Part shown: in pieces, positions 1 through 64,000 of the stretch
Numbering within the stretch: the stretch's first letter is position 1
Layout: the number at the start of each line of letters is the position of its first letter
Source: Endomicrobiia bacterium
Lineage (GTDB): Bacteria; Elusimicrobiota; Endomicrobiia; DTEH01
Assembly (NCBI GenBank): GCA_039630545.1
Contig: JBCNUU010000003.1
Location: forward strand, 130,679 to 194,678
Reading direction: 5' to 3'
Length of the DNA: 64,000 bases
Notes under the pieces: generated by a model
Told to the model about the DNA's origin: nothing
The model's input: the letters and a program-made list of their open reading frames with translations, nothing else
The model's database searches: none
Made by a program: the position numbers and the translations under genes

Positions 1-1
1 A

Positions 2-832
2 GTAGAGAAGATAGATAAAAAATTTGGATATTCTAAAGAAAGTGAAATAGAAAAAATCAATTCTAAAAGTGGTGTTTCTTTTTGTGAAGTTTCATATGAG
101 GTTTTGAATTTAGTAAAAGAAAGCATAACACTTAGTAAACTTACAGATGGAGCTTTTGATATTACTGTTGGAGTTTTAAGTCACCTTTGGGGATTTAAAA
201 ATTTTAGTAATGAAAAAAAATTTAAAATCCCTCAAAAACATCAGATAGTTGAAGCTTTATCTCTTGTAGGATATGAAAAAATTGTTATAGATGAAGAAAA
301 AAATAGAATATTTCTTAAAAAAAGAGGAATGAAAATAGATCTTGGAGGAATTGCAAAAGGATATGCTATAAAAAAAGCAAAAGAAATTTTAGAATCATAT
401 GGGTTTGATAAGTTTTTAATAAATTTTGGAGGAGATATCTATTTAAAAAACAATACAGAAATTCCCTGGAGAGTTGCTATTCAACATCCACGAGATAGAA
501 ATAAGTTTCTGGCTGTTTTAAACCTTTATACAACATCCTGTGTAACATCTGGAGATTATGAAAGATATTTTATGTTAGAGAATAAAAGATATCACCATAT
601 TTTTGATCCAAAAACAGGATATCCTGCTGATGATATAGTTTCTGTTACAGTTTTATGTGAGGATCCGGTTTTAGCTGATGCTTTATCCACTGGAATTTTT
701 GTTTTAGGAGAAAAAAAAGGCATACAACTGGCAGAAAAACTAAAAATAGGTTGTATCATAGTAAAAGAAAAAAAGAACAAACTCTTCATCTATACAACAC
801 AAAATTTTAAAGGTATAGATTTTAATTTATAA
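2..832 (+). CDS. apbE: FAD:protein FMN transferase (ApbE family), 5'-truncated by window edge
   Basis: Frame is open from base 2 (VEKIDKKFGYSKESEI...). ApbE motifs GAFDITVG, DLGGIAKGY, TSGDYERY, RYHHIFDPKTGYP, ADALST. Confidence 0.93.
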   Translation, partial: VEKIDKKFGYSKESEIEKINSKSGVSFCEVSYEVLNLVKESITLSKLTDGAFDITVGVLSHLWGFKNFSNEKKFKIPQKHQIVEALSLVGYEKIVIDEEKNRIFLKKRGMKIDLGGIAKGYAIKKAKEILESYGFDKFLINFGGDIYLKNNTEIPWRVAIQHPRDRNKFLAVLNLYTTSCVTSGDYERYFMLENKRYHHIFDPKTGYPADDIVSVTVLCEDPVLADALSTGIFVLGEKKGIQLAEKLKIGCIIVKEKKNKLFIYTTQNFKGIDFNL

Positions 833-834
833 AA

Positions 835-1197
835 ATGAAATTAACTAAACCAACATTTCTTGACTACTTCTTTATTTTTTTATTTCTGTTATCTTCTTTA
901 TTTTCATTTAAACTTATGAGTTTCAAAAAAGACAATGACTTATTTGTGGTTATTTTTCAAAACAATAGAGTTGTTTATAAGGAAAAAATTTCTATTGAAA
1001 AAATTATTCAACTTAATAATGCAGTTGTTGAAATAAAAAACAATAAAGTAAAAATTAAGCAGTCTATATGTCCTTTTAGAATATGTATGCATACAGGCTG
1101 GATTAGTAAAGCTGGTCAGCAAATAGTATGTATACCTAACAGAATTTTTATTACTATTGAAAGCAAAAAGAAAGAGATAGATACTATTGTTTATTAA
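835..1197 (+). CDS. NusG domain II-containing membrane-anchored protein (DUF1312-like)
   Basis: N-terminal hydrophobic helix, then CPxxICxxxGWIxxxGQxIVCIPN signature; directly after apbE. Confidence 0.88.
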   Translation: MKLTKPTFLDYFFIFLFLLSSLFSFKLMSFKKDNDLFVVIFQNNRVVYKEKISIEKIIQLNNAVVEIKNNKVKIKQSICPFRICMHTGWISKAGQQIVCIPNRIFITIESKKKEIDTIVY

Positions 1198-2632
1198 ATT
1201 TTTTTAATAGTTTTATGATATTATAAGATATAAAATATCCAAAAATACTAGCCAAAAATCCAAAGAGTGATGCAGAATAGAAATAATCCATTGTCGTGTC
1301 GTCAATCACAAATTTTTTGGTTGTGATGAAGATGTAACCTAACCACACTACTATTCCAGAGATCATTGAAATCCATCCAGAGTATATATTTACATATTTT
1401 TTCATAAATAAAGCTACTGTGGAAGGAACTAGAATCGCTACAAGCAAAGTCGCCCAGCTGTTAACCATGAGGTTGTAGATCTGTTGGATATATAGCGCTG
1501 TAAACATTGATAAAATTGTAAAAATAACTGTAGAGATTCTGTTTAAAAGCAAAAGAGTTTTTTCTGAAAGAGTAGGAAAATTTTTATAAACAATATTGTT
1601 TACAAATAAAGAAACTCCAGCTAAAAGCGAACTGTCGGCAGAACTCATTATTGCTGCTAATAATCCGCAGATAAATATACTAAAAATGAAAGGGTGTAGT
1701 TCAAATAAAAACTTCTTTGCAAGTATTGGGATAAGTAGTTCTGGAGTTTCTATATCAGGAAGTATGATTCTGCTTGCTAAGCCTATTGTAATTATAACTA
1801 TTCCTAAAACAAAATATATGATACCTGCTACTATAGCACTCCATCTAGCTACAAATTCATTTTTGCTTGATAAAGAACGCTGAATTAAATCTTGTCCTAC
1901 AACGCATCCAAGTCCTATTATAAACCACTTTCCTAAAAAAGTAGACCACATAGAAAAAGTATTTTTTTCAGGAAGGAAATTAAAAAATTCTTTAGGCGTA
2001 GAATGCAATATGTGTATAAGACCACCTGCATTTTTTAAAACAAACGGCAAAATAGCTATTATTCCTACAATTAGTATAATCATCTGAAAAAAGTCAGTAA
2101 TTGTTACAGCCCACATGCCTCCTGTAAGAGTATAGATTAACACCACAGCTGTTCCTAAAATCATCCCTAAGTTAGGAGGTAGTTGTGTGAAAACACTAAA
2201 TATGTATCCTATAGCAACAATTTGAGCACCAAGCCATCCTATATATACTGGTAGCATAAGTAAAGTTGCGAAAGTTTCCAGTTTTTTATTATAATGTAAT
2301 CCAAAAACTTCTACTACAGTTAAAAGTTTAAGTTTATAAAAAGCTACTGCATAAAAAAGACCTGCAAGAATTAATGCTAAACTTGCACCAAAAGGGTCTG
2401 CTATGACTCCTTTTAGCCCTTGTTTATAAACTGTAGCTGCTGTTCCCATTACACTTTCTGCTCCGAACCAGGTGGCAAACATTGTTGCTGTGGCTAAGAT
2501 AAATCCTAATTTTCTGCCTGCTACTAAAAAATCAGTTAAATTTTTTACTTTATAAGAAGTAAACCAACCAATGAAAAGCATTCCTGAAAAGTAAATTCCA
2601 ACTGTTATAGGTGTAAAAAATTTTTCTGTCAT
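1184..2632 (-). CDS. Sodium:solute symporter (SSS) family protein
   Basis: DFLVAGR, ATWFGAE, YTLTGGMWAVTITDFFQ, AAIMSSADS motifs; multiple TM helices. Start moved to ATG at 2632 (MTEKFF) to avoid overlap with the divergent gene. Confidence 0.9.
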   Translation of the reverse strand: MTEKFFTPITVGIYFSGMLFIGWFTSYKVKNLTDFLVAGRKLGFILATATMFATWFGAESVMGTAATVYKQGLKGVIADPFGASLALILAGLFYAVAFYKLKLLTVVEVFGLHYNKKLETFATLLMLPVYIGWLGAQIVAIGYIFSVFTQLPPNLGMILGTAVVLIYTLTGGMWAVTITDFFQMIILIVGIIAILPFVLKNAGGLIHILHSTPKEFFNFLPEKNTFSMWSTFLGKWFIIGLGCVVGQDLIQRSLSSKNEFVARWSAIVAGIIYFVLGIVIITIGLASRIILPDIETPELLIPILAKKFLFELHPFIFSIFICGLLAAIMSSADSSLLAGVSLFVNNIVYKNFPTLSEKTLLLLNRISTVIFTILSMFTALYIQQIYNLMVNSWATLLVAILVPSTVALFMKKYVNIYSGWISMISGIVVWLGYIFITTKKFVIDDTTMDYFYSASLFGFLASIFGYFISYNIIKLLKKFNKQ

Positions 2633-2691
2633 GTCTTTGGTTTCCTGTTGAAAAGTAAAATAAAATTTTGTTTTTTTTATTAAAAATTGCA

Positions 2692-3765
2692 ATGGAACTC
2701 AATAGTAATACAAAAAAAATTATAAATCTTATCCTTATTGCTTCATCTCTTCAAATTTTAGAAGGATTTTTACCTCATCCTGTCCCTGCTGCAAGATTGG
2801 GTTTAGCAAATTTAGTAAGTTTAATAGCTATTGTTAATTATGGAACAAAAACTGCTTTACAAGTTGTTATGGGAAGAACTATAGTTTCTGCTATTTTTTT
2901 AGGGACATTTCTGTCTATTCCTTTTATCTTGAGTTTTTTGTCTGGTATTTTTTCAGTGCTGGTTATGGGTGGAGTATTTTTGGTTTCCTCATATAGTTTT
3001 TTAAAATTTAGTATCTTAGGAATTTCTGTGTTTGGAGCAGTTTTTCATAATATTTCCCAGATTTTTTTAGTCTATTTTTTATTTATTAAAAATAAATCGA
3101 TTCTACTGCTTTTGCCATTATTAGTTGTTTCAGGTGTAATAAGTGGAGTGGTTATAGGTAGTGTAGCAATTTTAATTTTTAAGAAATTAGATGAGAAAAA
3201 AAGTGTTGGAGTTTGGAATAAACACAACTATAAAAGTTTTACTTTTTTAGAAAGAAAACACATTCCTGAGCTTAAAATTTCTAAAATAATTTTTTTGTGT
3301 TTTATGCTGGTAGTATTAATACTTGTTTTTTTTGTGAATAAAGTTTTTTGTTTATGGTTTTTGTTCATGTTTTTAATTTTTTTGTATTTTTTTACCAGAA
3401 AAAATTTTTCCAGACTTTTTTATAATTTTAAAGCAGTTTTATGGATTTTACTTTTTTCTTTTTTTTTACAAGTGTTAACTATTAAAACTAATGGTTTAAT
3501 TTTGGGTCTAATTTTTGTATTAAAGATTTTAAACATAGTTGTTTTTACTAGTTGGCTTTCGCAGTATTATTCAAAGGAAGAGTTTATATTTATTTTGCAA
3601 AAGTTGTTTTTCTTTGACAAAAGTTTTGCAAAAATTTTAGCAGTTAGTTTTTACTCTTTACCAGAATTTCTGCATGATTTTAAAGCTAAAATTGATTGGA
3701 TAAAAAATTCTAATATAAAAGAAATACCTAATATAATCTCAGAAATTCTTTTAGATTATTTTTAA
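2692..3765 (+). CDS. Gx transporter family protein (Hpre_diP_synt_I-like) fused to a truncated EcfT/CbiQ-like membrane domain
   Basis: N-half has PxPxxRLGLAN and SVFGAVFHNISQ motifs. C-half has an EcfT-like helix pattern (KII...W...F...L...EF...L...SFYSLPEF). ATG at 2692 (MELNSN). Confidence 0.75.
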   Translation: MELNSNTKKIINLILIASSLQILEGFLPHPVPAARLGLANLVSLIAIVNYGTKTALQVVMGRTIVSAIFLGTFLSIPFILSFLSGIFSVLVMGGVFLVSSYSFLKFSILGISVFGAVFHNISQIFLVYFLFIKNKSILLLLPLLVVSGVISGVVIGSVAILIFKKLDEKKSVGVWNKHNYKSFTFLERKHIPELKISKIIFLCFMLVVLILVFFVNKVFCLWFLFMFLIFLYFFTRKNFSRLFYNFKAVLWILLFSFFLQVLTIKTNGLILGLIFVLKILNIVVFTSWLSQYYSKEEFIFILQKLFFFDKSFAKILAVSFYSLPEFLHDFKAKIDWIKNSNIKEIPNIISEILLDYF

Positions 3766-3838
3766 AATTTTAAGAAACTCTTTATGAGTTTTAACATCTA
3801 AATATAGTGAAAAAATTAAGTTTTAAAGAGAAAAAGTT

Positions 3839-6463
3839 ATGAATCCAGAAAAGTTTACTTTAAAATTACAAGAAGTTTTATATAATGCACAAAGATTAGC
3901 TGAAAAAAAATCAAATCCAGAGTTGACACCAGAGCACTTATTATATTCACTTCTTACCACCGAAGATTCTTTTGCTGTTGATATAATAAAGAAAATAGGT
4001 GCTGATGTAAATAAGATAATAAGTGATTTAGAAATACAGATAAATACTCTGCCACAAACAAAGACACACTCAGGGAGCACTAATGCTATTTATATTACTG
4101 GTAGAACAAAAAAAGTATTAGATATCGCTTTAGATGCTTTAGAGGAATTTAAGGATGAATATATATCTGTAGAACATCTTCTTTTGGGTATACTTCAAGA
4201 GGGAGGTATTGCCTCTAAAATTCTTCAAAGATACGGTGTTACTAAAGAAAATGTTCTTAAAGCTCTTCAATCTTTAAGAGGAACAGAAAGAGTTACTGAT
4301 CAGACTCCTGAGGAGAGGTTTAAACCTCTGGAGAGATATGGAAGAGACCTTACACGTCTTGCGAGATTAGGAAAGTTAGATCCTGTGATAGGTAGGGATC
4401 AAGAGATAAGAAGAGCAATCCAGGTTCTTTCAAGAAGAACAAAAAACAATCCTGTGTTAATAGGTGATCCTGGTGTAGGTAAGACAGCAATAGTTGAGGG
4501 TCTTGCTCAAAGAATTGTGGCAGGAGATGTCCCAGAAAGTTTGAAAGATAAAGTAGTTTTTCAGTTAGATCTTGGAGCTCTTATAGCAGGGACAAAATTT
4601 AGAGGAGAGTTTGAAGAAAGGTTAAAATCTGTATTAAAAACAATCTCAGAATCCAAAGGTCAAATCGTTCTTTTTATAGATGAAATACATACATTAGTTG
4701 GTGCAGGAGCTGCAGAAGGTGCAATTGACGCATCTAACATGTTAAAACCCATGCTTGCAAGGGGTGAACTTAGGTGTATTGGAGCCACCACTATTGAAGA
4801 GTATAGAAAGTATATAGAGAAAGATAGAGCTTTAGAAAGAAGATTCCAGCCAATTTTAGTTTCCGAACCTACAGTAGAAGATACTATAGCAATTTTGCGT
4901 GGATTAAAAGAAAGATATGAAGTTCATCATGGGATAAAAATAAAAGATGAGGCAATTGTTGCAGCTGCTGTGCTTTCAAATAGATATATAACTGATAGAT
5001 ACCTACCTGATAAAGCAATAGACTTAATTGATGAAGCAGCCAGTAAGTTAAGGATAGAAATTGATTCAATGCCTGCTGAAATTGACGATATCCAAAGAAA
5101 GATTAAACAACTTGAAATAGAAAAGCAAGCTGTAAAAGCTGGAGTCGGTGGTGAACCAGTTGGAGAAAAGGAGATCGAAACAAAACTTATTGAAATAGAT
5201 AAACAGATACTGGAGTTAAAACAGAAATACGAGACACTCCATAGTCAGTGGCAGAAAGAAAAAGATTTAATTACAAAAATCAAAAGTGTAAAACAGGAAA
5301 TTGAGAATTATAAAATTACAAAGCAACAAGCAGAAAGAGAAGGTAACCTTGCGTTAGCTGCAGAGATACAGTACGGTCATCTCCCTGCAAAAGAAAAAGA
5401 GTTAAACGAATTATATTCAAAACTTAGAGAAGCACAGAAGGATGCAAAAATGTTAAAAGAAGAAGTTGATGAAGAGGATATTGCGGAGGTTATATCGAAA
5501 TGGACAGGAATTCCTGTAAAAAAACTTGTTCAAAGCGAAAAAGAAAAGCTTCTTGAGATGGAAAAATATTTAGCTCAGTATATTGTAGGACAACAGCATG
5601 CAATTGAGAAAATTTCCGATTGTATAAGAAGAGCACGTTCAGGTCTTTCTGATCCAAATCGTCCATTAGGAGTGTTTTTATTTTTAGGTCCTACAGGGGT
5701 TGGTAAAACAGAACTTGCAAAACGGCTTGCTGAGTTTTTGTTTAACGACCAAAAATATCTTACAAGAATAGATATGTCTGAGTATATGGAAAAACATTCT
5801 GTTGCAAGATTAATTGGTGCTCCTCCTGGTTATGTTGGATATGAAGAAGGAGGTCAGCTTACAGAAGCTGTAAGAAGAAAGCCTTATTCAGTGATTTTAT
5901 TTGATGAAATCGAAAAAGCACATCCTGAGGTTTTTAATGTATTGCTTCAGGTGTTTGATGATGGTAGGTTAACCGATGGTAAAGGAAGAACAGTCGATTT
6001 TAAAAATACTGTAATAATTATGACTTCAAATATAGCTACAGATACAATAACCGAACTGGAAACCAAAGAAAAACTTTCATATGAACAGATTCATCAATAT
6101 GTTTTAGATGAACTTAAAAAATTTTTTAAGATAGAGTTTATAAATCGCATAGACGAAATAATAATATTTAACAGATTGACACTTAAAGATATTGTAAAGA
6201 TAGTAGAAATTCAACTAAGAGATGTAGAAAATCGTCTAAAAGATAAAAACATAGAAGTAAAATTTACTGAGGATCTAAAAGAGCTTTTAGCAAAACAGGG
6301 ATTTGATGTTTCTTTTGGAGCAAGGCCACTTAAAAGAGTAATACATCAGAAAATTTATAATGTGATTGCGAAGAATATAATTGAGGGAAATATAAAGGAA
6401 AATGATAAAATTATAATTGATATTGATTCCCGCGGTAACATTGTAATAAAAAAATCTGAGTAA
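3839..6463 (+). CDS. clpB: ATP-dependent chaperone ClpB
   Basis: Two AAA+ modules ([16 protein letters not shown]), long middle coiled coil, [26 protein letters not shown]. Confidence 0.97.
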
Positions 6464-6672
6464 TGGAAAAATCAATTTTTAAAAACACTTAAGGAAATTT
6501 TGGATTTATGAATACACTATAATATGAAAGCAGAACTGTTAGATAAAAAATCAAAGAGTGACATACACTTAAAAAACTTTACAGATAATCTCAAGAAAGA
6601 TTTTAGAGCTTAAAAGATAACAAAGAATAACATCTTAAAAAAAATAACAGATTTTCTTAATAAATTAAAAGT

Positions 6673-8052
6673 TTAATCTAGGAAATTTTTAAGTTCTTCT
6701 AAGTAGTTTTCGTAACCTTTTCTTCCTAATAATGCATATGTATAGTTTTTCCCTAAAACAACACCTGGTTGGTTAAAAGCATTAATGTTGAATAGTTCTC
6801 CTGCATAAGCTGTTGCTAACTCTAACATATAAATCAACTCTCCTATAGATTCTTCATCAATTTTTGGCAAAAGGATTGTCATATTGGGTCTTTGTGCTTG
6901 AGTAAGGGAAGCTACGGTTGCCTTTTCTTCTGCTTTAAATAGTTCGTTAAGTGTATGGTTGGATAGATAGTGTTCCTGTGGAAATTTTGGAATTTTTACT
7001 TCATAGGTAAACTTTTCTACTGAGAGGAAAACGATTATTTTATCATTTGGTCCCTCTCTGTAAAGCTGTAGCTGGGAATGCTGGTCTGTTACACCTAGAG
7101 CTTTAATTGGTGTAGGACCTATATTTACTATTTTACCATTATTATCTTTTTCTTTTCCTAAACTTTCAGCCCATAGTTGTCTAAACCAGTCTGCAAACCC
7201 ATATAATCTGTCTGAATAAGAAAACATGACACATATGTGTTTACCTTTTTGATATAGTAGATAGTTTATCAGTGCAAACATAAATGCAGGATTATTAAAC
7301 ATTTCATTTTCATTAGTTTCCTTACATATTTTGCAGTTTTCAGCCATGTTTTTTGCGCCGGTTAAAAGTTTTTTTATGTTTATACCGGTAGCTGCTGCCG
7401 AGACAAGTCCTACAGGAGATAAGACAGAAAACCTACCTCCTACATTTTCAGGAATTGTGAAATCAAATTGAGAGTATCCTTTATTTACAAGTTCTCTTAA
7501 AAAACCAGTTTTTGGTCCGGTTGTTATTATTATATGCTTTTTTGCTTTGTCTTTACCAACTTTCTTAACAAGTTCGTTGTAAAATACAAAAAATGTAGCA
7601 AGAGTTTCTGCTGTATCACCTGCTTTTGAAATTACATTTATCAGTGTCTTTTTGATGTCAATGTGGTTTATTAAACTTTTTGCCGTATCAGGATCAACAT
7701 TGTCAAACACATAAAGTTTTAAGTAACCTTTTCTTTGCCTTTTAGACAGAGAATTCCAAAATTTATCTCTTAAAGCAGTCTGGAGGGCTATATTTCCTAA
7801 CGCAGAACCCCCTATGCCTAAAACTAAAAGTGTGTCAAAATTATTTTTTAGTTGTTTTATCATTTTTAGAATTTTATCGACCTCAAAGTTCTCATAAGGT
7901 AATGTTGCCCATCCAAGCATATTTGATTTATCTTTTATTTTTTGGTTTAAATTATTATGAACCTCAACAAATTTTTTCTGATATTGCAGTAATTCCTTTT
8001 CACTTAGACCTTCTTTAACTTTTAAGATATTCTTGTAGTTTAAAGATATCAT
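6673..8052 (-). CDS. pgi: Glucose-6-phosphate isomerase
   Basis: GIGGSALG, VGGRFSVLS, QLWAESLGK, DQHSQLQLY, FNQPGV motifs; SD AAGGAGG upstream of ATG at 8052. Confidence 0.95.
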   Translation of the reverse strand: MISLNYKNILKVKEGLSEKELLQYQKKFVEVHNNLNQKIKDKSNMLGWATLPYENFEVDKILKMIKQLKNNFDTLLVLGIGGSALGNIALQTALRDKFWNSLSKRQRKGYLKLYVFDNVDPDTAKSLINHIDIKKTLINVISKAGDTAETLATFFVFYNELVKKVGKDKAKKHIIITTGPKTGFLRELVNKGYSQFDFTIPENVGGRFSVLSPVGLVSAAATGINIKKLLTGAKNMAENCKICKETNENEMFNNPAFMFALINYLLYQKGKHICVMFSYSDRLYGFADWFRQLWAESLGKEKDNNGKIVNIGPTPIKALGVTDQHSQLQLYREGPNDKIIVFLSVEKFTYEVKIPKFPQEHYLSNHTLNELFKAEEKATVASLTQAQRPNMTILLPKIDEESIGELIYMLELATAYAGELFNINAFNQPGVVLGKNYTYALLGRKGYENYLEELKNFLD

Positions 8053-8274
8053 CTTACCCTCCTTATTGTTTGCAATTTTTTTGATATCAACCTTACATTT
8101 ACAATTTTTTATTTTGTTTTCCAATAGGTTGGAAATTGTAAGTATTCGTCTTTTTTATTTGGGTTTTTAAAACTCATTTCTAAAATATAAGAGTTATGTA
8201 ATCCAACACATCTAAAATGAAAGGTTGTTGAAATTTAAATTATAAGGTCAAAAGCTGAAATTTATATTAAACTG

Positions 8275-9414
8275 TTATTTTCTCCATACACCTGCGATTT
8301 TATAACCACAATATTTACATTTACCCTCCTTTATACTGTTTTCTAAAACTTCAAAATGTATTCTGTAAATTAGGATTTTATTGCAGTTAGGACAATAAGT
8401 AGAGTTATATTTATGTCCAGGAACATTACCAATATAGACATATTTGAGTCCAACCTCTTTTGCAATTTTATAACAACTTTCTAAAGTCTTAACAGGTGTT
8501 GCTGGAAGATGTGTGGTTTTGTAGGTAGGAAAAAATCTTGTAAAATGTAAAGGAACATCGTCTGATAAATTTTCTTTTATCCATAAGCACATCTTTCTAA
8601 CATCTTTTGGGTTATCATTTAGTGTAGGAATTACTAAATTTACAATCTCCAGCCATATATTTTTATGTTCTTTTATTATTTTTAATGAATTAAGAACAGG
8701 TTGTAGTTTTGCTAAAGATTGATTTTTATAAAACTCTTCAGTAAAACCTTTAAGATCCACCGTAACCGCGTCTGTAAATTTTAACATTTCTTTAAGTGCT
8801 GAAGGATTGATTGAGGCATTTGTATGCCATATGATTTTTATTTTTTCTTTTTTTGCTATCTTTGCTATTTCATACATATATTCATAAAACGCAATTGGGT
8901 CATTATATGTAAAAGATATAGAGGGAATGTTGTATCTCTTTGCAAGTTTTACTGCTTCCTGAGGAGTTAGAAAATAATGTGTTATTTCTTCAAGTTGTTT
9001 CTGGGAGAGATGCCAGTTATGGCAATGTTTACATTTAAAGTTACAACCTGCTGTGCCAAAACAAAGAATTTCTGTTGATGGTAAAAAGTGATACACAGGT
9101 TCTTTCTCTATAGGGTCAACTGCTACAGCAGACGGTTTTGAATATACTATGTTGTACAGAGTACCGTTTTTATTTTCTCTATTAAAACACATACCACGTT
9201 TGCCTGAAGGAATAATACATTCTCTAAAACATAAAAGACATTTAACAGAATTCTTGTTTGCTTTTTGATAAAACATGGCTTCTTTTTGAGGAATGATTAA
9301 AGTTGAGGTTGCTGCTTCGTGTTGAAAAAGTATATTTTTTAAAAAAATAACCATAAAGAGTATTATGAGTTTAAATCCTTTCAAGGTTTTATATTTTATA
9401 TAATTCACCGACAA
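8275..9414 (-). CDS. amrS: AmmeMemoRadiSam system radical SAM enzyme with hydrophobic N-terminal extension (start uncertain)
   Basis: N-terminal CxxCxxxC...GxC cluster, DPIEKEP, CNFKCKHCHNW radical SAM motif, PLHFTRFFP, YVYIGN, C-terminal CPNC...CKYC. Confidence 0.88.
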   Translation of the reverse strand: MSVNYIKYKTLKGFKLIILFMVIFLKNILFQHEAATSTLIIPQKEAMFYQKANKNSVKCLLCFRECIIPSGKRGMCFNRENKNGTLYNIVYSKPSAVAVDPIEKEPVYHFLPSTEILCFGTAGCNFKCKHCHNWHLSQKQLEEITHYFLTPQEAVKLAKRYNIPSISFTYNDPIAFYEYMYEIAKIAKKEKIKIIWHTNASINPSALKEMLKFTDAVTVDLKGFTEEFYKNQSLAKLQPVLNSLKIIKEHKNIWLEIVNLVIPTLNDNPKDVRKMCLWIKENLSDDVPLHFTRFFPTYKTTHLPATPVKTLESCYKIAKEVGLKYVYIGNVPGHKYNSTYCPNCNKILIYRIHFEVLENSIKEGKCKYCGYKIAGVWRK

Positions 9415-10279
9415 TAAAAGTTTTTATTGTGTTATAGTGAAGTTCTACTGTGTCATTAATGTCAAATGCATATCCTCCACCTAAAGTGACAACTACTGGA
9501 GTGTCTTTAAAAAATTTTTTTACGAGCTCATCTCTTTTTTTTATTCCTTCTTTTGTAATTTTAAGTCCACCTAGTTGATCATTTTCATAAATATCAACTC
9601 CTGCCTGATAAAACACTACTTCAGCAGAAAAATTTTTTACTTTTTTAAGGCCTTCTTCTAGCAAAGATAAATACTTTTCATCAGTAGTGCCTGCGTATAC
9701 TTCAATATCAAGTGTGCTTTTCTCTTTTGGTTCAGGATAAATTTCTTTTTGATGGATTGAAAATGTGAACACATCTTTATCGTCCTGAAAAATTTTTGCT
9801 GTACCGTTTCCTTGATGTACATCACAATCAACAACTGCTACTTTTTTGATTTTATAGGTTTTTTTAAGATATTTTATAGCAACCGCGATATCGTTAAACA
9901 CACAGAATCCTTCTCCATGTTCAGGATATGCATGGTGATAACCACCACCTATGTGGATGCCAACTTTCTGTTGTAGAGCAATTTCAGCTGCTAAAATAGT
10001 TCCAGCTACACTTATTAATGATGCCTCAACTATTTGAGGTGTTAATGGGATTTCTAATTTCAAAATTTCTTCGTAAGAAAGTTTGAGATTGAGAACTTTT
10101 TCTACATAACTTCTGGTATGGACCTCATAGAGATATTCTAAGACTACTTTTTGAGGCTCCACGAAGACTAAGCCTAAGAAAGTTTGTTCTAATTTTTGTT
10201 TTATTAAACGATATATTTTTGTAGAAAAAGGATGAACTCCTAAGTCTACCTCATATTTAGGAGAGTATACTATTTTCAT
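9389..10279 (-). CDS. Histone deacetylase family Zn-dependent deacylase
   Basis: GGGYHHA, GFCVFND, DCDVHQGNGT, AGVD...DQLG, GGGY motifs. Confidence 0.93.
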   Translation of the reverse strand: MKIVYSPKYEVDLGVHPFSTKIYRLIKQKLEQTFLGLVFVEPQKVVLEYLYEVHTRSYVEKVLNLKLSYEEILKLEIPLTPQIVEASLISVAGTILAAEIALQQKVGIHIGGGYHHAYPEHGEGFCVFNDIAVAIKYLKKTYKIKKVAVVDCDVHQGNGTAKIFQDDKDVFTFSIHQKEIYPEPKEKSTLDIEVYAGTTDEKYLSLLEEGLKKVKNFSAEVVFYQAGVDIYENDQLGGLKITKEGIKKRDELVKKFFKDTPVVVTLGGGYAFDINDTVELHYNTIKTFIVGELYKI

Positions 10280-11375
10280 TATCTAAAAAATTTGATAGTT
10301 TTTTTAGAATATAAAATTTTTGTTTGTCATCTATTTTTGATTTTTCTACTAAACAGGTGAATAAACTCAATGTTTCATCGTAATGTTTTTTGTCTATAGG
10401 ATAAGGGTGTCCGTCTTTTCCACCAAAAGCAAATGAAAATCTTGCTGGATCCTGAGTGGAGACAGGATATCCATATATTACCTCAGATATTAAACCTAAA
10501 GCTCTCAAAGTTTTAGCTCCAACTCCTTCTACTGATATTAGATTTTTGAATGTGGTAATCTCTGTATCTTTAATTTTTGTAAATATTTTATAAAGTTTTT
10601 TGTAATCAAAATCTTCAGTTTTTATGTAATGCCTTTGAGGCAAAAATAAATCAGGTTGAGATTTTGAATTGACGATTTTTTGCAATTCTTTTATGATGTT
10701 TTCGGGTTTTTGTAAAGTTGTATATTCAAGTATGCTGTTTTGGAGTGGTTCTGCATCTTTATTTACAAAATTTAAAATTTTAGCTTCTTTTTTATCAGAA
10801 ATAATTCCTGTGTGAGGAGAAATAATAAACTTTTCAGAGCCAGTTGTTGTGATTTTGTTAAACCAGTGGTATCTTCTTGCGTATCCTGTGTTTGTGTTCA
10901 TTCCCTGTTGAATCACACACCAGTTGCCATGTTTGTCTACAAAAATTGTATGATGATAAAGTTGATATCCATCTTGAATACAACAGTTGTCTACCTTTGC
11001 TGTTAGTTTTGATAAAGCGATGAAAATTTCATTTTCAGATAAGTGTTTGCATTGCATGATTTCTTTTGGAGTATTTATTGCTGTTTTGCCTTTCCCCCCA
11101 AATATATATATACCATATTCAGGATAAGCTCTAAAAGCCTCTTTTATAGCAGCAGTTACTGTAGTTGTGACACCACTTGAATGCCAGTCAAATCCAGATA
11201 TACATCCTAGAACTTGAAACCATACAGGATCAGAAAGTCGTTTGAGTAATTCTTGGCTACCATACTCTGTTATTACTACCTTACAAATCTCAAATAAAAG
11301 TTTTTTTTGTCTTTCAAATAGCCATCTAGGAGCTTTTCCTGTGTGTAGGGGTAGATCAGCAGTTTTATATTTCAT
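10257..11375 (-). CDS. DUF763 domain protein
   Basis: ADLPLHxGKAPxWL, GFDWHSSGVTT, LTAKVDN..IQDGYQLYHH, ARRYHW, DPARFSFAFGGKDGHPYP motifs. Confidence 0.9.
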   Translation of the reverse strand: MKYKTADLPLHTGKAPRWLFERQKKLLFEICKVVITEYGSQELLKRLSDPVWFQVLGCISGFDWHSSGVTTTVTAAIKEAFRAYPEYGIYIFGGKGKTAINTPKEIMQCKHLSENEIFIALSKLTAKVDNCCIQDGYQLYHHTIFVDKHGNWCVIQQGMNTNTGYARRYHWFNKITTTGSEKFIISPHTGIISDKKEAKILNFVNKDAEPLQNSILEYTTLQKPENIIKELQKIVNSKSQPDLFLPQRHYIKTEDFDYKKLYKIFTKIKDTEITTFKNLISVEGVGAKTLRALGLISEVIYGYPVSTQDPARFSFAFGGKDGHPYPIDKKHYDETLSLFTCLVEKSKIDDKQKFYILKKLSNFLDNENSILS

Positions 11376-12333
11376 CTGTTAGAGTTGATATTTGTGGTAA
11401 AGTTTTTATTTTTAAATTACAGTCATCCCATATATAGTCAAATTCAAATGATAGAAATACTTTTTTAATAAATTCTTTGCTTAAATTTTCTATAAAATTT
11501 ATAAGGCTTCTGTAAATAGTTACTCTTATAGGTCTTGAATATCTAAATTTGCCGTCACTACACAAAATCATTTCTGGAAAACACAGTTTGCTTTTTTTTT
11601 CTTTTAAAAATTTAAACTGTGTTTTTGTTAATCTTAATGTTGAAATAGATATAGAATGAAGATTTTTGGCTTCTATAGATGCTAATGCTTGAGCTATTAT
11701 TTTTTTATATTCTTCAATAGTATTAAAAACTGACTCTACAAGAGTTTGATATGTTATGTCAAAGACTGGATAAATAATAATGGGTTCTAATCTTAAACCT
11801 ATAAGAAATCCAATTTTTTGAGCATACCATAAAGCTCTTATTCTTTCTTCTAAATTTAAAGTTTTATCTTCAAAGTTATTAATTATTATTTTTGGGGATA
11901 AGGTTACACCATATACGATTTTTATGTTATCATATAAAATTTCCTTGTTTTGCAATTCAAATATATTTGCAGTTTTTGTTCTTAATTCAACAAAACATTT
12001 TTTAGAATAAAACTTTGCTTTTTGAGAAATTATTAAACAGCATTTACTGAAAACTTCGATGTGTTTTTTAGTTAAAAAAGAGTCTGTAGTTTCTCCGAAG
12101 TTGAAATAGAAAACTTTCTTATTGGAATTTTTAAATAATTCTTCTGTTTCTGTTGCAAAATTTTCTATGTTCTCATAAATAACAGGTTTTGTTGAAATTT
12201 TTGAAAATTTCAAGTAACAGTACTCACAGTTAAAATTGCAGGTCTCCGCAAAAGATACAACAAACTCCTCTAAATCTATGACGTTTTTACCGTATAGATA
12301 TTTTGAAATAAAACCTTTTTTTCTTAAATGCAT
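11365..12333 (-). CDS. Spore photoproduct lyase-like radical SAM protein
   Basis: CNFNCEYCYL, GETTDS, ELRTK, ERIxA, LxPII and DGKFRY motifs of the SPL-like family. Confidence 0.8.
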   Translation of the reverse strand: MHLRKKGFISKYLYGKNVIDLEEFVVSFAETCNFNCEYCYLKFSKISTKPVIYENIENFATETEELFKNSNKKVFYFNFGETTDSFLTKKHIEVFSKCCLIISQKAKFYSKKCFVELRTKTANIFELQNKEILYDNIKIVYGVTLSPKIIINNFEDKTLNLEERIRALWYAQKIGFLIGLRLEPIIIYPVFDITYQTLVESVFNTIEEYKKIIAQALASIEAKNLHSISISTLRLTKTQFKFLKEKKSKLCFPEMILCSDGKFRYSRPIRVTIYRSLINFIENLSKEFIKKVFLSFEFDYIWDDCNLKIKTLPQISTLTDEI

Positions 12334-12336
12334 AAT

Positions 12337-12690
12337 TTATAAAGTTGTAAGAATATTCTTTATCGTTGAGAGATGTTTATGGATGTTTCTTTTTTGTGTT
12401 ATAACATGTTTTAAGTTTACTTCTAAATCAAATATTTTAAATTTTTTAAGTTGATTCAGTTTTTTTGAAGTTATTGGATATCGCAGCTGATAAGTTTTTC
12501 TAAAAAATAACTCGCCATTTTTTATTCTATCTTTTGAAGATAAAATAGAAGTTTCAAAGTTATATTTGAAGATTTTATCAACTTCTTTTTTGAAAATAGA
12601 AAGTATTTCGTAGGTTTCTTTAATAAAAATCTTCTGCGAATGAGTAAGATGAAGTTTTTCTGAGTTAAAGATTTCTGATAGGATGTTCAT
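12337..12690 (-). CDS. Hypothetical basic protein (117 aa)
   Basis: ATG at 12690 overlaps the TGA of the upstream permease (ATGA); stop lies 3 nt before the SPL-like ATG. Confidence 0.6.
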   Translation of the reverse strand: MNILSEIFNSEKLHLTHSQKIFIKETYEILSIFKKEVDKIFKYNFETSILSSKDRIKNGELFFRKTYQLRYPITSKKLNQLKKFKIFDLEVNLKHVITQKRNIHKHLSTIKNILTTL

Positions 12691-14063
12691 CTTAAAAATA
12701 TGATTGAAAATATGAAAGAGATAACCATTGTTAAAATTCCTACAGGAAAACCTATCTTTAGCCATTGAAAGAAGTTAATTTTAATATTGTAGTTTTTTTC
12801 AAGAAGGCCTAAGGCAATAATATTTGCGGTAGAACCTATCATGGTGATATTTCCTCCGAAACAACCACCCCAGAGTATAATCCACCAGAAAGAGGAATTG
12901 TTAATGATTAATTTTTTAAGGCTGTTTACTATTGGGATATAAGAAGCTACAACAACTACATTGTCTAAAACACTGGATAGCAATCCTGAAGAGAAAAGTA
13001 ACCAAAAAGAAAGAAAATTTTTGTTATTACTTATGCTTAAAATTTTCTGTGCGATTTTTTCTGCTATGCCAGAAGATTGTATAACTCCTGCCTGTGCAAA
13101 AAGGAATAAGAAAAATAACAGAGAATTCCATTCAACTTCTTTTTCAATATATTTTTTTGATTGTTCTTTATTTATTATTAAAACCAGACCAGCCACTATT
13201 ATAGGTAGTATAATTAGAATTGTGTTTTCCTCTAAGTTTAAAAACACTTCGATTCTTCTGTGAAAAGCAATTAAAATAACAGTAATTAAAAAAATGATAC
13301 TACTTATTCTGGCTTTTTTATTCATCGGTGTAGATATAAGACACATAAAAAATGTGTTTTCCAGATGAGGTTTAAGTTTTTCAGAAATTTCCTTTATATA
13401 TTTTCTGTAAAACCAGGATAATATAACTACAGTTGTAACTAAACAGATAAGTGTGACGGGCATAGAGTTAAATATAAAATCTTCAAAAGAAAGTTTTCCT
13501 CTTAATGCTATAAGCACTCCAATTGGATTTCCTAAAACAGTAGTGGCAGATCCTATATTTGTTGTAATTATGCAGGATAAAAGAAGTGGAATTGGTGAAA
13601 CTTCAAGAAAATTACATAAAGAAAAAATTATTGTTGAAACAAACATAATAGAGGTGACTTCATCCATTAAACCAGAAAGAACATAAGATATAACTAATAA
13701 CGAAACAAATACTTTTATTCCGTTTAGATTTTTTAGGCATAGTATTTTTGTAGTTATATAATAAAAAACGCCAGCTTCTTTCAACATTGCTAAAATAATC
13801 ATCATACCAACTAAAAACCAGATTACATCAAGTGAAGCGTACTTTACAAAATGTTCTAAATCAGTCATGTGAAGAATAAGCATTATCCCACTTCCTATAA
13901 ATACAAATCCTACTCTAAATTCCCAAAAAAACAATGTCCCTAAAATTGATAAAGAAAAAATGCTTAAAATTAAAGATTGCTGTAAAGAAAAGCTGAATAG
14001 ATTATAGGAAAGAAAACCTACTAGTATAGATAAAAAAATCAAAAATAATATTTTTTCTTTCAT
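12687..14063 (-). CDS. ArsB/NhaD (SLC13/IT superfamily) permease
   Basis: SGLMDEVT, TNIGSATTVLGNP, SSVLDNV, GGNITMIGSTANI motifs; ATG at 14063 (MKEKILF). Confidence 0.88.
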   Translation of the reverse strand: MKEKILFLIFLSILVGFLSYNLFSFSLQQSLILSIFSLSILGTLFFWEFRVGFVFIGSGIMLILHMTDLEHFVKYASLDVIWFLVGMMIILAMLKEAGVFYYITTKILCLKNLNGIKVFVSLLVISYVLSGLMDEVTSIMFVSTIIFSLCNFLEVSPIPLLLSCIITTNIGSATTVLGNPIGVLIALRGKLSFEDFIFNSMPVTLICLVTTVVILSWFYRKYIKEISEKLKPHLENTFFMCLISTPMNKKARISSIIFLITVILIAFHRRIEVFLNLEENTILIILPIIVAGLVLIINKEQSKKYIEKEVEWNSLLFFLFLFAQAGVIQSSGIAEKIAQKILSISNNKNFLSFWLLFSSGLLSSVLDNVVVVASYIPIVNSLKKLIINNSSFWWIILWGGCFGGNITMIGSTANIIALGLLEKNYNIKINFFQWLKIGFPVGILTMVISFIFSIIFLR

Positions 14064-14117
14064 TAAAGATTGAATTATATAAAAATTTATAATAAAATTC
14101 AACAAAATTTAAAAGTT

Positions 14118-14540
14118 ATGAATAAAACGAAGAAGATTTTAGCGTGGTTTTATGTTGTAAACTGGTGCGGAATTATTTTTTTTCTTTCAAGTATTCCTGA
14201 ATTGAAAATAGAAGAGCTTGGATTGTGGGATTTAATTTTAAGAAAAATAGCACATCTTATAGAATATTTAATCTTATCAGTTTTGGTTTCCAATGCTCTG
14301 TTTGTCTCTTTTAATATGAAGTTTTTAAATTCGTGTCTTTTTAGTTTTGTTTTCAGTGTGATATATGCTATATCAGATGAAATACACCAATACTTTGTGC
14401 CTGGAAGACATTTTTCTTTATTGGATGTGTTTATAGACACAATGGGAATTATTTTTGGTATAATTTTATGGATAAAGTTTTTAAGATATAGAATATATAA
14501 AAATCATATAAATCTTGAAAATAAAAATTTAGTTTTGTAA
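14118..14540 (+). CDS. VanZ-like family membrane protein
   Basis: IFFLSS, RKIAHLIEY, YAISDEIHQYFVPGR, DVFIDTMG motifs; ATG at 14118. Confidence 0.9.
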   Translation: MNKTKKILAWFYVVNWCGIIFFLSSIPELKIEELGLWDLILRKIAHLIEYLILSVLVSNALFVSFNMKFLNSCLFSFVFSVIYAISDEIHQYFVPGRHFSLLDVFIDTMGIIFGIILWIKFLRYRIYKNHINLENKNLVL

Positions 14541-14553
14541 ATAGTTTTGTAAA
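14530..14553. repeat. Perfect 12-nt tandem duplication (TAGTTTTGTAAA x2)
   Basis: Copies at 14530-14541 and 14542-14553, directly upstream of tRNA-Asn. Confidence 0.85.
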
Positions 14554-14566
14554 ATAACAAAACAAT

Positions 14567-14639
14567 TCCGCGGTAGCTCAATCGGTGGAGCGTCCGGCTG
14601 TTAACCGGATGGTTGCTGGTTCGAGTCCAGCCCGCGGAG
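14567..14639 (+). tRNA. tRNA-Asn (GTT), CCA not encoded
   Basis: Acceptor TCCGCGG/CCGCGGA, D-arm TAGCTCAATCGGTGGAGC, anticodon arm TCCGG-CTGTTAA-CCGGA, T-loop GGTTCGAGTCC. Confidence 0.97.
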
Positions 14640-14677
14640 TTTTTTATAAACAATTTCGGTAATTTGTGGAGGAAAAA

Positions 14678-15019
14678 ATGAATAGATATTATGAAACAGT
14701 TATAATATTTTCGCCCACCATAAAAGAAGAAAAAATGAAATCAGATATAGAAAGAGTAAAAAATATTATCGTCAATTGTGGAGGTAATGTTATAAAAGAA
14801 GAAAATTGGGGTAGAAAAAAACTTGCATATGAAATTAAAAAATTTGAAGAAGGTATTTATTATTTTATCTTTTGTGAAGTAGAAAAAACATCTTTCCCTG
14901 AAGAACTTAAGAAGTTCTTTGCTACTAACGAGAATGTGATTAGATATGGAATTAAAAAAATAGAAAAACCTAAAAAGAAATTAGAATCAAAAGATATAGA
15001 GGTATCCAGAGTAATTTAA
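14678..15019 (+). CDS. rpsF: 30S ribosomal protein S6
   Basis: YETVIIF, WGRKKLAYEIKK, EGIYY motifs; GGAGG SD before ATG at 14678. Confidence 0.95.
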   Translation: MNRYYETVIIFSPTIKEEKMKSDIERVKNIIVNCGGNVIKEENWGRKKLAYEIKKFEEGIYYFIFCEVEKTSFPEELKKFFATNENVIRYGIKKIEKPKKKLESKDIEVSRVI

Positions 15020-15024
15020 TTTGA

Positions 15025-15360
15025 ATGGTTAATGCTTTCAAGGAAGAAAATAAGGTTTATCTATCAGGAAGGTTAACTCAAGATACTTCATTAAAATATA
15101 CCAAAACAAAAACTCCGGTTTTAAGATTTACAATAGCTGTTAATACATATATTAAAAATAAAAAAGAAACTCTTTTTATTCCAGTAGTAGCATATGGAGA
15201 ATTAGCACTAGAAGTATCTTCTTTCGTAAAACAAGGGACTCCTGTGAGAATAGAAGGTCGTCTTGTAAATCGGATAGTAAAAATAAATAATGAAGAACAT
15301 AAGTTTATAGAAGTAATAGCAAACAAAATAGAGGTTTATTCAAAACCAAAGGAGGAATAA
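15025..15360 (+). CDS. ssb: Single-stranded DNA-binding protein, OB fold only (no acidic tail)
   Basis: [31 protein letters not shown]; follows rpsF. Confidence 0.85.
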
Positions 15361-15362
15361 AT

Positions 15363-16361
15363 ATGGTAAAAATCTACTACGATAAAGATGTAGATTTAGA
15401 GATACTAAAAGATAAAGTTGTAGGTATTATTGGATACGGAATTCAGGGTAGAGGACAAAGTTTATGTTTGAGAGAGTCAAAAATTAAGGTTCTTATTGCT
15501 GAACTTGAGGGAACACAAAATTATCTTCAAGCAAAACAGGATGGTTTTGAAGTTTATTCTGCAGATGAAGTTGCAAAACAGGCAGATATAATTCAAATTC
15601 TAACACAGGATCATGTGCAAGCAGAAGTTTATAAAAAATCTATACAAAAGCATCTTAAATCAGGAAAAGCTCTTTGTTTCTCTCATGGATTTAATATCCA
15701 CTTTAAACAGATAAAGCCTCCTAAAAATGTTGATGTTTTTATGGTAGCACCAAAAGGACCTGGTGCACTGGTATGGGAGATGTATCAAAAAGGAGCAGGT
15801 GTTCCTGCGTTAATAGCTGTGTATCAAGATGCTTCAGGGAAAGCAAAACAGCTAGCTTTAGCATATGCAAAAGCAATAGGTGCCACTAAAGCAGGAGTTA
15901 TTGAAACAACCTTTAAAGAAGAAACAGAAACAGATTTATTTGGTGAACAAGTGGTTTTGTGTGGTGGAGTTAGTGCTCTTATACATGCTGGCTTTGAGAC
16001 GCTTGTTGAAGCAGGTTATCAGCCAGAAATAGCTTACTTTGAGGTCTTACATGAACTTAAGCTTATTACTGATCTTATTCAACAGTATGGTATTTCTGGT
16101 ATGAGAAGAAGAGTTTCAAATACAGCCTGTTATGGAGATCTCACTCGTGGTCCAAGAGTAATAGACGCTAGAGTAAGAAAGACAATGAAAAAGATATTAA
16201 GAGAAATTCAATCAGGGAAATTTGCTAGGGAATGGATTAAAGAAAACAAAACAGGTAGAAAAAAATTTAATCAACTGCTAGCAAAAGGAGACCAACATCC
16301 TATTGAAGAGGTTGGAAGAAGATTAAGAGAAATGATGCCATGGATGAAAGAAAAAAGTTAA
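15363..16361 (+). CDS. ilvC: Ketol-acid reductoisomerase
   Basis: [40 protein letters not shown] motifs. Confidence 0.97.
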
Positions 16362-16364
16362 AAA

Positions 16365-16997
16365 ATGCTCAAAGAAGCTAGAGGTTTAGTTTTTATCTTT
16401 TGCTGTATAAGTTTAGTTTTTTTTACCTTAAGTTTTTTTTTAAACAAGATCTTTAATGTTTTTTCTGCTATTTTTGCGGTTGTAACTCTTCTTTTAATCT
16501 ATTTTTTTAGAGATCCTCTAAGAGATATAAAAATAAACAAAAATGTTCTTTACTCACCTGCAGATGGTAGAATATTTGATATTACAGAAAATGAAAACTT
16601 TTATTGTGTAAGAATTTTTATGTCAATTTTTGATGTACATGTTCAGAGAGCTCCTGTTTCTGGAGTTATTAAAAGAATAGAGTATAAAAAGGGAAAATTT
16701 AGTTTAGCGCATAAAACAGAAGCAGGTTTTATAAATGAAAGAAATTTAATAGAAATTTATATTCCTGAAGTTAATGTGACTGTAAAAATAACCCAGGTAG
16801 CAGGAGCTATCGCAAGAAGAATAGTTTGTTGGGTAAAAGAAGACTTTGCAGTAAGACAGGGACAAAAAATTGGTGCAATTTTGCTAGGTTCACAGGTAAG
16901 TTTCGAATTCCCTAAAATTTATAAACTTTTGGTAACAAAAAATCAAAAAGTTTTTGCAGGAATTTCAGCTGTAGCTGTTTTAAGTAAACCGGAATAG
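16365..16997 (+). CDS. psd: Phosphatidylserine decarboxylase proenzyme
   Basis: FFRDP, SPADG, IFMSIFDVHVQRAP, NERN, AGAIARRI and GS cleavage motif (LGSQV). Confidence 0.93.
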   Translation: MLKEARGLVFIFCCISLVFFTLSFFLNKIFNVFSAIFAVVTLLLIYFFRDPLRDIKINKNVLYSPADGRIFDITENENFYCVRIFMSIFDVHVQRAPVSGVIKRIEYKKGKFSLAHKTEAGFINERNLIEIYIPEVNVTVKITQVAGAIARRIVCWVKEDFAVRQGQKIGAILLGSQVSFEFPKIYKLLVTKNQKVFAGISAVAVLSKPE

Positions 16998-17005
16998 CAA
17001 AAGAC

Positions 17006-17800
17006 ATGTTTTCTGAAAATTTATATCTTTTCCCTATGATATTTACTGCGGGTAATATGTTTTGTGGATTGCTTTCAATTATATTGAGTATCAAAGGAAA
17101 CTTTTCTAAAGCTTCGTGGCTTATAATTTTAGGAATACTTTTTGATGGAGCAGATGGACTTATTGCAAAACTAAAAAAAGCTTCTTCTTCTGTGGGAGTA
17201 GAGTTAGACTCTTTTGCTGACTTTGTTACATTTTGCATAGCTCCTATGGTATTGGTTTGGCAGTTAGTTATGTATAGATATAAGTTTCCAGGAGCTGTAG
17301 TATGTTTTATATATGTTTTCTTTGGAGCTTTAAGACTAGCAAGATTTAATATAGTATCTCATAATTTAAAACAAACATTATATTGCAGTAAATTTATAGA
17401 AGGACTACCAACGCCAGCTGCTGCAGGAGTTGTGGTGTCTATTATGCTGCTATTTGAGGTCTCTTTAGGTCCTGATATATCTATTTCAAAAAGTCATCTA
17501 ACTTTTCTTATAGCGCTTATTCCTTGGTTGTTGAATTTTTTTCCAGCAATAATATTGTTTTTGGCTTTTTTGATGATCACTAAATTAAAATATCCAAAAG
17601 TAAATAATTTAAGATTAACTCAGAGAGTTTCGTTTAAATTTTTTAGTATAGTGCTTGTTTTAATTCTTCTGGTTTTTGCTTATCCTGAAACTTTTGTGTT
17701 TTTAGTGTTTTCTATGTATCTTCTTTATGGTTTAGTGGAATATTTGAGTAGAAGTTATAAAATCTTTAAAGAAAAAAGAATATCTAATGACACTAAGTAA
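17006..17800 (+). CDS. pssA: CDP-diacylglycerol--serine O-phosphatidyltransferase
   Basis: DGxDGxxA...GxxLDxxxD motif, ALRLARFN, GLPTPAAA; follows psd. Confidence 0.93.
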   Translation: MFSENLYLFPMIFTAGNMFCGLLSIILSIKGNFSKASWLIILGILFDGADGLIAKLKKASSSVGVELDSFADFVTFCIAPMVLVWQLVMYRYKFPGAVVCFIYVFFGALRLARFNIVSHNLKQTLYCSKFIEGLPTPAAAGVVVSIMLLFEVSLGPDISISKSHLTFLIALIPWLLNFFPAIILFLAFLMITKLKYPKVNNLRLTQRVSFKFFSIVLVLILLVFAYPETFVFLVFSMYLLYGLVEYLSRSYKIFKEKRISNDTK

Positions 17801-18422
17801 GTTAAAAAAAGAAATAATTGAGGTATCCAGATATTTAGTTATTAAAAACTATATTGATATTTTTGATGGAAATATTTCCTGTAGAATAAATAACAACCAG
17901 ATTCTTATTACCCCTAAAAGAAAAAACAAATACAAACTTTCCTTAGAAGATTTAGTAGTTATAGATTATGATGGAAAAAAAATACAAGGAAAAAATGAAC
18001 CATCCGGTGAATGGAGACTTCATTGTATGGTTTATAAAGAAAGACAGGATGTAAATTCTGTAGTGCATACTCATCCTTTATTTTCTGTAGCACTTTCTGT
18101 GGCAGGAATTTCTTTTAATAAACCTATTTTAGCTGAAACAGTTAGTTTTGTTGAAAATATAAAAGAGATAAAATATGTTTGTTTCTATACTGAGAAATTA
18201 GCAGAAAATATAAAAAGATTTGTTAAAACTTCAAATATCTTTTTGTTAAAAAATCACGGGTTAGTAACTTTAGGAAAAACATTAGATGAGGCTTTATTTT
18301 TTACAGAAAAAATTGAGCATTTAGCAAAAACTATTTTTGTTTTAAAAATGTTAAGAAAAAAAATAAAAAGGCTTTCTAATAAAGAAATTGAAGAGATAAA
18401 AAATTTAGTTTTAAAAACTTAA
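17787..18422 (+). CDS. Class II aldolase/adducin family protein (FucA/MtnB-like)
   Basis: GNISCR, PSGEWRLH, VVHTHP, LKNHG metal-binding motifs. Confidence 0.9.
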   Translation: MTLSKLKKEIIEVSRYLVIKNYIDIFDGNISCRINNNQILITPKRKNKYKLSLEDLVVIDYDGKKIQGKNEPSGEWRLHCMVYKERQDVNSVVHTHPLFSVALSVAGISFNKPILAETVSFVENIKEIKYVCFYTEKLAENIKRFVKTSNIFLLKNHGLVTLGKTLDEALFFTEKIEHLAKTIFVLKMLRKKIKRLSNKEIEEIKNLVLKT

Positions 18423-18440
18423 GGGAGGTGAAAAATCCTT

Positions 18441-19964
18441 ATGGAAAAAAAAGTTAGAGAAAGTTGGGGTTCAAAATTAGGTGTTGTATTAGCAGTTGCC
18501 GGTTCTGCTGTTGGGTTGGGTAATTTTTTGCGATTTCCTGTTCAGGCAGTAAAAAACGGTGGAGGTGTGTTTATGATTCCTTATATTATTTCTTTTCTTA
18601 TTCTGGGACTTCCTCTTATGTGGATAGAATGGACAGTAGGAAGATTTGGGGGTGGATTTGGACATGGAACTGCTCCTGGTGTTTTCCACACTATGTGGCA
18701 AAAAAACAGGTTTATAAAATATTTTGGTGTAATAGGGATATTTGGGCCTCTGGTTATTTTTATGTATTACACTTATATAGAATCATGGCTTTTAGGTTAT
18801 ACCTTTTTTAGTTTGACTCCAAAATATATTTCTTTATCTACTGCTCAACAGATCAAAGAATTTCTTAGTTGGTATAGAAACAGCTGGTATTCTTATTTGT
18901 TCTTTGTGATAACTTTTTCTTTAAATATCATAGTTGTTTACTTTGGGATAAAAAAAGGAATAGAAAAATTTTGTAATTGGGCTATGCCTGTGCTTTTAGG
19001 GCTTGCTATATTTTTAGTAATAAGAGTTTTAACTCTTAAAAGTTTTGATCCACAATTTCCAGAAAACAATCCTATAAAAGGACTTGAGTTCTTATGGAAT
19101 CCCGATTTTAGCAAACTTTTAGATCCTAAAGTATGGTTGGCAGCGGCAGGACAGATATTTTTTACACTTTCTGTTGGCATTGGTGTTATACTTACATATG
19201 CAAGTTATCTTAAAAAAACTGATGATGTAATTCTTTCAGGATTGGCTTCTTCTGCTACCAATGAGTTTGTAGAGGTAGTTCTTGGAGGTAGCATTGTAAT
19301 ACCTGCTGCTTTTACTTTTTTAGGTGCTCAGGCAGCAGTAGATATTGCAAAATATGGTGCTTTTGATTTAGGGTTTGTTACCATGCCTCTTATATTTAAA
19401 CAAATTCCATTTGGAACAATTTTTTCTTTCTGCTGGTTTTTGTTGTTATTTTTAGCGGGGATAACTTCTTCTGTCTCCTTAGCACAACCGTCAGTTGCAT
19501 TTTTAGAAGATGAATTTGATATACCAAAAAAAGACGCTGTGTTAATATATGGAGTTTTATCTTTTCTTCTGTGTCAACCATCTATATTTCTTTTAAAATA
19601 TGGAGTAGTAGATGAACTTGATTTTTGGGGAGGAACTTTCTGTCTTGTTTTGTTTGGTTGTATTGAGGCAATTTTGTTTTCTTGGGTGTTTGGAATAAAT
19701 AGAGCCTGGGATGAAATGCATTCCGGAGCACAGATGAAACTACCAAAAATATATAAATTTATAATAAAATATGTAACACCACTTGTTTTGATTGTTATTC
19801 TTGTAAGTTATTTAGCTACAGAAGGAATAAATGTTATTTTGCTTAAAAATGTGCCTCCTGAAAACTTACCTGTAGTTATATTTACGAGAATTTATCTTCT
19901 TACAATATTTGTAATACTTGCGGTGTTGGTAAGAGAAGCTTGGAGGAAAAGAAAACCTTTATAG
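18441..19964 (+). CDS. Sodium-dependent amino acid transporter, NSS family (LeuT-like)
   Basis: AVGLGNFLRFP, GGGxFMIPY, AAAGQIFFTLS, AGITSS, DELDFWGGT closely track Aquifex LeuT; SD GGAGGT. Confidence 0.93.
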   Translation: MEKKVRESWGSKLGVVLAVAGSAVGLGNFLRFPVQAVKNGGGVFMIPYIISFLILGLPLMWIEWTVGRFGGGFGHGTAPGVFHTMWQKNRFIKYFGVIGIFGPLVIFMYYTYIESWLLGYTFFSLTPKYISLSTAQQIKEFLSWYRNSWYSYLFFVITFSLNIIVVYFGIKKGIEKFCNWAMPVLLGLAIFLVIRVLTLKSFDPQFPENNPIKGLEFLWNPDFSKLLDPKVWLAAAGQIFFTLSVGIGVILTYASYLKKTDDVILSGLASSATNEFVEVVLGGSIVIPAAFTFLGAQAAVDIAKYGAFDLGFVTMPLIFKQIPFGTIFSFCWFLLLFLAGITSSVSLAQPSVAFLEDEFDIPKKDAVLIYGVLSFLLCQPSIFLLKYGVVDELDFWGGTFCLVLFGCIEAILFSWVFGINRAWDEMHSGAQMKLPKIYKFIIKYVTPLVLIVILVSYLATEGINVILLKNVPPENLPVVIFTRIYLLTIFVILAVLVREAWRKRKPL

Positions 19965-20642
19965 ATCTTTTATGTATATTTTTACTTTTAAGTTGTTATT
20001 TAGCTGTTTATACCAATTCTCTAAAACAGCAGTTTGTTTTTCTTGCAATAGTTCTTTTTGAAGTTTTTCTTTTTCTTCTTCAGTTTTTGGATTTTTAAGT
20101 TTAATATAATCTTCTATTTCTTTCTGAGAAAGTTTCACTCCAGAGGCTATAAATTCTCTAAGTTTAAACATTGCTATTCTTTTTCTTTGCGATTCTTCAA
20201 ATTCTTTTGGTGTCATTTTTAATCTTAAAATAACAACTTTATAATATGTTTCTCTATCAAAGTAACCATTTTTTTGAAAAGCAGGAATGCTCATTATGTG
20301 GTAGTTAAGTTCCTGATCTGTTACTTTGATACCATATTTTTTAGCTTCTTGCCAGAAAACTTCTTCACGAATTAAATCTCCTAAAACTTGTTGTTTGATG
20401 GACTTTATTATCTCATCATTTATTTCGTTATTTTGGTTCCTGTAGTTTTCAATTGATTGGTTTACAAGTCTATTATATTTAGAAATAGGTATTTTTGTTC
20501 CGTTTACCACAGCAGCTGTGTGTACTATGTTTGAGTATCTTATATACCCACCAAATCCTAAAAATATGCCGCCAATAAACCCAACAGTGGTAATGATTAA
20601 AATATTCTGTTTATGTTTTCTTAAATAGTTAAATATATTCAT
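19959..20642 (-). CDS. SurA/PpiD N-terminal domain protein without PPIase domain
   Basis: LRKH...TM...AAVVNGTKI, LIREE, QEAKKYGIKVTDQEL, IPAFQKNGYFD; ATG at 20642. Confidence 0.82.
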   Translation of the reverse strand: MNIFNYLRKHKQNILIITTVGFIGGIFLGFGGYIRYSNIVHTAAVVNGTKIPISKYNRLVNQSIENYRNQNNEINDEIIKSIKQQVLGDLIREEVFWQEAKKYGIKVTDQELNYHIMSIPAFQKNGYFDRETYYKVVILRLKMTPKEFEESQRKRIAMFKLREFIASGVKLSQKEIEDYIKLKNPKTEEEKEKLQKELLQEKQTAVLENWYKQLNNNLKVKIYIKDL

Positions 20643-20705
20643 AAGTTTTGATTTTCTATAAAAAAAATAATAATTAGTCAACTGTTCTTTTAAAATTTAA
20701 CAAAG

Positions 20706-20734
20706 TTGACAAAATAAAAAAATTTTTGTAGAAT
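20706..20734 (+). promoter_or_regulatory. Sigma70-type promoter for the TPR lipoprotein-leuB transcript
   Basis: TTGACA (20706-20711), 17-nt spacer, TAGAAT (20729-20734) in a divergent intergenic gap. Confidence 0.65.
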
Positions 20735-20786
20735 ATAAAAACTTTTGTTTTCATTCAAGAAATATGTCTTTATATCTTTACAATTA

Positions 20787-21629
20787 ATGAAAAATATAAA
20801 AGGCTTTCTTCTAATAAAGTATATTTTTTTATTTTTAATTTTCTCTTGTAGTAGTCCAGATAGGTTGTTAAAAAGCGCAATAGAAGATGAGAAAAAAAAT
20901 AGATACGATAAAGCTGAACAGAAATACTTGACATTAATTGTAAAGTTTCCTCATAGTAGAGATGTGGTTGAAGCAAAATATAGATTGGGTTTAATCTATA
21001 AAGATATAATGAAAGACTATGCTCAAGCAATAATGTGGTTTTCAGATATTATAAAGAATCATCAAGATTCAGAATTTTACAAACCAGCAGAAGTAGGAAT
21101 TTTGGAGTCACCTGATTATATAGGAGCTTTAGATAATAACTCAGTTATATTAGGAGATGTGGAAACTGGCGGAAAAAACATGAAGATAGTTAATGAGTTT
21201 GACAAAATTGATTTTGACCTTTACAAGTGTATATGCAAATTGTATGCAGGTGAAAAGCTTGTGCGTCAGGAGATTAAGTTTTATTTAAAGACATCTCAAG
21301 AAATAAGAGAATACGATGTTAATCCAAAAATGTCTAAAGAAAAAAATTTGAAATATTCTATAGTATTTAGACTTCCTGTAGAAGCAGGTACCAAATGGGT
21401 AACAAAAAAAGAAGATAAAGAGGTCATATATACTATTGTAGCAAAAGATATAAGGGTTAAATTAAAAAATCATGAATTTAACAATTGTGTTAAGATTTTA
21501 GAAACCTATAAGGGTCAGGAAGGGATAAGATATCTTTATTATGCTGCTGGTAAGGGATGTATAAAAATTGCAACTTCTTCTGTTAAAAAACCAAATCAAG
21601 AATTTAGTGTTTTAGAACTAATAGAATAA
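20787..21629 (+). CDS. TPR-containing putative lipoprotein with beta-rich C-terminal domain
   Basis: Signal peptide ending FLIFSC; BamD/CpoB-like TPR pattern (KFPHS..VVEAKYRLGLIY); ATG at 20787. Confidence 0.7.
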   Translation: MKNIKGFLLIKYIFLFLIFSCSSPDRLLKSAIEDEKKNRYDKAEQKYLTLIVKFPHSRDVVEAKYRLGLIYKDIMKDYAQAIMWFSDIIKNHQDSEFYKPAEVGILESPDYIGALDNNSVILGDVETGGKNMKIVNEFDKIDFDLYKCICKLYAGEKLVRQEIKFYLKTSQEIREYDVNPKMSKEKNLKYSIVFRLPVEAGTKWVTKKEDKEVIYTIVAKDIRVKLKNHEFNNCVKILETYKGQEGIRYLYYAAGKGCIKIATSSVKKPNQEFSVLELIE

Positions 21630-21656
21630 TTTTTATGTCCAAGGAGAATTACTTAA

Positions 21657-22715
21657 ATGAAAACTTATAAAATTGCAGTAATTCCTGGTGATGGGACAGG
21701 ACCTGAGGTTGTTGCTGAAGGAATTAAAGTTTTAAAAGAAGCAGCCAAAAAATATAATATTAAAATTGAGTTCGTTAAATTTGATTTTGGAGGTGAAAGA
21801 TATTTAAGAACAGGTGAAACATTACCTGATAGTGCTATTGAAGAACTAAGAAAGTTTGATGCAATATACCTTGGAGCGATTGGTCATCCAGATGTAAAAC
21901 CGGGAATTTTAGAAGTAGGAATATTGTTGAAGTTAAGATTTGTGTTTGATCAATATATAAATTTAAGGCCGGTAAAGCTTTACAGAAAGGAAGATACTCC
22001 ACTAAAAGACAAAGAACCGCAAGATATAGATTTTGTTGTAATAAGAGAAAATACAGGTGGTCTGTATAGTGGTATAGGAGGAATTCAACAAAAGAACACC
22101 AAAAATGAAATAGCTACTCAACTTATGATTTATTCATATCATCAAGTGGAAAGATGTATAAGATATGCTTATGAATATACAAAAAAAAGAAACAAAAAAA
22201 AACAACTCACTTTAGTTCATAAAATAAATGTTTTAACTTACTGTGGAGATTTATGGTGGAGAGTTTTTCAGGAAGTAGGCAAAGAATATCCAGATATAAA
22301 ACAAGATTACAACCATGTAGATGCATGCTGTATGTGGTTTGTTAAATCTCCAGAGTTTTATGATGTAATAGTAACAGAAAATATGTTTGGAGATATTATT
22401 ACTGATTTAGCTGCTATAATCCAGGGAGGGTTAGGGATCGCAGCTGGAGCAAACATAAATCCATCAGGAATTTCAATGTTTGAGCCAATGGGTGGTTCTG
22501 CACCAAAATATACTGGTAAAAATGTAATAAATCCTCTAGCAGCAATATACGCAGCAGCAATGATGATGGATTTTTTAGGTGAAAAAGAAGCATCCCAAGC
22601 AATTGAAGAAGCTATAAAGAAAGCACTTTTAAGTGGAAAAATAAAAAGTTTATCTGCAGGAAAGATGGGGCTTTCAACTACAGAAGTTGGTGATTTAGTT
22701 GCAAGTTTGATTTGA
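21657..22715 (+). CDS. leuB: 3-isopropylmalate dehydrogenase
   Basis: IAVIPGDGTGPEV, NLRPVKL, RENTGGLY, NMFGDIITD, FEPMGGSAP motifs. Confidence 0.92.
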   Translation: MKTYKIAVIPGDGTGPEVVAEGIKVLKEAAKKYNIKIEFVKFDFGGERYLRTGETLPDSAIEELRKFDAIYLGAIGHPDVKPGILEVGILLKLRFVFDQYINLRPVKLYRKEDTPLKDKEPQDIDFVVIRENTGGLYSGIGGIQQKNTKNEIATQLMIYSYHQVERCIRYAYEYTKKRNKKKQLTLVHKINVLTYCGDLWWRVFQEVGKEYPDIKQDYNHVDACCMWFVKSPEFYDVIVTENMFGDIITDLAAIIQGGLGIAAGANINPSGISMFEPMGGSAPKYTGKNVINPLAAIYAAAMMMDFLGEKEASQAIEEAIKKALLSGKIKSLSAGKMGLSTTEVGDLVASLI

Positions 22716-22747
22716 TTATAGATTTTTATTTTTTATTATTATGAATT

Positions 22748-24115
22748 ATGAGTAAAAATAAGCTATATATAAAAACACAAACAAAACGAGATATAAAAAT
22801 AATAAAAGAAACGAGTGAACAATTTACAATGTTTAAGGTTGAAAAATTTCCCTCATATGATGAGATACTTAAAGATTATTCAAAAGAATTTTCAAATTAT
22901 ATCCTCCCACAAGGAGATACAACTTTTGGATTTTGGATGCAAACATTAGCAGATCTAGAACTGTTAGATTTAGAGTTACAAGGATTGGTTGAAGAGTATG
23001 AGATAAACCCCTTAAAAAGAACAGTCAAATTTAAAGGAGATGAAGAATTAGTGAGGATGAGAATAGCACATCTTGAAAAAGTTGAAAACAAACCAACACT
23101 TTATGCAGAATTGGTTGATATGTTTGGAGATACAAATGCATATGGATTTCATAATTTATATCCTTATAAAGGTAAGTTTTATCCAAGAGTTGTAAGAACT
23201 CTGATAAATGCGTTTAAATTAGATAGAAATTCAATAATTCTTGATCCATTTAATGGTTCAGGGACAACTACTCATGAAGCTTCATTAATGGGGATAAAAA
23301 GTGTTGGTGTAGATATTACACCTATGGGGGTAATTTTAGCAGAACTTAAAAATGAATTACTTTTTTTAAAAGAAAAAGAACTTAATTTCACAATAGATGA
23401 ATTAGAAGAAATTTTGAAATTAATAGAAGAAAAAAAATGGAAACACAGTAACTCAACAGTTTATAAGTTGATGTTAGTAATATATTTTGACACTGTAGAT
23501 GCTCTTTTGAGGACTTCGAAGTATAACAGAAAAGGAAAGATTAAGCTTTTTATTGAAAAATTTAATTATATAGTAGATTGTCATAAAAAAATACAAAAAG
23601 TAAAGGATAAATATAAACTTAATTTTGAACATGCTAAAATTATTCAAGGAGATGCTCTTGAAATTAAAAATATAAATGAAATAAAAGAAAAATTTGATGC
23701 TTGCATTACAAGCCCTCCTTATTATTTTTCTATAGATTATGTAGGTAAAGATAAAATAGCATATGATTATTTAGGCATCGACATAAAGCAAATAGAAAGT
23801 AAATATTTAGGTATGAAAAGTGAAGTTTCCTATCGTCAAAATACTTTTGATAGGTTACCATTGAAGGTATTAAGATATTATGAGGATCTAAAGGAAGCTA
23901 TAAAAAATATTTATTGGGCATTAAAGACAGGTGCTAATCTTGCAATTATAATTGGAGATAGTACTGTAAATGGGAGAAAGATCCCCACAACTATGGTTAC
24001 TAAAAAATTCTGTGAAGAAATAGGATTCAAATTCGAAAAATTGATATTTAATCCTTTGTTAGGTGTAAGAAATAGAGCAATAAGAGGAGAAAGTATAATA
24101 ATTTGTCACAAATAA
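22748..24115 (+). CDS. DNA amino-methyltransferase (probable N4-cytosine) with N-terminal extension
   Basis: HNLYPYKGKFYP, SAM-binding DPFNGSGTT, followed by catalytic TSPPY. Confidence 0.88.
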   Translation: MSKNKLYIKTQTKRDIKIIKETSEQFTMFKVEKFPSYDEILKDYSKEFSNYILPQGDTTFGFWMQTLADLELLDLELQGLVEEYEINPLKRTVKFKGDEELVRMRIAHLEKVENKPTLYAELVDMFGDTNAYGFHNLYPYKGKFYPRVVRTLINAFKLDRNSIILDPFNGSGTTTHEASLMGIKSVGVDITPMGVILAELKNELLFLKEKELNFTIDELEEILKLIEEKKWKHSNSTVYKLMLVIYFDTVDALLRTSKYNRKGKIKLFIEKFNYIVDCHKKIQKVKDKYKLNFEHAKIIQGDALEIKNINEIKEKFDACITSPPYYFSIDYVGKDKIAYDYLGIDIKQIESKYLGMKSEVSYRQNTFDRLPLKVLRYYEDLKEAIKNIYWALKTGANLAIIIGDSTVNGRKIPTTMVTKKFCEEIGFKFEKLIFNPLLGVRNRAIRGESIIICHK

Positions 24116-24117
24116 TT

Positions 24118-25356
24118 ATGAAAATAAGAAGACTACTTATTTCTTCAGAGCCTAAGAATGAAATTGAATCTGGGCTTAAAAGAATGTATTTAAAAAGAAT
24201 TCAAGAAATGTTCAAAAGGACTATAAGTATGGAGTCAATTTTTAATGTTTTTGATGAAATTTTTCATGGATTGTCTCAAGTATCTTCGTTAAGTGAAGAT
24301 TTACATAGCTTTTATGAGTCATTGTTGACGATAACATCATATTATCATCATAGTCAAGCAGGACGAGGTAATTTAGTAGCAAGGCTATTGGAAACATTAG
24401 GTAGCGCAGAGAAAATGGAATTTGAGTTTATTTTAACAAAAATTCCACAATTTTTAAACCAAAACATAGAATTGGAAGAAAATGAGTTAACAAAATTAAA
24501 GTTTGATGTGGTTAATTTAGTCAAAAATAATCTTATTTTTTGTGAATTAAAAATGAAAGTATATTCTGGTTGTACTGCTGGGCGTATTGAATTAATGGAG
24601 AAGTTTAATAAATTTGTTAAATTGGTTATAGAAAATGAAAGTTTCAGAAAATGTTTACAAAATTCTGGGATCAAAAATATTTTTTTAATAGGCGGTATCT
24701 TATTTGATATCCAAGGAGAACCAGCGACTCTTAAAAAAGACAAAGAATGGGGAATTTGTTATAATGGTTTGTTAAGGGGAAAGGACGATATATTAAAGAC
24801 GTTAAAAAGTAAAAACATTAAATATGAAATTGAAGAAGAAAAATCATTACAGAGGGCATTTGTGATTAACTTTATACATGGAGATATAAAGATCAATATA
24901 ATTACAGTCTATGGTAATGAAGTTATAAAATCAATTTTTGGTGGGAAAAATAAATTTGATATTAAATATTTTAAAAAACTTTTAGAAAATATGTTATATG
25001 ATGATTTATGGTTAGGACAAATAATTACCCTTAGTGAACGAGCATTATTGAGTAAAAACTTTAAAATAAATAAAAAGTTGAAAAATTATATTATCTCAAT
25101 AATTAAAAGTGAAGAATTAATGTCTGAGATAAAAAAGTTTTCTTTTACTAGAGAAGATGAAAAAATTCTTAAGGGAATTGTAAGTTTTGTATCTGAAAAG
25201 ATTAGAAAATATGATAAGGACCTGTTAGGACTTCATCCGACAATTGCAGAGATAATTATTAGTTCGTGTGGCGAGAAATATGACAGAGAAGATTATATAG
25301 CAGATATTATACAATTTTTATCTTGTGAAGAAATAACTAAAAATTTACTCAATTAG
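24118..25356 (+). CDS. Putative type II restriction endonuclease (PD-(D/E)xK-like)
   Basis: Starts 2 nt after the MTase stop; KFD-x11-ELK motif (FDVVNLVKNNLIFCELK); no other recognisable family. Confidence 0.55.
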   Translation: MKIRRLLISSEPKNEIESGLKRMYLKRIQEMFKRTISMESIFNVFDEIFHGLSQVSSLSEDLHSFYESLLTITSYYHHSQAGRGNLVARLLETLGSAEKMEFEFILTKIPQFLNQNIELEENELTKLKFDVVNLVKNNLIFCELKMKVYSGCTAGRIELMEKFNKFVKLVIENESFRKCLQNSGIKNIFLIGGILFDIQGEPATLKKDKEWGICYNGLLRGKDDILKTLKSKNIKYEIEEEKSLQRAFVINFIHGDIKINIITVYGNEVIKSIFGGKNKFDIKYFKKLLENMLYDDLWLGQIITLSERALLSKNFKINKKLKNYIISIIKSEELMSEIKKFSFTREDEKILKGIVSFVSEKIRKYDKDLLGLHPTIAEIIISSCGEKYDREDYIADIIQFLSCEEITKNLLN

Positions 25357-25373
25357 AAAGGAGTTTTAAAACA

Positions 25374-26456
25374 ATGTTTAACATAGCAGTAGTAGGAGCA
25401 ACAGGAGCAGTTGGACAGGAGATGTTGAATATGCTTGATATAAGGAATTTTCCTGTAAATAAAATATATCCTTTTGCTTCAGAGAGATCAAAAGGTAAAA
25501 AAATTATTTTTAAAAATAAAGAATATGAAGTAATTGAACTAACAAAAGAAAATGTTAAAAAATATTCAAAAGAAATCCAGCTAGCATTGTTTTCAGCTGG
25601 AGCTTCAGTTTCAAAAGAATTTGCTCCTGTTTTTGCTGAAGAAGGAATTTTTGTAGTGGATAACTCTTCTGCCTGGAGGATGGAACCAGAAGTACCACTT
25701 GTAGTCCCACAGGTAAACTCACATACTTTGTCAAAAGATAAGAAAATAATAGCAAATCCAAACTGTTCCACGATACAGATGGTTGTTGTATTGGCACCTA
25801 TTCACAAAGTAGCAAAAATCAAAAGAATAATTGTTTCCACCTACCAATCTGTTTCAGGTGCTGGTGGCAAAGCAATGATTGAACTTTATAATGAATCTCA
25901 GAAAGTTTTAGCTAATCTTTCTAAACTTGAGTCTCTTATTACAAAAGATAATACTGGTTTTTTAGTTGAAAAACAAACTCCTTCTGTGTTTCCTGTTCAG
26001 ATAGCATTTAACCTGATCCCTCAGATTGATATTTTTATGGAAAATTTGTATACTAAAGAAGAAATGAAGATGGTAAATGAAACTAAAAAAATTTTAGAAT
26101 CTCCGGATATTAAAATTTCAGCACAGTGTGTAAGAGTACCTGTATTTAGAGCACATTCCGAATCAGTATGGATTGAAACAGAAAAGAAAATATCTTCTCA
26201 AGAAGCAAGAAATATTCTTTCATCTTTAAAAGAAGTAAAAGTAATAGATGATGTGTTCAACAAAGAGGCAAGTTTTAGATATCCTACTCCACTGGAGGCA
26301 ACATGTAAGCAGGTCACCTATGTTGGAAGAATAAGAGAAGATATATCCTGCGAAAATGGGTTAGTGATGTGGATAGTTTCTGATAATCTTCTTAAAGGTG
26401 CAGCACTAAATGCTGTGGAGATTTTGGAAGAACTTTTGAATAAAAAAATCATATGA
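25374..26456 (+). CDS. asd: Aspartate-semialdehyde dehydrogenase
   Basis: VVGATGAVG, DNSSAWRM, ANPNCSTIQ, STYQSVSGAG, CVRVPVFRAHSE, DNLLKGAALNA. Confidence 0.97.
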   Translation: MFNIAVVGATGAVGQEMLNMLDIRNFPVNKIYPFASERSKGKKIIFKNKEYEVIELTKENVKKYSKEIQLALFSAGASVSKEFAPVFAEEGIFVVDNSSAWRMEPEVPLVVPQVNSHTLSKDKKIIANPNCSTIQMVVVLAPIHKVAKIKRIIVSTYQSVSGAGGKAMIELYNESQKVLANLSKLESLITKDNTGFLVEKQTPSVFPVQIAFNLIPQIDIFMENLYTKEEMKMVNETKKILESPDIKISAQCVRVPVFRAHSESVWIETEKKISSQEARNILSSLKEVKVIDDVFNKEASFRYPTPLEATCKQVTYVGRIREDISCENGLVMWIVSDNLLKGAALNAVEILEELLNKKII

Positions 26457-26472
26457 AGTTTGGAGAAATTTT

Positions 26473-27183
26473 ATGAAAAAATTAATAGTTAATGCTGACG
26501 ATTTTGGTTTTAATTCTAAAATAAATCAAGGTATAATATATGCGTTTAAAAATGGAGTTGTAACCTCAACAAGCTTAATGGTTACAAGAGAAGGATTTAA
26601 AGATGCTGTTAATCTTGCAAAGGATAATCCCAGACTTTCGGTAGGTATCCATATAGATCTGGATGATTTTTTCGAAATAGATCACAGCAGAGGAAAAATA
26701 GTGGCTAATAAAATAAATCCCCTTCCTATAGAAGAGATAAGGAAAGAAATTAAAAGACAAATAGAGATGCTTCTAAATGAAGGAATTGTGCCTGATCATT
26801 TAAGTGGACATCATCATGTACATGTGGTGGATGAAATTTTTCCTTTAATTGTTGAGATTTTAAAAGAATATAAAATCCCATCTGTAAGATTTCATAAAAA
26901 AATTCTTTATTCTGTGGAAAAATATGATGAATTTAAGAATTTATTAGATTCAAATAACATAATTTATCCGCCGTATTTTATAGAAGGGTGGTACTGGGGA
27001 AACATTGATGAACCTTATACTATAGCTGAGCTTTTAACTCATCCAGGGTATGGTGAGCTTTGGAGAGAGTATGAGTTGTCTTCAAGTTGTGATACAAAGT
27101 TAAAAATATATTTAAGAGAAAAAAACATTCAACTTATCACCTATAAGGATTTAGTTGAGGAGTTTAAAACAAAAAATAATTAA
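26473..27183 (+). CDS. ChbG/YdjC family carbohydrate deacetylase
   Basis: LIVNADDFG, TSTSLMV, GIH, DHLSGHHHVH, THPGY motifs. Confidence 0.9.
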   Translation: MKKLIVNADDFGFNSKINQGIIYAFKNGVVTSTSLMVTREGFKDAVNLAKDNPRLSVGIHIDLDDFFEIDHSRGKIVANKINPLPIEEIRKEIKRQIEMLLNEGIVPDHLSGHHHVHVVDEIFPLIVEILKEYKIPSVRFHKKILYSVEKYDEFKNLLDSNNIIYPPYFIEGWYWGNIDEPYTIAELLTHPGYGELWREYELSSSCDTKLKIYLREKNIQLITYKDLVEEFKTKNN

Positions 27184-27186
27184 GTT

Positions 27187-27918
27187 GTGGCAATTTATAA
27201 ATTATACTTAGAATATAATGGAAAAAATTTTTATGGCAGTCAGATACAGAAAAATTTAAGGACTGTCGAGAAGGTTTTAAGAGACACTCTTAATAATGTG
27301 TTGCTTAATAAATACAAACTTGCTTTAGCTTCAAGAACAGATGTTGGAGTACATGCTTTATGTAATGTCGCAAAGTTGCATGTAGATACTATTTTAGATG
27401 TCGAAGAATTTTTGACAAAGCTTAATTATTTTCTACCCGATGATTTGCAGGTAACAAAAATTTTAAAGGTAAAAAAGGATTTTGATATAAGAGAGGTAAA
27501 ATATAAACTATATCAATATACTATTTATAATTCTTTAAATAAACCTGTTTTGTATAAAGACTATGTATGGTGGATAAAAGATAAAATTTCATATTCTACT
27601 TTGAAAAAAGCTGCTAAATTTTTTTCTTCAATTAAAAAGTTTAATTTTGCAACTGCAAAAGAAGTAATCGATAAAAAAAGAAATACGATCTGTAGAATAA
27701 AAATAAAGGTGAGGAAGTTTCAAAATTTTATAATACTTAGTTTTTATGGTGATAGATTTATTTATAGACTAATAAGAAATTTAGTGTCTTTAATGGTTGA
27801 TGTAGCTACAAAAAAAATTGATTTTAAACAACTTTACAAAATAGTAGATAGCTGGGAGTGGTTTAAAAATAAACCAGCTCCTGCTTGTGGATTAGTTTTA
27901 ACTAAAATAGTCTTTTAA
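27187..27918 (+). CDS. truA: tRNA pseudouridine(38-40) synthase
   Basis: LEYNGKNFYGSQIQ, ASRTDVGVHA (catalytic Asp), APACGLVL. Confidence 0.92.
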   Translation: MAIYKLYLEYNGKNFYGSQIQKNLRTVEKVLRDTLNNVLLNKYKLALASRTDVGVHALCNVAKLHVDTILDVEEFLTKLNYFLPDDLQVTKILKVKKDFDIREVKYKLYQYTIYNSLNKPVLYKDYVWWIKDKISYSTLKKAAKFFSSIKKFNFATAKEVIDKKRNTICRIKIKVRKFQNFIILSFYGDRFIYRLIRNLVSLMVDVATKKIDFKQLYKIVDSWEWFKNKPAPACGLVLTKIVF

Positions 27919-27923
27919 AACTT

Positions 27924-29312
27924 ATGAAAAATTTTAAAGTTGGATGTGTCTTGCTTGCTGCTGGAAAAGGAACAAGGATGAAGTCCGAAACACCCAAGGT
28001 ACTTTTTGACATTTGTGGCAAGCCGATGATAGTTCATCTTCTTGACACAGTTATAAAAGTCAAAGAATTTGAAAAAATATATATAGTTATAGGATATAAA
28101 GCAGATGAAGTAAAAAATAAAATTTTGTCTTTATATGACCATAAAATTTTGAACAAAGTAATATTTGTAAAACAAGATGAGCAAAAAGGTTCGGGAGATG
28201 CTCTTTTAAAAGTAAAGAGATACTCAGAAAAGATGAATTGTTTAGCTGTTATTTCTGCTGATGTTCCATTAATTTCAGAAGCAACCATTAAGATGTTAGT
28301 AGAGTCGCATCTTAAGGAAAAAGTTGAATGCACCGTTTTGACTACAACAATGGATAATCCATATGGTTATGGTAGAATAATAAGAGATATCTCTAAAAAA
28401 TTTATTGAAATAGTAGAAGAAGTAGATGCCAATGATTCACAGAAAAAAATAAAAGAAATAAACACAGGGATATATGTATTTAGTCTTCCTGTGTTATGGA
28501 AAGCTTTAAGTAAAATAAAGCCAGATAACAAAAAAAAGGAATATTATTTGACAGACGCAGTGAAGTATTTAACTACTAAAAATGCTTTACTATGTAGCAA
28601 TTCAGATGAGCTTAAAGGTGTAAACACAAAAGAAGACCTAACAGAAATAATAGATATTGTAAGAAAAAGAATAATAAAAAAACTTTTGTTAGATGGAGTA
28701 AATATACATTCACCTGACACTATATATATTGATTTAAATACAAAAATTTTACAAGATACAGAAATATTTCAGGGATCTACTATCTGTAATTCAGAAATTA
28801 AAAGTTTCTGTAAAATAGGACCTTTTTCTTACATAGATACCTCAAGGATTGAAAATAACACTCATATATTATATTCATATATTGTTAACACTCAAATAGG
28901 CAATAACTGCAAAATAGGTCCTTTTAGCAAAATTTTAGATACAAAAATTTGTAACAATGTAATAATAGGTAACTTTGCAGAGGTTATACGAAGTGTAATA
29001 AGTGATAATGTTAAGATAAAACATCACAGCTACATAGGTGATACAGAAATTGAAAATAAAGTAAATATTGGAGCAGGAGTTATTACTTGCAATTATGATG
29101 GAGTAAGGAAGAATAAAACTTATATAGGTCAAAATACTTTTGTTGGTTCTAATGTAAACTTAGTGGCACCTATAAAAATTGGTAAAAATGTATTGATAGC
29201 AGCAGGTTCTACTATAACAAAGGATGTCCCAGACAATACTTTAGCAATCGCTCGAACAAAAGAAATTTTTAAACAGAATCATCCTATAATAAAAAATTTA
29301 GTTGGTAAATAA
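27924..29312 (+). CDS. glmU: Bifunctional UDP-GlcNAc pyrophosphorylase/glucosamine-1-phosphate acetyltransferase
   Basis: LAAGKGTRMKS, GYGRIIR, EINTGIY, EYYLTD, hexapeptide repeats, NIGAGVITCNYDG. Confidence 0.95.
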   Translation: MKNFKVGCVLLAAGKGTRMKSETPKVLFDICGKPMIVHLLDTVIKVKEFEKIYIVIGYKADEVKNKILSLYDHKILNKVIFVKQDEQKGSGDALLKVKRYSEKMNCLAVISADVPLISEATIKMLVESHLKEKVECTVLTTTMDNPYGYGRIIRDISKKFIEIVEEVDANDSQKKIKEINTGIYVFSLPVLWKALSKIKPDNKKKEYYLTDAVKYLTTKNALLCSNSDELKGVNTKEDLTEIIDIVRKRIIKKLLLDGVNIHSPDTIYIDLNTKILQDTEIFQGSTICNSEIKSFCKIGPFSYIDTSRIENNTHILYSYIVNTQIGNNCKIGPFSKILDTKICNNVIIGNFAEVIRSVISDNVKIKHHSYIGDTEIENKVNIGAGVITCNYDGVRKNKTYIGQNTFVGSNVNLVAPIKIGKNVLIAAGSTITKDVPDNTLAIARTKEIFKQNHPIIKNLVGK

Positions 29313-29327
29313 ATTATGAAATAAATT

Positions 29328-30272
29328 ATGAACACACTTCGTATATTTAGCGGGAATGCAAATATTGAGCTTTACAAAGAAATAGTAGCTAATTTAAGTA
29401 TTCCAGAAGGTAGAATTTATGTAGGAAGATTTGCAGATGGAGAAATTGAAGTAAAAATTGAAGAAAACATTCGTGGAAAAGATTGTTTTGTAGTGCAACC
29501 AACATCTCCTCCTGTTAATGAAAATTTGATGGAGCTTCTGGTAATAATTGATGCATTAAAAAGAGCCTCCGCTGCAAGAATAACAGCAGTTATTCCTTAT
29601 TTTGGATATGCAAGACAAGACAGGAAATCAGAACCAAGGGTTCCTATTACTTCAAAACTGGTTGCTAACTTGTTGGTAGCTGCTGGAACAAATAGAGTTT
29701 TGACTATAGATCTTCATGCTGGGCAGATTCAGGGTTTTTTTGATATTCCTGTAGATCATTTGTACGCAACTCCTGTTTTTTTAGAGTATCTTTCTTCTCA
29801 TCCTGATTTTGAAGATAAACAGAAAGTAGTAGTGGTTTCTCCGGATGCAGGTGGTGTAGAGAGAGCAAGAGCTTTTGCTAAAAGATTAGATACTTCACTA
29901 GCTATTGTAGATAAAAGAAGGCCTTCACCTAATCAAGCCGAGGTTTTAAATGTGATAGGAGATGTGAAAAATAAAGTTGCTGTGATATTTGATGATATTA
30001 TAGATACTGGTGGTACGATAATAAAGGTAGTTGAAAGATTAAAAAAAGAAGGTGCAAAAAAGGTGTATGCTATATGTACTCATCCTGTATTAAGTAAAGG
30101 TGCTGAAAAGAAAGTAGAAGAGTCACCGCTTGAAAAACTTTTAGTAACCAATACAATTCCGATAGGGAACAAAAAAAATATAAAAATAGAAGTACTGTCG
30201 GTTGGCAAACTTTTAGCAGAGGCAATTAAAAGAATTCATCTTAATACTTCAGTAAGTGAGTTATTTGTTTAA
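29328..30272 (+). CDS. prs: Ribose-phosphate pyrophosphokinase
   Basis: FADGE, PYFGYARQDRK, DLHAGQIQGFF, VSPDAGG, DDIIDTGGT. Confidence 0.97.
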   Translation: MNTLRIFSGNANIELYKEIVANLSIPEGRIYVGRFADGEIEVKIEENIRGKDCFVVQPTSPPVNENLMELLVIIDALKRASAARITAVIPYFGYARQDRKSEPRVPITSKLVANLLVAAGTNRVLTIDLHAGQIQGFFDIPVDHLYATPVFLEYLSSHPDFEDKQKVVVVSPDAGGVERARAFAKRLDTSLAIVDKRRPSPNQAEVLNVIGDVKNKVAVIFDDIIDTGGTIIKVVERLKKEGAKKVYAICTHPVLSKGAEKKVEESPLEKLLVTNTIPIGNKKNIKIEVLSVGKLLAEAIKRIHLNTSVSELFV

Positions 30273-30291
30273 TTTTAGAAAGGAGAAAAAA

Positions 30292-30960
30292 ATGGCTGAA
30301 GAATTAGAAATAATAGCAGAAAAAAGGGATATTACTACAAAAGGAAAACTAAAAGAATACAGAAATAAAGGATATATTCCAGCAGTTTCTTATGGGGCTA
30401 AACATCAAAATTTGAACTTATGGGTTAAGTATAAAGACATTCTAAACCTTATGAAAAAGGGGTCAATAGAAGGGACAATTTTTAGTTTAAAAGTGGACAA
30501 TAAAAATTATCATGTGATAATTAAAGAAATTCAAAAACATCCTATTACCGACAGACCAATTCATATTGATTTTCAAGTAATTTCACTTAAAGAAAAAATT
30601 GAGGTTAAAGTTCCAATTCATCTTATTGGTGAAGAAGAAGCTTTAAAACATACTGGAGGGGTAATTGATTTTCCGTTGAGGGAAATAAGAATAAGGTGTT
30701 TACCAAAAGACATTCCTAAATATGTGGAAGTTGATATCTCTCATTTGAAAATTGGTCAATCAATTATGGTAAAAGATATACCTCAAGAAAAATTTGTAAT
30801 TTTAGAACCTCCGGATACGATCGTGGTTCATATATTATCTAAGAAAACAGAAGAAATACCAACCACAGAAATTGTAGATACAGCAACAATGAAGGAGCCA
30901 GAAGTGATTTCTAAAGGTAAAAAAGTTGAACAGGAAGCTACAGATGAATCTAAAAAATAG
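30292..30960 (+). CDS. rplY: 50S ribosomal protein L25/Ctc
   Basis: IPAVSYG, KEIQKHP, HIDF, VPIHLIGE; SD AGGAG before ATG at 30292. Confidence 0.93.
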   Translation: MAEELEIIAEKRDITTKGKLKEYRNKGYIPAVSYGAKHQNLNLWVKYKDILNLMKKGSIEGTIFSLKVDNKNYHVIIKEIQKHPITDRPIHIDFQVISLKEKIEVKVPIHLIGEEEALKHTGGVIDFPLREIRIRCLPKDIPKYVEVDISHLKIGQSIMVKDIPQEKFVILEPPDTIVVHILSKKTEEIPTTEIVDTATMKEPEVISKGKKVEQEATDESKK

Positions 30961-30996
30961 ATTTTTATCTTTTATGGTCGGAGGTGATGCATTTTT

Positions 30997-31575
30997 ATGG
31001 GGATAAAATTAATTGTTGGGTTAGGAAATCCTGGAAGAGCCCATATTTATGACAGACACAACATAGGTTTTATGATGATTGACTATATGGCAAATAAATT
31101 TAATTTTAAGATGTTTAATCATAGAGATTTTTCTATAGGAAGAAAAAAAATATTAGGTAGGGATATACACTTTCTTAAACCGTTGACATATATGAATTTA
31201 AGTGGTTTGGCTGTAAAACAATATGTTGAAAAGAAAGAAATTTCTCCGCAGGAAGTATTAGTTATTACTGATGATTTTTCAATAAGTCTCGGGACAATAA
31301 GAGTCCGTCAGAGAGGTTCTTCAGGAGGGCACAATGGTTTGGGCTCAATAATAGATTGGTTAAAAACAGAGTTTATCCCACGCATAAGAATTGGTATAGG
31401 ACCTATACCTGAAGGTGTAAAGCCAGAGGATTTTGTTTTGGATAAATTTTCAAGGAAAGAACTACCTGTAGTGGCAAAAATAAAAGAAGAAGTGGTAAAA
31501 TTGATTAAAAATATTATAAAAAATGGAGTAGAGAATACAACCCTTGAAATTCAAGAAAAGGAGGTGAAAAAATAA
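30997..31575 (+). CDS. pth: Peptidyl-tRNA hydrolase
   Basis: LIVGLGNPG, RHNIGF, KPLTYMNLSG, GGHNGL, RIRIGIG. Confidence 0.96.
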   Translation: MGIKLIVGLGNPGRAHIYDRHNIGFMMIDYMANKFNFKMFNHRDFSIGRKKILGRDIHFLKPLTYMNLSGLAVKQYVEKKEISPQEVLVITDDFSISLGTIRVRQRGSSGGHNGLGSIIDWLKTEFIPRIRIGIGPIPEGVKPEDFVLDKFSRKELPVVAKIKEEVVKLIKNIIKNGVENTTLEIQEKEVKK

Positions 31576-31590
31576 ACCAGGAAATAGAAA

Positions 31591-31664
31591 GGGTGCGTAG
31601 CTCAGTTGGTTAGAGTGCCGCTTTGACATGGCGGAGGTCACAGGTTCAAGTCCTGTCGCACCCA
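31591..31664 (+). tRNA. tRNA-Val (GAC), CCA not encoded
   Basis: Acceptor GGGTGCG/CGCACCC, anticodon arm CCGCT-TTGACAT-GGCGG, T-loop GGTTCAAGTCC. Confidence 0.97.
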
Positions 31665-31679
31665 TATTTTTTTTAATAT

Positions 31680-33404
31680 ATGGATAAAAATATAGAACTT
31701 CAAAAATTAAGACATTCTGCATCTCACATAATGGCTTCTGCCGTAATGGAACTTTTCCCTGATACTAAGCTTGGGATAGGCCCTGCAATAGAGGATGGAT
31801 TTTACTACGATTTTGATCTTCCATGTAAGATAACAGAAGAAGATCTTATCAAAATAGAAAAAAAGATGTTGGAAATAATAGAAAAAGATTATAAATTTAT
31901 TAAAGAAGAAATTCCTAAAGAGAAGGCTGTGGAACTTTTTAAAAAGAGCAACCAGATTTATAAATTAGAACTTTTAAAAGAAATAGAAGAGAATAAAGTT
32001 TCAATTTATACTCATAACAACTTTGTTGATTTATGTAAAGGACCTCATGTAAATTCAACTTCAGAAGTTAAATATTTTAAATTACTTTCTATTTCTGGAG
32101 CTTATTGGAAAGGAAATGAAAAAAATCCTCAACTTACCCGGATATACGGAACAGCTTTTTTTACTAAAGAAGAACTTGATGAATATCTTAATAAATTAGA
32201 AGAAGCAAAAAAAAGAGATCACAGAAAAATTGGAAGAGAACTTGAACTTTTTGAAATTTTTGAGGAAGAGTTTGGAAGCGGGCTAGTATTTTGGCTTCCT
32301 AAAGGAGCTATTGTAAGAAAAATTATTGAAGATTATTTAAGAGAATACCATATTAAAAAAGGGTACGAAATTGTATATACACCACATATTGCAAAAACCT
32401 CGTTATGGGAAATTTCAGGTCATTTGCAGTTTTATTCAGATTATATGTTTTCTCCTATGGATGTTGAGGGACAAAAATATATTATAAAGCCAATGAATTG
32501 TCCTGGCCATGTGTTGATATATAAATCTAAACTTCGTTCATATAAAGAACTTCCAATAAAATTTTTTGAATTAGGAACAGTTTATAGATATGAAAGATCA
32601 GGTGTTTTACATGGTCTTATGCGTGTAAGAGGTTTTACTCAAGACGATGCTCATATTTTTACAACCTTTGAAAATCTCCAAAAAGACATATCAGATCTTC
32701 TTGATACAGTGGTGGACGTTTTAACAAAATTTGGATTTAAAGAATATGAAATAAAACTTTCTACCAGACCTTCCAGATATATAGGAGATCTTCAACACTG
32801 GGAAATGGCTGAAAACTTTTTGAAAGAAGCACTTGAGAAAAAGAATTTAAAATATGAAATAGATCCCGGAGAGGGAGTTTTTTATGGTCCAAAGATTGAT
32901 TTAAAAATAAAAGATGCTATAGGAAGACTATGGCAGTGTTCTACTATTCAGGTAGATTTTAATTTGCCTCAAAGATTTGATGTAAAATACAGAGATAAAG
33001 ATGGCAAAGATAAATATGTAGTTATGATTCACAGAGCACTTTTAGGTTCTTTAGAGAGATTTTTTGCAGTTCTTATAGAACATTACGCAGGAGCTTTGCC
33101 TTTGTGGTTAGCTCCTGTTCAGGTGGTTGTATTACCTATAAGTCAAAAATTTAACGAGTACGGATACACAGTTTATAAAGAACTTGTCCAAAATAATATT
33201 CGTGCTGAAATAGATTCTACTGATGCTACTTTACAATACAAAATTAGGGCTGCTGTTTTTCAAAAAATTCCTTTTTTGGTAATATTAGGTGAAAAAGAAC
33301 AAAAAAGTAATATGATTTCTGTAAGAAAATATTCAGATAAAACAACCAATCAGTACAATATAAATCAATTTATAGAACTCCTTAAATTGGAGGTAACTAA
33401 ATAA
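31680..33404 (+). CDS. thrS: Threonine--tRNA ligase (short form lacking N-terminal TGS domain)
   Basis: RHSASH, DLCKGPH, RDHRKIG, KPMNCPGH, RVRGFTQDDAH, FYGPKID, IHRALLGS. Confidence 0.97.
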   Translation: MDKNIELQKLRHSASHIMASAVMELFPDTKLGIGPAIEDGFYYDFDLPCKITEEDLIKIEKKMLEIIEKDYKFIKEEIPKEKAVELFKKSNQIYKLELLKEIEENKVSIYTHNNFVDLCKGPHVNSTSEVKYFKLLSISGAYWKGNEKNPQLTRIYGTAFFTKEELDEYLNKLEEAKKRDHRKIGRELELFEIFEEEFGSGLVFWLPKGAIVRKIIEDYLREYHIKKGYEIVYTPHIAKTSLWEISGHLQFYSDYMFSPMDVEGQKYIIKPMNCPGHVLIYKSKLRSYKELPIKFFELGTVYRYERSGVLHGLMRVRGFTQDDAHIFTTFENLQKDISDLLDTVVDVLTKFGFKEYEIKLSTRPSRYIGDLQHWEMAENFLKEALEKKNLKYEIDPGEGVFYGPKIDLKIKDAIGRLWQCSTIQVDFNLPQRFDVKYRDKDGKDKYVVMIHRALLGSLERFFAVLIEHYAGALPLWLAPVQVVVLPISQKFNEYGYTVYKELVQNNIRAEIDSTDATLQYKIRAAVFQKIPFLVILGEKEQKSNMISVRKYSDKTTNQYNINQFIELLKLEVTK

Positions 33405-33406
33405 TT

Positions 33407-33925
33407 ATGGATTTTAAAAAATACAGAGTAAACCAATTTATAAAAGCCAAAGAAGTAAGAGTAATAGACGAAAAAGGCACTCAGCTAGGAGTTATGCCCC
33501 TGCAACAAGCACTACAGAAAGCTCAACAAGCAGGGTTAGATCTAGTAGAAATAGCTCCACAAGCTACACCTCCTGTATGTAAGATTATTGATTTTTCAAA
33601 ATTTAAATATCAACAGGAAAAAAAAGAAAAAGAAATTAGGAAATCTCAAAAGTTAAATATAATGAAGGAGATTTATATTAAACCTAACATTACAGATCAT
33701 GACTTGCAGATAAAGCTTAATCATGTAAAAGAATTTTTGCAGCATCGTCATCCAACAAAGATAACAATTACTTGCACAGGAAGATTACTTCAATATTTTG
33801 ATGAAACATCCAACAAATTAGTTGAAAAGATTACATCTGAACTTCAAAGTTTTGGTAAGTTCGTTATTAAAAAAGACAATAATAAAGTAACCATTACTAT
33901 AGAACCAATAAAAAGAGATAGATAG
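33407..33925 (+). CDS. infC: Translation initiation factor IF-3 (true start may be in-frame ATA 33401 or ATT 33404)
   Basis: EVRVID, LDLVEIAP, PPVCKIIDFSKFKY; lies between thrS and rpmI. Confidence 0.95.
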   Translation: MDFKKYRVNQFIKAKEVRVIDEKGTQLGVMPLQQALQKAQQAGLDLVEIAPQATPPVCKIIDFSKFKYQQEKKEKEIRKSQKLNIMKEIYIKPNITDHDLQIKLNHVKEFLQHRHPTKITITCTGRLLQYFDETSNKLVEKITSELQSFGKFVIKKDNNKVTITIEPIKRDR

Positions 33926-33943
33926 AAAGGAGAAAAACAAATA

Positions 33944-34144
33944 ATGAAAAAGTCAAAATCGCACAGTGGTGCCAAAAAAAGATTTAAGTTTACAAAAAAA
34001 GGGAAAATAAAATGCAAAAAAGCAGGTTTAAGACATCTCCTTATAGGAATGAGTTCCAAAAAATCTAGAAAAGCAAAAAAGCTTAAGGTGTTAAAAAAAA
34101 TAAATATGAAAGCTGTAAAACTTAATCTTCCATATGGAAGTTAA
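33944..34144 (+). CDS. rpmI: 50S ribosomal protein L35
   Basis: KSHSGAKKRFKFT, RHLL, LPY; SD AGGAG. Confidence 0.95.
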   Translation: MKKSKSHSGAKKRFKFTKKGKIKCKKAGLRHLLIGMSSKKSRKAKKLKVLKKINMKAVKLNLPYGS

Positions 34145-34168
34145 TAAAAATAGAAAGGATTCTTGAAA

Positions 34169-36814
34169 ATGAACAATAACAAGGTATTTAAACATAGAGA
34201 AGACGAAGATATATATAAAGTTGAAAATCCCAGAATTTATATTGTTGTTCCAAAATTACCATCTAAATTACAACCACTTTTAGAAATTGCCTACAACTTA
34301 TGGTGGGTTTGGAACAGTGAAGCTTTTGAGTTATTTCGCAGAATAGATAGAGATCTATGGGAGGAGGTTAATCACAACCCTATACAACTTTTAGGAAAGG
34401 TTTCTAAAGAAAAGTTGCAAGAATTAGAAAACGACAGCAGTTTTATTGCTCACTTAGAAGAGGTTTATTCTTCTTTACAAAAATATCTTTCAAGACAACC
34501 ATGGTTTTTTAGAGAATTTGATAAAGAACATCATAATTGTAAAATAGCATATTTCTCTATGGAATATGGAATTACAGAAGCTGTGCCTATGTATTGTGGA
34601 GGATTAGGTGTTTTAGCAGGTGATTTGTTTAAATCCTCATCAGATATGGGATTGCCTATGATCGGGATAGGTTTAGCTTATAGATATGGATATTTTAAAC
34701 AACATCTTACAGATGATGGTTGGCAACAAGAAGAGTATGAAGAACTTCATTTTTTCAGATTGCCACTTAGTAGAATGAAAAGGTCTGATGGAAGTCCTTT
34801 GCGGTTATTTATTCCTTTAAGTGTATTGGAGTTTTCTTCTGCTCAACCTACATACAAAGAAGAAAAGATATATTTTGAAGTGTGGGAAGCAAAAATTGGA
34901 AGAAATACTCTTTATTTGTTAAGCACAGATATTCCAGAAAATTCTGCCGAAAATAGAGCTATTACTTACCATTTATATGGTGGTGGTTTAGAAAATAGGA
35001 TAAAACAAGAGATAGTTTTAGGGATAGGTGGAGTAAAATTTCTAAAAGAAATGAATTTAAAACCAACTGTATGGCATATAAATGAAGGACATTGTGCTTT
35101 TATTATTTTAGAAAGAATAAGAGAATTAATAAAAGAAAAAAATTTAAGTTTTAATGAAGCAAGAGAATTTGTGAGAGCTACTTCTATTTTTACTACTCAC
35201 ACTCCTGTTCCTGCAGGAATAGATGTTTTTCCTGTGGATTTAATGAAGAAGTATTTTAGTGGATATTGTGAAGAAATAGGAATTAGTTTAGATGAACTTT
35301 TAAGTTTAGGCAGAGAGGACCCGAATGATAAAAATGCTGGTTTTTCTATGGCAGTATTTGCTATTAAAAATTCTGAGTTTGTAAATGCAGTAAGTAAACT
35401 TCATGGAGTAATTTCGCGTAGCATGTGGAGAAATATTTATCCAGGGTTGCCATTATTTGAGATTCCTATTACACATATTACAAACGGTGTTCATGTTAAT
35501 ACTTGGGTATCAAATGAATTTGCTGGTTTGTTTGATAGATATATAGGGCCTCAATGGCGCGAAGAGCCGGATAACCAGTTAGTATGGGAAAAAATAAAAG
35601 ATATACCCGATGCAGAACTGTGGAGGTCTCATGAGAGAAGAAGAGAACGCCTCATAGCTTTTGTAAGACAACGGCTTAAAAAACAGCTTGAGCACTCAGG
35701 TGCTCCGCGAAGTGAGATAGAACAGGCTGAAGAGGTTTTGGATCCTGAAGTTCTTACGATAGGTTTTGCCAGGAGATTTGCAGAGTACAAAAGAGGTACA
35801 CTCATATTTAGAGATCTGCAAAGGCTAAAAAAAATTCTATTAGACAAAGAAAAACCAGCACAAATTATTATTGCGGGAAAAGCTCATCCTAATGATAATG
35901 TTGGGAAAGAACTTATAAAATATATAATTCAAATTACTCGCGATCCGGAACTCAAAGGTAAAGTTGTATTTGTTGAGGATTATGATATGAATGTAGCTCA
36001 CTATTTAGTTCAGGGCTGTGATGTATGGTTAAATTTACCGAGAAGGCCACTTGAAGCTTCAGGAACAAGCGGTATGAAGGCAGCAGTTAACGGAGTGTTA
36101 AATGTTTCTGTTTTAGATGGTTGGTGGTGTGAAGCTTATGATGGTAATAATGGTTGGTCAATAGGTGGAGGAGAAGAGTATACTGATTATAACTTACAAG
36201 ATGATATAGAAAGTAGAATACTGTATGATGTTTTAGAAAAAGAAGTAATACCTCTATTTTATAATCGTGGAAGTGGAGGTATTCCTAAGGGTTGGGTCAA
36301 AAAAATGAAGCATACAATGATGAGTATATGTCCAAGGTTTAATTCAAATAGATTAATAGAGGAGTATACAAGAAGGTTCTATTTGGTAGCTGACAGTAAT
36401 TATTGGAAGTATATAGAAAACGATTTTCAATTAGTTAAGACATTTACTAAGTGGCTTGAAAAAATAAATTCTTGCTGGGATAATATAAAACTTATAAGTG
36501 TAGAGGATAATATTAGAGAAACTTATAGCTTAGGTGATAAAATAGAAGTTATATCTAAAATTTTTATTGATAAACTTTCTGAAGAAGATGTTGCAGTTGA
36601 ACTATATTGGGGATATGTAGATTCTAAAGGTCGAATTTCTCAACCTAAAATTAAAAAGATGGAAGTTATTGGTAAAGAAGCGCAAGGTCAGCTTGTATAC
36701 AAGGGAGAAATTGAGATAGACAGGGTTGGACATTGTGGATATGTATTAAGAGTAATGCCAAAGTTTAATGGTATTGTTCTATATAGGTCTAAACTTATAA
36801 AATGGTTACACTAA
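34169..36814 (+). CDS. glgP: Alpha-glucan (glycogen) phosphorylase
   Basis: YFSMEYG, GGLGVLAGD, FTTHTPVPAG, ITNGVH, GFARRFAEYKR, EASGTSGMKA (PLP lysine). Confidence 0.96.
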   Translation: MNNNKVFKHREDEDIYKVENPRIYIVVPKLPSKLQPLLEIAYNLWWVWNSEAFELFRRIDRDLWEEVNHNPIQLLGKVSKEKLQELENDSSFIAHLEEVYSSLQKYLSRQPWFFREFDKEHHNCKIAYFSMEYGITEAVPMYCGGLGVLAGDLFKSSSDMGLPMIGIGLAYRYGYFKQHLTDDGWQQEEYEELHFFRLPLSRMKRSDGSPLRLFIPLSVLEFSSAQPTYKEEKIYFEVWEAKIGRNTLYLLSTDIPENSAENRAITYHLYGGGLENRIKQEIVLGIGGVKFLKEMNLKPTVWHINEGHCAFIILERIRELIKEKNLSFNEAREFVRATSIFTTHTPVPAGIDVFPVDLMKKYFSGYCEEIGISLDELLSLGREDPNDKNAGFSMAVFAIKNSEFVNAVSKLHGVISRSMWRNIYPGLPLFEIPITHITNGVHVNTWVSNEFAGLFDRYIGPQWREEPDNQLVWEKIKDIPDAELWRSHERRRERLIAFVRQRLKKQLEHSGAPRSEIEQAEEVLDPEVLTIGFARRFAEYKRGTLIFRDLQRLKKILLDKEKPAQIIIAGKAHPNDNVGKELIKYIIQITRDPELKGKVVFVEDYDMNVAHYLVQGCDVWLNLPRRPLEASGTSGMKAAVNGVLNVSVLDGWWCEAYDGNNGWSIGGGEEYTDYNLQDDIESRILYDVLEKEVIPLFYNRGSGGIPKGWVKKMKHTMMSICPRFNSNRLIEEYTRRFYLVADSNYWKYIENDFQLVKTFTKWLEKINSCWDNIKLISVEDNIRETYSLGDKIEVISKIFIDKLSEEDVAVELYWGYVDSKGRISQPKIKKMEVIGKEAQGQLVYKGEIEIDRVGHCGYVLRVMPKFNGIVLYRSKLIKWLH

Positions 36815-36833
36815 TTTTCGGGGGTAATTAAAT

Positions 36834-37757
36834 ATGAAAGAAGAAAAAGAAATAGAAGTTACATCTGCTATATCTTCAGGTATGTCTTCAGGAAGCTCCT
36901 CTGTTTTAGAAAGAAAACAAGTTCCACCTTTAGAAGTTAGAGAACTTCCAAAAAGTTATGGTGATACAAAAATTGTTCTTTTGCCAAAAGATCCCTGGTG
37001 GTGTTTTGCTTACTGGGAGATTTCAGAAAATACATTTTCTGAATTAAGAAATTTATATGGAGGAAATTTTAAACTTTCTATTAGAGTATATGATGTAACT
37101 AATGTGAATAATTTTGACGGGATAAATGCAAATAAGTTTTTTGATATAGATATAGATAATATAAATGTAAACAACTGGTACATAAATTTACCAGAAGTAA
37201 ATAGAAGCTGGTGTGTTGATTTAGGAATAAAAACACAGGATGGGAAATTTATTACTATAAGCCGTTCCAATATAGTAATAATGCCAAAGTTTGGTGTGTC
37301 GCCTCTAACTGATGAACAATGGGCTATTTTACAACGTGAGTTTGAAAGACTACTTGAGATGTCAGGAATAAGTATGATAGGAAAGGGTTCTTTTGATATT
37401 GCTAAACTTATGAAAGAGCGCTGGGAAGAACTTTTATTTATATCGCAGCTTCCACAATTTATAAGTTCTGGTTTTGTTTCTTCTTTCGCTGCTAGGCAAG
37501 AACAGATAGAGTTAGCTAAAGAGTTTTTCTTAAAAGCAGATACAGAACTTATTGTGTATGGTGAGACAATGCCTGATGCGAAACTTTATATAAATGGAGA
37601 TGAATATAAACTTTCTAAAGATGGAAGGTTTTCGCTAAGAATACATCTTGGAGATGGGACACTACACATTCCAATAAAAGCAGTCTCTTCTGATGGAAGC
37701 ATGCAAAAAGAGATCACATTTTTAATTACCAGAGAAAGTAAAGAAAAGCAATTTTAA
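36834..37757 (+). CDS. DUF4912 domain protein
   Basis: ELPKSYGDTKIVLLPKDP..FAYWE, RVYDVT, WYI, RSN, and C-terminal ADTELIVYGET...DGRFS Ig-like part. Confidence 0.88.
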   Translation: MKEEKEIEVTSAISSGMSSGSSSVLERKQVPPLEVRELPKSYGDTKIVLLPKDPWWCFAYWEISENTFSELRNLYGGNFKLSIRVYDVTNVNNFDGINANKFFDIDIDNINVNNWYINLPEVNRSWCVDLGIKTQDGKFITISRSNIVIMPKFGVSPLTDEQWAILQREFERLLEMSGISMIGKGSFDIAKLMKERWEELLFISQLPQFISSGFVSSFAARQEQIELAKEFFLKADTELIVYGETMPDAKLYINGDEYKLSKDGRFSLRIHLGDGTLHIPIKAVSSDGSMQKEITFLITRESKEKQF

Positions 37758-37800
37758 GATTCTTATCTTTTGTTTTAAAGAAGAAAGGAGTAAAATTCCG

Positions 37801-39390
37801 ATGGTAGAAGGGTATTGGTGTTTGGTGTTACATAATCATTTACCTTTTGTAAAACACCCTGAATATGATGATTTTCTTGAAGAAGATTGGTTTTATGAAG
37901 CAATGACTGAGACATATATTCCTTTGATTTCTGTATTTCAGGGTTTGTTGAATGACAATGTAGATTTTAGAGTTGTGATGTCTATTTCTCCTTCCCTTGC
38001 TAATATGATGACAGACAAACTTCTGCAAGATAGATACTACAGAAAACTTTCAAAGCTTATAGAACTTGCAGAAAAAGAAGTTTGGAGACTTAGACATCAG
38101 GAGCCATTTTATTCTACAGCTAAAATCTATGAAGAAAAATTCAAAATGTGCATGCAGATTTACGAAAGATATAACAGAAATTTAATAAATGCATATAAGG
38201 AGTTATTATTTACAGGAAAAGTAGATATCATTACTTGTAATGCCACTCATGGATTTTTGCCATTGATTATTACAGAGAGGGCAAAAAAAGCACAAATTAG
38301 AATGGGTGTTAAAAGTTATGAAAATACCTTTGGTAAAAAACCAAATGGTATATGGCTTGCAGAGTGTGCTTATTATTATAAAGTTGATGAGATTTTAAAA
38401 GAATGTGATATTAAATATTTTTTTGTGGAAGCTCATGGGCTGTTGTATGGTGAGCCAAGGCCTAAATATGGTATTTTTGCTCCAGTATATACTCCAGCAG
38501 GTGTAGCTGTATTTGCACGAGATTTAGAGACAGCACATCAAGTATGGTCGGCTGATGTTGGATATCCTGGAGATCCAGATTACAGAGAGTTTTATAGAGA
38601 TGTTGGTTACGATTTAGATTATGAATACATAAAGCCTTATCTACACAGCGATGGAGTAAGAAGGAATGTTGGTATAAAGTATTATAGAGTTACAGGTAGA
38701 GTTGGATTAGACAAAAAGGAACCATATGTTCCTCAATGGGCACAAAACAAAGCAGCAATTCATGCTGGAAATTTTATGTTTAATAGAGAACATCAAATAA
38801 GATATTTAAGAAGCATATTTGACAGAGAACCAATTGTTGTGTCTATGTATGATGCTGAACTTTTTGGACATTGGTGGTTTGAGGGGCCTGATTTTTTAAA
38901 TTATCTTTTTAGAAAAATTCATTATGACCAAAATGTATTTAGACCAATTCTGCCTATGGAATATTTGGAAAAATATCCAAAAAATCAGATTATTCAACCA
39001 ACAGCTTCCTCCTGGGGAGATAAAGGTTACTATGAAGTTTGGCTTAATGGTTCTAATGATTGGATATACAGGCACTTGCATAAATGTGAAGAATTAATGT
39101 GTGCTGCAGTAGATGAATATCATCGTATAGCTGCTTATGATGGTATTAAAAAAAGAGTATTAAATCAACTTGCAAGAGAATTGTTTTTAGCACAGTCCTC
39201 TGATTGGGCTTTTATTATGACTACTGGGACTATGGTAGAGTACGCTCATACAAGACAAAAACAACACATAAATAATTTTTTAAAATTATACAATCAGCTA
39301 AAAGAAAATAAAATAGATGAAGGTTTCTTAAACTGGCTTGAATACAAAGATAGTATATTCCCGGATGTTGATTATAGAGTATTTCTATAA
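37801..39390 (+). CDS. GH57 1,4-alpha-glucan branching enzyme (DUF1957)
   Basis: LHNHLPFV, ETYIPL, ATHGFLP, GIWLAECAY, YDAELFGHWWFEGP, AQSSDWAF. Confidence 0.94.
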   Translation: MVEGYWCLVLHNHLPFVKHPEYDDFLEEDWFYEAMTETYIPLISVFQGLLNDNVDFRVVMSISPSLANMMTDKLLQDRYYRKLSKLIELAEKEVWRLRHQEPFYSTAKIYEEKFKMCMQIYERYNRNLINAYKELLFTGKVDIITCNATHGFLPLIITERAKKAQIRMGVKSYENTFGKKPNGIWLAECAYYYKVDEILKECDIKYFFVEAHGLLYGEPRPKYGIFAPVYTPAGVAVFARDLETAHQVWSADVGYPGDPDYREFYRDVGYDLDYEYIKPYLHSDGVRRNVGIKYYRVTGRVGLDKKEPYVPQWAQNKAAIHAGNFMFNREHQIRYLRSIFDREPIVVSMYDAELFGHWWFEGPDFLNYLFRKIHYDQNVFRPILPMEYLEKYPKNQIIQPTASSWGDKGYYEVWLNGSNDWIYRHLHKCEELMCAAVDEYHRIAAYDGIKKRVLNQLARELFLAQSSDWAFIMTTGTMVEYAHTRQKQHINNFLKLYNQLKENKIDEGFLNWLEYKDSIFPDVDYRVFL

Positions 39391-39460
39391 TTTTTTTCTG
39401 TTTTATTGGTTTAATAACACATTTTTTAAAGAAGAAATAAAACAAACATTTTTAATATTA

Positions 39461-39480
39461 AAAAGGGTGTTGCTCTTTTC
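39461..39480 (+). terminator. Possible weak intrinsic terminator after glycogen genes
   Basis: AAAAGGGT-GTT-GCTCTTTT stem with G-U pairs about 70 nt after the GH57 stop. Confidence 0.3.
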
Positions 39481-39575
39481 TATATTGATTTAAAATTCTA
39501 AAAATTTATTTTTATTGATTTTCCAGTTATAATTGTAAATTTTCGATTAATTATAAATTTTTTTGTAAAATTTAG

Positions 39576-39604
39576 TTGACAAAAATTTCTTTAATTTATA
39601 TATA
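39576..39604 (+). promoter_or_regulatory. Probable sigma70-type promoter for hinT-rpsU-dnaG-rpoD
   Basis: TTGACA at 39576-39581, 17-nt spacer, imperfect -10 TATATA. Confidence 0.45.
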
Positions 39605-39715
39605 AAAATTTAGTACACTTTTGGCGATTTAAAACAAACCAAAAGAAGTTGTTTTCCTAAAAGGTTCTCTTCAGATTTAAATATTTTTTTAAATAAGTTG
39701 ATGGAGATTTTATAG

Positions 39716-40060
39716 ATGGAGGGATGTATTTTTTGTAAAATTGTAAAAAAAGAGATTAAAAGTGAGATAGTATATGAAGATGAAAATTTTGTTGTATTTA
39801 AAGACATAAATCCCCAAGCTCCAGTTCATTTACTAGTTGTTCCTAAACTGCACATAGAAAGTATAAGTAGCTTAGAGATAGAAAATAAAGAAAATATAAA
39901 AGATGCACTTTTTATTATAAAAAAAGTTGCTCAAGAGATTGGAATAACTAAAGATGGTTATCGTGTTGTCATTAACACAGGAAAAAATGCTGGACAGGAA
40001 ATAAATCATTTACATTTTCATGTTTTAGCAGGTAGAAAATTTGAGTGGCCTCCTGGTTGA
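39716..40060 (+). CDS. hinT: Histidine triad nucleotide-binding protein
   Basis: CIFCKI, DINPQAPVHLLVVPK, HLHFH triad, WPPG end. Confidence 0.94.
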   Translation: MEGCIFCKIVKKEIKSEIVYEDENFVVFKDINPQAPVHLLVVPKLHIESISSLEIENKENIKDALFIIKKVAQEIGITKDGYRVVINTGKNAGQEINHLHFHVLAGRKFEWPPG

Positions 40061-40101
40061 TTTTAGATAAATTTTAAAAATTGAAAGGAGGTGATATAGT
40101 A

Positions 40102-40311
40102 ATGGTAGAGGTAATAGTAAGAGAAGGTGAAAAGTTGGAAGATGCTTTGAAACGTTTTAAAAAAGAAGTAGAAAAGGAAGGCATCTTAAAGTTAGCAAGG
40201 GAGAAAATGTATTATAAATCTCCAAGTGTAATAAAAAAAGAAAGGATGTCTCTTTTAAAAAGAAAGTTAGAATTAAGAAAAAGAAGAATGGAAATGAAAA
40301 AAGCAAAATAA
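40102..40311 (+). CDS. rpsU: 30S ribosomal protein S21
   Basis: VREGEKLEDALKRFKK, YYKSPS; SD AAGGAGGT before ATG at 40102. Confidence 0.92.
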   Translation: MVEVIVREGEKLEDALKRFKKEVEKEGILKLAREKMYYKSPSVIKKERMSLLKRKLELRKRRMEMKKAK

Positions 40312-40342
40312 TTAAATAATGTTTTTTGATGGAGCAAATCCT

Positions 40343-41299
40343 ATGAAATTAAATGAGTTATACAATTCTATAATAGAAATTGGAATAAAAAATGATCCCA
40401 GAGGAGAAGAAGAGGTAAAAGATCTACTGAAAAAAGAAAAACAAAAATATGAAAAACTTTCTGAAAAAGAAAAAAAATTCTATGATATAGAAAAACTTAA
40501 AAATCCGTATAATGATACAAGAATCCTGTATGGAGATAAAGACACAGATGTTAAGTCTGTGATGGTAGGAATAGATATAGAAGCTCCTGAAGTGTTGTTG
40601 ACAGAAATACTTTCTCAACGAGGAAAAAAAATAGATTTAATTTTATCTCATCACCCAGAAGGAGTTGGTTATAGAAATTTTTATGAAGTGATGGGGATGC
40701 AAGCTGATATTTTGAGTAAATTTGGAGTACCTATAAACATCGCAGAAGGTATTATGGAACCCAGGATGAAAGAAGTTCAAAGAAAACTTCTTCCTTTAAA
40801 TCACACCAGAGCTGTAGATGTTGCAAGTTTATTAAACATTCCATTTTTGTGTTGTCATACTCCTGCTGATAACTGTGTGGCTACTTATTTACAAAAACTC
40901 TTTGATAAAAGGAATCCAAAATATCTTCAAGATGTGGTGGATATATTATTAGAATTACCAGAATACGAAGATGCAGCAAAACTTGGTAGCGGACCAATTA
41001 TTCTTAATGGCACCAAGGATAGAAAGGCAGGTAAAATTTTTGTTGATATGACAGGAGGAACAGAGGGTTCTACAGAGGTTTTTGAAAAGTTAGCAATTGC
41101 TAAGGTAAGCACAATAGTGGCGATGCATCTAAGTGAAGAACATTACAAAAATGCGCAGAAATACTATATAAATGTGATAATTGCAGGTCATATTGCTTCT
41201 GACAATTTAGGAATGAACTTATTGTTAGATGTTGTGGAAAAGAAATTTCACGAGTTGGAAACGATTTGTGTTTCTGGATTTAAAAGATATAGGCATTGA
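40343..41299 (+). CDS. NIF3-like (NGG1p-interacting factor 3) metal-binding protein
   Basis: GID, SHHP, CHTPADN, MH, AGHIASDNLG motifs. Confidence 0.8.
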   Translation: MKLNELYNSIIEIGIKNDPRGEEEVKDLLKKEKQKYEKLSEKEKKFYDIEKLKNPYNDTRILYGDKDTDVKSVMVGIDIEAPEVLLTEILSQRGKKIDLILSHHPEGVGYRNFYEVMGMQADILSKFGVPINIAEGIMEPRMKEVQRKLLPLNHTRAVDVASLLNIPFLCCHTPADNCVATYLQKLFDKRNPKYLQDVVDILLELPEYEDAAKLGSGPIILNGTKDRKAGKIFVDMTGGTEGSTEVFEKLAIAKVSTIVAMHLSEEHYKNAQKYYINVIIAGHIASDNLGMNLLLDVVEKKFHELETICVSGFKRYRH

Positions 41300-41304
41300 A
41301 ACTT

Positions 41305-43113
41305 ATGATAAAACCAGAAAGTATAAAGAAATTAAAAGAAAGTATTGAGATATTAGAAGTAGTAAGTAGATATTTACCTAATTTGAAACGTAGTGGTAAA
41401 AATTACTTTGCTTTATGTCCTTTTCATAGTGAAAGAACACCCTCATTTTCTATTGCGCCAGACAAAAATTTAATTCATTGTTTTGGATGCGGTTATACAG
41501 CAGATATAATAAAGTTTGTTCAAGATATGGAGCATATTAACTATTACCAGGCAGTAGAGAGAATAGCCTCTTATATAAATTTTAAGTTAGAATATGCAGA
41601 TACCGAAGAGTATAAGAAATTTGAAGAGAAACAAAAAGAGATCAATGTTATTACAGAACTGCTAACAGATGTTTGTGATGTTTATCATGATCTTCTTTTA
41701 AATTCAGATTTAGGGTTATTTGCCAGAAACTACTTGGTAGCTAGAGGGATAAAACTGGACACTATTAAAGAATTCAAAATTGGTTTTGCACCGGATGGGA
41801 ACTATATTTCTAAAAATTTTGATAAAATTCATAAGTTTAGACAAAAAGGATACGATTTGTCAACTTTTTATAAAGCAGGAATAATAAATTTTAAACAAGA
41901 CCAACAAAATCCGTTAGGAAAATATGATCATCCTTATGATTATTTTAGAAATAGGATAATTTTCCCTATATTTAATTTCAATGGAAAAGTTATAGGTTTC
42001 GGAGGTAGGATTCTTCCAGAAGGTTTAACTGATAAAGATATACCTGTGTATTTAAATTCTCCTGAAACAGTAGTGTTTAATAAAAGAAAATCTCTTTATG
42101 GGTTGTATCAAGCAAGAGAGTATATAAAGAAAGAAAGAAGTGTATATTTGGTAGAGGGATATATGGATGTGTTGTTGCTATTTCAAGAGGGAATAAAACC
42201 AGTGGTAGCTCCTTTAGGAACCGCTTTAACAGAGGAACAAGTGATGCTCCTTAAGAGATTTCCATTGAAAACAATATATTTGATGTTTGATCCTGACGAA
42301 GCCGGAGTTGAGGCTACATTTTCAGCAGCAAAAACGATTTTTAGTGCAGGTGAGTATCCCTATGTTGTAGCTTTAGATGAGAAAATAGATCCTGATGAAT
42401 ATATTTTGAAATATGGAAAAGAAAAGATAGAATTTTTAATTCAAAATTCTGTTTCAGTTATTAAGTTTATTGCTGATAAATACAAGGTAGCTAAAACATT
42501 CTCTGTATCCGATAAAGTTTCTTTACTGAAAAAGTTTACAGAGCTTATAAATGTAATTTCTGATCCTGTAGTTAAATCAGAAGTAATCAAGGAAGTTTCT
42601 AATGAGCTTAAAATTGATGAAAATGTTGTTCGTTCTTATCAAAAAAAACATTTTCAAAAAAAAGATGAAGTGATTTCATTTGAACAATTGATTAATAATC
42701 GTCCCTACAGTTGTGAAGAAGAACTTTTAAGAATATGTGTACATTATCCAGAGTTTATAAATAAAATCGATGAAGAGATTTTTTCTCATAATGAGAAGTA
42801 TCTAGATATATTTAAAAAATTAAAGTCCATATATTTAGTTTCAAATGACATAAATGAGATTTTATCACACTTAGATGAATCTGGCAAAAATTTAATTTTA
42901 AGAATTGCATTTGATGAAAAACCGGATAGTAGTTGTCTTGAAGAAAAATATGAGATTTTATGTTCAGAAATATTAAAGGTGAAATATAAAAACAAATATG
43001 AAACATTAAAGTCAATTGTAAAAGAAATGTTAGACGGAAAACAGAGTTTTAATCTTCATGTTTTTAATGAATTTAAGCAAGTTATAGAAATTTTAAAAGT
43101 TCAAAATAAATAA
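41305..43113 (+). CDS. dnaG: DNA primase
   Basis: CPFH..RTPSF...HCFGCG zinc finger, FRNRIIFPI, GFGGR, YLNSPET, VEGYMDV, FDPDEAG. Confidence 0.96.
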   Translation: MIKPESIKKLKESIEILEVVSRYLPNLKRSGKNYFALCPFHSERTPSFSIAPDKNLIHCFGCGYTADIIKFVQDMEHINYYQAVERIASYINFKLEYADTEEYKKFEEKQKEINVITELLTDVCDVYHDLLLNSDLGLFARNYLVARGIKLDTIKEFKIGFAPDGNYISKNFDKIHKFRQKGYDLSTFYKAGIINFKQDQQNPLGKYDHPYDYFRNRIIFPIFNFNGKVIGFGGRILPEGLTDKDIPVYLNSPETVVFNKRKSLYGLYQAREYIKKERSVYLVEGYMDVLLLFQEGIKPVVAPLGTALTEEQVMLLKRFPLKTIYLMFDPDEAGVEATFSAAKTIFSAGEYPYVVALDEKIDPDEYILKYGKEKIEFLIQNSVSVIKFIADKYKVAKTFSVSDKVSLLKKFTELINVISDPVVKSEVIKEVSNELKIDENVVRSYQKKHFQKKDEVISFEQLINNRPYSCEEELLRICVHYPEFINKIDEEIFSHNEKYLDIFKKLKSIYLVSNDINEILSHLDESGKNLILRIAFDEKPDSSCLEEKYEILCSEILKVKYKNKYETLKSIVKEMLDGKQSFNLHVFNEFKQVIEILKVQNK

Positions 43114-43119
43114 AAAACT

Positions 43120-44838
43120 ATGAATGAAAAAGATAAAATAATAAAAAGATTAGTAGAACAAGCTAAAAAGTATGGTTATTTAACCTATGATGAGATAAAT
43201 AAAACATTTGATGAGTACGAAATAGAAATTGACAAAGAAGAGATGGATGACTTTGTTGAGATGTTAAATGGAATTGGTGTAAAGATTATAGATGTTAAAA
43301 AGTCAAAAAAATTATTTAGAGATGTATATTTTACTCAAGAGGATTTAAGCGAAGAAGAGACAATAAAATTATTTATAAATGAAGTAAGTAAAATAGAACC
43401 AATTGATAGGAAAAAAGAGATAGAAATTGCTAAAAGCATAAGAGCAAAAGAGATGGAGTTACTTATGTTGGTTTTGAGTTCTACTATAGCTTTGCGAGAA
43501 ATAAACAACTGGGTTTTATTAGTAAAAAAGAACGAAATGTCACTTAAAGATCTTATGAAAAGAGGTAGAAAATCAAAGTCAGCTCTGCGTAAAATGAGGA
43601 AAAAGTTGATTTCTTCAATAAGAGCTGTAAACAAAATTGCTGAAAAAATTTTGATGCTTCGGAAAAAATTAAATTCAGAGAAAAAAAATTCTTTAGCGTT
43701 GAAATACAACAAACAGATAGAAAAACTGAAAACAAAAATAGCTAATAAAATAATCTCTTTAGAATTAAACAGTGAAAGAATAAAACGTCTAATTAAAAGA
43801 ACGAAAAATATAACAGAAAAGGTTATTCAACTAATAGAAGAAATAAAAAGATATCAAAAAATGTTTCCTATTAGCTTAAAAAATGTAATAAGCTTACACA
43901 GAAAGTACAAATTACATAAAGTCTCTTCTAAAGAATTTGAAAGAATAGTAGGATATACTCCACAAGCAACAGAAACAATTTTAGAAAATTATCATAAAGT
44001 TTATTATAAACTTCAACATTATAAAAAAGAAATAAATATGTCAGAAGAAGAGATAATTCAGTTAGATTTACAAATCAACCAGTTAAATCAGTCTATAGAA
44101 GAAGAAAAAATGAAACTGATTCAAGCAAATTTAAGCTTAGTTACTACTTTTGCTAAGAAATTTGCTATGTTGACTGGTGCTGATGTAAATGATTTAGTTC
44201 AGGAAGGAGCAACAGGACTTGCAAAAGCAGCTGAAAAATTTGAATGGAAAAAAGGTTATAAGTTCTCCACTTATGCTCATTGGTGGATAAGACAGGCGAT
44301 AAGTAGATATATGGCTGATTATACCAAGACGATAAGGTTGCCTGTTCATATAAGAGAACTTGTTTCAAAAATGATAAAAGTTCATAAAAAAATACAAAAT
44401 AAATTCTCTTTGGAGCCTTTTGTTTCAATTGAAGAATACGCTCGTGTGCTTAAAGTTCCGCCTAAAAAAATAATTGATACTTTAACAGTGCTTATTGAGC
44501 CAATTTCTTCGCATGCTCCTAAAGGACAAAATGAAGATGCTACCATACAGGATTTTATTCCTTCTTTAGACAATGAAATACCGTTTAATTATCTTTTACA
44601 AAATTATAAACGAGAAATTTTAGAAAAAGCTATGGATAAATTTTTAGATGAAAGAGAAAAAGCCATATTAAAGTTAAGATATGGTTTTAATGGTAAAGAA
44701 TATACATTAGAAGAAGTTGGAAAAATGTTTAATATCACAAGAGAACGTGTAAGACAAATAGAAGCTAAAGCCATAAGAAAACTTCGTTCACCAGAAGCTT
44801 TAGAAATGTTGAAAGAGATTTATCCAGTGAGAGATTAA
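43120..44838 (+). CDS. rpoD: Primary RNA polymerase sigma factor (sigma70) with large non-conserved region
   Basis: Region 1.1 GYLTYDEIN, region 2 DLVQEG...KFSTYAHWWIRQAI, region 4 TLEEVGKMFNITRERVRQIEAKAIRKL; follows dnaG. Confidence 0.9.
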   Translation: MNEKDKIIKRLVEQAKKYGYLTYDEINKTFDEYEIEIDKEEMDDFVEMLNGIGVKIIDVKKSKKLFRDVYFTQEDLSEEETIKLFINEVSKIEPIDRKKEIEIAKSIRAKEMELLMLVLSSTIALREINNWVLLVKKNEMSLKDLMKRGRKSKSALRKMRKKLISSIRAVNKIAEKILMLRKKLNSEKKNSLALKYNKQIEKLKTKIANKIISLELNSERIKRLIKRTKNITEKVIQLIEEIKRYQKMFPISLKNVISLHRKYKLHKVSSKEFERIVGYTPQATETILENYHKVYYKLQHYKKEINMSEEEIIQLDLQINQLNQSIEEEKMKLIQANLSLVTTFAKKFAMLTGADVNDLVQEGATGLAKAAEKFEWKKGYKFSTYAHWWIRQAISRYMADYTKTIRLPVHIRELVSKMIKVHKKIQNKFSLEPFVSIEEYARVLKVPPKKIIDTLTVLIEPISSHAPKGQNEDATIQDFIPSLDNEIPFNYLLQNYKREILEKAMDKFLDEREKAILKLRYGFNGKEYTLEEVGKMFNITRERVRQIEAKAIRKLRSPEALEMLKEIYPVRD

Positions 44839-44875
44839 AATTAAATGTTGAATAAATAAATTTATTTTTATATTA

Positions 44876-44917
44876 AAATAAAAATATTTAAATTCTAAAT
44901 AAAAATATTTAAATTCT
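44876..44917. repeat. Perfect 21-nt tandem duplication (AAATAAAAATATTTAAATTCT x2)
   Basis: Copies at 44876-44896 and 44897-44917 in the rplT leader. Confidence 0.85.
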
Positions 44918-44935
44918 TGAAAAAAGGAGAAATAA

Positions 44936-45316
44936 ATGAGAGTAAAAACAGGAGCATATACTAGAAGAAGAAAAAAAGATTATTTTAAACTGGCAAAAGG
45001 ATACTATGCAAAACTTGGTAGTGCTTACAGACAGGTAAAACAGCAGGTTATTCGTTCTTTAAAGTTTCAGTATGTTCACAGGAAAGACAGGAAAGGAGTA
45101 TTTAGAAGACTATGGATTACAAGAATAAATGCTGCTGTTAGACAGTTGGGTTTAAAGTATAGTGAGTTTATAAATTTACTTAAAAAAGCCAACATTATTT
45201 TAGACAGAAAAGTTCTTGCTTATTTTGCTGCAGAAGAACCAGAAACTTTTAGATATATTGTTGAGTTTGTAAAAAATTTTTCTAATAAAAATTCAACCCA
45301 AAAAGTCCCATCGTGA
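44936..45316 (+). CDS. rplT: 50S ribosomal protein L20
   Basis: [33 protein letters not shown]. Confidence 0.96.
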
Positions 45317-45352
45317 GATAGTTTTCAGGAACTTTTCATGTAATGATTAATT

Positions 45353-46675
45353 ATGAACTCATATTCTTATAAATTTATTATATTATTTTTTGCGATTGTT
45401 ATTTTTTTAGGAACGATTTTGTTATCTTTGCCTATGATGTATAAAAATAAAATTTCTTTCATAGATATATTATTTACAGCTACATCCGCAGTATGTGTTA
45501 CTGGATTGTCAGTTGTTAACATATCTGAAAAGTTTAGTTTTTTAGGGCAATTTGTGATATTGATGTTAATACAGATAGGTGGATTAGGATATATGGTTCT
45601 GGGAAGTTTAGCGATGGTTTTGTTTGGAAAATTAACTATTGCTCAAAAAAATATAATTAGTGAATCTCTTAATATAACAGAGTTTAGAACAATTTCTCAA
45701 ATCACAAAATTAATGAAGAAGGTGGTAATTTTAACAGTTATTTTCGAACTAATAGGTTGTGTGATTTTATTCATAAAATTTTATCTATTAGATAAATTCT
45801 CGTTTTTTAAGGGGATATGGTTTGCTTTATTTCATTCGGTAAGTGCATTTTGTAATGCAGGTTTTAGTTTATTTTCTAATAGTTTTGAAAATTATAAGGG
45901 AGATTTTATTATAAACACAATTATTCCATTTTTGATTATTTCTGGAGGTTTGGGTTTTTTTGTATGGGTTGATATATTAGACAAATTGCGTAAAAAAAAG
46001 AGAGAGAGTTTATTTCTTCATACAAAAATTGTTTTAATTTCTACATTTACTCTTTTGTTATCTGGTTTTATTTTAATTTTTTTATTAAATAATTATATTT
46101 ATACTATAAACAATTTTCTTTTAAAGGAAAAAATTTTTGTAAGTTTTTTCCATTCTGTAACTACAAGAACAGCAGGATTCAATACATTTTCTGTTAGTCA
46201 ATTTTCGACCCTTACAATTATTATATTTATAATTTTTATGTTTATAGGAGCATCTCCAGGAGGAACAGGTGGTGGAATAAAAACTACGACTTTTTTTGTT
46301 ATAGTAAAAAGCATATATGACTACATAAGAGGAGAAAAATATGTAAGCTGTTTTAAAAGAACTATAGAAATATCAAATGTTTTAAAAAGTTTTGTGATTT
46401 TCTGCGTATGTTTATTTTGGGTTATTTTTATTTCTTTTTTAATGTATTTAACTAGTGATTTTTCCTATAAAGAAGTAATCTTTGAGACAGTTTCTGCTTT
46501 TGGAACTGTAGGGTTATCTTTAGGTATTACCCCACAACTTGATAATTATAGTAAAATTTTATTAATAATAACTATGTTATTTGGAAGGGTTGGGAGTCTT
46601 GCTTTTTTTTCTATATTGTTTACGAAAGAGCCAAAAGAAATAAGATATTTAGAAGAGCCAATTTCTGTAGGGTAA
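45353..46675 (+). CDS. Ktr/Trk potassium uptake membrane subunit (KtrB/TrkH family)
   Basis: TATSAVCVTGL, SAFCNAGF, RTAGF, FIGASPGGTGGGIKTTT, SAFGTVGLS. Confidence 0.93.
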   Translation: MNSYSYKFIILFFAIVIFLGTILLSLPMMYKNKISFIDILFTATSAVCVTGLSVVNISEKFSFLGQFVILMLIQIGGLGYMVLGSLAMVLFGKLTIAQKNIISESLNITEFRTISQITKLMKKVVILTVIFELIGCVILFIKFYLLDKFSFFKGIWFALFHSVSAFCNAGFSLFSNSFENYKGDFIINTIIPFLIISGGLGFFVWVDILDKLRKKKRESLFLHTKIVLISTFTLLLSGFILIFLLNNYIYTINNFLLKEKIFVSFFHSVTTRTAGFNTFSVSQFSTLTIIIFIIFMFIGASPGGTGGGIKTTTFFVIVKSIYDYIRGEKYVSCFKRTIEISNVLKSFVIFCVCLFWVIFISFLMYLTSDFSYKEVIFETVSAFGTVGLSLGITPQLDNYSKILLIITMLFGRVGSLAFFSILFTKEPKEIRYLEEPISVG

Positions 46676-46681
46676 ATATTT

Positions 46682-47389
46682 ATGGCAAACCATAAACCAA
46701 AAACATTTGTAGTAATAGGATTGGGTGTATTTGGAAGCTATGTGGTTAAATATTTATCCAAATATGGTGCAGAAATAATAGGGATAGATAAAGATGAAAA
46801 AAAAGTTGAAGAACTTAAGGAATATTTAAAGGTTCCAATTGTAGGTGACGCCACAGAAATAAAACAACTTGAAGATGCTGGTGTTTCACCTAAAGATGTG
46901 GATGTAGTTATAGTTGCTGTAGGTGAAAGTGTAGAGGAGAATTTATATATAACTCTGCTACTTAAAGAACTTGATATTAAAAAAATAGTAGCAAGAGCAT
47001 TAAATACTCAACATGCCAAGATACTTGCTAAGATAGGAGTTGACAAAATTGTATTTCCGGAATCAATGGCTGCTGAGAATTTAATAAACAGTTTACTTTC
47101 ACCATCTATTCTGGAACATTTTAGCTTATCAGATGAATACAGTATTGTGGAGGTTATTGCTAGAAAAGAATTTTTTAACAAAACCCTTCAAGAGACAGGT
47201 TTAAGGAATAAATATAAAGTTACTGTTTTGGGGATAAGAAGGAAGTCCACAATAATAAACGAATCAGGTGAAACAGATTTTAAAGATGACATTTTATTCT
47301 TGCCAGGGCCAGAAGAAAAAATTCTTCAAGGAGATGTTTTGATAATTATTGGCAAAAACACAGATATTGAGAAGTTTAAAAAAGAATGA
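46682..47389 (+). CDS. Ktr/Trk potassium uptake RCK subunit (KtrA/TrkA family)
   Basis: VIGLGVFG Rossmann motif, GDAT, VFPE, RCK C-terminal domain. Confidence 0.93.
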   Translation: MANHKPKTFVVIGLGVFGSYVVKYLSKYGAEIIGIDKDEKKVEELKEYLKVPIVGDATEIKQLEDAGVSPKDVDVVIVAVGESVEENLYITLLLKELDIKKIVARALNTQHAKILAKIGVDKIVFPESMAAENLINSLLSPSILEHFSLSDEYSIVEVIARKEFFNKTLQETGLRNKYKVTVLGIRRKSTIINESGETDFKDDILFLPGPEEKILQGDVLIIIGKNTDIEKFKKE

Positions 47390-47664
47390 AAGAAAAACTT
47401 AAAGAAGAACTTTTTGAAACAGGAAAATTCTATCTTATCAACAATAGATATGATGAAGCATTAAAAATTTTTGAACAACTTTACAAAGAGAATAAAAATG
47501 ATCCAGAAATCTTATATCACATAGGATTAGTAAAAGAAGCACAAAATGAAATAGAAGAAGCAAAAGATATATTTCTTAAAGTATTAGAATTACAACCGAA
47601 ACATAAGCTGGCTAAAAAACACTTAGATAAACTTCTTGGCATAAATGATGAAGAATCTGAATGA
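47386..47664 (+). CDS. Small TPR protein
   Basis: Two TPR-like units (G..Y....YDEA...F; YHIGLV...A...F..VLELQP.H..A). Confidence 0.8.
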   Translation: MKEKLKEELFETGKFYLINNRYDEALKIFEQLYKENKNDPEILYHIGLVKEAQNEIEEAKDIFLKVLELQPKHKLAKKHLDKLLGINDEESE

Positions 47665-48694
47665 AGAATATATTGAAAAGTTAACACAACAATGTTTAGA
47701 GGAAATAAACAATGCTACATCTTTACAACAGCTTGAATCTATAAGAGTAAAATATATTGGCCGCAAAGGCGAATTAAGAAAATTTTTTGAGGAACTTCAT
47801 AACTTAGATTTAGAAAAAAAAAGACAAATTGGTTCTCTTCTTAACACATCTATAAGACATATTGAAGAAGAACTTAAAAGTAAAATTACAAAGTTTAAGT
47901 CTTCTTTAACAGATTCTTTTAAAGGTGAGTTTGCTAATCTGGAGATTACATTACCTGGTGTTAAGTTTTCATTGGGGTGTCTTCATCCATTAAATAAAAT
48001 ATACAAAGAAATTATTCAAATATTTTTAAACTTAGGGTTTAACATAGAAGAAGGCCCAGAAGTTGAGAAGGAAGAATATAATTTTACGCTATTAAATATT
48101 CCTGCAGATCATCCCGCAAGGGATATGCAGGATACTTTATACCTATTAGATGAGTTTGAAGAAAAACTTTTACTTAGAACTCATACATCTCCTGTTCAAA
48201 TAAGGGTAATGCTTTCTAAAAAACCTCCTATAAAGTCGATAATGCCAGGAAGAGTTTATCGGCATGAAAACCTGGATGCTTCACATCTTTTTAACTTTCA
48301 TCAAGTAGAAGGTCTTATGGTGGATAAGGGAGTAAAACTTTCTGATCTCAAAGGTGTGTTAACTTTTTTTGCTAAGAAAATTTTTGGAGAAAATATTCAA
48401 AGTAGATTTAGACAGTCATACTTTCCATTTACAGAACCATCACTTGAAATGGATATTCAGTGTCTTGTTTGTAGAGGTGAGGGCTGCAGTGTATGTAAAA
48501 ATAGTGGGTTTGTAGAAATTTTAGGATGTGGAATGGTTCATCCAAAGGTTTTGGAAAATGTAGGAATAGATTACACCAAATACACAGGTTTTGCTTTCGG
48601 TTTAGGAGTTGAAAGAATAGCTATGCTTAAATACAAAATAGACGATATAAGACTGTTTTATGAGAATGACTTAAGATTTATAAGACAATTTTAA
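47645..48694 (+). CDS. pheS: Phenylalanine--tRNA ligase alpha subunit
   Basis: HPARDMQDT, LRTHTSPVQ, FHQVEG, YFPFTEPS, GFAFGLGVER. Confidence 0.97.
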   Translation: MMKNLNEEYIEKLTQQCLEEINNATSLQQLESIRVKYIGRKGELRKFFEELHNLDLEKKRQIGSLLNTSIRHIEEELKSKITKFKSSLTDSFKGEFANLEITLPGVKFSLGCLHPLNKIYKEIIQIFLNLGFNIEEGPEVEKEEYNFTLLNIPADHPARDMQDTLYLLDEFEEKLLLRTHTSPVQIRVMLSKKPPIKSIMPGRVYRHENLDASHLFNFHQVEGLMVDKGVKLSDLKGVLTFFAKKIFGENIQSRFRQSYFPFTEPSLEMDIQCLVCRGEGCSVCKNSGFVEILGCGMVHPKVLENVGIDYTKYTGFAFGLGVERIAMLKYKIDDIRLFYENDLRFIRQF

Positions 48695-48700
48695 GACTCT

Positions 48701-51136
48701 ATGAAACTCTCATTAAATTGGCTTAAAGAGTTAATTGGTAGACAAAACAATATTACTGATCAAGACATAATAGATGCTCTTCCGCAGCTTGGATATGAAG
48801 TTGAAGGTATTTACAAATTTGATAAAGAAGTCCTTTCCAATATAAAAGTAGTTAAAATTCTCAAAGTAGAAAAACATCCCAACGCTGATAAGCTTTCTTT
48901 GTGTGAAGTCACAGATGGAAAAAACATATACAAAGTAGTATGTGGAGCACCAAATGTAACTCAAAATATGATAGCAGCATATGTACCTGCAGGCGGAATT
49001 ATTGGGGGCGGAGTTGTTGTAAAAAACAAAGAGATTCGTGGAGTAGTTTCTGAGGGTATGCTTTGTTCTGCTAAAGAGTTAAAATTATACGAGGATCATA
49101 GTGGTATTTTAAGTTTAGATGAGAGTTTTCCTTTAGGAGAAACACTAGATAAACATTTAGATGATACAGTAATAGAAATCTCTACTCCTGCAAACAGGTA
49201 TGACTGTCTTGGACATGCAGGAATTGCAAAAGAATTAAAAATAAAATTTAATTTAGAAGTTACAGAACACATAAATCCACTTTCATATCTTGAAAATAAA
49301 AAACTTCCATTTTTTAATGTTAAAATTTCTTCTTATGATTTATGTAAAAGATACATAGCCATTAATATGACTTCAATAAATAATAAAGTTAAACTTCCTT
49401 TTTTTATTAGATTTAGACTAAATATCTTGGGGTTAAGAAGCATAAATCCTTTGGTTGATATCTCAAATTATGTGATGCTTGAGGTGGGTCACTCCATTCA
49501 TATATTTGATGCAAACAAACTTTACGGTGACAAAATTATAATAAGAAATGCTAAAGAGAAAGAAAAGGTTATAGCACTAGATGGTAAAACATATGAGCTT
49601 TCAAGTGATTGTATTGTTATTTCAGACGAGCAGAAACCAATAGCTATCGGTGGAATAATAGGTGCGGAGAATAGTTGCGTAGAGGATGAGACAACAAACA
49701 TAGTAATTGAGTCAGCAGTTTTTAACCAGAGTAAGATACGACTTGCAAGAAAAAATCTTAATATAAACACAGAAGCAAGTTACAGGTTTGAAAGAGGAAG
49801 TAGTTTTTTTTTATGTGAATTAGCAGCAGCAAAAGCATATCAGATGATAGAGAAATACTGTGGGGGTGAAGTTGTAAAATTTGTTGATGAAAAAGATATG
49901 GATTATTATAATGAAATAGTTTCTTTTAATACAAATGGGATAAAAGTAGAGCTAGATTTTTTAGAGTCACTTTTAGGTATAACAGTCGACCCACAAAAAT
50001 TTATAAATATAGTTCAAAATCTTGGAGGAAAAATAAAATTTAATGGAGAAAATATCTTGACCACACGCAGTTTTATAGTAGTTCCTCCGCTTACTCGTCA
50101 GGATATTAAATTTCCAGCTGATATAGCAGAAGAAATAATGAGATTTATTGGTTATGACAAAATACCAGAAACCTTGCCCCATAATATTTTTGAGATCAAA
50201 AACAACGCGGATGTATTAAAAGAAAAAATTGTTACAATTTTAAGTTCAACATCTTTAAATGAAGTGATAAATTATAGTTTGTGTTCTGCTAAGGATAACG
50301 AAGTTGTGCGCAATAATGAAAATTTGAAAATAAAACTTCTTAATCCTGTCTCAAATGACTACTCGGAATTAAGGTTGTCTTTGTTAAGTGGACTTATAAG
50401 AAATTTATTAGTAAATTATAACAATCAAGTGGACACAGAGATAGGGTTATTTGAAATTGGTAAAGTTTTTTATAAAGCCGATAAAAAAACAGTTGAAGAA
50501 GAAAAAGTTGGTATTCTTATTTATGGAAAAAAAGAAATTTTATCATGGAAAAAAATAGTCTTAGAATATGATTTTTATTATGCCATTGGTATTATAGAAA
50601 AACTGTTTGAAAAATTAAACATTAATTATACTAAAAATTTATCGTATAAAAGCTCTAAAGAGTATTTATTACTTAATGAAGAATTTTTAAGTAAAATACT
50701 TTATTTTTTAAACTCTGAAGAAGAAATTATAGGATTTGTTTCAGAACTAAATAAAGAAAAATTTAAATTAAAACTTCCGGGTAGTGTGTTTTATTGTGAA
50801 GTAAGTTTAAATAATTTAAGAAAATCCTTTAAAAAGGATGAGATATTTGATCCTATAGTAAAATTTCCTTGTGTCTTCAGGGATTTATGTATTGTGGTAA
50901 ACAGAGACATATCTTACCAACAGATAATTAAGACGATGTATTCTTGTATAAATAAAGATATTATTTTAGATGTCACTCTTATTGATTACTACCAGAAAGA
51001 AAACTTCTTATCTTTAACCTTTTCTTTAAAATTTCAAAACAAAACTAAAACCTTGACAGATGAGGAAGTGGATTTAATAATTAAAGAAATGCTGGAGAAA
51101 TTAAGCAAATATGACATAAAACTAAGAGAAAAATAA
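48701..51136 (+). CDS. pheT: Phenylalanine--tRNA ligase beta subunit
   Basis: HPNADKL, VVCGAPN, SEGMLCS, VDISNYV, ASYRFERG, DIAEEI, TLTDEEV. Confidence 0.96.
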   Translation: MKLSLNWLKELIGRQNNITDQDIIDALPQLGYEVEGIYKFDKEVLSNIKVVKILKVEKHPNADKLSLCEVTDGKNIYKVVCGAPNVTQNMIAAYVPAGGIIGGGVVVKNKEIRGVVSEGMLCSAKELKLYEDHSGILSLDESFPLGETLDKHLDDTVIEISTPANRYDCLGHAGIAKELKIKFNLEVTEHINPLSYLENKKLPFFNVKISSYDLCKRYIAINMTSINNKVKLPFFIRFRLNILGLRSINPLVDISNYVMLEVGHSIHIFDANKLYGDKIIIRNAKEKEKVIALDGKTYELSSDCIVISDEQKPIAIGGIIGAENSCVEDETTNIVIESAVFNQSKIRLARKNLNINTEASYRFERGSSFFLCELAAAKAYQMIEKYCGGEVVKFVDEKDMDYYNEIVSFNTNGIKVELDFLESLLGITVDPQKFINIVQNLGGKIKFNGENILTTRSFIVVPPLTRQDIKFPADIAEEIMRFIGYDKIPETLPHNIFEIKNNADVLKEKIVTILSSTSLNEVINYSLCSAKDNEVVRNNENLKIKLLNPVSNDYSELRLSLLSGLIRNLLVNYNNQVDTEIGLFEIGKVFYKADKKTVEEEKVGILIYGKKEILSWKKIVLEYDFYYAIGIIEKLFEKLNINYTKNLSYKSSKEYLLLNEEFLSKILYFLNSEEEIIGFVSELNKEKFKLKLPGSVFYCEVSLNNLRKSFKKDEIFDPIVKFPCVFRDLCIVVNRDISYQQIIKTMYSCINKDIILDVTLIDYYQKENFLSLTFSLKFQNKTKTLTDEEVDLIIKEMLEKLSKYDIKLREK

Positions 51137-51140
51137 CTTT

Positions 51141-54100
51141 ATGTTTTTGAAATTAAAAAAATTTTGGTTCTTAACGGGGTTGATGTACTTTACACAAATA
51201 CTCTATTCCCTGCCTCAACCGATAACTGATCTTCAAGTTGTTGAAACTAAATTTAGACAGATAAAAATAAAATGGACTTCTCCTTTATCTGAACAACCTA
51301 TATTGTATTATCAGATAAGAGTTTCAACATACAGAGTATTGACTACAGAAGATGACTGGAATAACAACTCTACTGAAACAAGTTATCCTTACATAGTTGA
51401 AATAGAAACATATTCCCTGCAGGGACAAACAATAAGTTATACTTTTACTAATCTTGAAAATTTTAAAACATACTTTTTTGCAATAAAATCCTCAACTTCT
51501 TCAAATAAAGTTCCTCTTTCTTCGATAGACAACAATCCCTTTAGACCCTATGCTCAACCTGTAAATCATGCTCCTTACTGGTTAGAAATAGCACCTGTTT
51601 GGCCTGCTTATGGAGTATTAGTAACTTCAAACAATTTTGTAGGTTTTGACTTTAAAGACGCATATGACGAAGACCTCAACTACGGAGATAGCCTAAAGTA
51701 TGAACTTTATTATTCTACAAAAGCATCTGCTCTTTTTGGTTCAACTCCTCCTTTACTTACTGGAGCATATATCGGAAGTGTATTTGGAGTTACTACAAGT
51801 TATGTTCAAATTTTAGCTAACAATTTTTCTGACAATACAACCTATTATTGGAGAGTTAAAGTAATAGATTATGAAGAAAAATTTAGCTGGTCTATAGATA
51901 ACTCAGATATCTGTAGGTTTATAATAAATCATACTCCAGAAGTTCCTTCTACATTTACACTTATTTTGCCATATTATGGTAAAAAAATCCAAGAAGTTAC
52001 AGACGGTGTTTTTTTTGACTGGACAGAACCTGCTGATAACGATCCTTTTGATAGATTTACTTATTCGTTGTACATGTCTTCACAGTCACAAAATTCTGGC
52101 TTTTCTTTAGTAGCTGGAGATATTGACTGGTCTTCTTATACATTAAGTAGTATTTTTGGAAGTAATTGGGTTGAGAATCAGAAGTATTTTTGGTTTGTAA
52201 AGGCAAAAGATAGTTATTCTTTGACATCTTATTCTTTGACTTATTATTTTGTAATAAATTCTTACGAAGAACCTCCTTATAATAATTCTTTAATTACTCC
52301 AGGTACTACTGTTTATTTCCCTTTTGATGTTTACAATCCGGCTCATGTGCTTTTTACTTTAAAACCTACATTTTATTGGACAGCCTCATCTGATATTGAT
52401 TTAGAGACAACAATTTATTATCAGTTATTCATATCTTCTTTTTCTTCAAATCCAGATGAATTAAATTCTTTATTTTATACAATTTCGCCGATATTTACTA
52501 CATATTACTATTTATCTCTGGATGTGCTTAAAAACAACACAACTTATTACTGGCAGGTAAGAATATGGGATGAACCCTACAGTGGCTATGCAGTTTATTC
52601 TTCCAGTCCTTTTTGGTTTTTTACTTGTACAACTAACACTCCTCCAAAAGCTGCTATTCTTAAAAAACCTCCTGATAACTTTACTACTTCTTATTTTTAT
52701 CCAAAATTTGAATGGGATACAGGGAAAGACGAAGGCTTTAACGCATCCATAAGTTCTCAAGCTTTTATTTTATGGAATAATTTTGAAACAATATATCTGG
52801 CGGGACTTTCTAAAAATACAAGCTTTTATATTCACTCTGTTGCTTTAAGAAACAACACCACATATTTCTGGCAAGTAATCACCTATGACAACGGCTATCC
52901 TCCGCCTCAACTTTCAAGTGGCTCTGCAATTTTTAGTTTCTATATAAAAAATTCATCACCTTTAGCTTTTAATTTGATTTCTCCTCTTAAAGCACAGATA
53001 GTGCAAACTCAAAATATTCAAATTTTCTGGGAGGAAGCATTAGAACCGGACAGCGAGCCTGTAACCTATAAAGTTATTTATTCTTCAGATAACTTTTTAA
53101 GTCTTACTTCTTCTGATGGTATTAAGACTACAAATTTTATAATACCCAACTTAAAAGACAATACAACATATTGGTGGTATGTATGTGCTTATGATGTATG
53201 GGGGTTTAGAAGTTTTTCTTCAACATTTTACTTTATAGTTGATAACATATCCCAAAACCCGCTTGGTTTTAATTTAGTTTCGCCACAGAATAATTTTTTA
53301 AGTTTGTATCCATCTGTCACATTCTACTGGCAGTCAACTTCAGATCCGGATCCCTTTGAGAGTGTGTCTTATGAAGTTATTATTTCAACTGAGCTTTCTT
53401 TAACTCCTGTATACTTTTCAACAAAAACAGAAAACACATATTTTTATGCCGATGAAAAAATACTTAATATAAATACTACATACTACTGGACGGTTGTAGC
53501 TATCTCTTCAAGAAGTGGCCAGAGTTTTGCGTCCAATGGGCCTTTTAAGTTTTCTGTATATAATACAGCTCCTACCAGGCCCATTTTGATTTTTCCTTTA
53601 GACAAACAGATAATTACTAAATCTAGTTGTACTTTAAGTTGGTCAAGATGTGTTGACTTACAGAATGATGAGTTTTATTACGAATTATACATAAGCACCA
53701 ACAATATAAATTTTGAGAAATTTTATTTAAGCTCTGTCCAAAACGAATTTCAAGTTAACCTGATAGATGATACTACCTACTGGTGGTATGTGGTAGTGGT
53801 AGATACCTTTAACAATAAAAACCACTCAGATACTTCTGTCTTTTATACTTCCTACTATAACATAGCGCCTGCAAAGCCAAAAATTCTTCAACCTGTTGAT
53901 GCACAACTGGTAAATTTACCATATATTATACGCTGGAGTAGCTGTTCAGATTCAGATATTTTTGATAGGGTAAACTATAGAATAGAAATTTCTACAGATG
54001 AAAACTTTTTCTATAAAGTTATAGTTAACTCTCAACCTCACACCTCGTATCTTTTAGAAGAATTTAAACTTTCTTTTGGAACTTATTATTTAAGAGTAAT

Positions 54101-55349
54101 AGCTTATGATACTTCTATTTATGAAAGTTATTCAGACACGATAAGTTTTATAATTCCCTTGTATAATGTTCAGTTATTTTCTCCACAAAATCTTCAAACA
54201 ATTACTGCTTTGCCGATTATTTTTAGCTACTCAAAGGTAGAACCTATAGTTTTACACGATACGATTACTTATAAAATAGTTTACTCAAGCAGTAACAAAT
54301 TTGATTTTAAAAATGAAATAAAAACTTTTTCTACATTTTACTTGGTCTGTTTACCACCTATTTTACCTGCTACATATTTTTGGTATATAGAAGTCTCAGA
54401 TTCGCATTTGAACATGTCAAAAAGTCAAATCTATAGTTTTATAATTCCTTATATATTGCCACCTCCATTGTTAGATGTTTCTGTTTCTACTTCTTCTGAA
54501 GGTTTACTGCTTTCATGGGAAAGTTTAAATTTTGAAAATTTCTGGTGTTATAGAATATATAAAGGGTATGAAACAGAAAACATGCAACTTATAGGTTCAA
54601 CAACAGAGCATTTCTTTTTAGATAGATATGGTTTGCAAGGAGAGTTTTATTATACAATAAAGACAGTAAACCAATTTGGCATTGAAAGTGAAAATAATAA
54701 ATACATCAAACTTTTAAATGGTAAACAGGTAGATTTTTATTTTAGTCAGGATAGAATAGTTACTGTATTAATTCCCAAAACAGAAGGTCTTTCCTGGGTG
54801 GATATACAAAAACTTATCCAGTATGAAAACGAAGTATGTCCTTATGTATATGAAATTTTATCTTCAAAAAACAAAACTGACGATTTTTTTCAAATTCAAT
54901 TCATAAAACCACAGGGTATTGAAAACTACTCTATTCAGTATTATGATGGTAATTTATGGCAAGATATGTTTTCTTATGAAGTTCAAGAAAAAATCACAGT
55001 TAATACTCAATATTTAGGCAGGTACCGTTTAGTGTTACTTCAGGCACCAGATAATAAGAGAATTACCATAATTGGTTGTTCACCCACTAAGAAAATAATT
55101 ACTCCCAATAATGATGGTTACAATGACTATATAGAATTCCACTATGAAGTGGGTTCTTACATTATTGGATATTTATACGATGTAAATTTGAAAAAAATCT
55201 GTAAATTAAAAAATAAAGATAAAAATATATTATATTTTGATGGAAAAAATGAAGATGGAAATTTTATTCCTCCGGGAATTTATATTTATTACATAACATC
55301 ACAGTTAGATAATAGAAGTTTCACAGGAACTGTTGTAATCAAATACTGA
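51141..55349 (+). CDS. Large secreted FN3/Ig-like repeat protein with C-terminal gliding-motility/T9SS type-B-like sorting domain
   Basis: Signal peptide; about 11 repeats of ~100 aa ending in (N/D)TTY(Y/F/W)W-x-V-like strands; C-terminus ITPNNDGYND...FDGKNEDG...PGIYIY...GTVVI. Confidence 0.72.
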   Translation: MFLKLKKFWFLTGLMYFTQILYSLPQPITDLQVVETKFRQIKIKWTSPLSEQPILYYQIRVSTYRVLTTEDDWNNNSTETSYPYIVEIETYSLQGQTISYTFTNLENFKTYFFAIKSSTSSNKVPLSSIDNNPFRPYAQPVNHAPYWLEIAPVWPAYGVLVTSNNFVGFDFKDAYDEDLNYGDSLKYELYYSTKASALFGSTPPLLTGAYIGSVFGVTTSYVQILANNFSDNTTYYWRVKVIDYEEKFSWSIDNSDICRFIINHTPEVPSTFTLILPYYGKKIQEVTDGVFFDWTEPADNDPFDRFTYSLYMSSQSQNSGFSLVAGDIDWSSYTLSSIFGSNWVENQKYFWFVKAKDSYSLTSYSLTYYFVINSYEEPPYNNSLITPGTTVYFPFDVYNPAHVLFTLKPTFYWTASSDIDLETTIYYQLFISSFSSNPDELNSLFYTISPIFTTYYYLSLDVLKNNTTYYWQVRIWDEPYSGYAVYSSSPFWFFTCTTNTPPKAAILKKPPDNFTTSYFYPKFEWDTGKDEGFNASISSQAFILWNNFETIYLAGLSKNTSFYIHSVALRNNTTYFWQVITYDNGYPPPQLSSGSAIFSFYIKNSSPLAFNLISPLKAQIVQTQNIQIFWEEALEPDSEPVTYKVIYSSDNFLSLTSSDGIKTTNFIIPNLKDNTTYWWYVCAYDVWGFRSFSSTFYFIVDNISQNPLGFNLVSPQNNFLSLYPSVTFYWQSTSDPDPFESVSYEVIISTELSLTPVYFSTKTENTYFYADEKILNINTTYYWTVVAISSRSGQSFASNGPFKFSVYNTAPTRPILIFPLDKQIITKSSCTLSWSRCVDLQNDEFYYELYISTNNINFEKFYLSSVQNEFQVNLIDDTTYWWYVVVVDTFNNKNHSDTSVFYTSYYNIAPAKPKILQPVDAQLVNLPYIIRWSSCSDSDIFDRVNYRIEISTDENFFYKVIVNSQPHTSYLLEEFKLSFGTYYLRVIAYDTSIYESYSDTISFIIPLYNVQLFSPQNLQTITALPIIFSYSKVEPIVLHDTITYKIVYSSSNKFDFKNEIKTFSTFYLVCLPPILPATYFWYIEVSDSHLNMSKSQIYSFIIPYILPPPLLDVSVSTSSEGLLLSWESLNFENFWCYRIYKGYETENMQLIGSTTEHFFLDRYGLQGEFYYTIKTVNQFGIESENNKYIKLLNGKQVDFYFSQDRIVTVLIPKTEGLSWVDIQKLIQYENEVCPYVYEILSSKNKTDDFFQIQFIKPQGIENYSIQYYDGNLWQDMFSYEVQEKITVNTQYLGRYRLVLLQAPDNKRITIIGCSPTKKIITPNNDGYNDYIEFHYEVGSYIIGYLYDVNLKKICKLKNKDKNILYFDGKNEDGNFIPPGIYIYYITSQLDNRSFTGTVVIKY

Positions 55350-56782
55350 TGAAAAAGAAAGCTATATTATCTTTTATATTTTTTGTAATTTTTAAAACTG
55401 AAATATTTCCTTTTACTGAAATTTCTTTTGTAGGTTATCCGTTTTCTGTAAATAGTGTAGTTATTAATCCTGCAGCAGCTGGATTGCTTAATAATAAGTT
55501 CAATATAGAATTAGGCTATGGATGGTTATATGGAAATGTTTTAGAAAATGCTTTATATACTACCCAGATAGCTTCTGCAGTAAACTTAAAAAAAGTATTT
55601 CTGGGTCTGCTTCAGGAAGCTTTTGTATTAGAAAATATTTATTCAGAAGAAGTTTATATATTAAATTTTGGATGTAAACTTCTTAATAAAAAAATTTTTT
55701 TGGCAAGTGCTTTTAGATATTATGTTTTTAAATATTTCTATGATGAATACTACGAAAACGATCCTTTGAAAGAAGATCGAGTTTTTACATATAATTTTGA
55801 TTTGGGGTTAATATGTGAACTTTTTAATAATCTTTTTGTTTCATTAAGCGGTATAAATATATATGAAAACCGACTCGGAAAAGAAATTAATTTTTTGTTG
55901 CCTAAAAAGTATATTTTTGCTTTGTTTTATAAATATCTTGATGAAGGTTCTTTTAATTTTGAGGTAGATTTTAAACACATACAGATCTCTGACCGGAAAC
56001 AAAATGAACTAAGTTATAAGTTGGGAATATCTCAAAGGGTTTTTTCTTTTAGAAATTTTAGTTTTGACTTATCAGCTTTTTTAAGAAAAGACGGAGATTC
56101 CTTTGGATTTTTTTTCTCATTTTATAATAAATTTCTCAATAAGTTAGGGTTAAGATATATATGGGAGTATCCAGTATCTGATATACAAAAGTTTATAGGC
56201 AACCATTACATTATTTTAGATTTTGAATTTGGAAAAAAAACACAACCTGTTATAGAAGAAAAGTCTCTTACAGAAAAGAAAACATTAAAAGAACAAAAGC
56301 AGTCACAACCCGCATCTATAGATGGGAGTTCTTTATCTAAAGAGCAACTCAAACAAGAAGTTTCAAAACCAGAAATAAAGATATCTACAATTTCACCGAG
56401 CTTCAAAGAGTTAGAAACAAAAACATACCAGTTAACACAAAAATCCACAAATTTCGAAGGGTCTCCGTCTAAAGAAGAAAAAATCGCTTTAGAAAAAAAG
56501 CTTTATTTATTAGATGTTTCGACACATCCCTTAATTTCAAAAACCACACCTTATAAAGAACCTCAACCTAAAAAAGAACAACTACCACCCACCAAACCAC
56601 TTGTTTTATATTATAAATTTCCTTTAGCGCATAAAGTTAAAGAGGGAGAAACTCTTATTAGCATTTCAAAGAAATATTATAATACTGAGAAATACTGGAA
56701 AAAGATATACGAAGCAAACAAAGACAAAATAATAAAAGGAGTCCCAATAGTAGGGGAGATTTTAATAATTCCTGAGCCTTGA
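55349..56782 (+). CDS. PorP/SprF/PorV-like outer-membrane beta-barrel fused to C-terminal LysM
   Basis: Signal peptide, NPAxxG motif, alternating aromatic beta strands ending NHYIILDFEFG, K/E/S/P/T-rich linker, LysM HKVKEGETLISISKKYY...WKKIYEAN...LIIP. Confidence 0.68.
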   Translation: MKKKAILSFIFFVIFKTEIFPFTEISFVGYPFSVNSVVINPAAAGLLNNKFNIELGYGWLYGNVLENALYTTQIASAVNLKKVFLGLLQEAFVLENIYSEEVYILNFGCKLLNKKIFLASAFRYYVFKYFYDEYYENDPLKEDRVFTYNFDLGLICELFNNLFVSLSGINIYENRLGKEINFLLPKKYIFALFYKYLDEGSFNFEVDFKHIQISDRKQNELSYKLGISQRVFSFRNFSFDLSAFLRKDGDSFGFFFSFYNKFLNKLGLRYIWEYPVSDIQKFIGNHYIILDFEFGKKTQPVIEEKSLTEKKTLKEQKQSQPASIDGSSLSKEQLKQEVSKPEIKISTISPSFKELETKTYQLTQKSTNFEGSPSKEEKIALEKKLYLLDVSTHPLISKTTPYKEPQPKKEQLPPTKPLVLYYKFPLAHKVKEGETLISISKKYYNTEKYWKKIYEANKDKIIKGVPIVGEILIIPEP

Positions 56783-56907
56783 ATGGAATGTATACATTGG
56801 TGTTTTAGATTTATACTAAAATTAAAAGTTTATTTACAAAATAATTTTGCTTCTTTAATATCTTTTTGAAAAGTTTTTCAAGAATTTGGAGATTTATTTT
56901 TTACTTG

Positions 56908-56936
56908 TTGCTAAATTAAAAAAATTATAGTAAATT
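56908..56936 (+). promoter_or_regulatory. Possible sigma70-type promoter
   Basis: TTGCTA (56908-56913), 17-nt spacer, TAAATT (56931-56936); SD GGAGGT before ATG 56970. Confidence 0.4.
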
Positions 56937-56969
56937 ATATTAGATAGTTTTTTACGGAGGTGACTTCTT

Positions 56970-57929
56970 ATGGTAGATGAGGAAGAAAAATTTTATAGCT
57001 GGGAGGAAATAGAAAAAGAACTCTCAGAACTTGAACTTCAGTATGGTGACAGTGACGAAATAGTAAAAAATCTCATAACACCGTCAGTGTCAGCATACTG
57101 GAGAAAAAAATTAGAAGAAGAAAAAATTTTATATGAAAAAATGCTGCAAACCAAAGAGGAAGAAAAAAAACAGATTTTGTTAAAATTACAACAGCAACAG
57201 GAAATAATAGAGGATTTAAAAAAACAAATAGAAAAGTTAGAACGAGGAGAATACGAAAAGTTAAAAGACAAATACGAAGAACTTAAACTCAAAGAAATAG
57301 AGATAGAAAAAGAAAAAGAAAAAATTATCTGGCAACAACAAATTCAAGGACTTGAGTTTGATAAAAAAATAATTCAGCAAGAAATTGAAAAGACTAAAAG
57401 AGAGTATGAACAACAAAAACAGGAGTTGCTTGTCTACTATAACAGACAATTTAGTTCTTTATTGGAAGTTCAAAATCAACTGCTTGAAGAAACAAATAGT
57501 TTAGAACAGGAAATTGACAATATAATTAAAGAAACAAAAGAAGAGATTTTAAAAGCAAATAAACAGATAGAAGACTACTCAAAAGAAATAAATAACTTGA
57601 AAACGATTATAGAGAGTATAAAACAAGAAAAAGAAATTATTCTTACAGAAAAAAATAATTTAGTCAAAAAAATAGAAGAAATAAAACAACAATCTTTTCA
57701 AGACAAAAGACAACTTTTGACAGCGATAGTTCAAAATGTTAAAATTTATATAAATGACATAAGAAGTTTATGTGGTTTAATAATAGCTGCTGTTAATTTT
57801 ATGATGAAACATTCAAAATTTAAAAAATCTGCCAGATTTCATCAAGAGCTTATTCTTAACACTGTTCAACGGATAATAAGTATCTTGGATGAAATTATTA
57901 AGTCAATACTTGAATATCCAATAGTATAA
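56970..57929 (+). CDS. Coiled-coil protein with degenerate HisKA/DHp-like C-terminus
   Basis: Long E/K/Q heptad region; C-terminal INDIRSLCGLIIAAVNFM...ELILNTVQRIISILDEII. Confidence 0.6.
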   Translation: MVDEEEKFYSWEEIEKELSELELQYGDSDEIVKNLITPSVSAYWRKKLEEEKILYEKMLQTKEEEKKQILLKLQQQQEIIEDLKKQIEKLERGEYEKLKDKYEELKLKEIEIEKEKEKIIWQQQIQGLEFDKKIIQQEIEKTKREYEQQKQELLVYYNRQFSSLLEVQNQLLEETNSLEQEIDNIIKETKEEILKANKQIEDYSKEINNLKTIIESIKQEKEIILTEKNNLVKKIEEIKQQSFQDKRQLLTAIVQNVKIYINDIRSLCGLIIAAVNFMMKHSKFKKSARFHQELILNTVQRIISILDEIIKSILEYPIV

Positions 57930-57931
57930 AA

Positions 57932-59080
57932 ATGGATGAAAAATTATTATTTGTTTATTCTAAAGAAAAAAGGATATACCTTCCTGAAGTTTTATTTAAA
58001 GAATACCAAATAAGAGCGATACCTTCTAACTTAAAAATATCAAGAGAAATTCTTGAATATAAACCACAGATAATATTATTAGATGAATTTGTACAGTTTG
58101 GGTTAGCGAAAAAAATATGTAACAGGTTTAAATTTATACCGATTGGAATAGTAGGATACTTTGAAAAACCCAAAAAAATTGAAAATTTTTTAGAGTTAGG
58201 CGTGAATATAATAAATCTTAATCAGCCTCAAGAAGAGATAAATTCAACCATAAAAAATCTTTTATGGTTTTCTTTGTCAAAACAAGAGATATGGGATGAA
58301 GAATATAAAATTTCTAAAAGTGAGAACATAAAAGAGAAAATCTGGAACATTTCTAAAATTTTTATTGAAATATTTGTGATTTTATTATTAGTAGTAGGTG
58401 TACCTAAACTTTACAATTTTATTATTTCGCACAAAAAACTTTTTTATGAGTTAGATGTTGGTTATATCACTGCATGTGATGTATGTATTGTGGGAGATAG
58501 ATACATACTTAACGATTGGACATTGAGAAATTTATTTGAATATGGACAAACAAATGATAAGCTTCTTAAGATGTATGTTCCGCAGGAGCAAATAAATTCT
58601 TTATCTGTTAATCACAGCTATGCTGTAGCATTTTCTATGTTTACAGAGAAGATTTATTTATATAAATATCCTGAGTTTTCTTTGATTACATCTACAGAGC
58701 TGTTAAAAAATACAACAGTTTTGTCTATTTATATAGATGAAAACAATCACCTTTATCTTTTAGACAATAAATCCGCATTTTATGAATTTGTAATAAAAGA
58801 TAATAGATTTGTTTTTATTTCATCCTTTGTAATAAAGGAAATTTTTCCTTTGGATGTTGTAGTGAAAAATGAAGATATCTATATTCTTGACAATGCGAAT
58901 AATATACATAGATTGAAAAAAAATAGTTATAAAAAAGAAAAAACTATAGTTTTTTCTCAATTTTTTGATATTAAACAATATAAATTCAGCTCATTTGCTT
59001 TTAGTGAAAGGTGGCTTTATTTAGTAAGTGAAAAAGATAAAAAAGTATTTAAGTTACCTACTAATATCTTGAAAATATAA
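57932..59080 (+). CDS. Membrane protein: degenerate receiver-like N-domain, one TM helix, beta-propeller-like C-domain
   Basis: KPQIILLD and IPIGIV, TM IFIEIFVILLLVVGV, repeated LYLLDN/IYILDN/LYLVSE blades. Confidence 0.55.
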   Translation: MDEKLLFVYSKEKRIYLPEVLFKEYQIRAIPSNLKISREILEYKPQIILLDEFVQFGLAKKICNRFKFIPIGIVGYFEKPKKIENFLELGVNIINLNQPQEEINSTIKNLLWFSLSKQEIWDEEYKISKSENIKEKIWNISKIFIEIFVILLLVVGVPKLYNFIISHKKLFYELDVGYITACDVCIVGDRYILNDWTLRNLFEYGQTNDKLLKMYVPQEQINSLSVNHSYAVAFSMFTEKIYLYKYPEFSLITSTELLKNTTVLSIYIDENNHLYLLDNKSAFYEFVIKDNRFVFISSFVIKEIFPLDVVVKNEDIYILDNANNIHRLKKNSYKKEKTIVFSQFFDIKQYKFSSFAFSERWLYLVSEKDKKVFKLPTNILKI

Positions 59081-59110
59081 AAGCAAAAAACTGAAAGGAG
59101 TAAAATTAAA

Positions 59111-60364
59111 ATGCAGTTATCTCATCTTAAAAAGACAGATATAGAAATTTATGAAGCCTTAAAACAAGAACTTCAAAGACAAAGAGAAAATCTTGAGTTA
59201 ATAGCTTCAGAAAACTTTCCATCTTTAGCAGTTTTAGAAACACAAGGTTCTATTATGGGAAACAAATATGCGGAGGGATATCCCTCTAAACGATATTATG
59301 GTGGATGTCAGTATATGGATGTAGTAGAAACAATAGCAATTGAAAGAGCAAAACTTTTGTTCCATGCAGAACATGCTAATGTTCAACCTCATAGTGGTAC
59401 ACAGGCTAATATGGCTGTGTATTTTGCTGTTCTTAATCCTGGGGACACTATAATGGGTATGCATCTTTCTCATGGAGGTCATCTTTCTCATGGACACCCA
59501 GCAAGTTTTTCAGGAAGATACTACAAAGTTGTCCCCATAAATGTAAGAAAAAAAGATCATCTTATTGATTACAAAGAAATAGAAAAACTAGCTAAAAAAT
59601 ATAAACCAAAACTTATTGTAGCTGGTTCTTCTTCTTATTCAAGAGTTATAGACTGGGAAAAGTTCAGGGAAATATGTGATGAAATTAATGCTTATTTACT
59701 TGCTGATGTGGCACATTATGCTGGTCTTATTGCAGCTGGACTTTATCCTTCACCAGTACCTTATGCTGATTTTGTTACTTTTACAACTCACAAGACATTG
59801 CGTGGTCCAAGAGGTGCTATAATTTTGTGTAAAAAAAAGTTTGCGCATTTAATAGATAGAATGATTTTTCCTGGGATTCAAGGAGGGCCAATGATGCATA
59901 CAATTGCTGCTAAAGCTGTGGCTTTAAAAGAAGCTATGACAGAAGAGTTTAAGTTATATCAAGCAAATGTGTTATCTAACGCCAGAACATTAGCAGAAGA
60001 GCTTGCAAAAAAAGGTTTCAAGATTGTTTCTGGACAAACAGATTGTCATATGTTTTTAGTTGATCTAACTAATTTTAAAATTACGGGCCTAGAGGCACAA
60101 AATATTTTAGAAGCAGCTGGTATTACAGTTAATAAGAATTCTATACCCTATGATCCTAAACCTCCAGCTGAGACATCTGGAATAAGGATAGGCACACCAG
60201 CTGTGACTACAAGAGGTATGAAGCAAAAAGAAATGGTAATAATTGCTGAGTTAATAGAAAAAGTTATAAAATCTCGCGGAAGCAAGAATGTAACTTCTTA
60301 TGTTAGAAATAAAGTTAAGTTACTTTTAGAAAAATTCCCTCTATATAAAGAGTTAAACTATTAA
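59111..60364 (+). CDS. glyA: Serine hydroxymethyltransferase
   Basis: [40 protein letters not shown]. Confidence 0.98.
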
Positions 60365-60377
60365 ACTTAGCTAACTT

Positions 60378-61421
60378 ATGTTTAAAATATATCTAACAGG
60401 TGTTATCTTATCATTTATTTTTTCAGTTTTTTTGGTTCCTTTTTCAAATTTTCTTGCAAAGAAATTTGGAATTTATGACCGCCCATCTAAAAGAAAACTA
60501 AAATATAGAAAACTTACAAGATGGGCAGGTTTTGGAATGTTTTTAGCATTTTTTTTATCTTTAGTAGTTTTAATAAAAATCTTTCCAGAGCTAAAAGATA
60601 TTTTAAATTATAAATATACAATAGATTGGGAAGAATATAAAGAGACAATAAGTATTTCAAAGCAGCTTTTAGGAATATTTTTTGCATCTTTACTTGTAGT
60701 CATAGTAGGAAGTATTGACGACAAATTTGGGCTTTCGGCAGGTGTAAAATTTTTATTTCAGGTAATAACAGCATATTGTGCTATAGATTACGGTGTAAGA
60801 ATTTTAGGAATAACTTTTCCATTCAATGATAGATTTATTGCTTTTCCCAGAATTATAAGTCAGATTGTTACAATTATTTGGCTGTGTAGTTTTATGAATA
60901 TGATAAATCTTATAGATGGTATTGATGGATTAGCTGGAGGAATCGTTTTGATTTCAAGTTTTGCATTTTTTATTATTTCGGTTTTACAACAACAAATGAT
61001 ATCCTCAATTATTTCAAATCAATTGATTTTATCTTCTTTGTTAAGTCTAATTTTGTGTGGAACAGTTGGTGGTTTTTTAGTTTACAATTTTTATCCAGCA
61101 AAACTTTTTATGGGTGATACAGGTGCGTTATTTTTAGGTTTACTTGTAGGGTGTATTACTACTGTAGGGACATTAAAAACAGGTGCTTTGTTGTCTTTTG
61201 TTATACCTGTAATTATAGCAGGTGTTCCATTTTTGGATGTGGCTATGACTATAATAAGAAGAATAAAGAAAAAAGTTAGTATAGGTCTGGCTGACAGACA
61301 TCATATCCATCATATACTGTTATCTTATGGCTGGACAGAAAGAGAAGTTGTTTTGTTTTTCTATGTTATAAGTTTATTTTTGTCAATAATTTCTATTTCG
61401 ATATTAGCGCTTAGGAGGTAA
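60378..61421 (+). CDS. Polyprenyl-phosphate GlcNAc-1-phosphate transferase (WecA/TagO, MraY-like family)
   Basis: GSIDDK, NMINLIDGIDGLAGG, NFYPAKLFMGDTG, DRHHIHH. Confidence 0.92.
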   Translation: MFKIYLTGVILSFIFSVFLVPFSNFLAKKFGIYDRPSKRKLKYRKLTRWAGFGMFLAFFLSLVVLIKIFPELKDILNYKYTIDWEEYKETISISKQLLGIFFASLLVVIVGSIDDKFGLSAGVKFLFQVITAYCAIDYGVRILGITFPFNDRFIAFPRIISQIVTIIWLCSFMNMINLIDGIDGLAGGIVLISSFAFFIISVLQQQMISSIISNQLILSSLLSLILCGTVGGFLVYNFYPAKLFMGDTGALFLGLLVGCITTVGTLKTGALLSFVIPVIIAGVPFLDVAMTIIRRIKKKVSIGLADRHHIHHILLSYGWTEREVVLFFYVISLFLSIISISILALRR

Positions 61422-61433
61422 TTAAACATAAAA

Positions 61434-62732
61434 ATGAATAAAAAATGGAATTTTTGGATTAACAAAATTAAACAATTAAAAGAAACATCTTATAAATTCT
61501 CTAGTATTTCTGAAGAAGTTATAAATGAACTTCTAAAAAAAATAAAGGAAAATCTTTTTCAAAATAAATCTGCAATAATAAATGCTAATTTAAAAGACAT
61601 ACAACTTGCAAAAAAATTAAAACTTTCTTCAGCTTTGATTGATAGATTGACACTTAATGATAAAAGATTTAAAGAAATGTTAGACGGTATAGATACAGTA
61701 ATATCATTACCTTCTCCAATAAATAAAACACTGAAAGAATGGAAAAGAAATCTTTCTGGTGGAGAAATTACTATTAAGAAAGTTAGTGTTCCTTTAGGAG
61801 TTGTTTTAATGGTGTATGAATCAAGACCAAATGTAACAGTTGATGCAACTGTACTATGTATTAAATCAGGCAATTGTGTTATTCTTAGAGGAGGTTCTGA
61901 GACAATTAATACTAATAAAGAGTTAGTAAAAGTAATAAATTTGTCTGTTAAAGAAATCTGGAAAAAGTTTAATTTAGAGCTATCACCTGAAATAGTCCTT
62001 TTTATTGATGAAAAATCCTACGAATTCTTATATGAAATTTTAAAATTAGACAGATACATAGATTTAGTAATTCCTCGTGGTGGAGAAAAGATGGTTAATT
62101 CTATAAAAGAAAAATCTTTAATACCTGTAATTTCTCATGGTAGTGGAGTATGTCATACTTATGTTGATAGCTCAGCAGATATAGAAGTAGCTTTAAAAGT
62201 ATGTCTTAATGCTAAAGTTCAAAGGCCATCAGTATGTAATGCCATGGAAACACTTTTGGTTCATAAAGATATAGCAGAGGATTTCTTACCTAAAATGGCA
62301 GAGCTTTACATTAAACACAATGTAGAGCTTCGAGGTTGTCAACAAACTTTTAATTTATTAAAAAAATACAATATTAAAATAAAAAAAGCAAAAAAAGATG
62401 ATTTTGGAAAAGAATATCTAGATTATATACTTGCAATTAAAATTGTAAAAGATATAGATGAAGCAATATATCATATAAATAATTATGGTTCCCATCATTC
62501 AGATGCCATAATAACTAAAGATGAGTATGCTCAACAAAAGTTTAATAAAGAGGTGGATTCTTCTGCCATATTTATAAATTCGTCAACCAGACTTCATGAT
62601 GGAGGAGTTTTTGGTTTTGGTAGTGAGATTGGTATATCTACTTCTAAATTGCACGCTAGAGGAACGATGGGAATAAATGAGCTTACTACAACCAAGTATA
62701 TAGTTGTTGGAGAAGGAGCAATAAGAGAATAG
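61434..62732 (+). CDS. proA: Gamma-glutamyl phosphate reductase
   Basis: VPLGVV..YESRPNV, LRGGSE, IPRGG, CNAMETLL, HHSDAI, GSEIGIST.KLHARG. Confidence 0.96.
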   Translation: MNKKWNFWINKIKQLKETSYKFSSISEEVINELLKKIKENLFQNKSAIINANLKDIQLAKKLKLSSALIDRLTLNDKRFKEMLDGIDTVISLPSPINKTLKEWKRNLSGGEITIKKVSVPLGVVLMVYESRPNVTVDATVLCIKSGNCVILRGGSETINTNKELVKVINLSVKEIWKKFNLELSPEIVLFIDEKSYEFLYEILKLDRYIDLVIPRGGEKMVNSIKEKSLIPVISHGSGVCHTYVDSSADIEVALKVCLNAKVQRPSVCNAMETLLVHKDIAEDFLPKMAELYIKHNVELRGCQQTFNLLKKYNIKIKKAKKDDFGKEYLDYILAIKIVKDIDEAIYHINNYGSHHSDAIITKDEYAQQKFNKEVDSSAIFINSSTRLHDGGVFGFGSEIGISTSKLHARGTMGINELTTTKYIVVGEGAIRE

Positions 62733-62738
62733 ACTGCT

Positions 62739-63335
62739 ATGAGTTTTACTAAAAATATAATTCTTTTTGGTGGTACATTTGATCCGGTTCATATAGGACA
62801 TTTAATTTTAGCACAATCTGCCTTTGAATTTATTTGTGCGCAAAAAGTAATATTTATTCCTTGTTATAAACCGCCTCATAAAATCGGTTTTGAATTATCT
62901 AACTGGCAACATAGAGTTAATATGCTGAAGCTTTCTATTAAAGGAATCAAGCACTTTGAATTAAGTTTATTTGAAATTAGGCAAAAAAGAATATCTTATA
63001 CCTATATCACTGTAGATTTTTTTTCTCAGAAATTCCGAGATTATAATCTATACTTTTTGATAGGTTTTGATTCTTTGTTATCTTTGCCTACCTGGGAAAG
63101 ATGGCAGCAAATATTACAAAAAGTTTATTTTCTTGTAGGTGAGAGGAATGTTGATAAAGCTTCGATGGAAAAGCTACCTGACATAATTATTAAGAAAGTG
63201 GTTTTTTTTAAATCACCAATAATTGAAGTTTCATCCAGTATGATAAGAGAAAGAATAAAAAATAAACTTTCTATAAAATATTTTGTGAGTCCTTCTGTGG
63301 AGAAATACATAATTAATAAAAAATTATATCTATGA
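62739..63335 (+). CDS. nadD: Nicotinate-nucleotide adenylyltransferase
   Basis: FGGTFDPVHIGH, PPHK, SYT, IGFD, VSSSMIR. Confidence 0.95.
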   Translation: MSFTKNIILFGGTFDPVHIGHLILAQSAFEFICAQKVIFIPCYKPPHKIGFELSNWQHRVNMLKLSIKGIKHFELSLFEIRQKRISYTYITVDFFSQKFRDYNLYFLIGFDSLLSLPTWERWQQILQKVYFLVGERNVDKASMEKLPDIIIKKVVFFKSPIIEVSSSMIRERIKNKLSIKYFVSPSVEKYIINKKLYL

Positions 63336-64000
63336 AACTGAAGTTCAAACATTTGTTATTGTTTACTTTTTGTGGTTTGGTATTGTATATTGGATATCTT
63401 TCGCAGAAAAGTGTATTGATAAAAAATTTAGCTTCGCAAAAAAGGATTAATTTTCTTTTGTTAGGAACAGATTTAGTAGACAACTCCGTGCATGCTGATA
63501 CTATTATTCTTTTGAGTTATTTGCCATCTGAGAGAGTGTTAGATATAGTGTCTATTCCTAGAGATATATATATCGATGTAGAAGGTCTACAATATAAAAA
63601 ACTTACAGAAGTATATGCTTATTTATATTTTAATCTTAAAGACAAACATAAAGCTGTAAAAGAATTTATTAATCTTTTAGAACAAAAATTGTTTTCAACC
63701 GGAGAAAAAAAGCTTCAAATTTTTTATTTTTTTATACTAGACTATAATAATTTCATAAAACTTATTGATACCATAGGAAAAATAAAAATCACAGTAGACA
63801 GACCAATGCACTATGATGATCATGCGGGTAATCTTCATATTCACTTTGAACCCGGTGTCTACTATTTGAATGGGGAAGAAGCTTTAAAATATGTACGTTT
63901 TAGGGATACTACTGGTGACATAGGAAGAATTTATAGACAGCAGCAGTTTATTAAAAATTTAATAAACAGAATTTTGTCTGTGGATATCTTGTACAAACTA
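63332..64000 (+). CDS. LCP (LytR-CpsA-Psr) family protein, 3'-truncated by window edge; absent from ORF track
   Basis: ATG overlaps nadD TGA. Manual translation gives N-terminal TM, INFLLLGTD, ADTIIL, VSIPRD, ALKYVRFR, GDIGRIYRQQQF. Confidence 0.92.
   Translation, partial: MKLKFKHLLLFTFCGLVLYIGYLSQKSVLIKNLASQKRINFLLLGTDLVDNSVHADTIILLSYLPSERVLDIVSIPRDIYIDVEGLQYKKLTEVYAYLYFNLKDKHKAVKEFINLLEQKLFSTGEKKLQIFYFFILDYNNFIKLIDTIGKIKITVDRPMHYDDHAGNLHIHFEPGVYYLNGEEALKYVRFRDTTGDIGRIYRQQQFIKNLINRILSVDILYKL

Follow-up and report, generated by a model that had tools for sequence, protein, structure and literature searches.

How might a bacterium outside the Bacteroidota hold a large repeat protein on its surface? 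The question is raised by two adjacent genes in the window (the whole stretch of DNA that was analyzed, 64,000 nucleotides) from an uncultured member of the phylum Elusimicrobiota, a hot-spring bacterium. A first-pass annotation had read these genes as a two-gene surface-display module resembling a type IX secretion system (T9SS), in which a cargo with a T9SS-like C-terminal domain (CTD) is paired with a barrel that carries its own LysM anchor. Our analysis of the features below suggests that the second gene probably encodes a T9SS-type-B-like carrier that has its own wall anchor and would hold the repeat protein on the surface.

51141..55349, + strand: cargo gene, 1402 aa (ORF, Pfam, self-built repeat HMM, orthologues)
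51198..54713, + strand: 11 FN3-like repeats, residues 20-1191 (11 domain matches to the self-built HMM)
55092..55346, + strand: C-terminal sorting-like domain, CHU_C/type-B-like (PF13585, TIGR04131, orthologue tails)
55347..55351, + strand: TGATG stop/start overlap (sequence)
55349..56782, + strand: carrier gene, 477 aa, with hatch, 14-strand barrel, 126-aa linker and LysM (ORF, Pfam, AlphaFold2, Foldseek)
55499..56230, + strand: 14-stranded beta-barrel, residues 51-294, FadL/PorV fold (AlphaFold2, Foldseek, family profile)
55727..55783, + strand: predicted extracellular loop 3, residues 127-145, DEYY motif (loop lengths among relatives)
56237..56614, + strand: disordered linker, residues 297-422, predicted periplasmic (pLDDT, composition)
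56630..56773, + strand: LysM domain, residues 428-475 (PF01476 over cut-off)
56970..57929, + strand: coiled-coil pseudo-histidine kinase, 319 aa (alignment with intact kinases of related modules; hydropathy)
57932..59080, + strand: degenerate receiver, one membrane helix and NHL-type beta-propeller, 382 aa (sequence analysis, relative L032)

Both open reading frames are present as annotated (1402 aa and 477 aa, + strand), and the cargo stop codon (TGA, 55347-55349) shares one base with the carrier start codon (ATG, 55349-55351), which confirms the reported TGATG overlap. The signal peptides assigned to the two proteins fit by eye, each N-terminus having a basic start and a hydrophobic core. 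The pairing is conserved: the cargo gene adjoins the barrel gene in 9/9 of the closest loci with upstream DNA, and the gap between them is −1 to +12 nt in the nine closest and −4 to +94 nt in 11 related loci. The 10 nearest loci, at 34-50% identity, belong to records named Endomicrobia/Elusimicrobia, pheS-pheT synteny is common to six of them, and the host itself groups with Endomicrobiia (Elusimicrobiota), so the placement outside the Bacteroidota holds. The restriction to two genes does not, because the conserved unit is usually one of four. Among 37 barrel-LysM genes, the most constant neighbour is a membrane-anchored beta-propeller gene within 2.6 kb downstream (32/37); a CTD cargo gene lies directly upstream of 26, and its absence from that position in the other 11 counts against the carrier reading. 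The kinase relic and the receiver-membrane-propeller gene belong to the module; a promoter/terminator scan of the 187-nt gap upstream of the kinase relic gave one promoter-like site, where 2.8 are expected by chance, and no terminator. The region carries no listed RNA holder.

The cargo consists of a signal-peptide-like N-terminus, 11 tandem FN3/Ig-like repeats (counted with an HMM built from eight of its own repeats), a beta domain of ~100 aa and a CTD resembling those of the T9SS, with Pfam matches to Ig_Rha78A_N, fn3 and CHU_C. No catalytic domain was found in the 1402 residues, and the protein likely serves at the surface as a stalk or adhesin without enzyme activity; its full-length orthologues (n = 8) are 43-64% identical. 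The motifs ITPNNDGYND and PGIYIY, taken previously as the protein's ending, do fall within the last 90 residues, but the real end is ...TGTVVIKY. The type B identity suggested for this CTD stands as to likeness, the tail being CHU_C/TIGR04131-like, and falls short of both curated HMM cut-offs (PF13585, 19.2 bits for the whole protein and 24.4 for the last 205 aa against 27; TIGR04131, 19.4 bits against 35). Among the aligned orthologue tails, CHU_C (PF13585) is matched by 10/10 (best E 1.8e-11) versus 1/10 for the type A model PF18962, and TIGR04131 (type B) by 8/10 (best 4.8e-6) versus 6/10 for TIGR04183 (type A; best 3.8e-4). By this comparison of profiles the CTD stands nearer type B than type A, and the six tails that also match the type A model weigh against the carrier reading. 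Atlas features for the CTD are divided between CHU_C and FlgD_ig, and the CTD alignment, searched against PDB sequences, found no significant match (best E 0.44; FlgD 0.58).

At the other end of the pair, the ~125-aa low-complexity linker and terminal LysM are as first described. The linker occupies residues 297-422 (126 aa, rich in K/E/S/L/T/P), with pLDDT <50 over residues 299-418 in the AlphaFold2 model, and the corresponding barrel-to-LysM spacer is 74-346 aa long among relatives (median 106). The LysM domain (residues 428-475) scores 23.1 bits against PF01476 (cut-off 20.9), shows the LysM fold in the same model and is the best-conserved part of the barrel-LysM family. This tail would bind peptidoglycan and likely tethers the barrel to the cell wall; wall binding is not assured, because the nearest solved sequence is Kbp, potassium-binding by its PDB title.

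The products of the two downstream genes would likely form the inner-membrane end of the module, here without phosphotransfer. The window kinase lacks a membrane helix, has Asn for the phospho-His and lacks an ATPase domain, the sequence stopping behind the dimerisation helices; in this protein and six aligned orthologues the phospho-His is replaced by Asn or another residue and the HATPase domain is absent. The receiver, followed by a membrane helix at about residues 140-158, keeps the Asp at the phospho site and has lost the acidic pocket and the Lys, so that by phospho-His, ATPase, acidic pocket and Lys the pair fails as an active two-component system. More tentatively, the four genes may be a trans-envelope relay that goes beyond anchoring, in which the surface protein would sense contact, the LysM tail would reach the propeller and the receiver would couple to the soluble kinase, the window copy being a phosphorylation-free relic. 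This would add to the wall-anchored carrier and does not exclude it. The propeller gene persists in 9/9 of a clade in which cargo and kinase are both missing, and one relative (L091) joins the kinase coiled coil and the membrane-propeller protein, while the degenerate kinase and receiver of the window argue the other way. A kinase-like gene is found near 25/37 barrel-LysM genes, with the His-box intact in 6/25 and missing in 19/25; one relative (L032) has intact HisKA, HATPase and receiver (PF00072) domains, yet no DNA-binding output domain accompanies the unit. The long spacer and the want of a membrane sensor in the kinase itself suit a relay, and a loose precedent is the proposal that PorA signals from the surface to PorXY (excerpted text of PMC7712824). 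The propeller, however, shows little conservation (27% mean column identity) next to a well-conserved LysM, a pattern more in keeping with a ligand that does not vary, such as peptidoglycan, than with a protein partner that does.

For the carrier, AlphaFold2, run on an alignment of 22 sequences, models 14 strands (residues 51-294) and two short hatch helices (34-46), with barrel pLDDT in 10-residue blocks of 69-95, mostly at least 86. The expected ~14-strand barrel is thus what the model shows, with an N-terminal hatch and the FadL/PorV fold, and the NPAxxG motif is there as NPAAAG (residues 40-45). Of the proposed PorP/SprF identity, the FadL-family fold survives and the family name does not: the window barrel matched no Pfam or NCBIfam barrel family (PF11751/TIGR03519 included), and its family scores better on PorV/PorQ (NF033709). 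Among 33 barrel-LysM relatives, PorV_fam matched 29 (1 over cut-off) and the PorP family 8 (0 over cut-off); PF11751 is passed by relative L035 and by paralogue C12:27267, which the tree places among the barrel-LysM sequences. The barrel is best filed in the PorV/PorP superfamily. Neither protein of the pair reaches a curated T9SS cut-off, which is a point against the carrier reading.

Structural searches bear on what else such a barrel might be. Foldseek returned the FadL family, OmpG and PorV 8gl6_F, the last with the top query TM among the matches listed (0.44; rmsd 4.5, 347 columns); the best E-values went to CymD, OmpG and FadL, with small-molecule channels ahead of PorV. Atlas structure look-alikes (TM 0.81-0.90) are mostly labelled PorP_SprF, and the barrel family profile matches PorV 6h3i_F (E 1.6e-4). 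The E-value order would suit a FadL-like small-molecule channel or a plain OmpA-like outer-membrane-to-wall tether, with the repeat protein an independent neighbour on a general carrier, as would the clade of nine barrel-LysM genes that persists without adjacent cargo. We consider this improbable: CTD-gene coupling is tight in 26/37 relatives and in 13/18 barrels of the genome, sequence profiles favour PorV/PorP over FadL, and the cargo-less clade has lost its long outer loops. Loop 3 measures 19-24 aa in 26/26 cargo-adjacent relatives and 7-17 aa in 9/9 without adjacent cargo, and is a candidate cargo-gripping loop; that a long loop 3 accompanies an adjacent large gene favours the wall-anchored carrier. 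Because the nine short-loop genes form one clade in a quick tree, the correlation counts as a single evolutionary event, and this, like the Foldseek E-values, weighs on the other side.

The rest of the genome (1.6 Mb, 95.5% complete) indicates how the cargo might reach the surface. Its 1527 ORFs of at least 100 aa include 32 CTD proteins, GH5 and GH8 enzymes among them, and 18 barrels, 13 of which lie directly behind a CTD gene; the anticipated paralogous pairs are therefore present, as is an SprA homologue. The SprA-like ORF has 1733 aa, ~670 fewer than F. johnsoniae SprA. A single SprA-like sequence found no match in the PDB, and a 14-sequence profile found only F. johnsoniae SprA (6H3I/6H3J, E 5e-29). 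With matches in 275/301 genomes, the homologue is close to a core gene in Elusimicrobiota; it stays under the TIGR04189 cut-off in all 301, and this low score and the short length count against the carrier reading. The profile matched 0/4 genomes outside the Elusimicrobiota and Bacteroidota (reached via L036, L038, L041 and L048), a number too small to bound its range. A complete T9SS was not found: the PorK/PorN ring, PorL/PorM motor and PorU were sought in the subject genome, and GldM and GldN in 111 genomes. GldN gave 0/111 (positive control G301, E 2e-76) and GldM 0/111 (positive control, E 3e-116); GldK and GldL (0/1 each) and the PorU sortase (peptidase C25; 0/1, in a search without a positive control) were not found in the subject genome. 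This Endomicrobiia genome is, as foreseen, not that of a Bacteroidota with a canonical T9SS. An autoproteolytic H-F/L-S motif before the CTD, of the ZU5/GPS type, was considered as a PorU substitute and rejected as a general rule; the pattern occurs in 2/32 CTD proteins, in one of them inside the signal peptide, and is absent from the 1402-aa cargo. That the barrel itself translocates its partner, as in two-partner or Slam-like export and independently of the SprA-like pore, would agree with the missing ring and motor and with the likeness of gene-coupled pairs to two-partner systems, but is very unlikely, since the modelled barrel has a hatch and only 14 strands, almost every genome of the phylum has the SprA homologue, and 19/32 CTD proteins have no barrel directly downstream and would therefore need a shared pore.

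We thus return to the wall-anchored carrier, for which the 14 strands and hatch, the PorV/PorP-like profiles, the CHU_C tails, the paralogous pairs, the CTD cargo genes lying directly upstream in 26/37 barrel-LysM genes and the SprA homologue all speak. Judging from the type B system of Bacteroidota, the cargo would cross the inner membrane by Sec, its CTD would be recognised by the cognate barrel at the SprA-like pore, and it would likely leave through that pore by this domain. Because no PorU was found, the CTD is expected to be kept rather than cleaved, and is predicted to stay on the outer loops of the adjacent barrel. Periplasmic linker and LysM would then pin the cargo-barrel pair to the cell wall as a static anchor, the LysM tail filling, inside the same polypeptide, the role that the lipoprotein PorE plays for PorP. 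According to the available portions of PMC9143113 and PMC12618676, type B CTD proteins of Bacteroidota remain bound to cognate PorP/SprF barrels, and the PorE-linked ones are proposed to be static. Against the carrier reading, no energy chain was found, although carrier and cargo release in F. johnsoniae requires the Gld energy chain (PMC10994853, in part).

On a wider view, which we offer with considerable reserve, Elusimicrobiota may possess a stripped-down type IX-like export with an SprA pore, one carrier per cargo and no GldKLMN, and the four-gene module may run unbroken from surface to cytoplasm (FN3 stalk, barrel and LysM tail, then the propeller at the inner membrane, the receiver and the soluble kinase). 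This would be a contact-sensing or anchoring device of a new kind, and a present-day model of a T9SS that predates its motor or does without one. One genome of 1.6 Mb holds this many CTD proteins and carrier-like barrels, and no ring, motor or sortase could be detected in it. Should export work in this way, what a minimal T9SS consists of, and whether the Gld energy chain is an add-on, become testable questions. A 2024 paper describes T9SS genes as absent outside the FCB phyla (PMC11285876, in the sections available). We found no description of T9SS parts in Elusimicrobiota in the literature searched (main texts, mostly of open papers): the term T9SS occurs in PMC7031533 and PMC8542988 in reference lists only, and not in bioRxiv 10.1101/2023.11.21.568195. 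Nor did that literature yield a one-protein version of the PorP-PorE anchor linked to a two-component pair, which is what the module appears to be.

Several known systems invite comparison. The downstream genes recall two-component systems, and relatives carry HisKA, HATPase_c and Response_reg intact; those of the window differ in their soluble long-coiled-coil kinase and in a regulator with a membrane helix and periplasmic propeller, both degenerate. The carrier shares the 14-strand barrel, N-terminal hatch and NPA motif of FadL/TodX/CymD, from which it is set apart by 8-10% identity, the C-terminal linker-LysM and coupling to CTD proteins. The system described here has in common with the T9SS an SprA homologue, PorV/PorQ-like barrels and CTD cargo, whereas GldK/L/M/N and PorU were not detected in the searches above, the SprA-like protein is about 1750-1900 aa rather than 2403, and one carrier per cargo looks to be the rule. 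The closest counterparts of the module are SprB-SprF and Fjoh_3952-3951-3950 of F. johnsoniae and PG1035-PorP-PorE of P. gingivalis, in which the gene for a CHU_C/TIGR04131-like cargo likewise directly precedes that for a FadL-family barrel of 14 strands. Both occur as numerous paralogous pairs in a genome, both have a beta-propeller and a domain of the peptidoglycan-binding type in the gene cluster, and SprF too has a periplasmic C-tail, which attaches the carrier to GldK (partial text of PMC12635249). The module differs in its phylum and in scores below the family cut-offs; its LysM is fused to the barrel through the ~125-aa linker, whereas PorE brings an OmpA_C domain on a lipoprotein of its own; its propeller follows a receiver domain and is anchored in the inner membrane, and the unit includes a kinase relic.

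The conserved unit around the barrel gene is usually a module of four genes, and the two-gene arrangement proposed in the first-pass annotation was too small. The coupled pair of reading frames on which that proposal rested was itself confirmed, including the one-base overlap in TGATG. The features are as follows.

51141-55349, + strand: cargo ORF, 1402 aa, confirmed in sequence
55349-56782, + strand: carrier ORF, 477 aa, confirmed
carrier residues 428-475, + strand: LysM (Pfam)
56970-57929, + strand: kinase relic, ending after the dimerisation helices, with Asn replacing His
57932-59080, + strand: receiver (degenerate), single membrane helix, NHL-type propeller

The comparison set comprised 40 regions from the matches listed, 36 chosen for a barrel and LysM match and four for a propeller match; some repeat the set of closest loci, and L094 and L095 were excluded for failing the barrel HMM. 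Among the matches listed there are 37 barrel-LysM genes from 28 genomes and 14 families (151 weaker matches lie outside the listing), of which 26 have directly upstream a gene for a protein with a type IX-like C-terminal sorting-type domain (CTD), 25 have a kinase-like gene directly downstream, and 31 (32 if a longer overlap is allowed) are followed within 2.6 kb by a gene for a membrane-anchored beta-propeller. A receiver or TPR domain precedes the propeller within its protein in these relatives. The His-box is retained in six of the 25 listed kinase-like neighbours, and at one locus (L032) both the kinase and receiver domains are intact; at another (L091:8684-10735) a natural fusion of 683 aa joins a kinase coiled coil, a degenerate middle, a membrane helix and a propeller. 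The module is patchy, with any match in only one of 35 genomes of family f20. Two loci (L062 and L067) carry both paralogous modules in tandem, and the module also occurs in a record labelled Ignavibacteria (L035; label as given).

The cargo gene starts 4 nt after pheT. Its product has Ig_Rha78A_N and fn3 Pfam matches and 11 FN3-like repeats (residues 20-1191, self-built HMM), followed by a beta domain of ~100 aa and then the tail; a domain search of the 1402-aa protein found no catalytic domain. The type B assignment made at first pass held in part: the tail in the window has a weak CHU_C match and scores under both type B cut-offs, but 10 aligned cargo tails match CHU_C in 10 cases, TIGR04131 in eight and the type A model in six, and by sequence the tail leans towards type B.

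The AlphaFold2 model of the carrier (22-sequence alignment) contains a hatch, 14 high-confidence strands at residues 51-294, in agreement with the barrel originally claimed, a disordered stretch at 299-418, and the LysM. Because the strand number is even, standard barrel topology would place the C-terminal tail on the periplasmic side. Foldseek matches of the model are 14-strand barrels (CymD, OmpG, FadL, TodX and PorV, 8gl6_F); PorV tops the listed rows by query TM, yet ranks 20th by E-value. A 10-sequence carrier profile matches PorV (6h3i_F, E 1.6e-4) and no other barrel. In an NCBIfam test of 33 of 150 listed representatives, picked for coverage of barrel and LysM, 29 matched PorV/PorQ and eight PorP/SprF, and only one passed a barrel-family cut-off. 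In an Atlas structure search the barrel matched clusters at TM 0.81-0.90, most of them carrying the label PorP_SprF; one of these clusters has 111 members, 83% with LysM, and Elusimicrobiota as its commonest taxon. The carrier thus belongs to the PorV/PorP superfamily of barrels but does not qualify as a certified PorP. PorV/PorP-type names are already attached to Elusimicrobiota proteins in databases.

Among the matches listed, predicted outer loop 3 spans 19-24 aa in every one of the 26 barrels next to a cargo gene, measures 23 aa in two barrels followed by a large gene, and has 7-17 aa in all nine barrels without cargo. In a quick 55-row tree the nine form a single clade (SH-aLRT 100), so the contrast counts as one event. 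The long predicted loop is in line with a barrel that holds cargo and offers this reading indirect support. In that nine-member barrel-LysM clade, with short outer loops and no adjacent cargo or kinase (L082, L083, L085-L090 and L092), a (receiver-)membrane-propeller gene lies directly 3' of the barrel-LysM gene. The four genes might in addition form a relay from the surface to the inner membrane. The propeller gene is the constant neighbour of the barrel-LysM gene, the carrier tail has a long spacer, and PMC7712824 offers a loose precedent in a CTD protein proposed to signal from the surface to a kinase; we consider a relay possible, though less likely than not.

Surface display, the reading we prefer, fits the wider genome (1.6 Mb, 29% G+C, 95.5% complete), in which iterated HMMs found 32 CTD proteins and 18 barrels. 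The search for paralogous pairs was positive: a CTD gene immediately precedes 13 of the 18 barrels and immediately follows two more, and a second full module is present on contig C56 (L008:4795-14212), with a 1916-aa FN3 cargo, a 448-aa barrel-coiled coil-LysM protein, a 390-aa His-less kinase with an ATPase domain, and a TPR-membrane-propeller protein. Among the CTD cargo are GH5 and GH8 enzymes together with a peptidase and FN3 proteins, and the barrels end in a variety of domains (OmpA, TPR, helix-hairpin-helix, zinc ribbon, LysM). On C1 (L012:5696-12563), a small CTD protein and a barrel-OmpA fusion, a candidate second way of building a wall anchor into the barrel, stand just ahead of genes that by eye resemble pal-cpoB-tolA-tolB. 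On C5 (L020:441-9315), behind FN3/LTD cargo, a CTD-bearing phospholipase D-like protein is followed by a barrel-helix-hairpin-helix fusion and a 609-aa barrel-like protein. On C34 (121050-141206), an ORF with a CTD covers 6718 aa or more and runs off the contig end. A rich cellulase-type set (GH5, GH8, GH9, GH44, GH48, CBM9 and CBM11) is spread over C6, C12 and C1 (L009, L010, L013 and L015), several of its members with CTDs, in this hot-spring genome. Three sequencing runs, all hot-spring metagenomes of one study, contain the window DNA and may be where it came from.

The search for a secretion apparatus gave a divided answer. A SprA/Sov homologue of 1733 aa is encoded on C12 (L007:10847-16048), with three segments that match TIGR04189 (best E 1e-12, under cut-off), and 275 of 301 Elusimicrobiota genomes have such a match, mostly in ORFs of 1750-1950 aa. 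The only PDB match of a profile built from 14 SprA-like proteins is Flavobacterium johnsoniae SprA (E 5e-29), and in a Bacteroidota control genome the profile picks out a 2343-aa ORF. GldK, GldL and peptidase C25, by contrast, were not found in the window's genome, nor GldM and GldN in any of 111 genomes searched; the GldM and GldN models scored far above cut-off in the control, and very divergent forms of all five could escape. On C6 (L009:4977-19594), ExbB-ExbD-ExbD, a candidate energiser for export or sugar uptake, lies directly ahead of a long-tailed barrel and cargo/barrel pairs with GH8, GH9 and CBM proteins.

The placement outside Bacteroidota stands: the 10 closest loci are in GTDB genomes labelled Endomicrobia or Elusimicrobia, six sharing the order pheS-pheT-cargo-barrel, and five of 21 homologues bear names including Endomicrobia/Endomicrobiia. 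Among the papers that our literature search covered, none dealt with type IX parts in Elusimicrobiota or with a carrier fused to LysM.

If the Bacteroidota scheme applies, Sec would carry the cargo across the inner membrane; its CTD would then engage the cognate barrel beside the SprA-like pore, and it would depart still bound to that barrel, with the LysM tail taking PorE's place as the wall link. The module is real and conserved, and we regard it as probably a new form of type B display at the surface, in a system that is built on SprA and lacks the known motor. Type B substrates of Bacteroidota are described as remaining on dedicated carriers (PMC10994853, PMC12635249), and PorE, which PMC12204202 treats in Bacteroidetes only, has been proposed as the link between PorP and peptidoglycan where the cargo is non-mobile (PMC9143113, PMC12618676). 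PMC11285876 states that no phylum outside FCB has type IX genes, and bioRxiv 10.1101/2023.11.21.568195 places Elusimicrobiota with the PVC group; the SprA homologue in most Elusimicrobiota genomes, and the many CTD/barrel pairs in this one, contrast with the former statement. Whereas the proposed wall link of the PorP-PorE system of Bacteroidota resides in a separate PorE, here the LysM is fused to the tail of the carrier.
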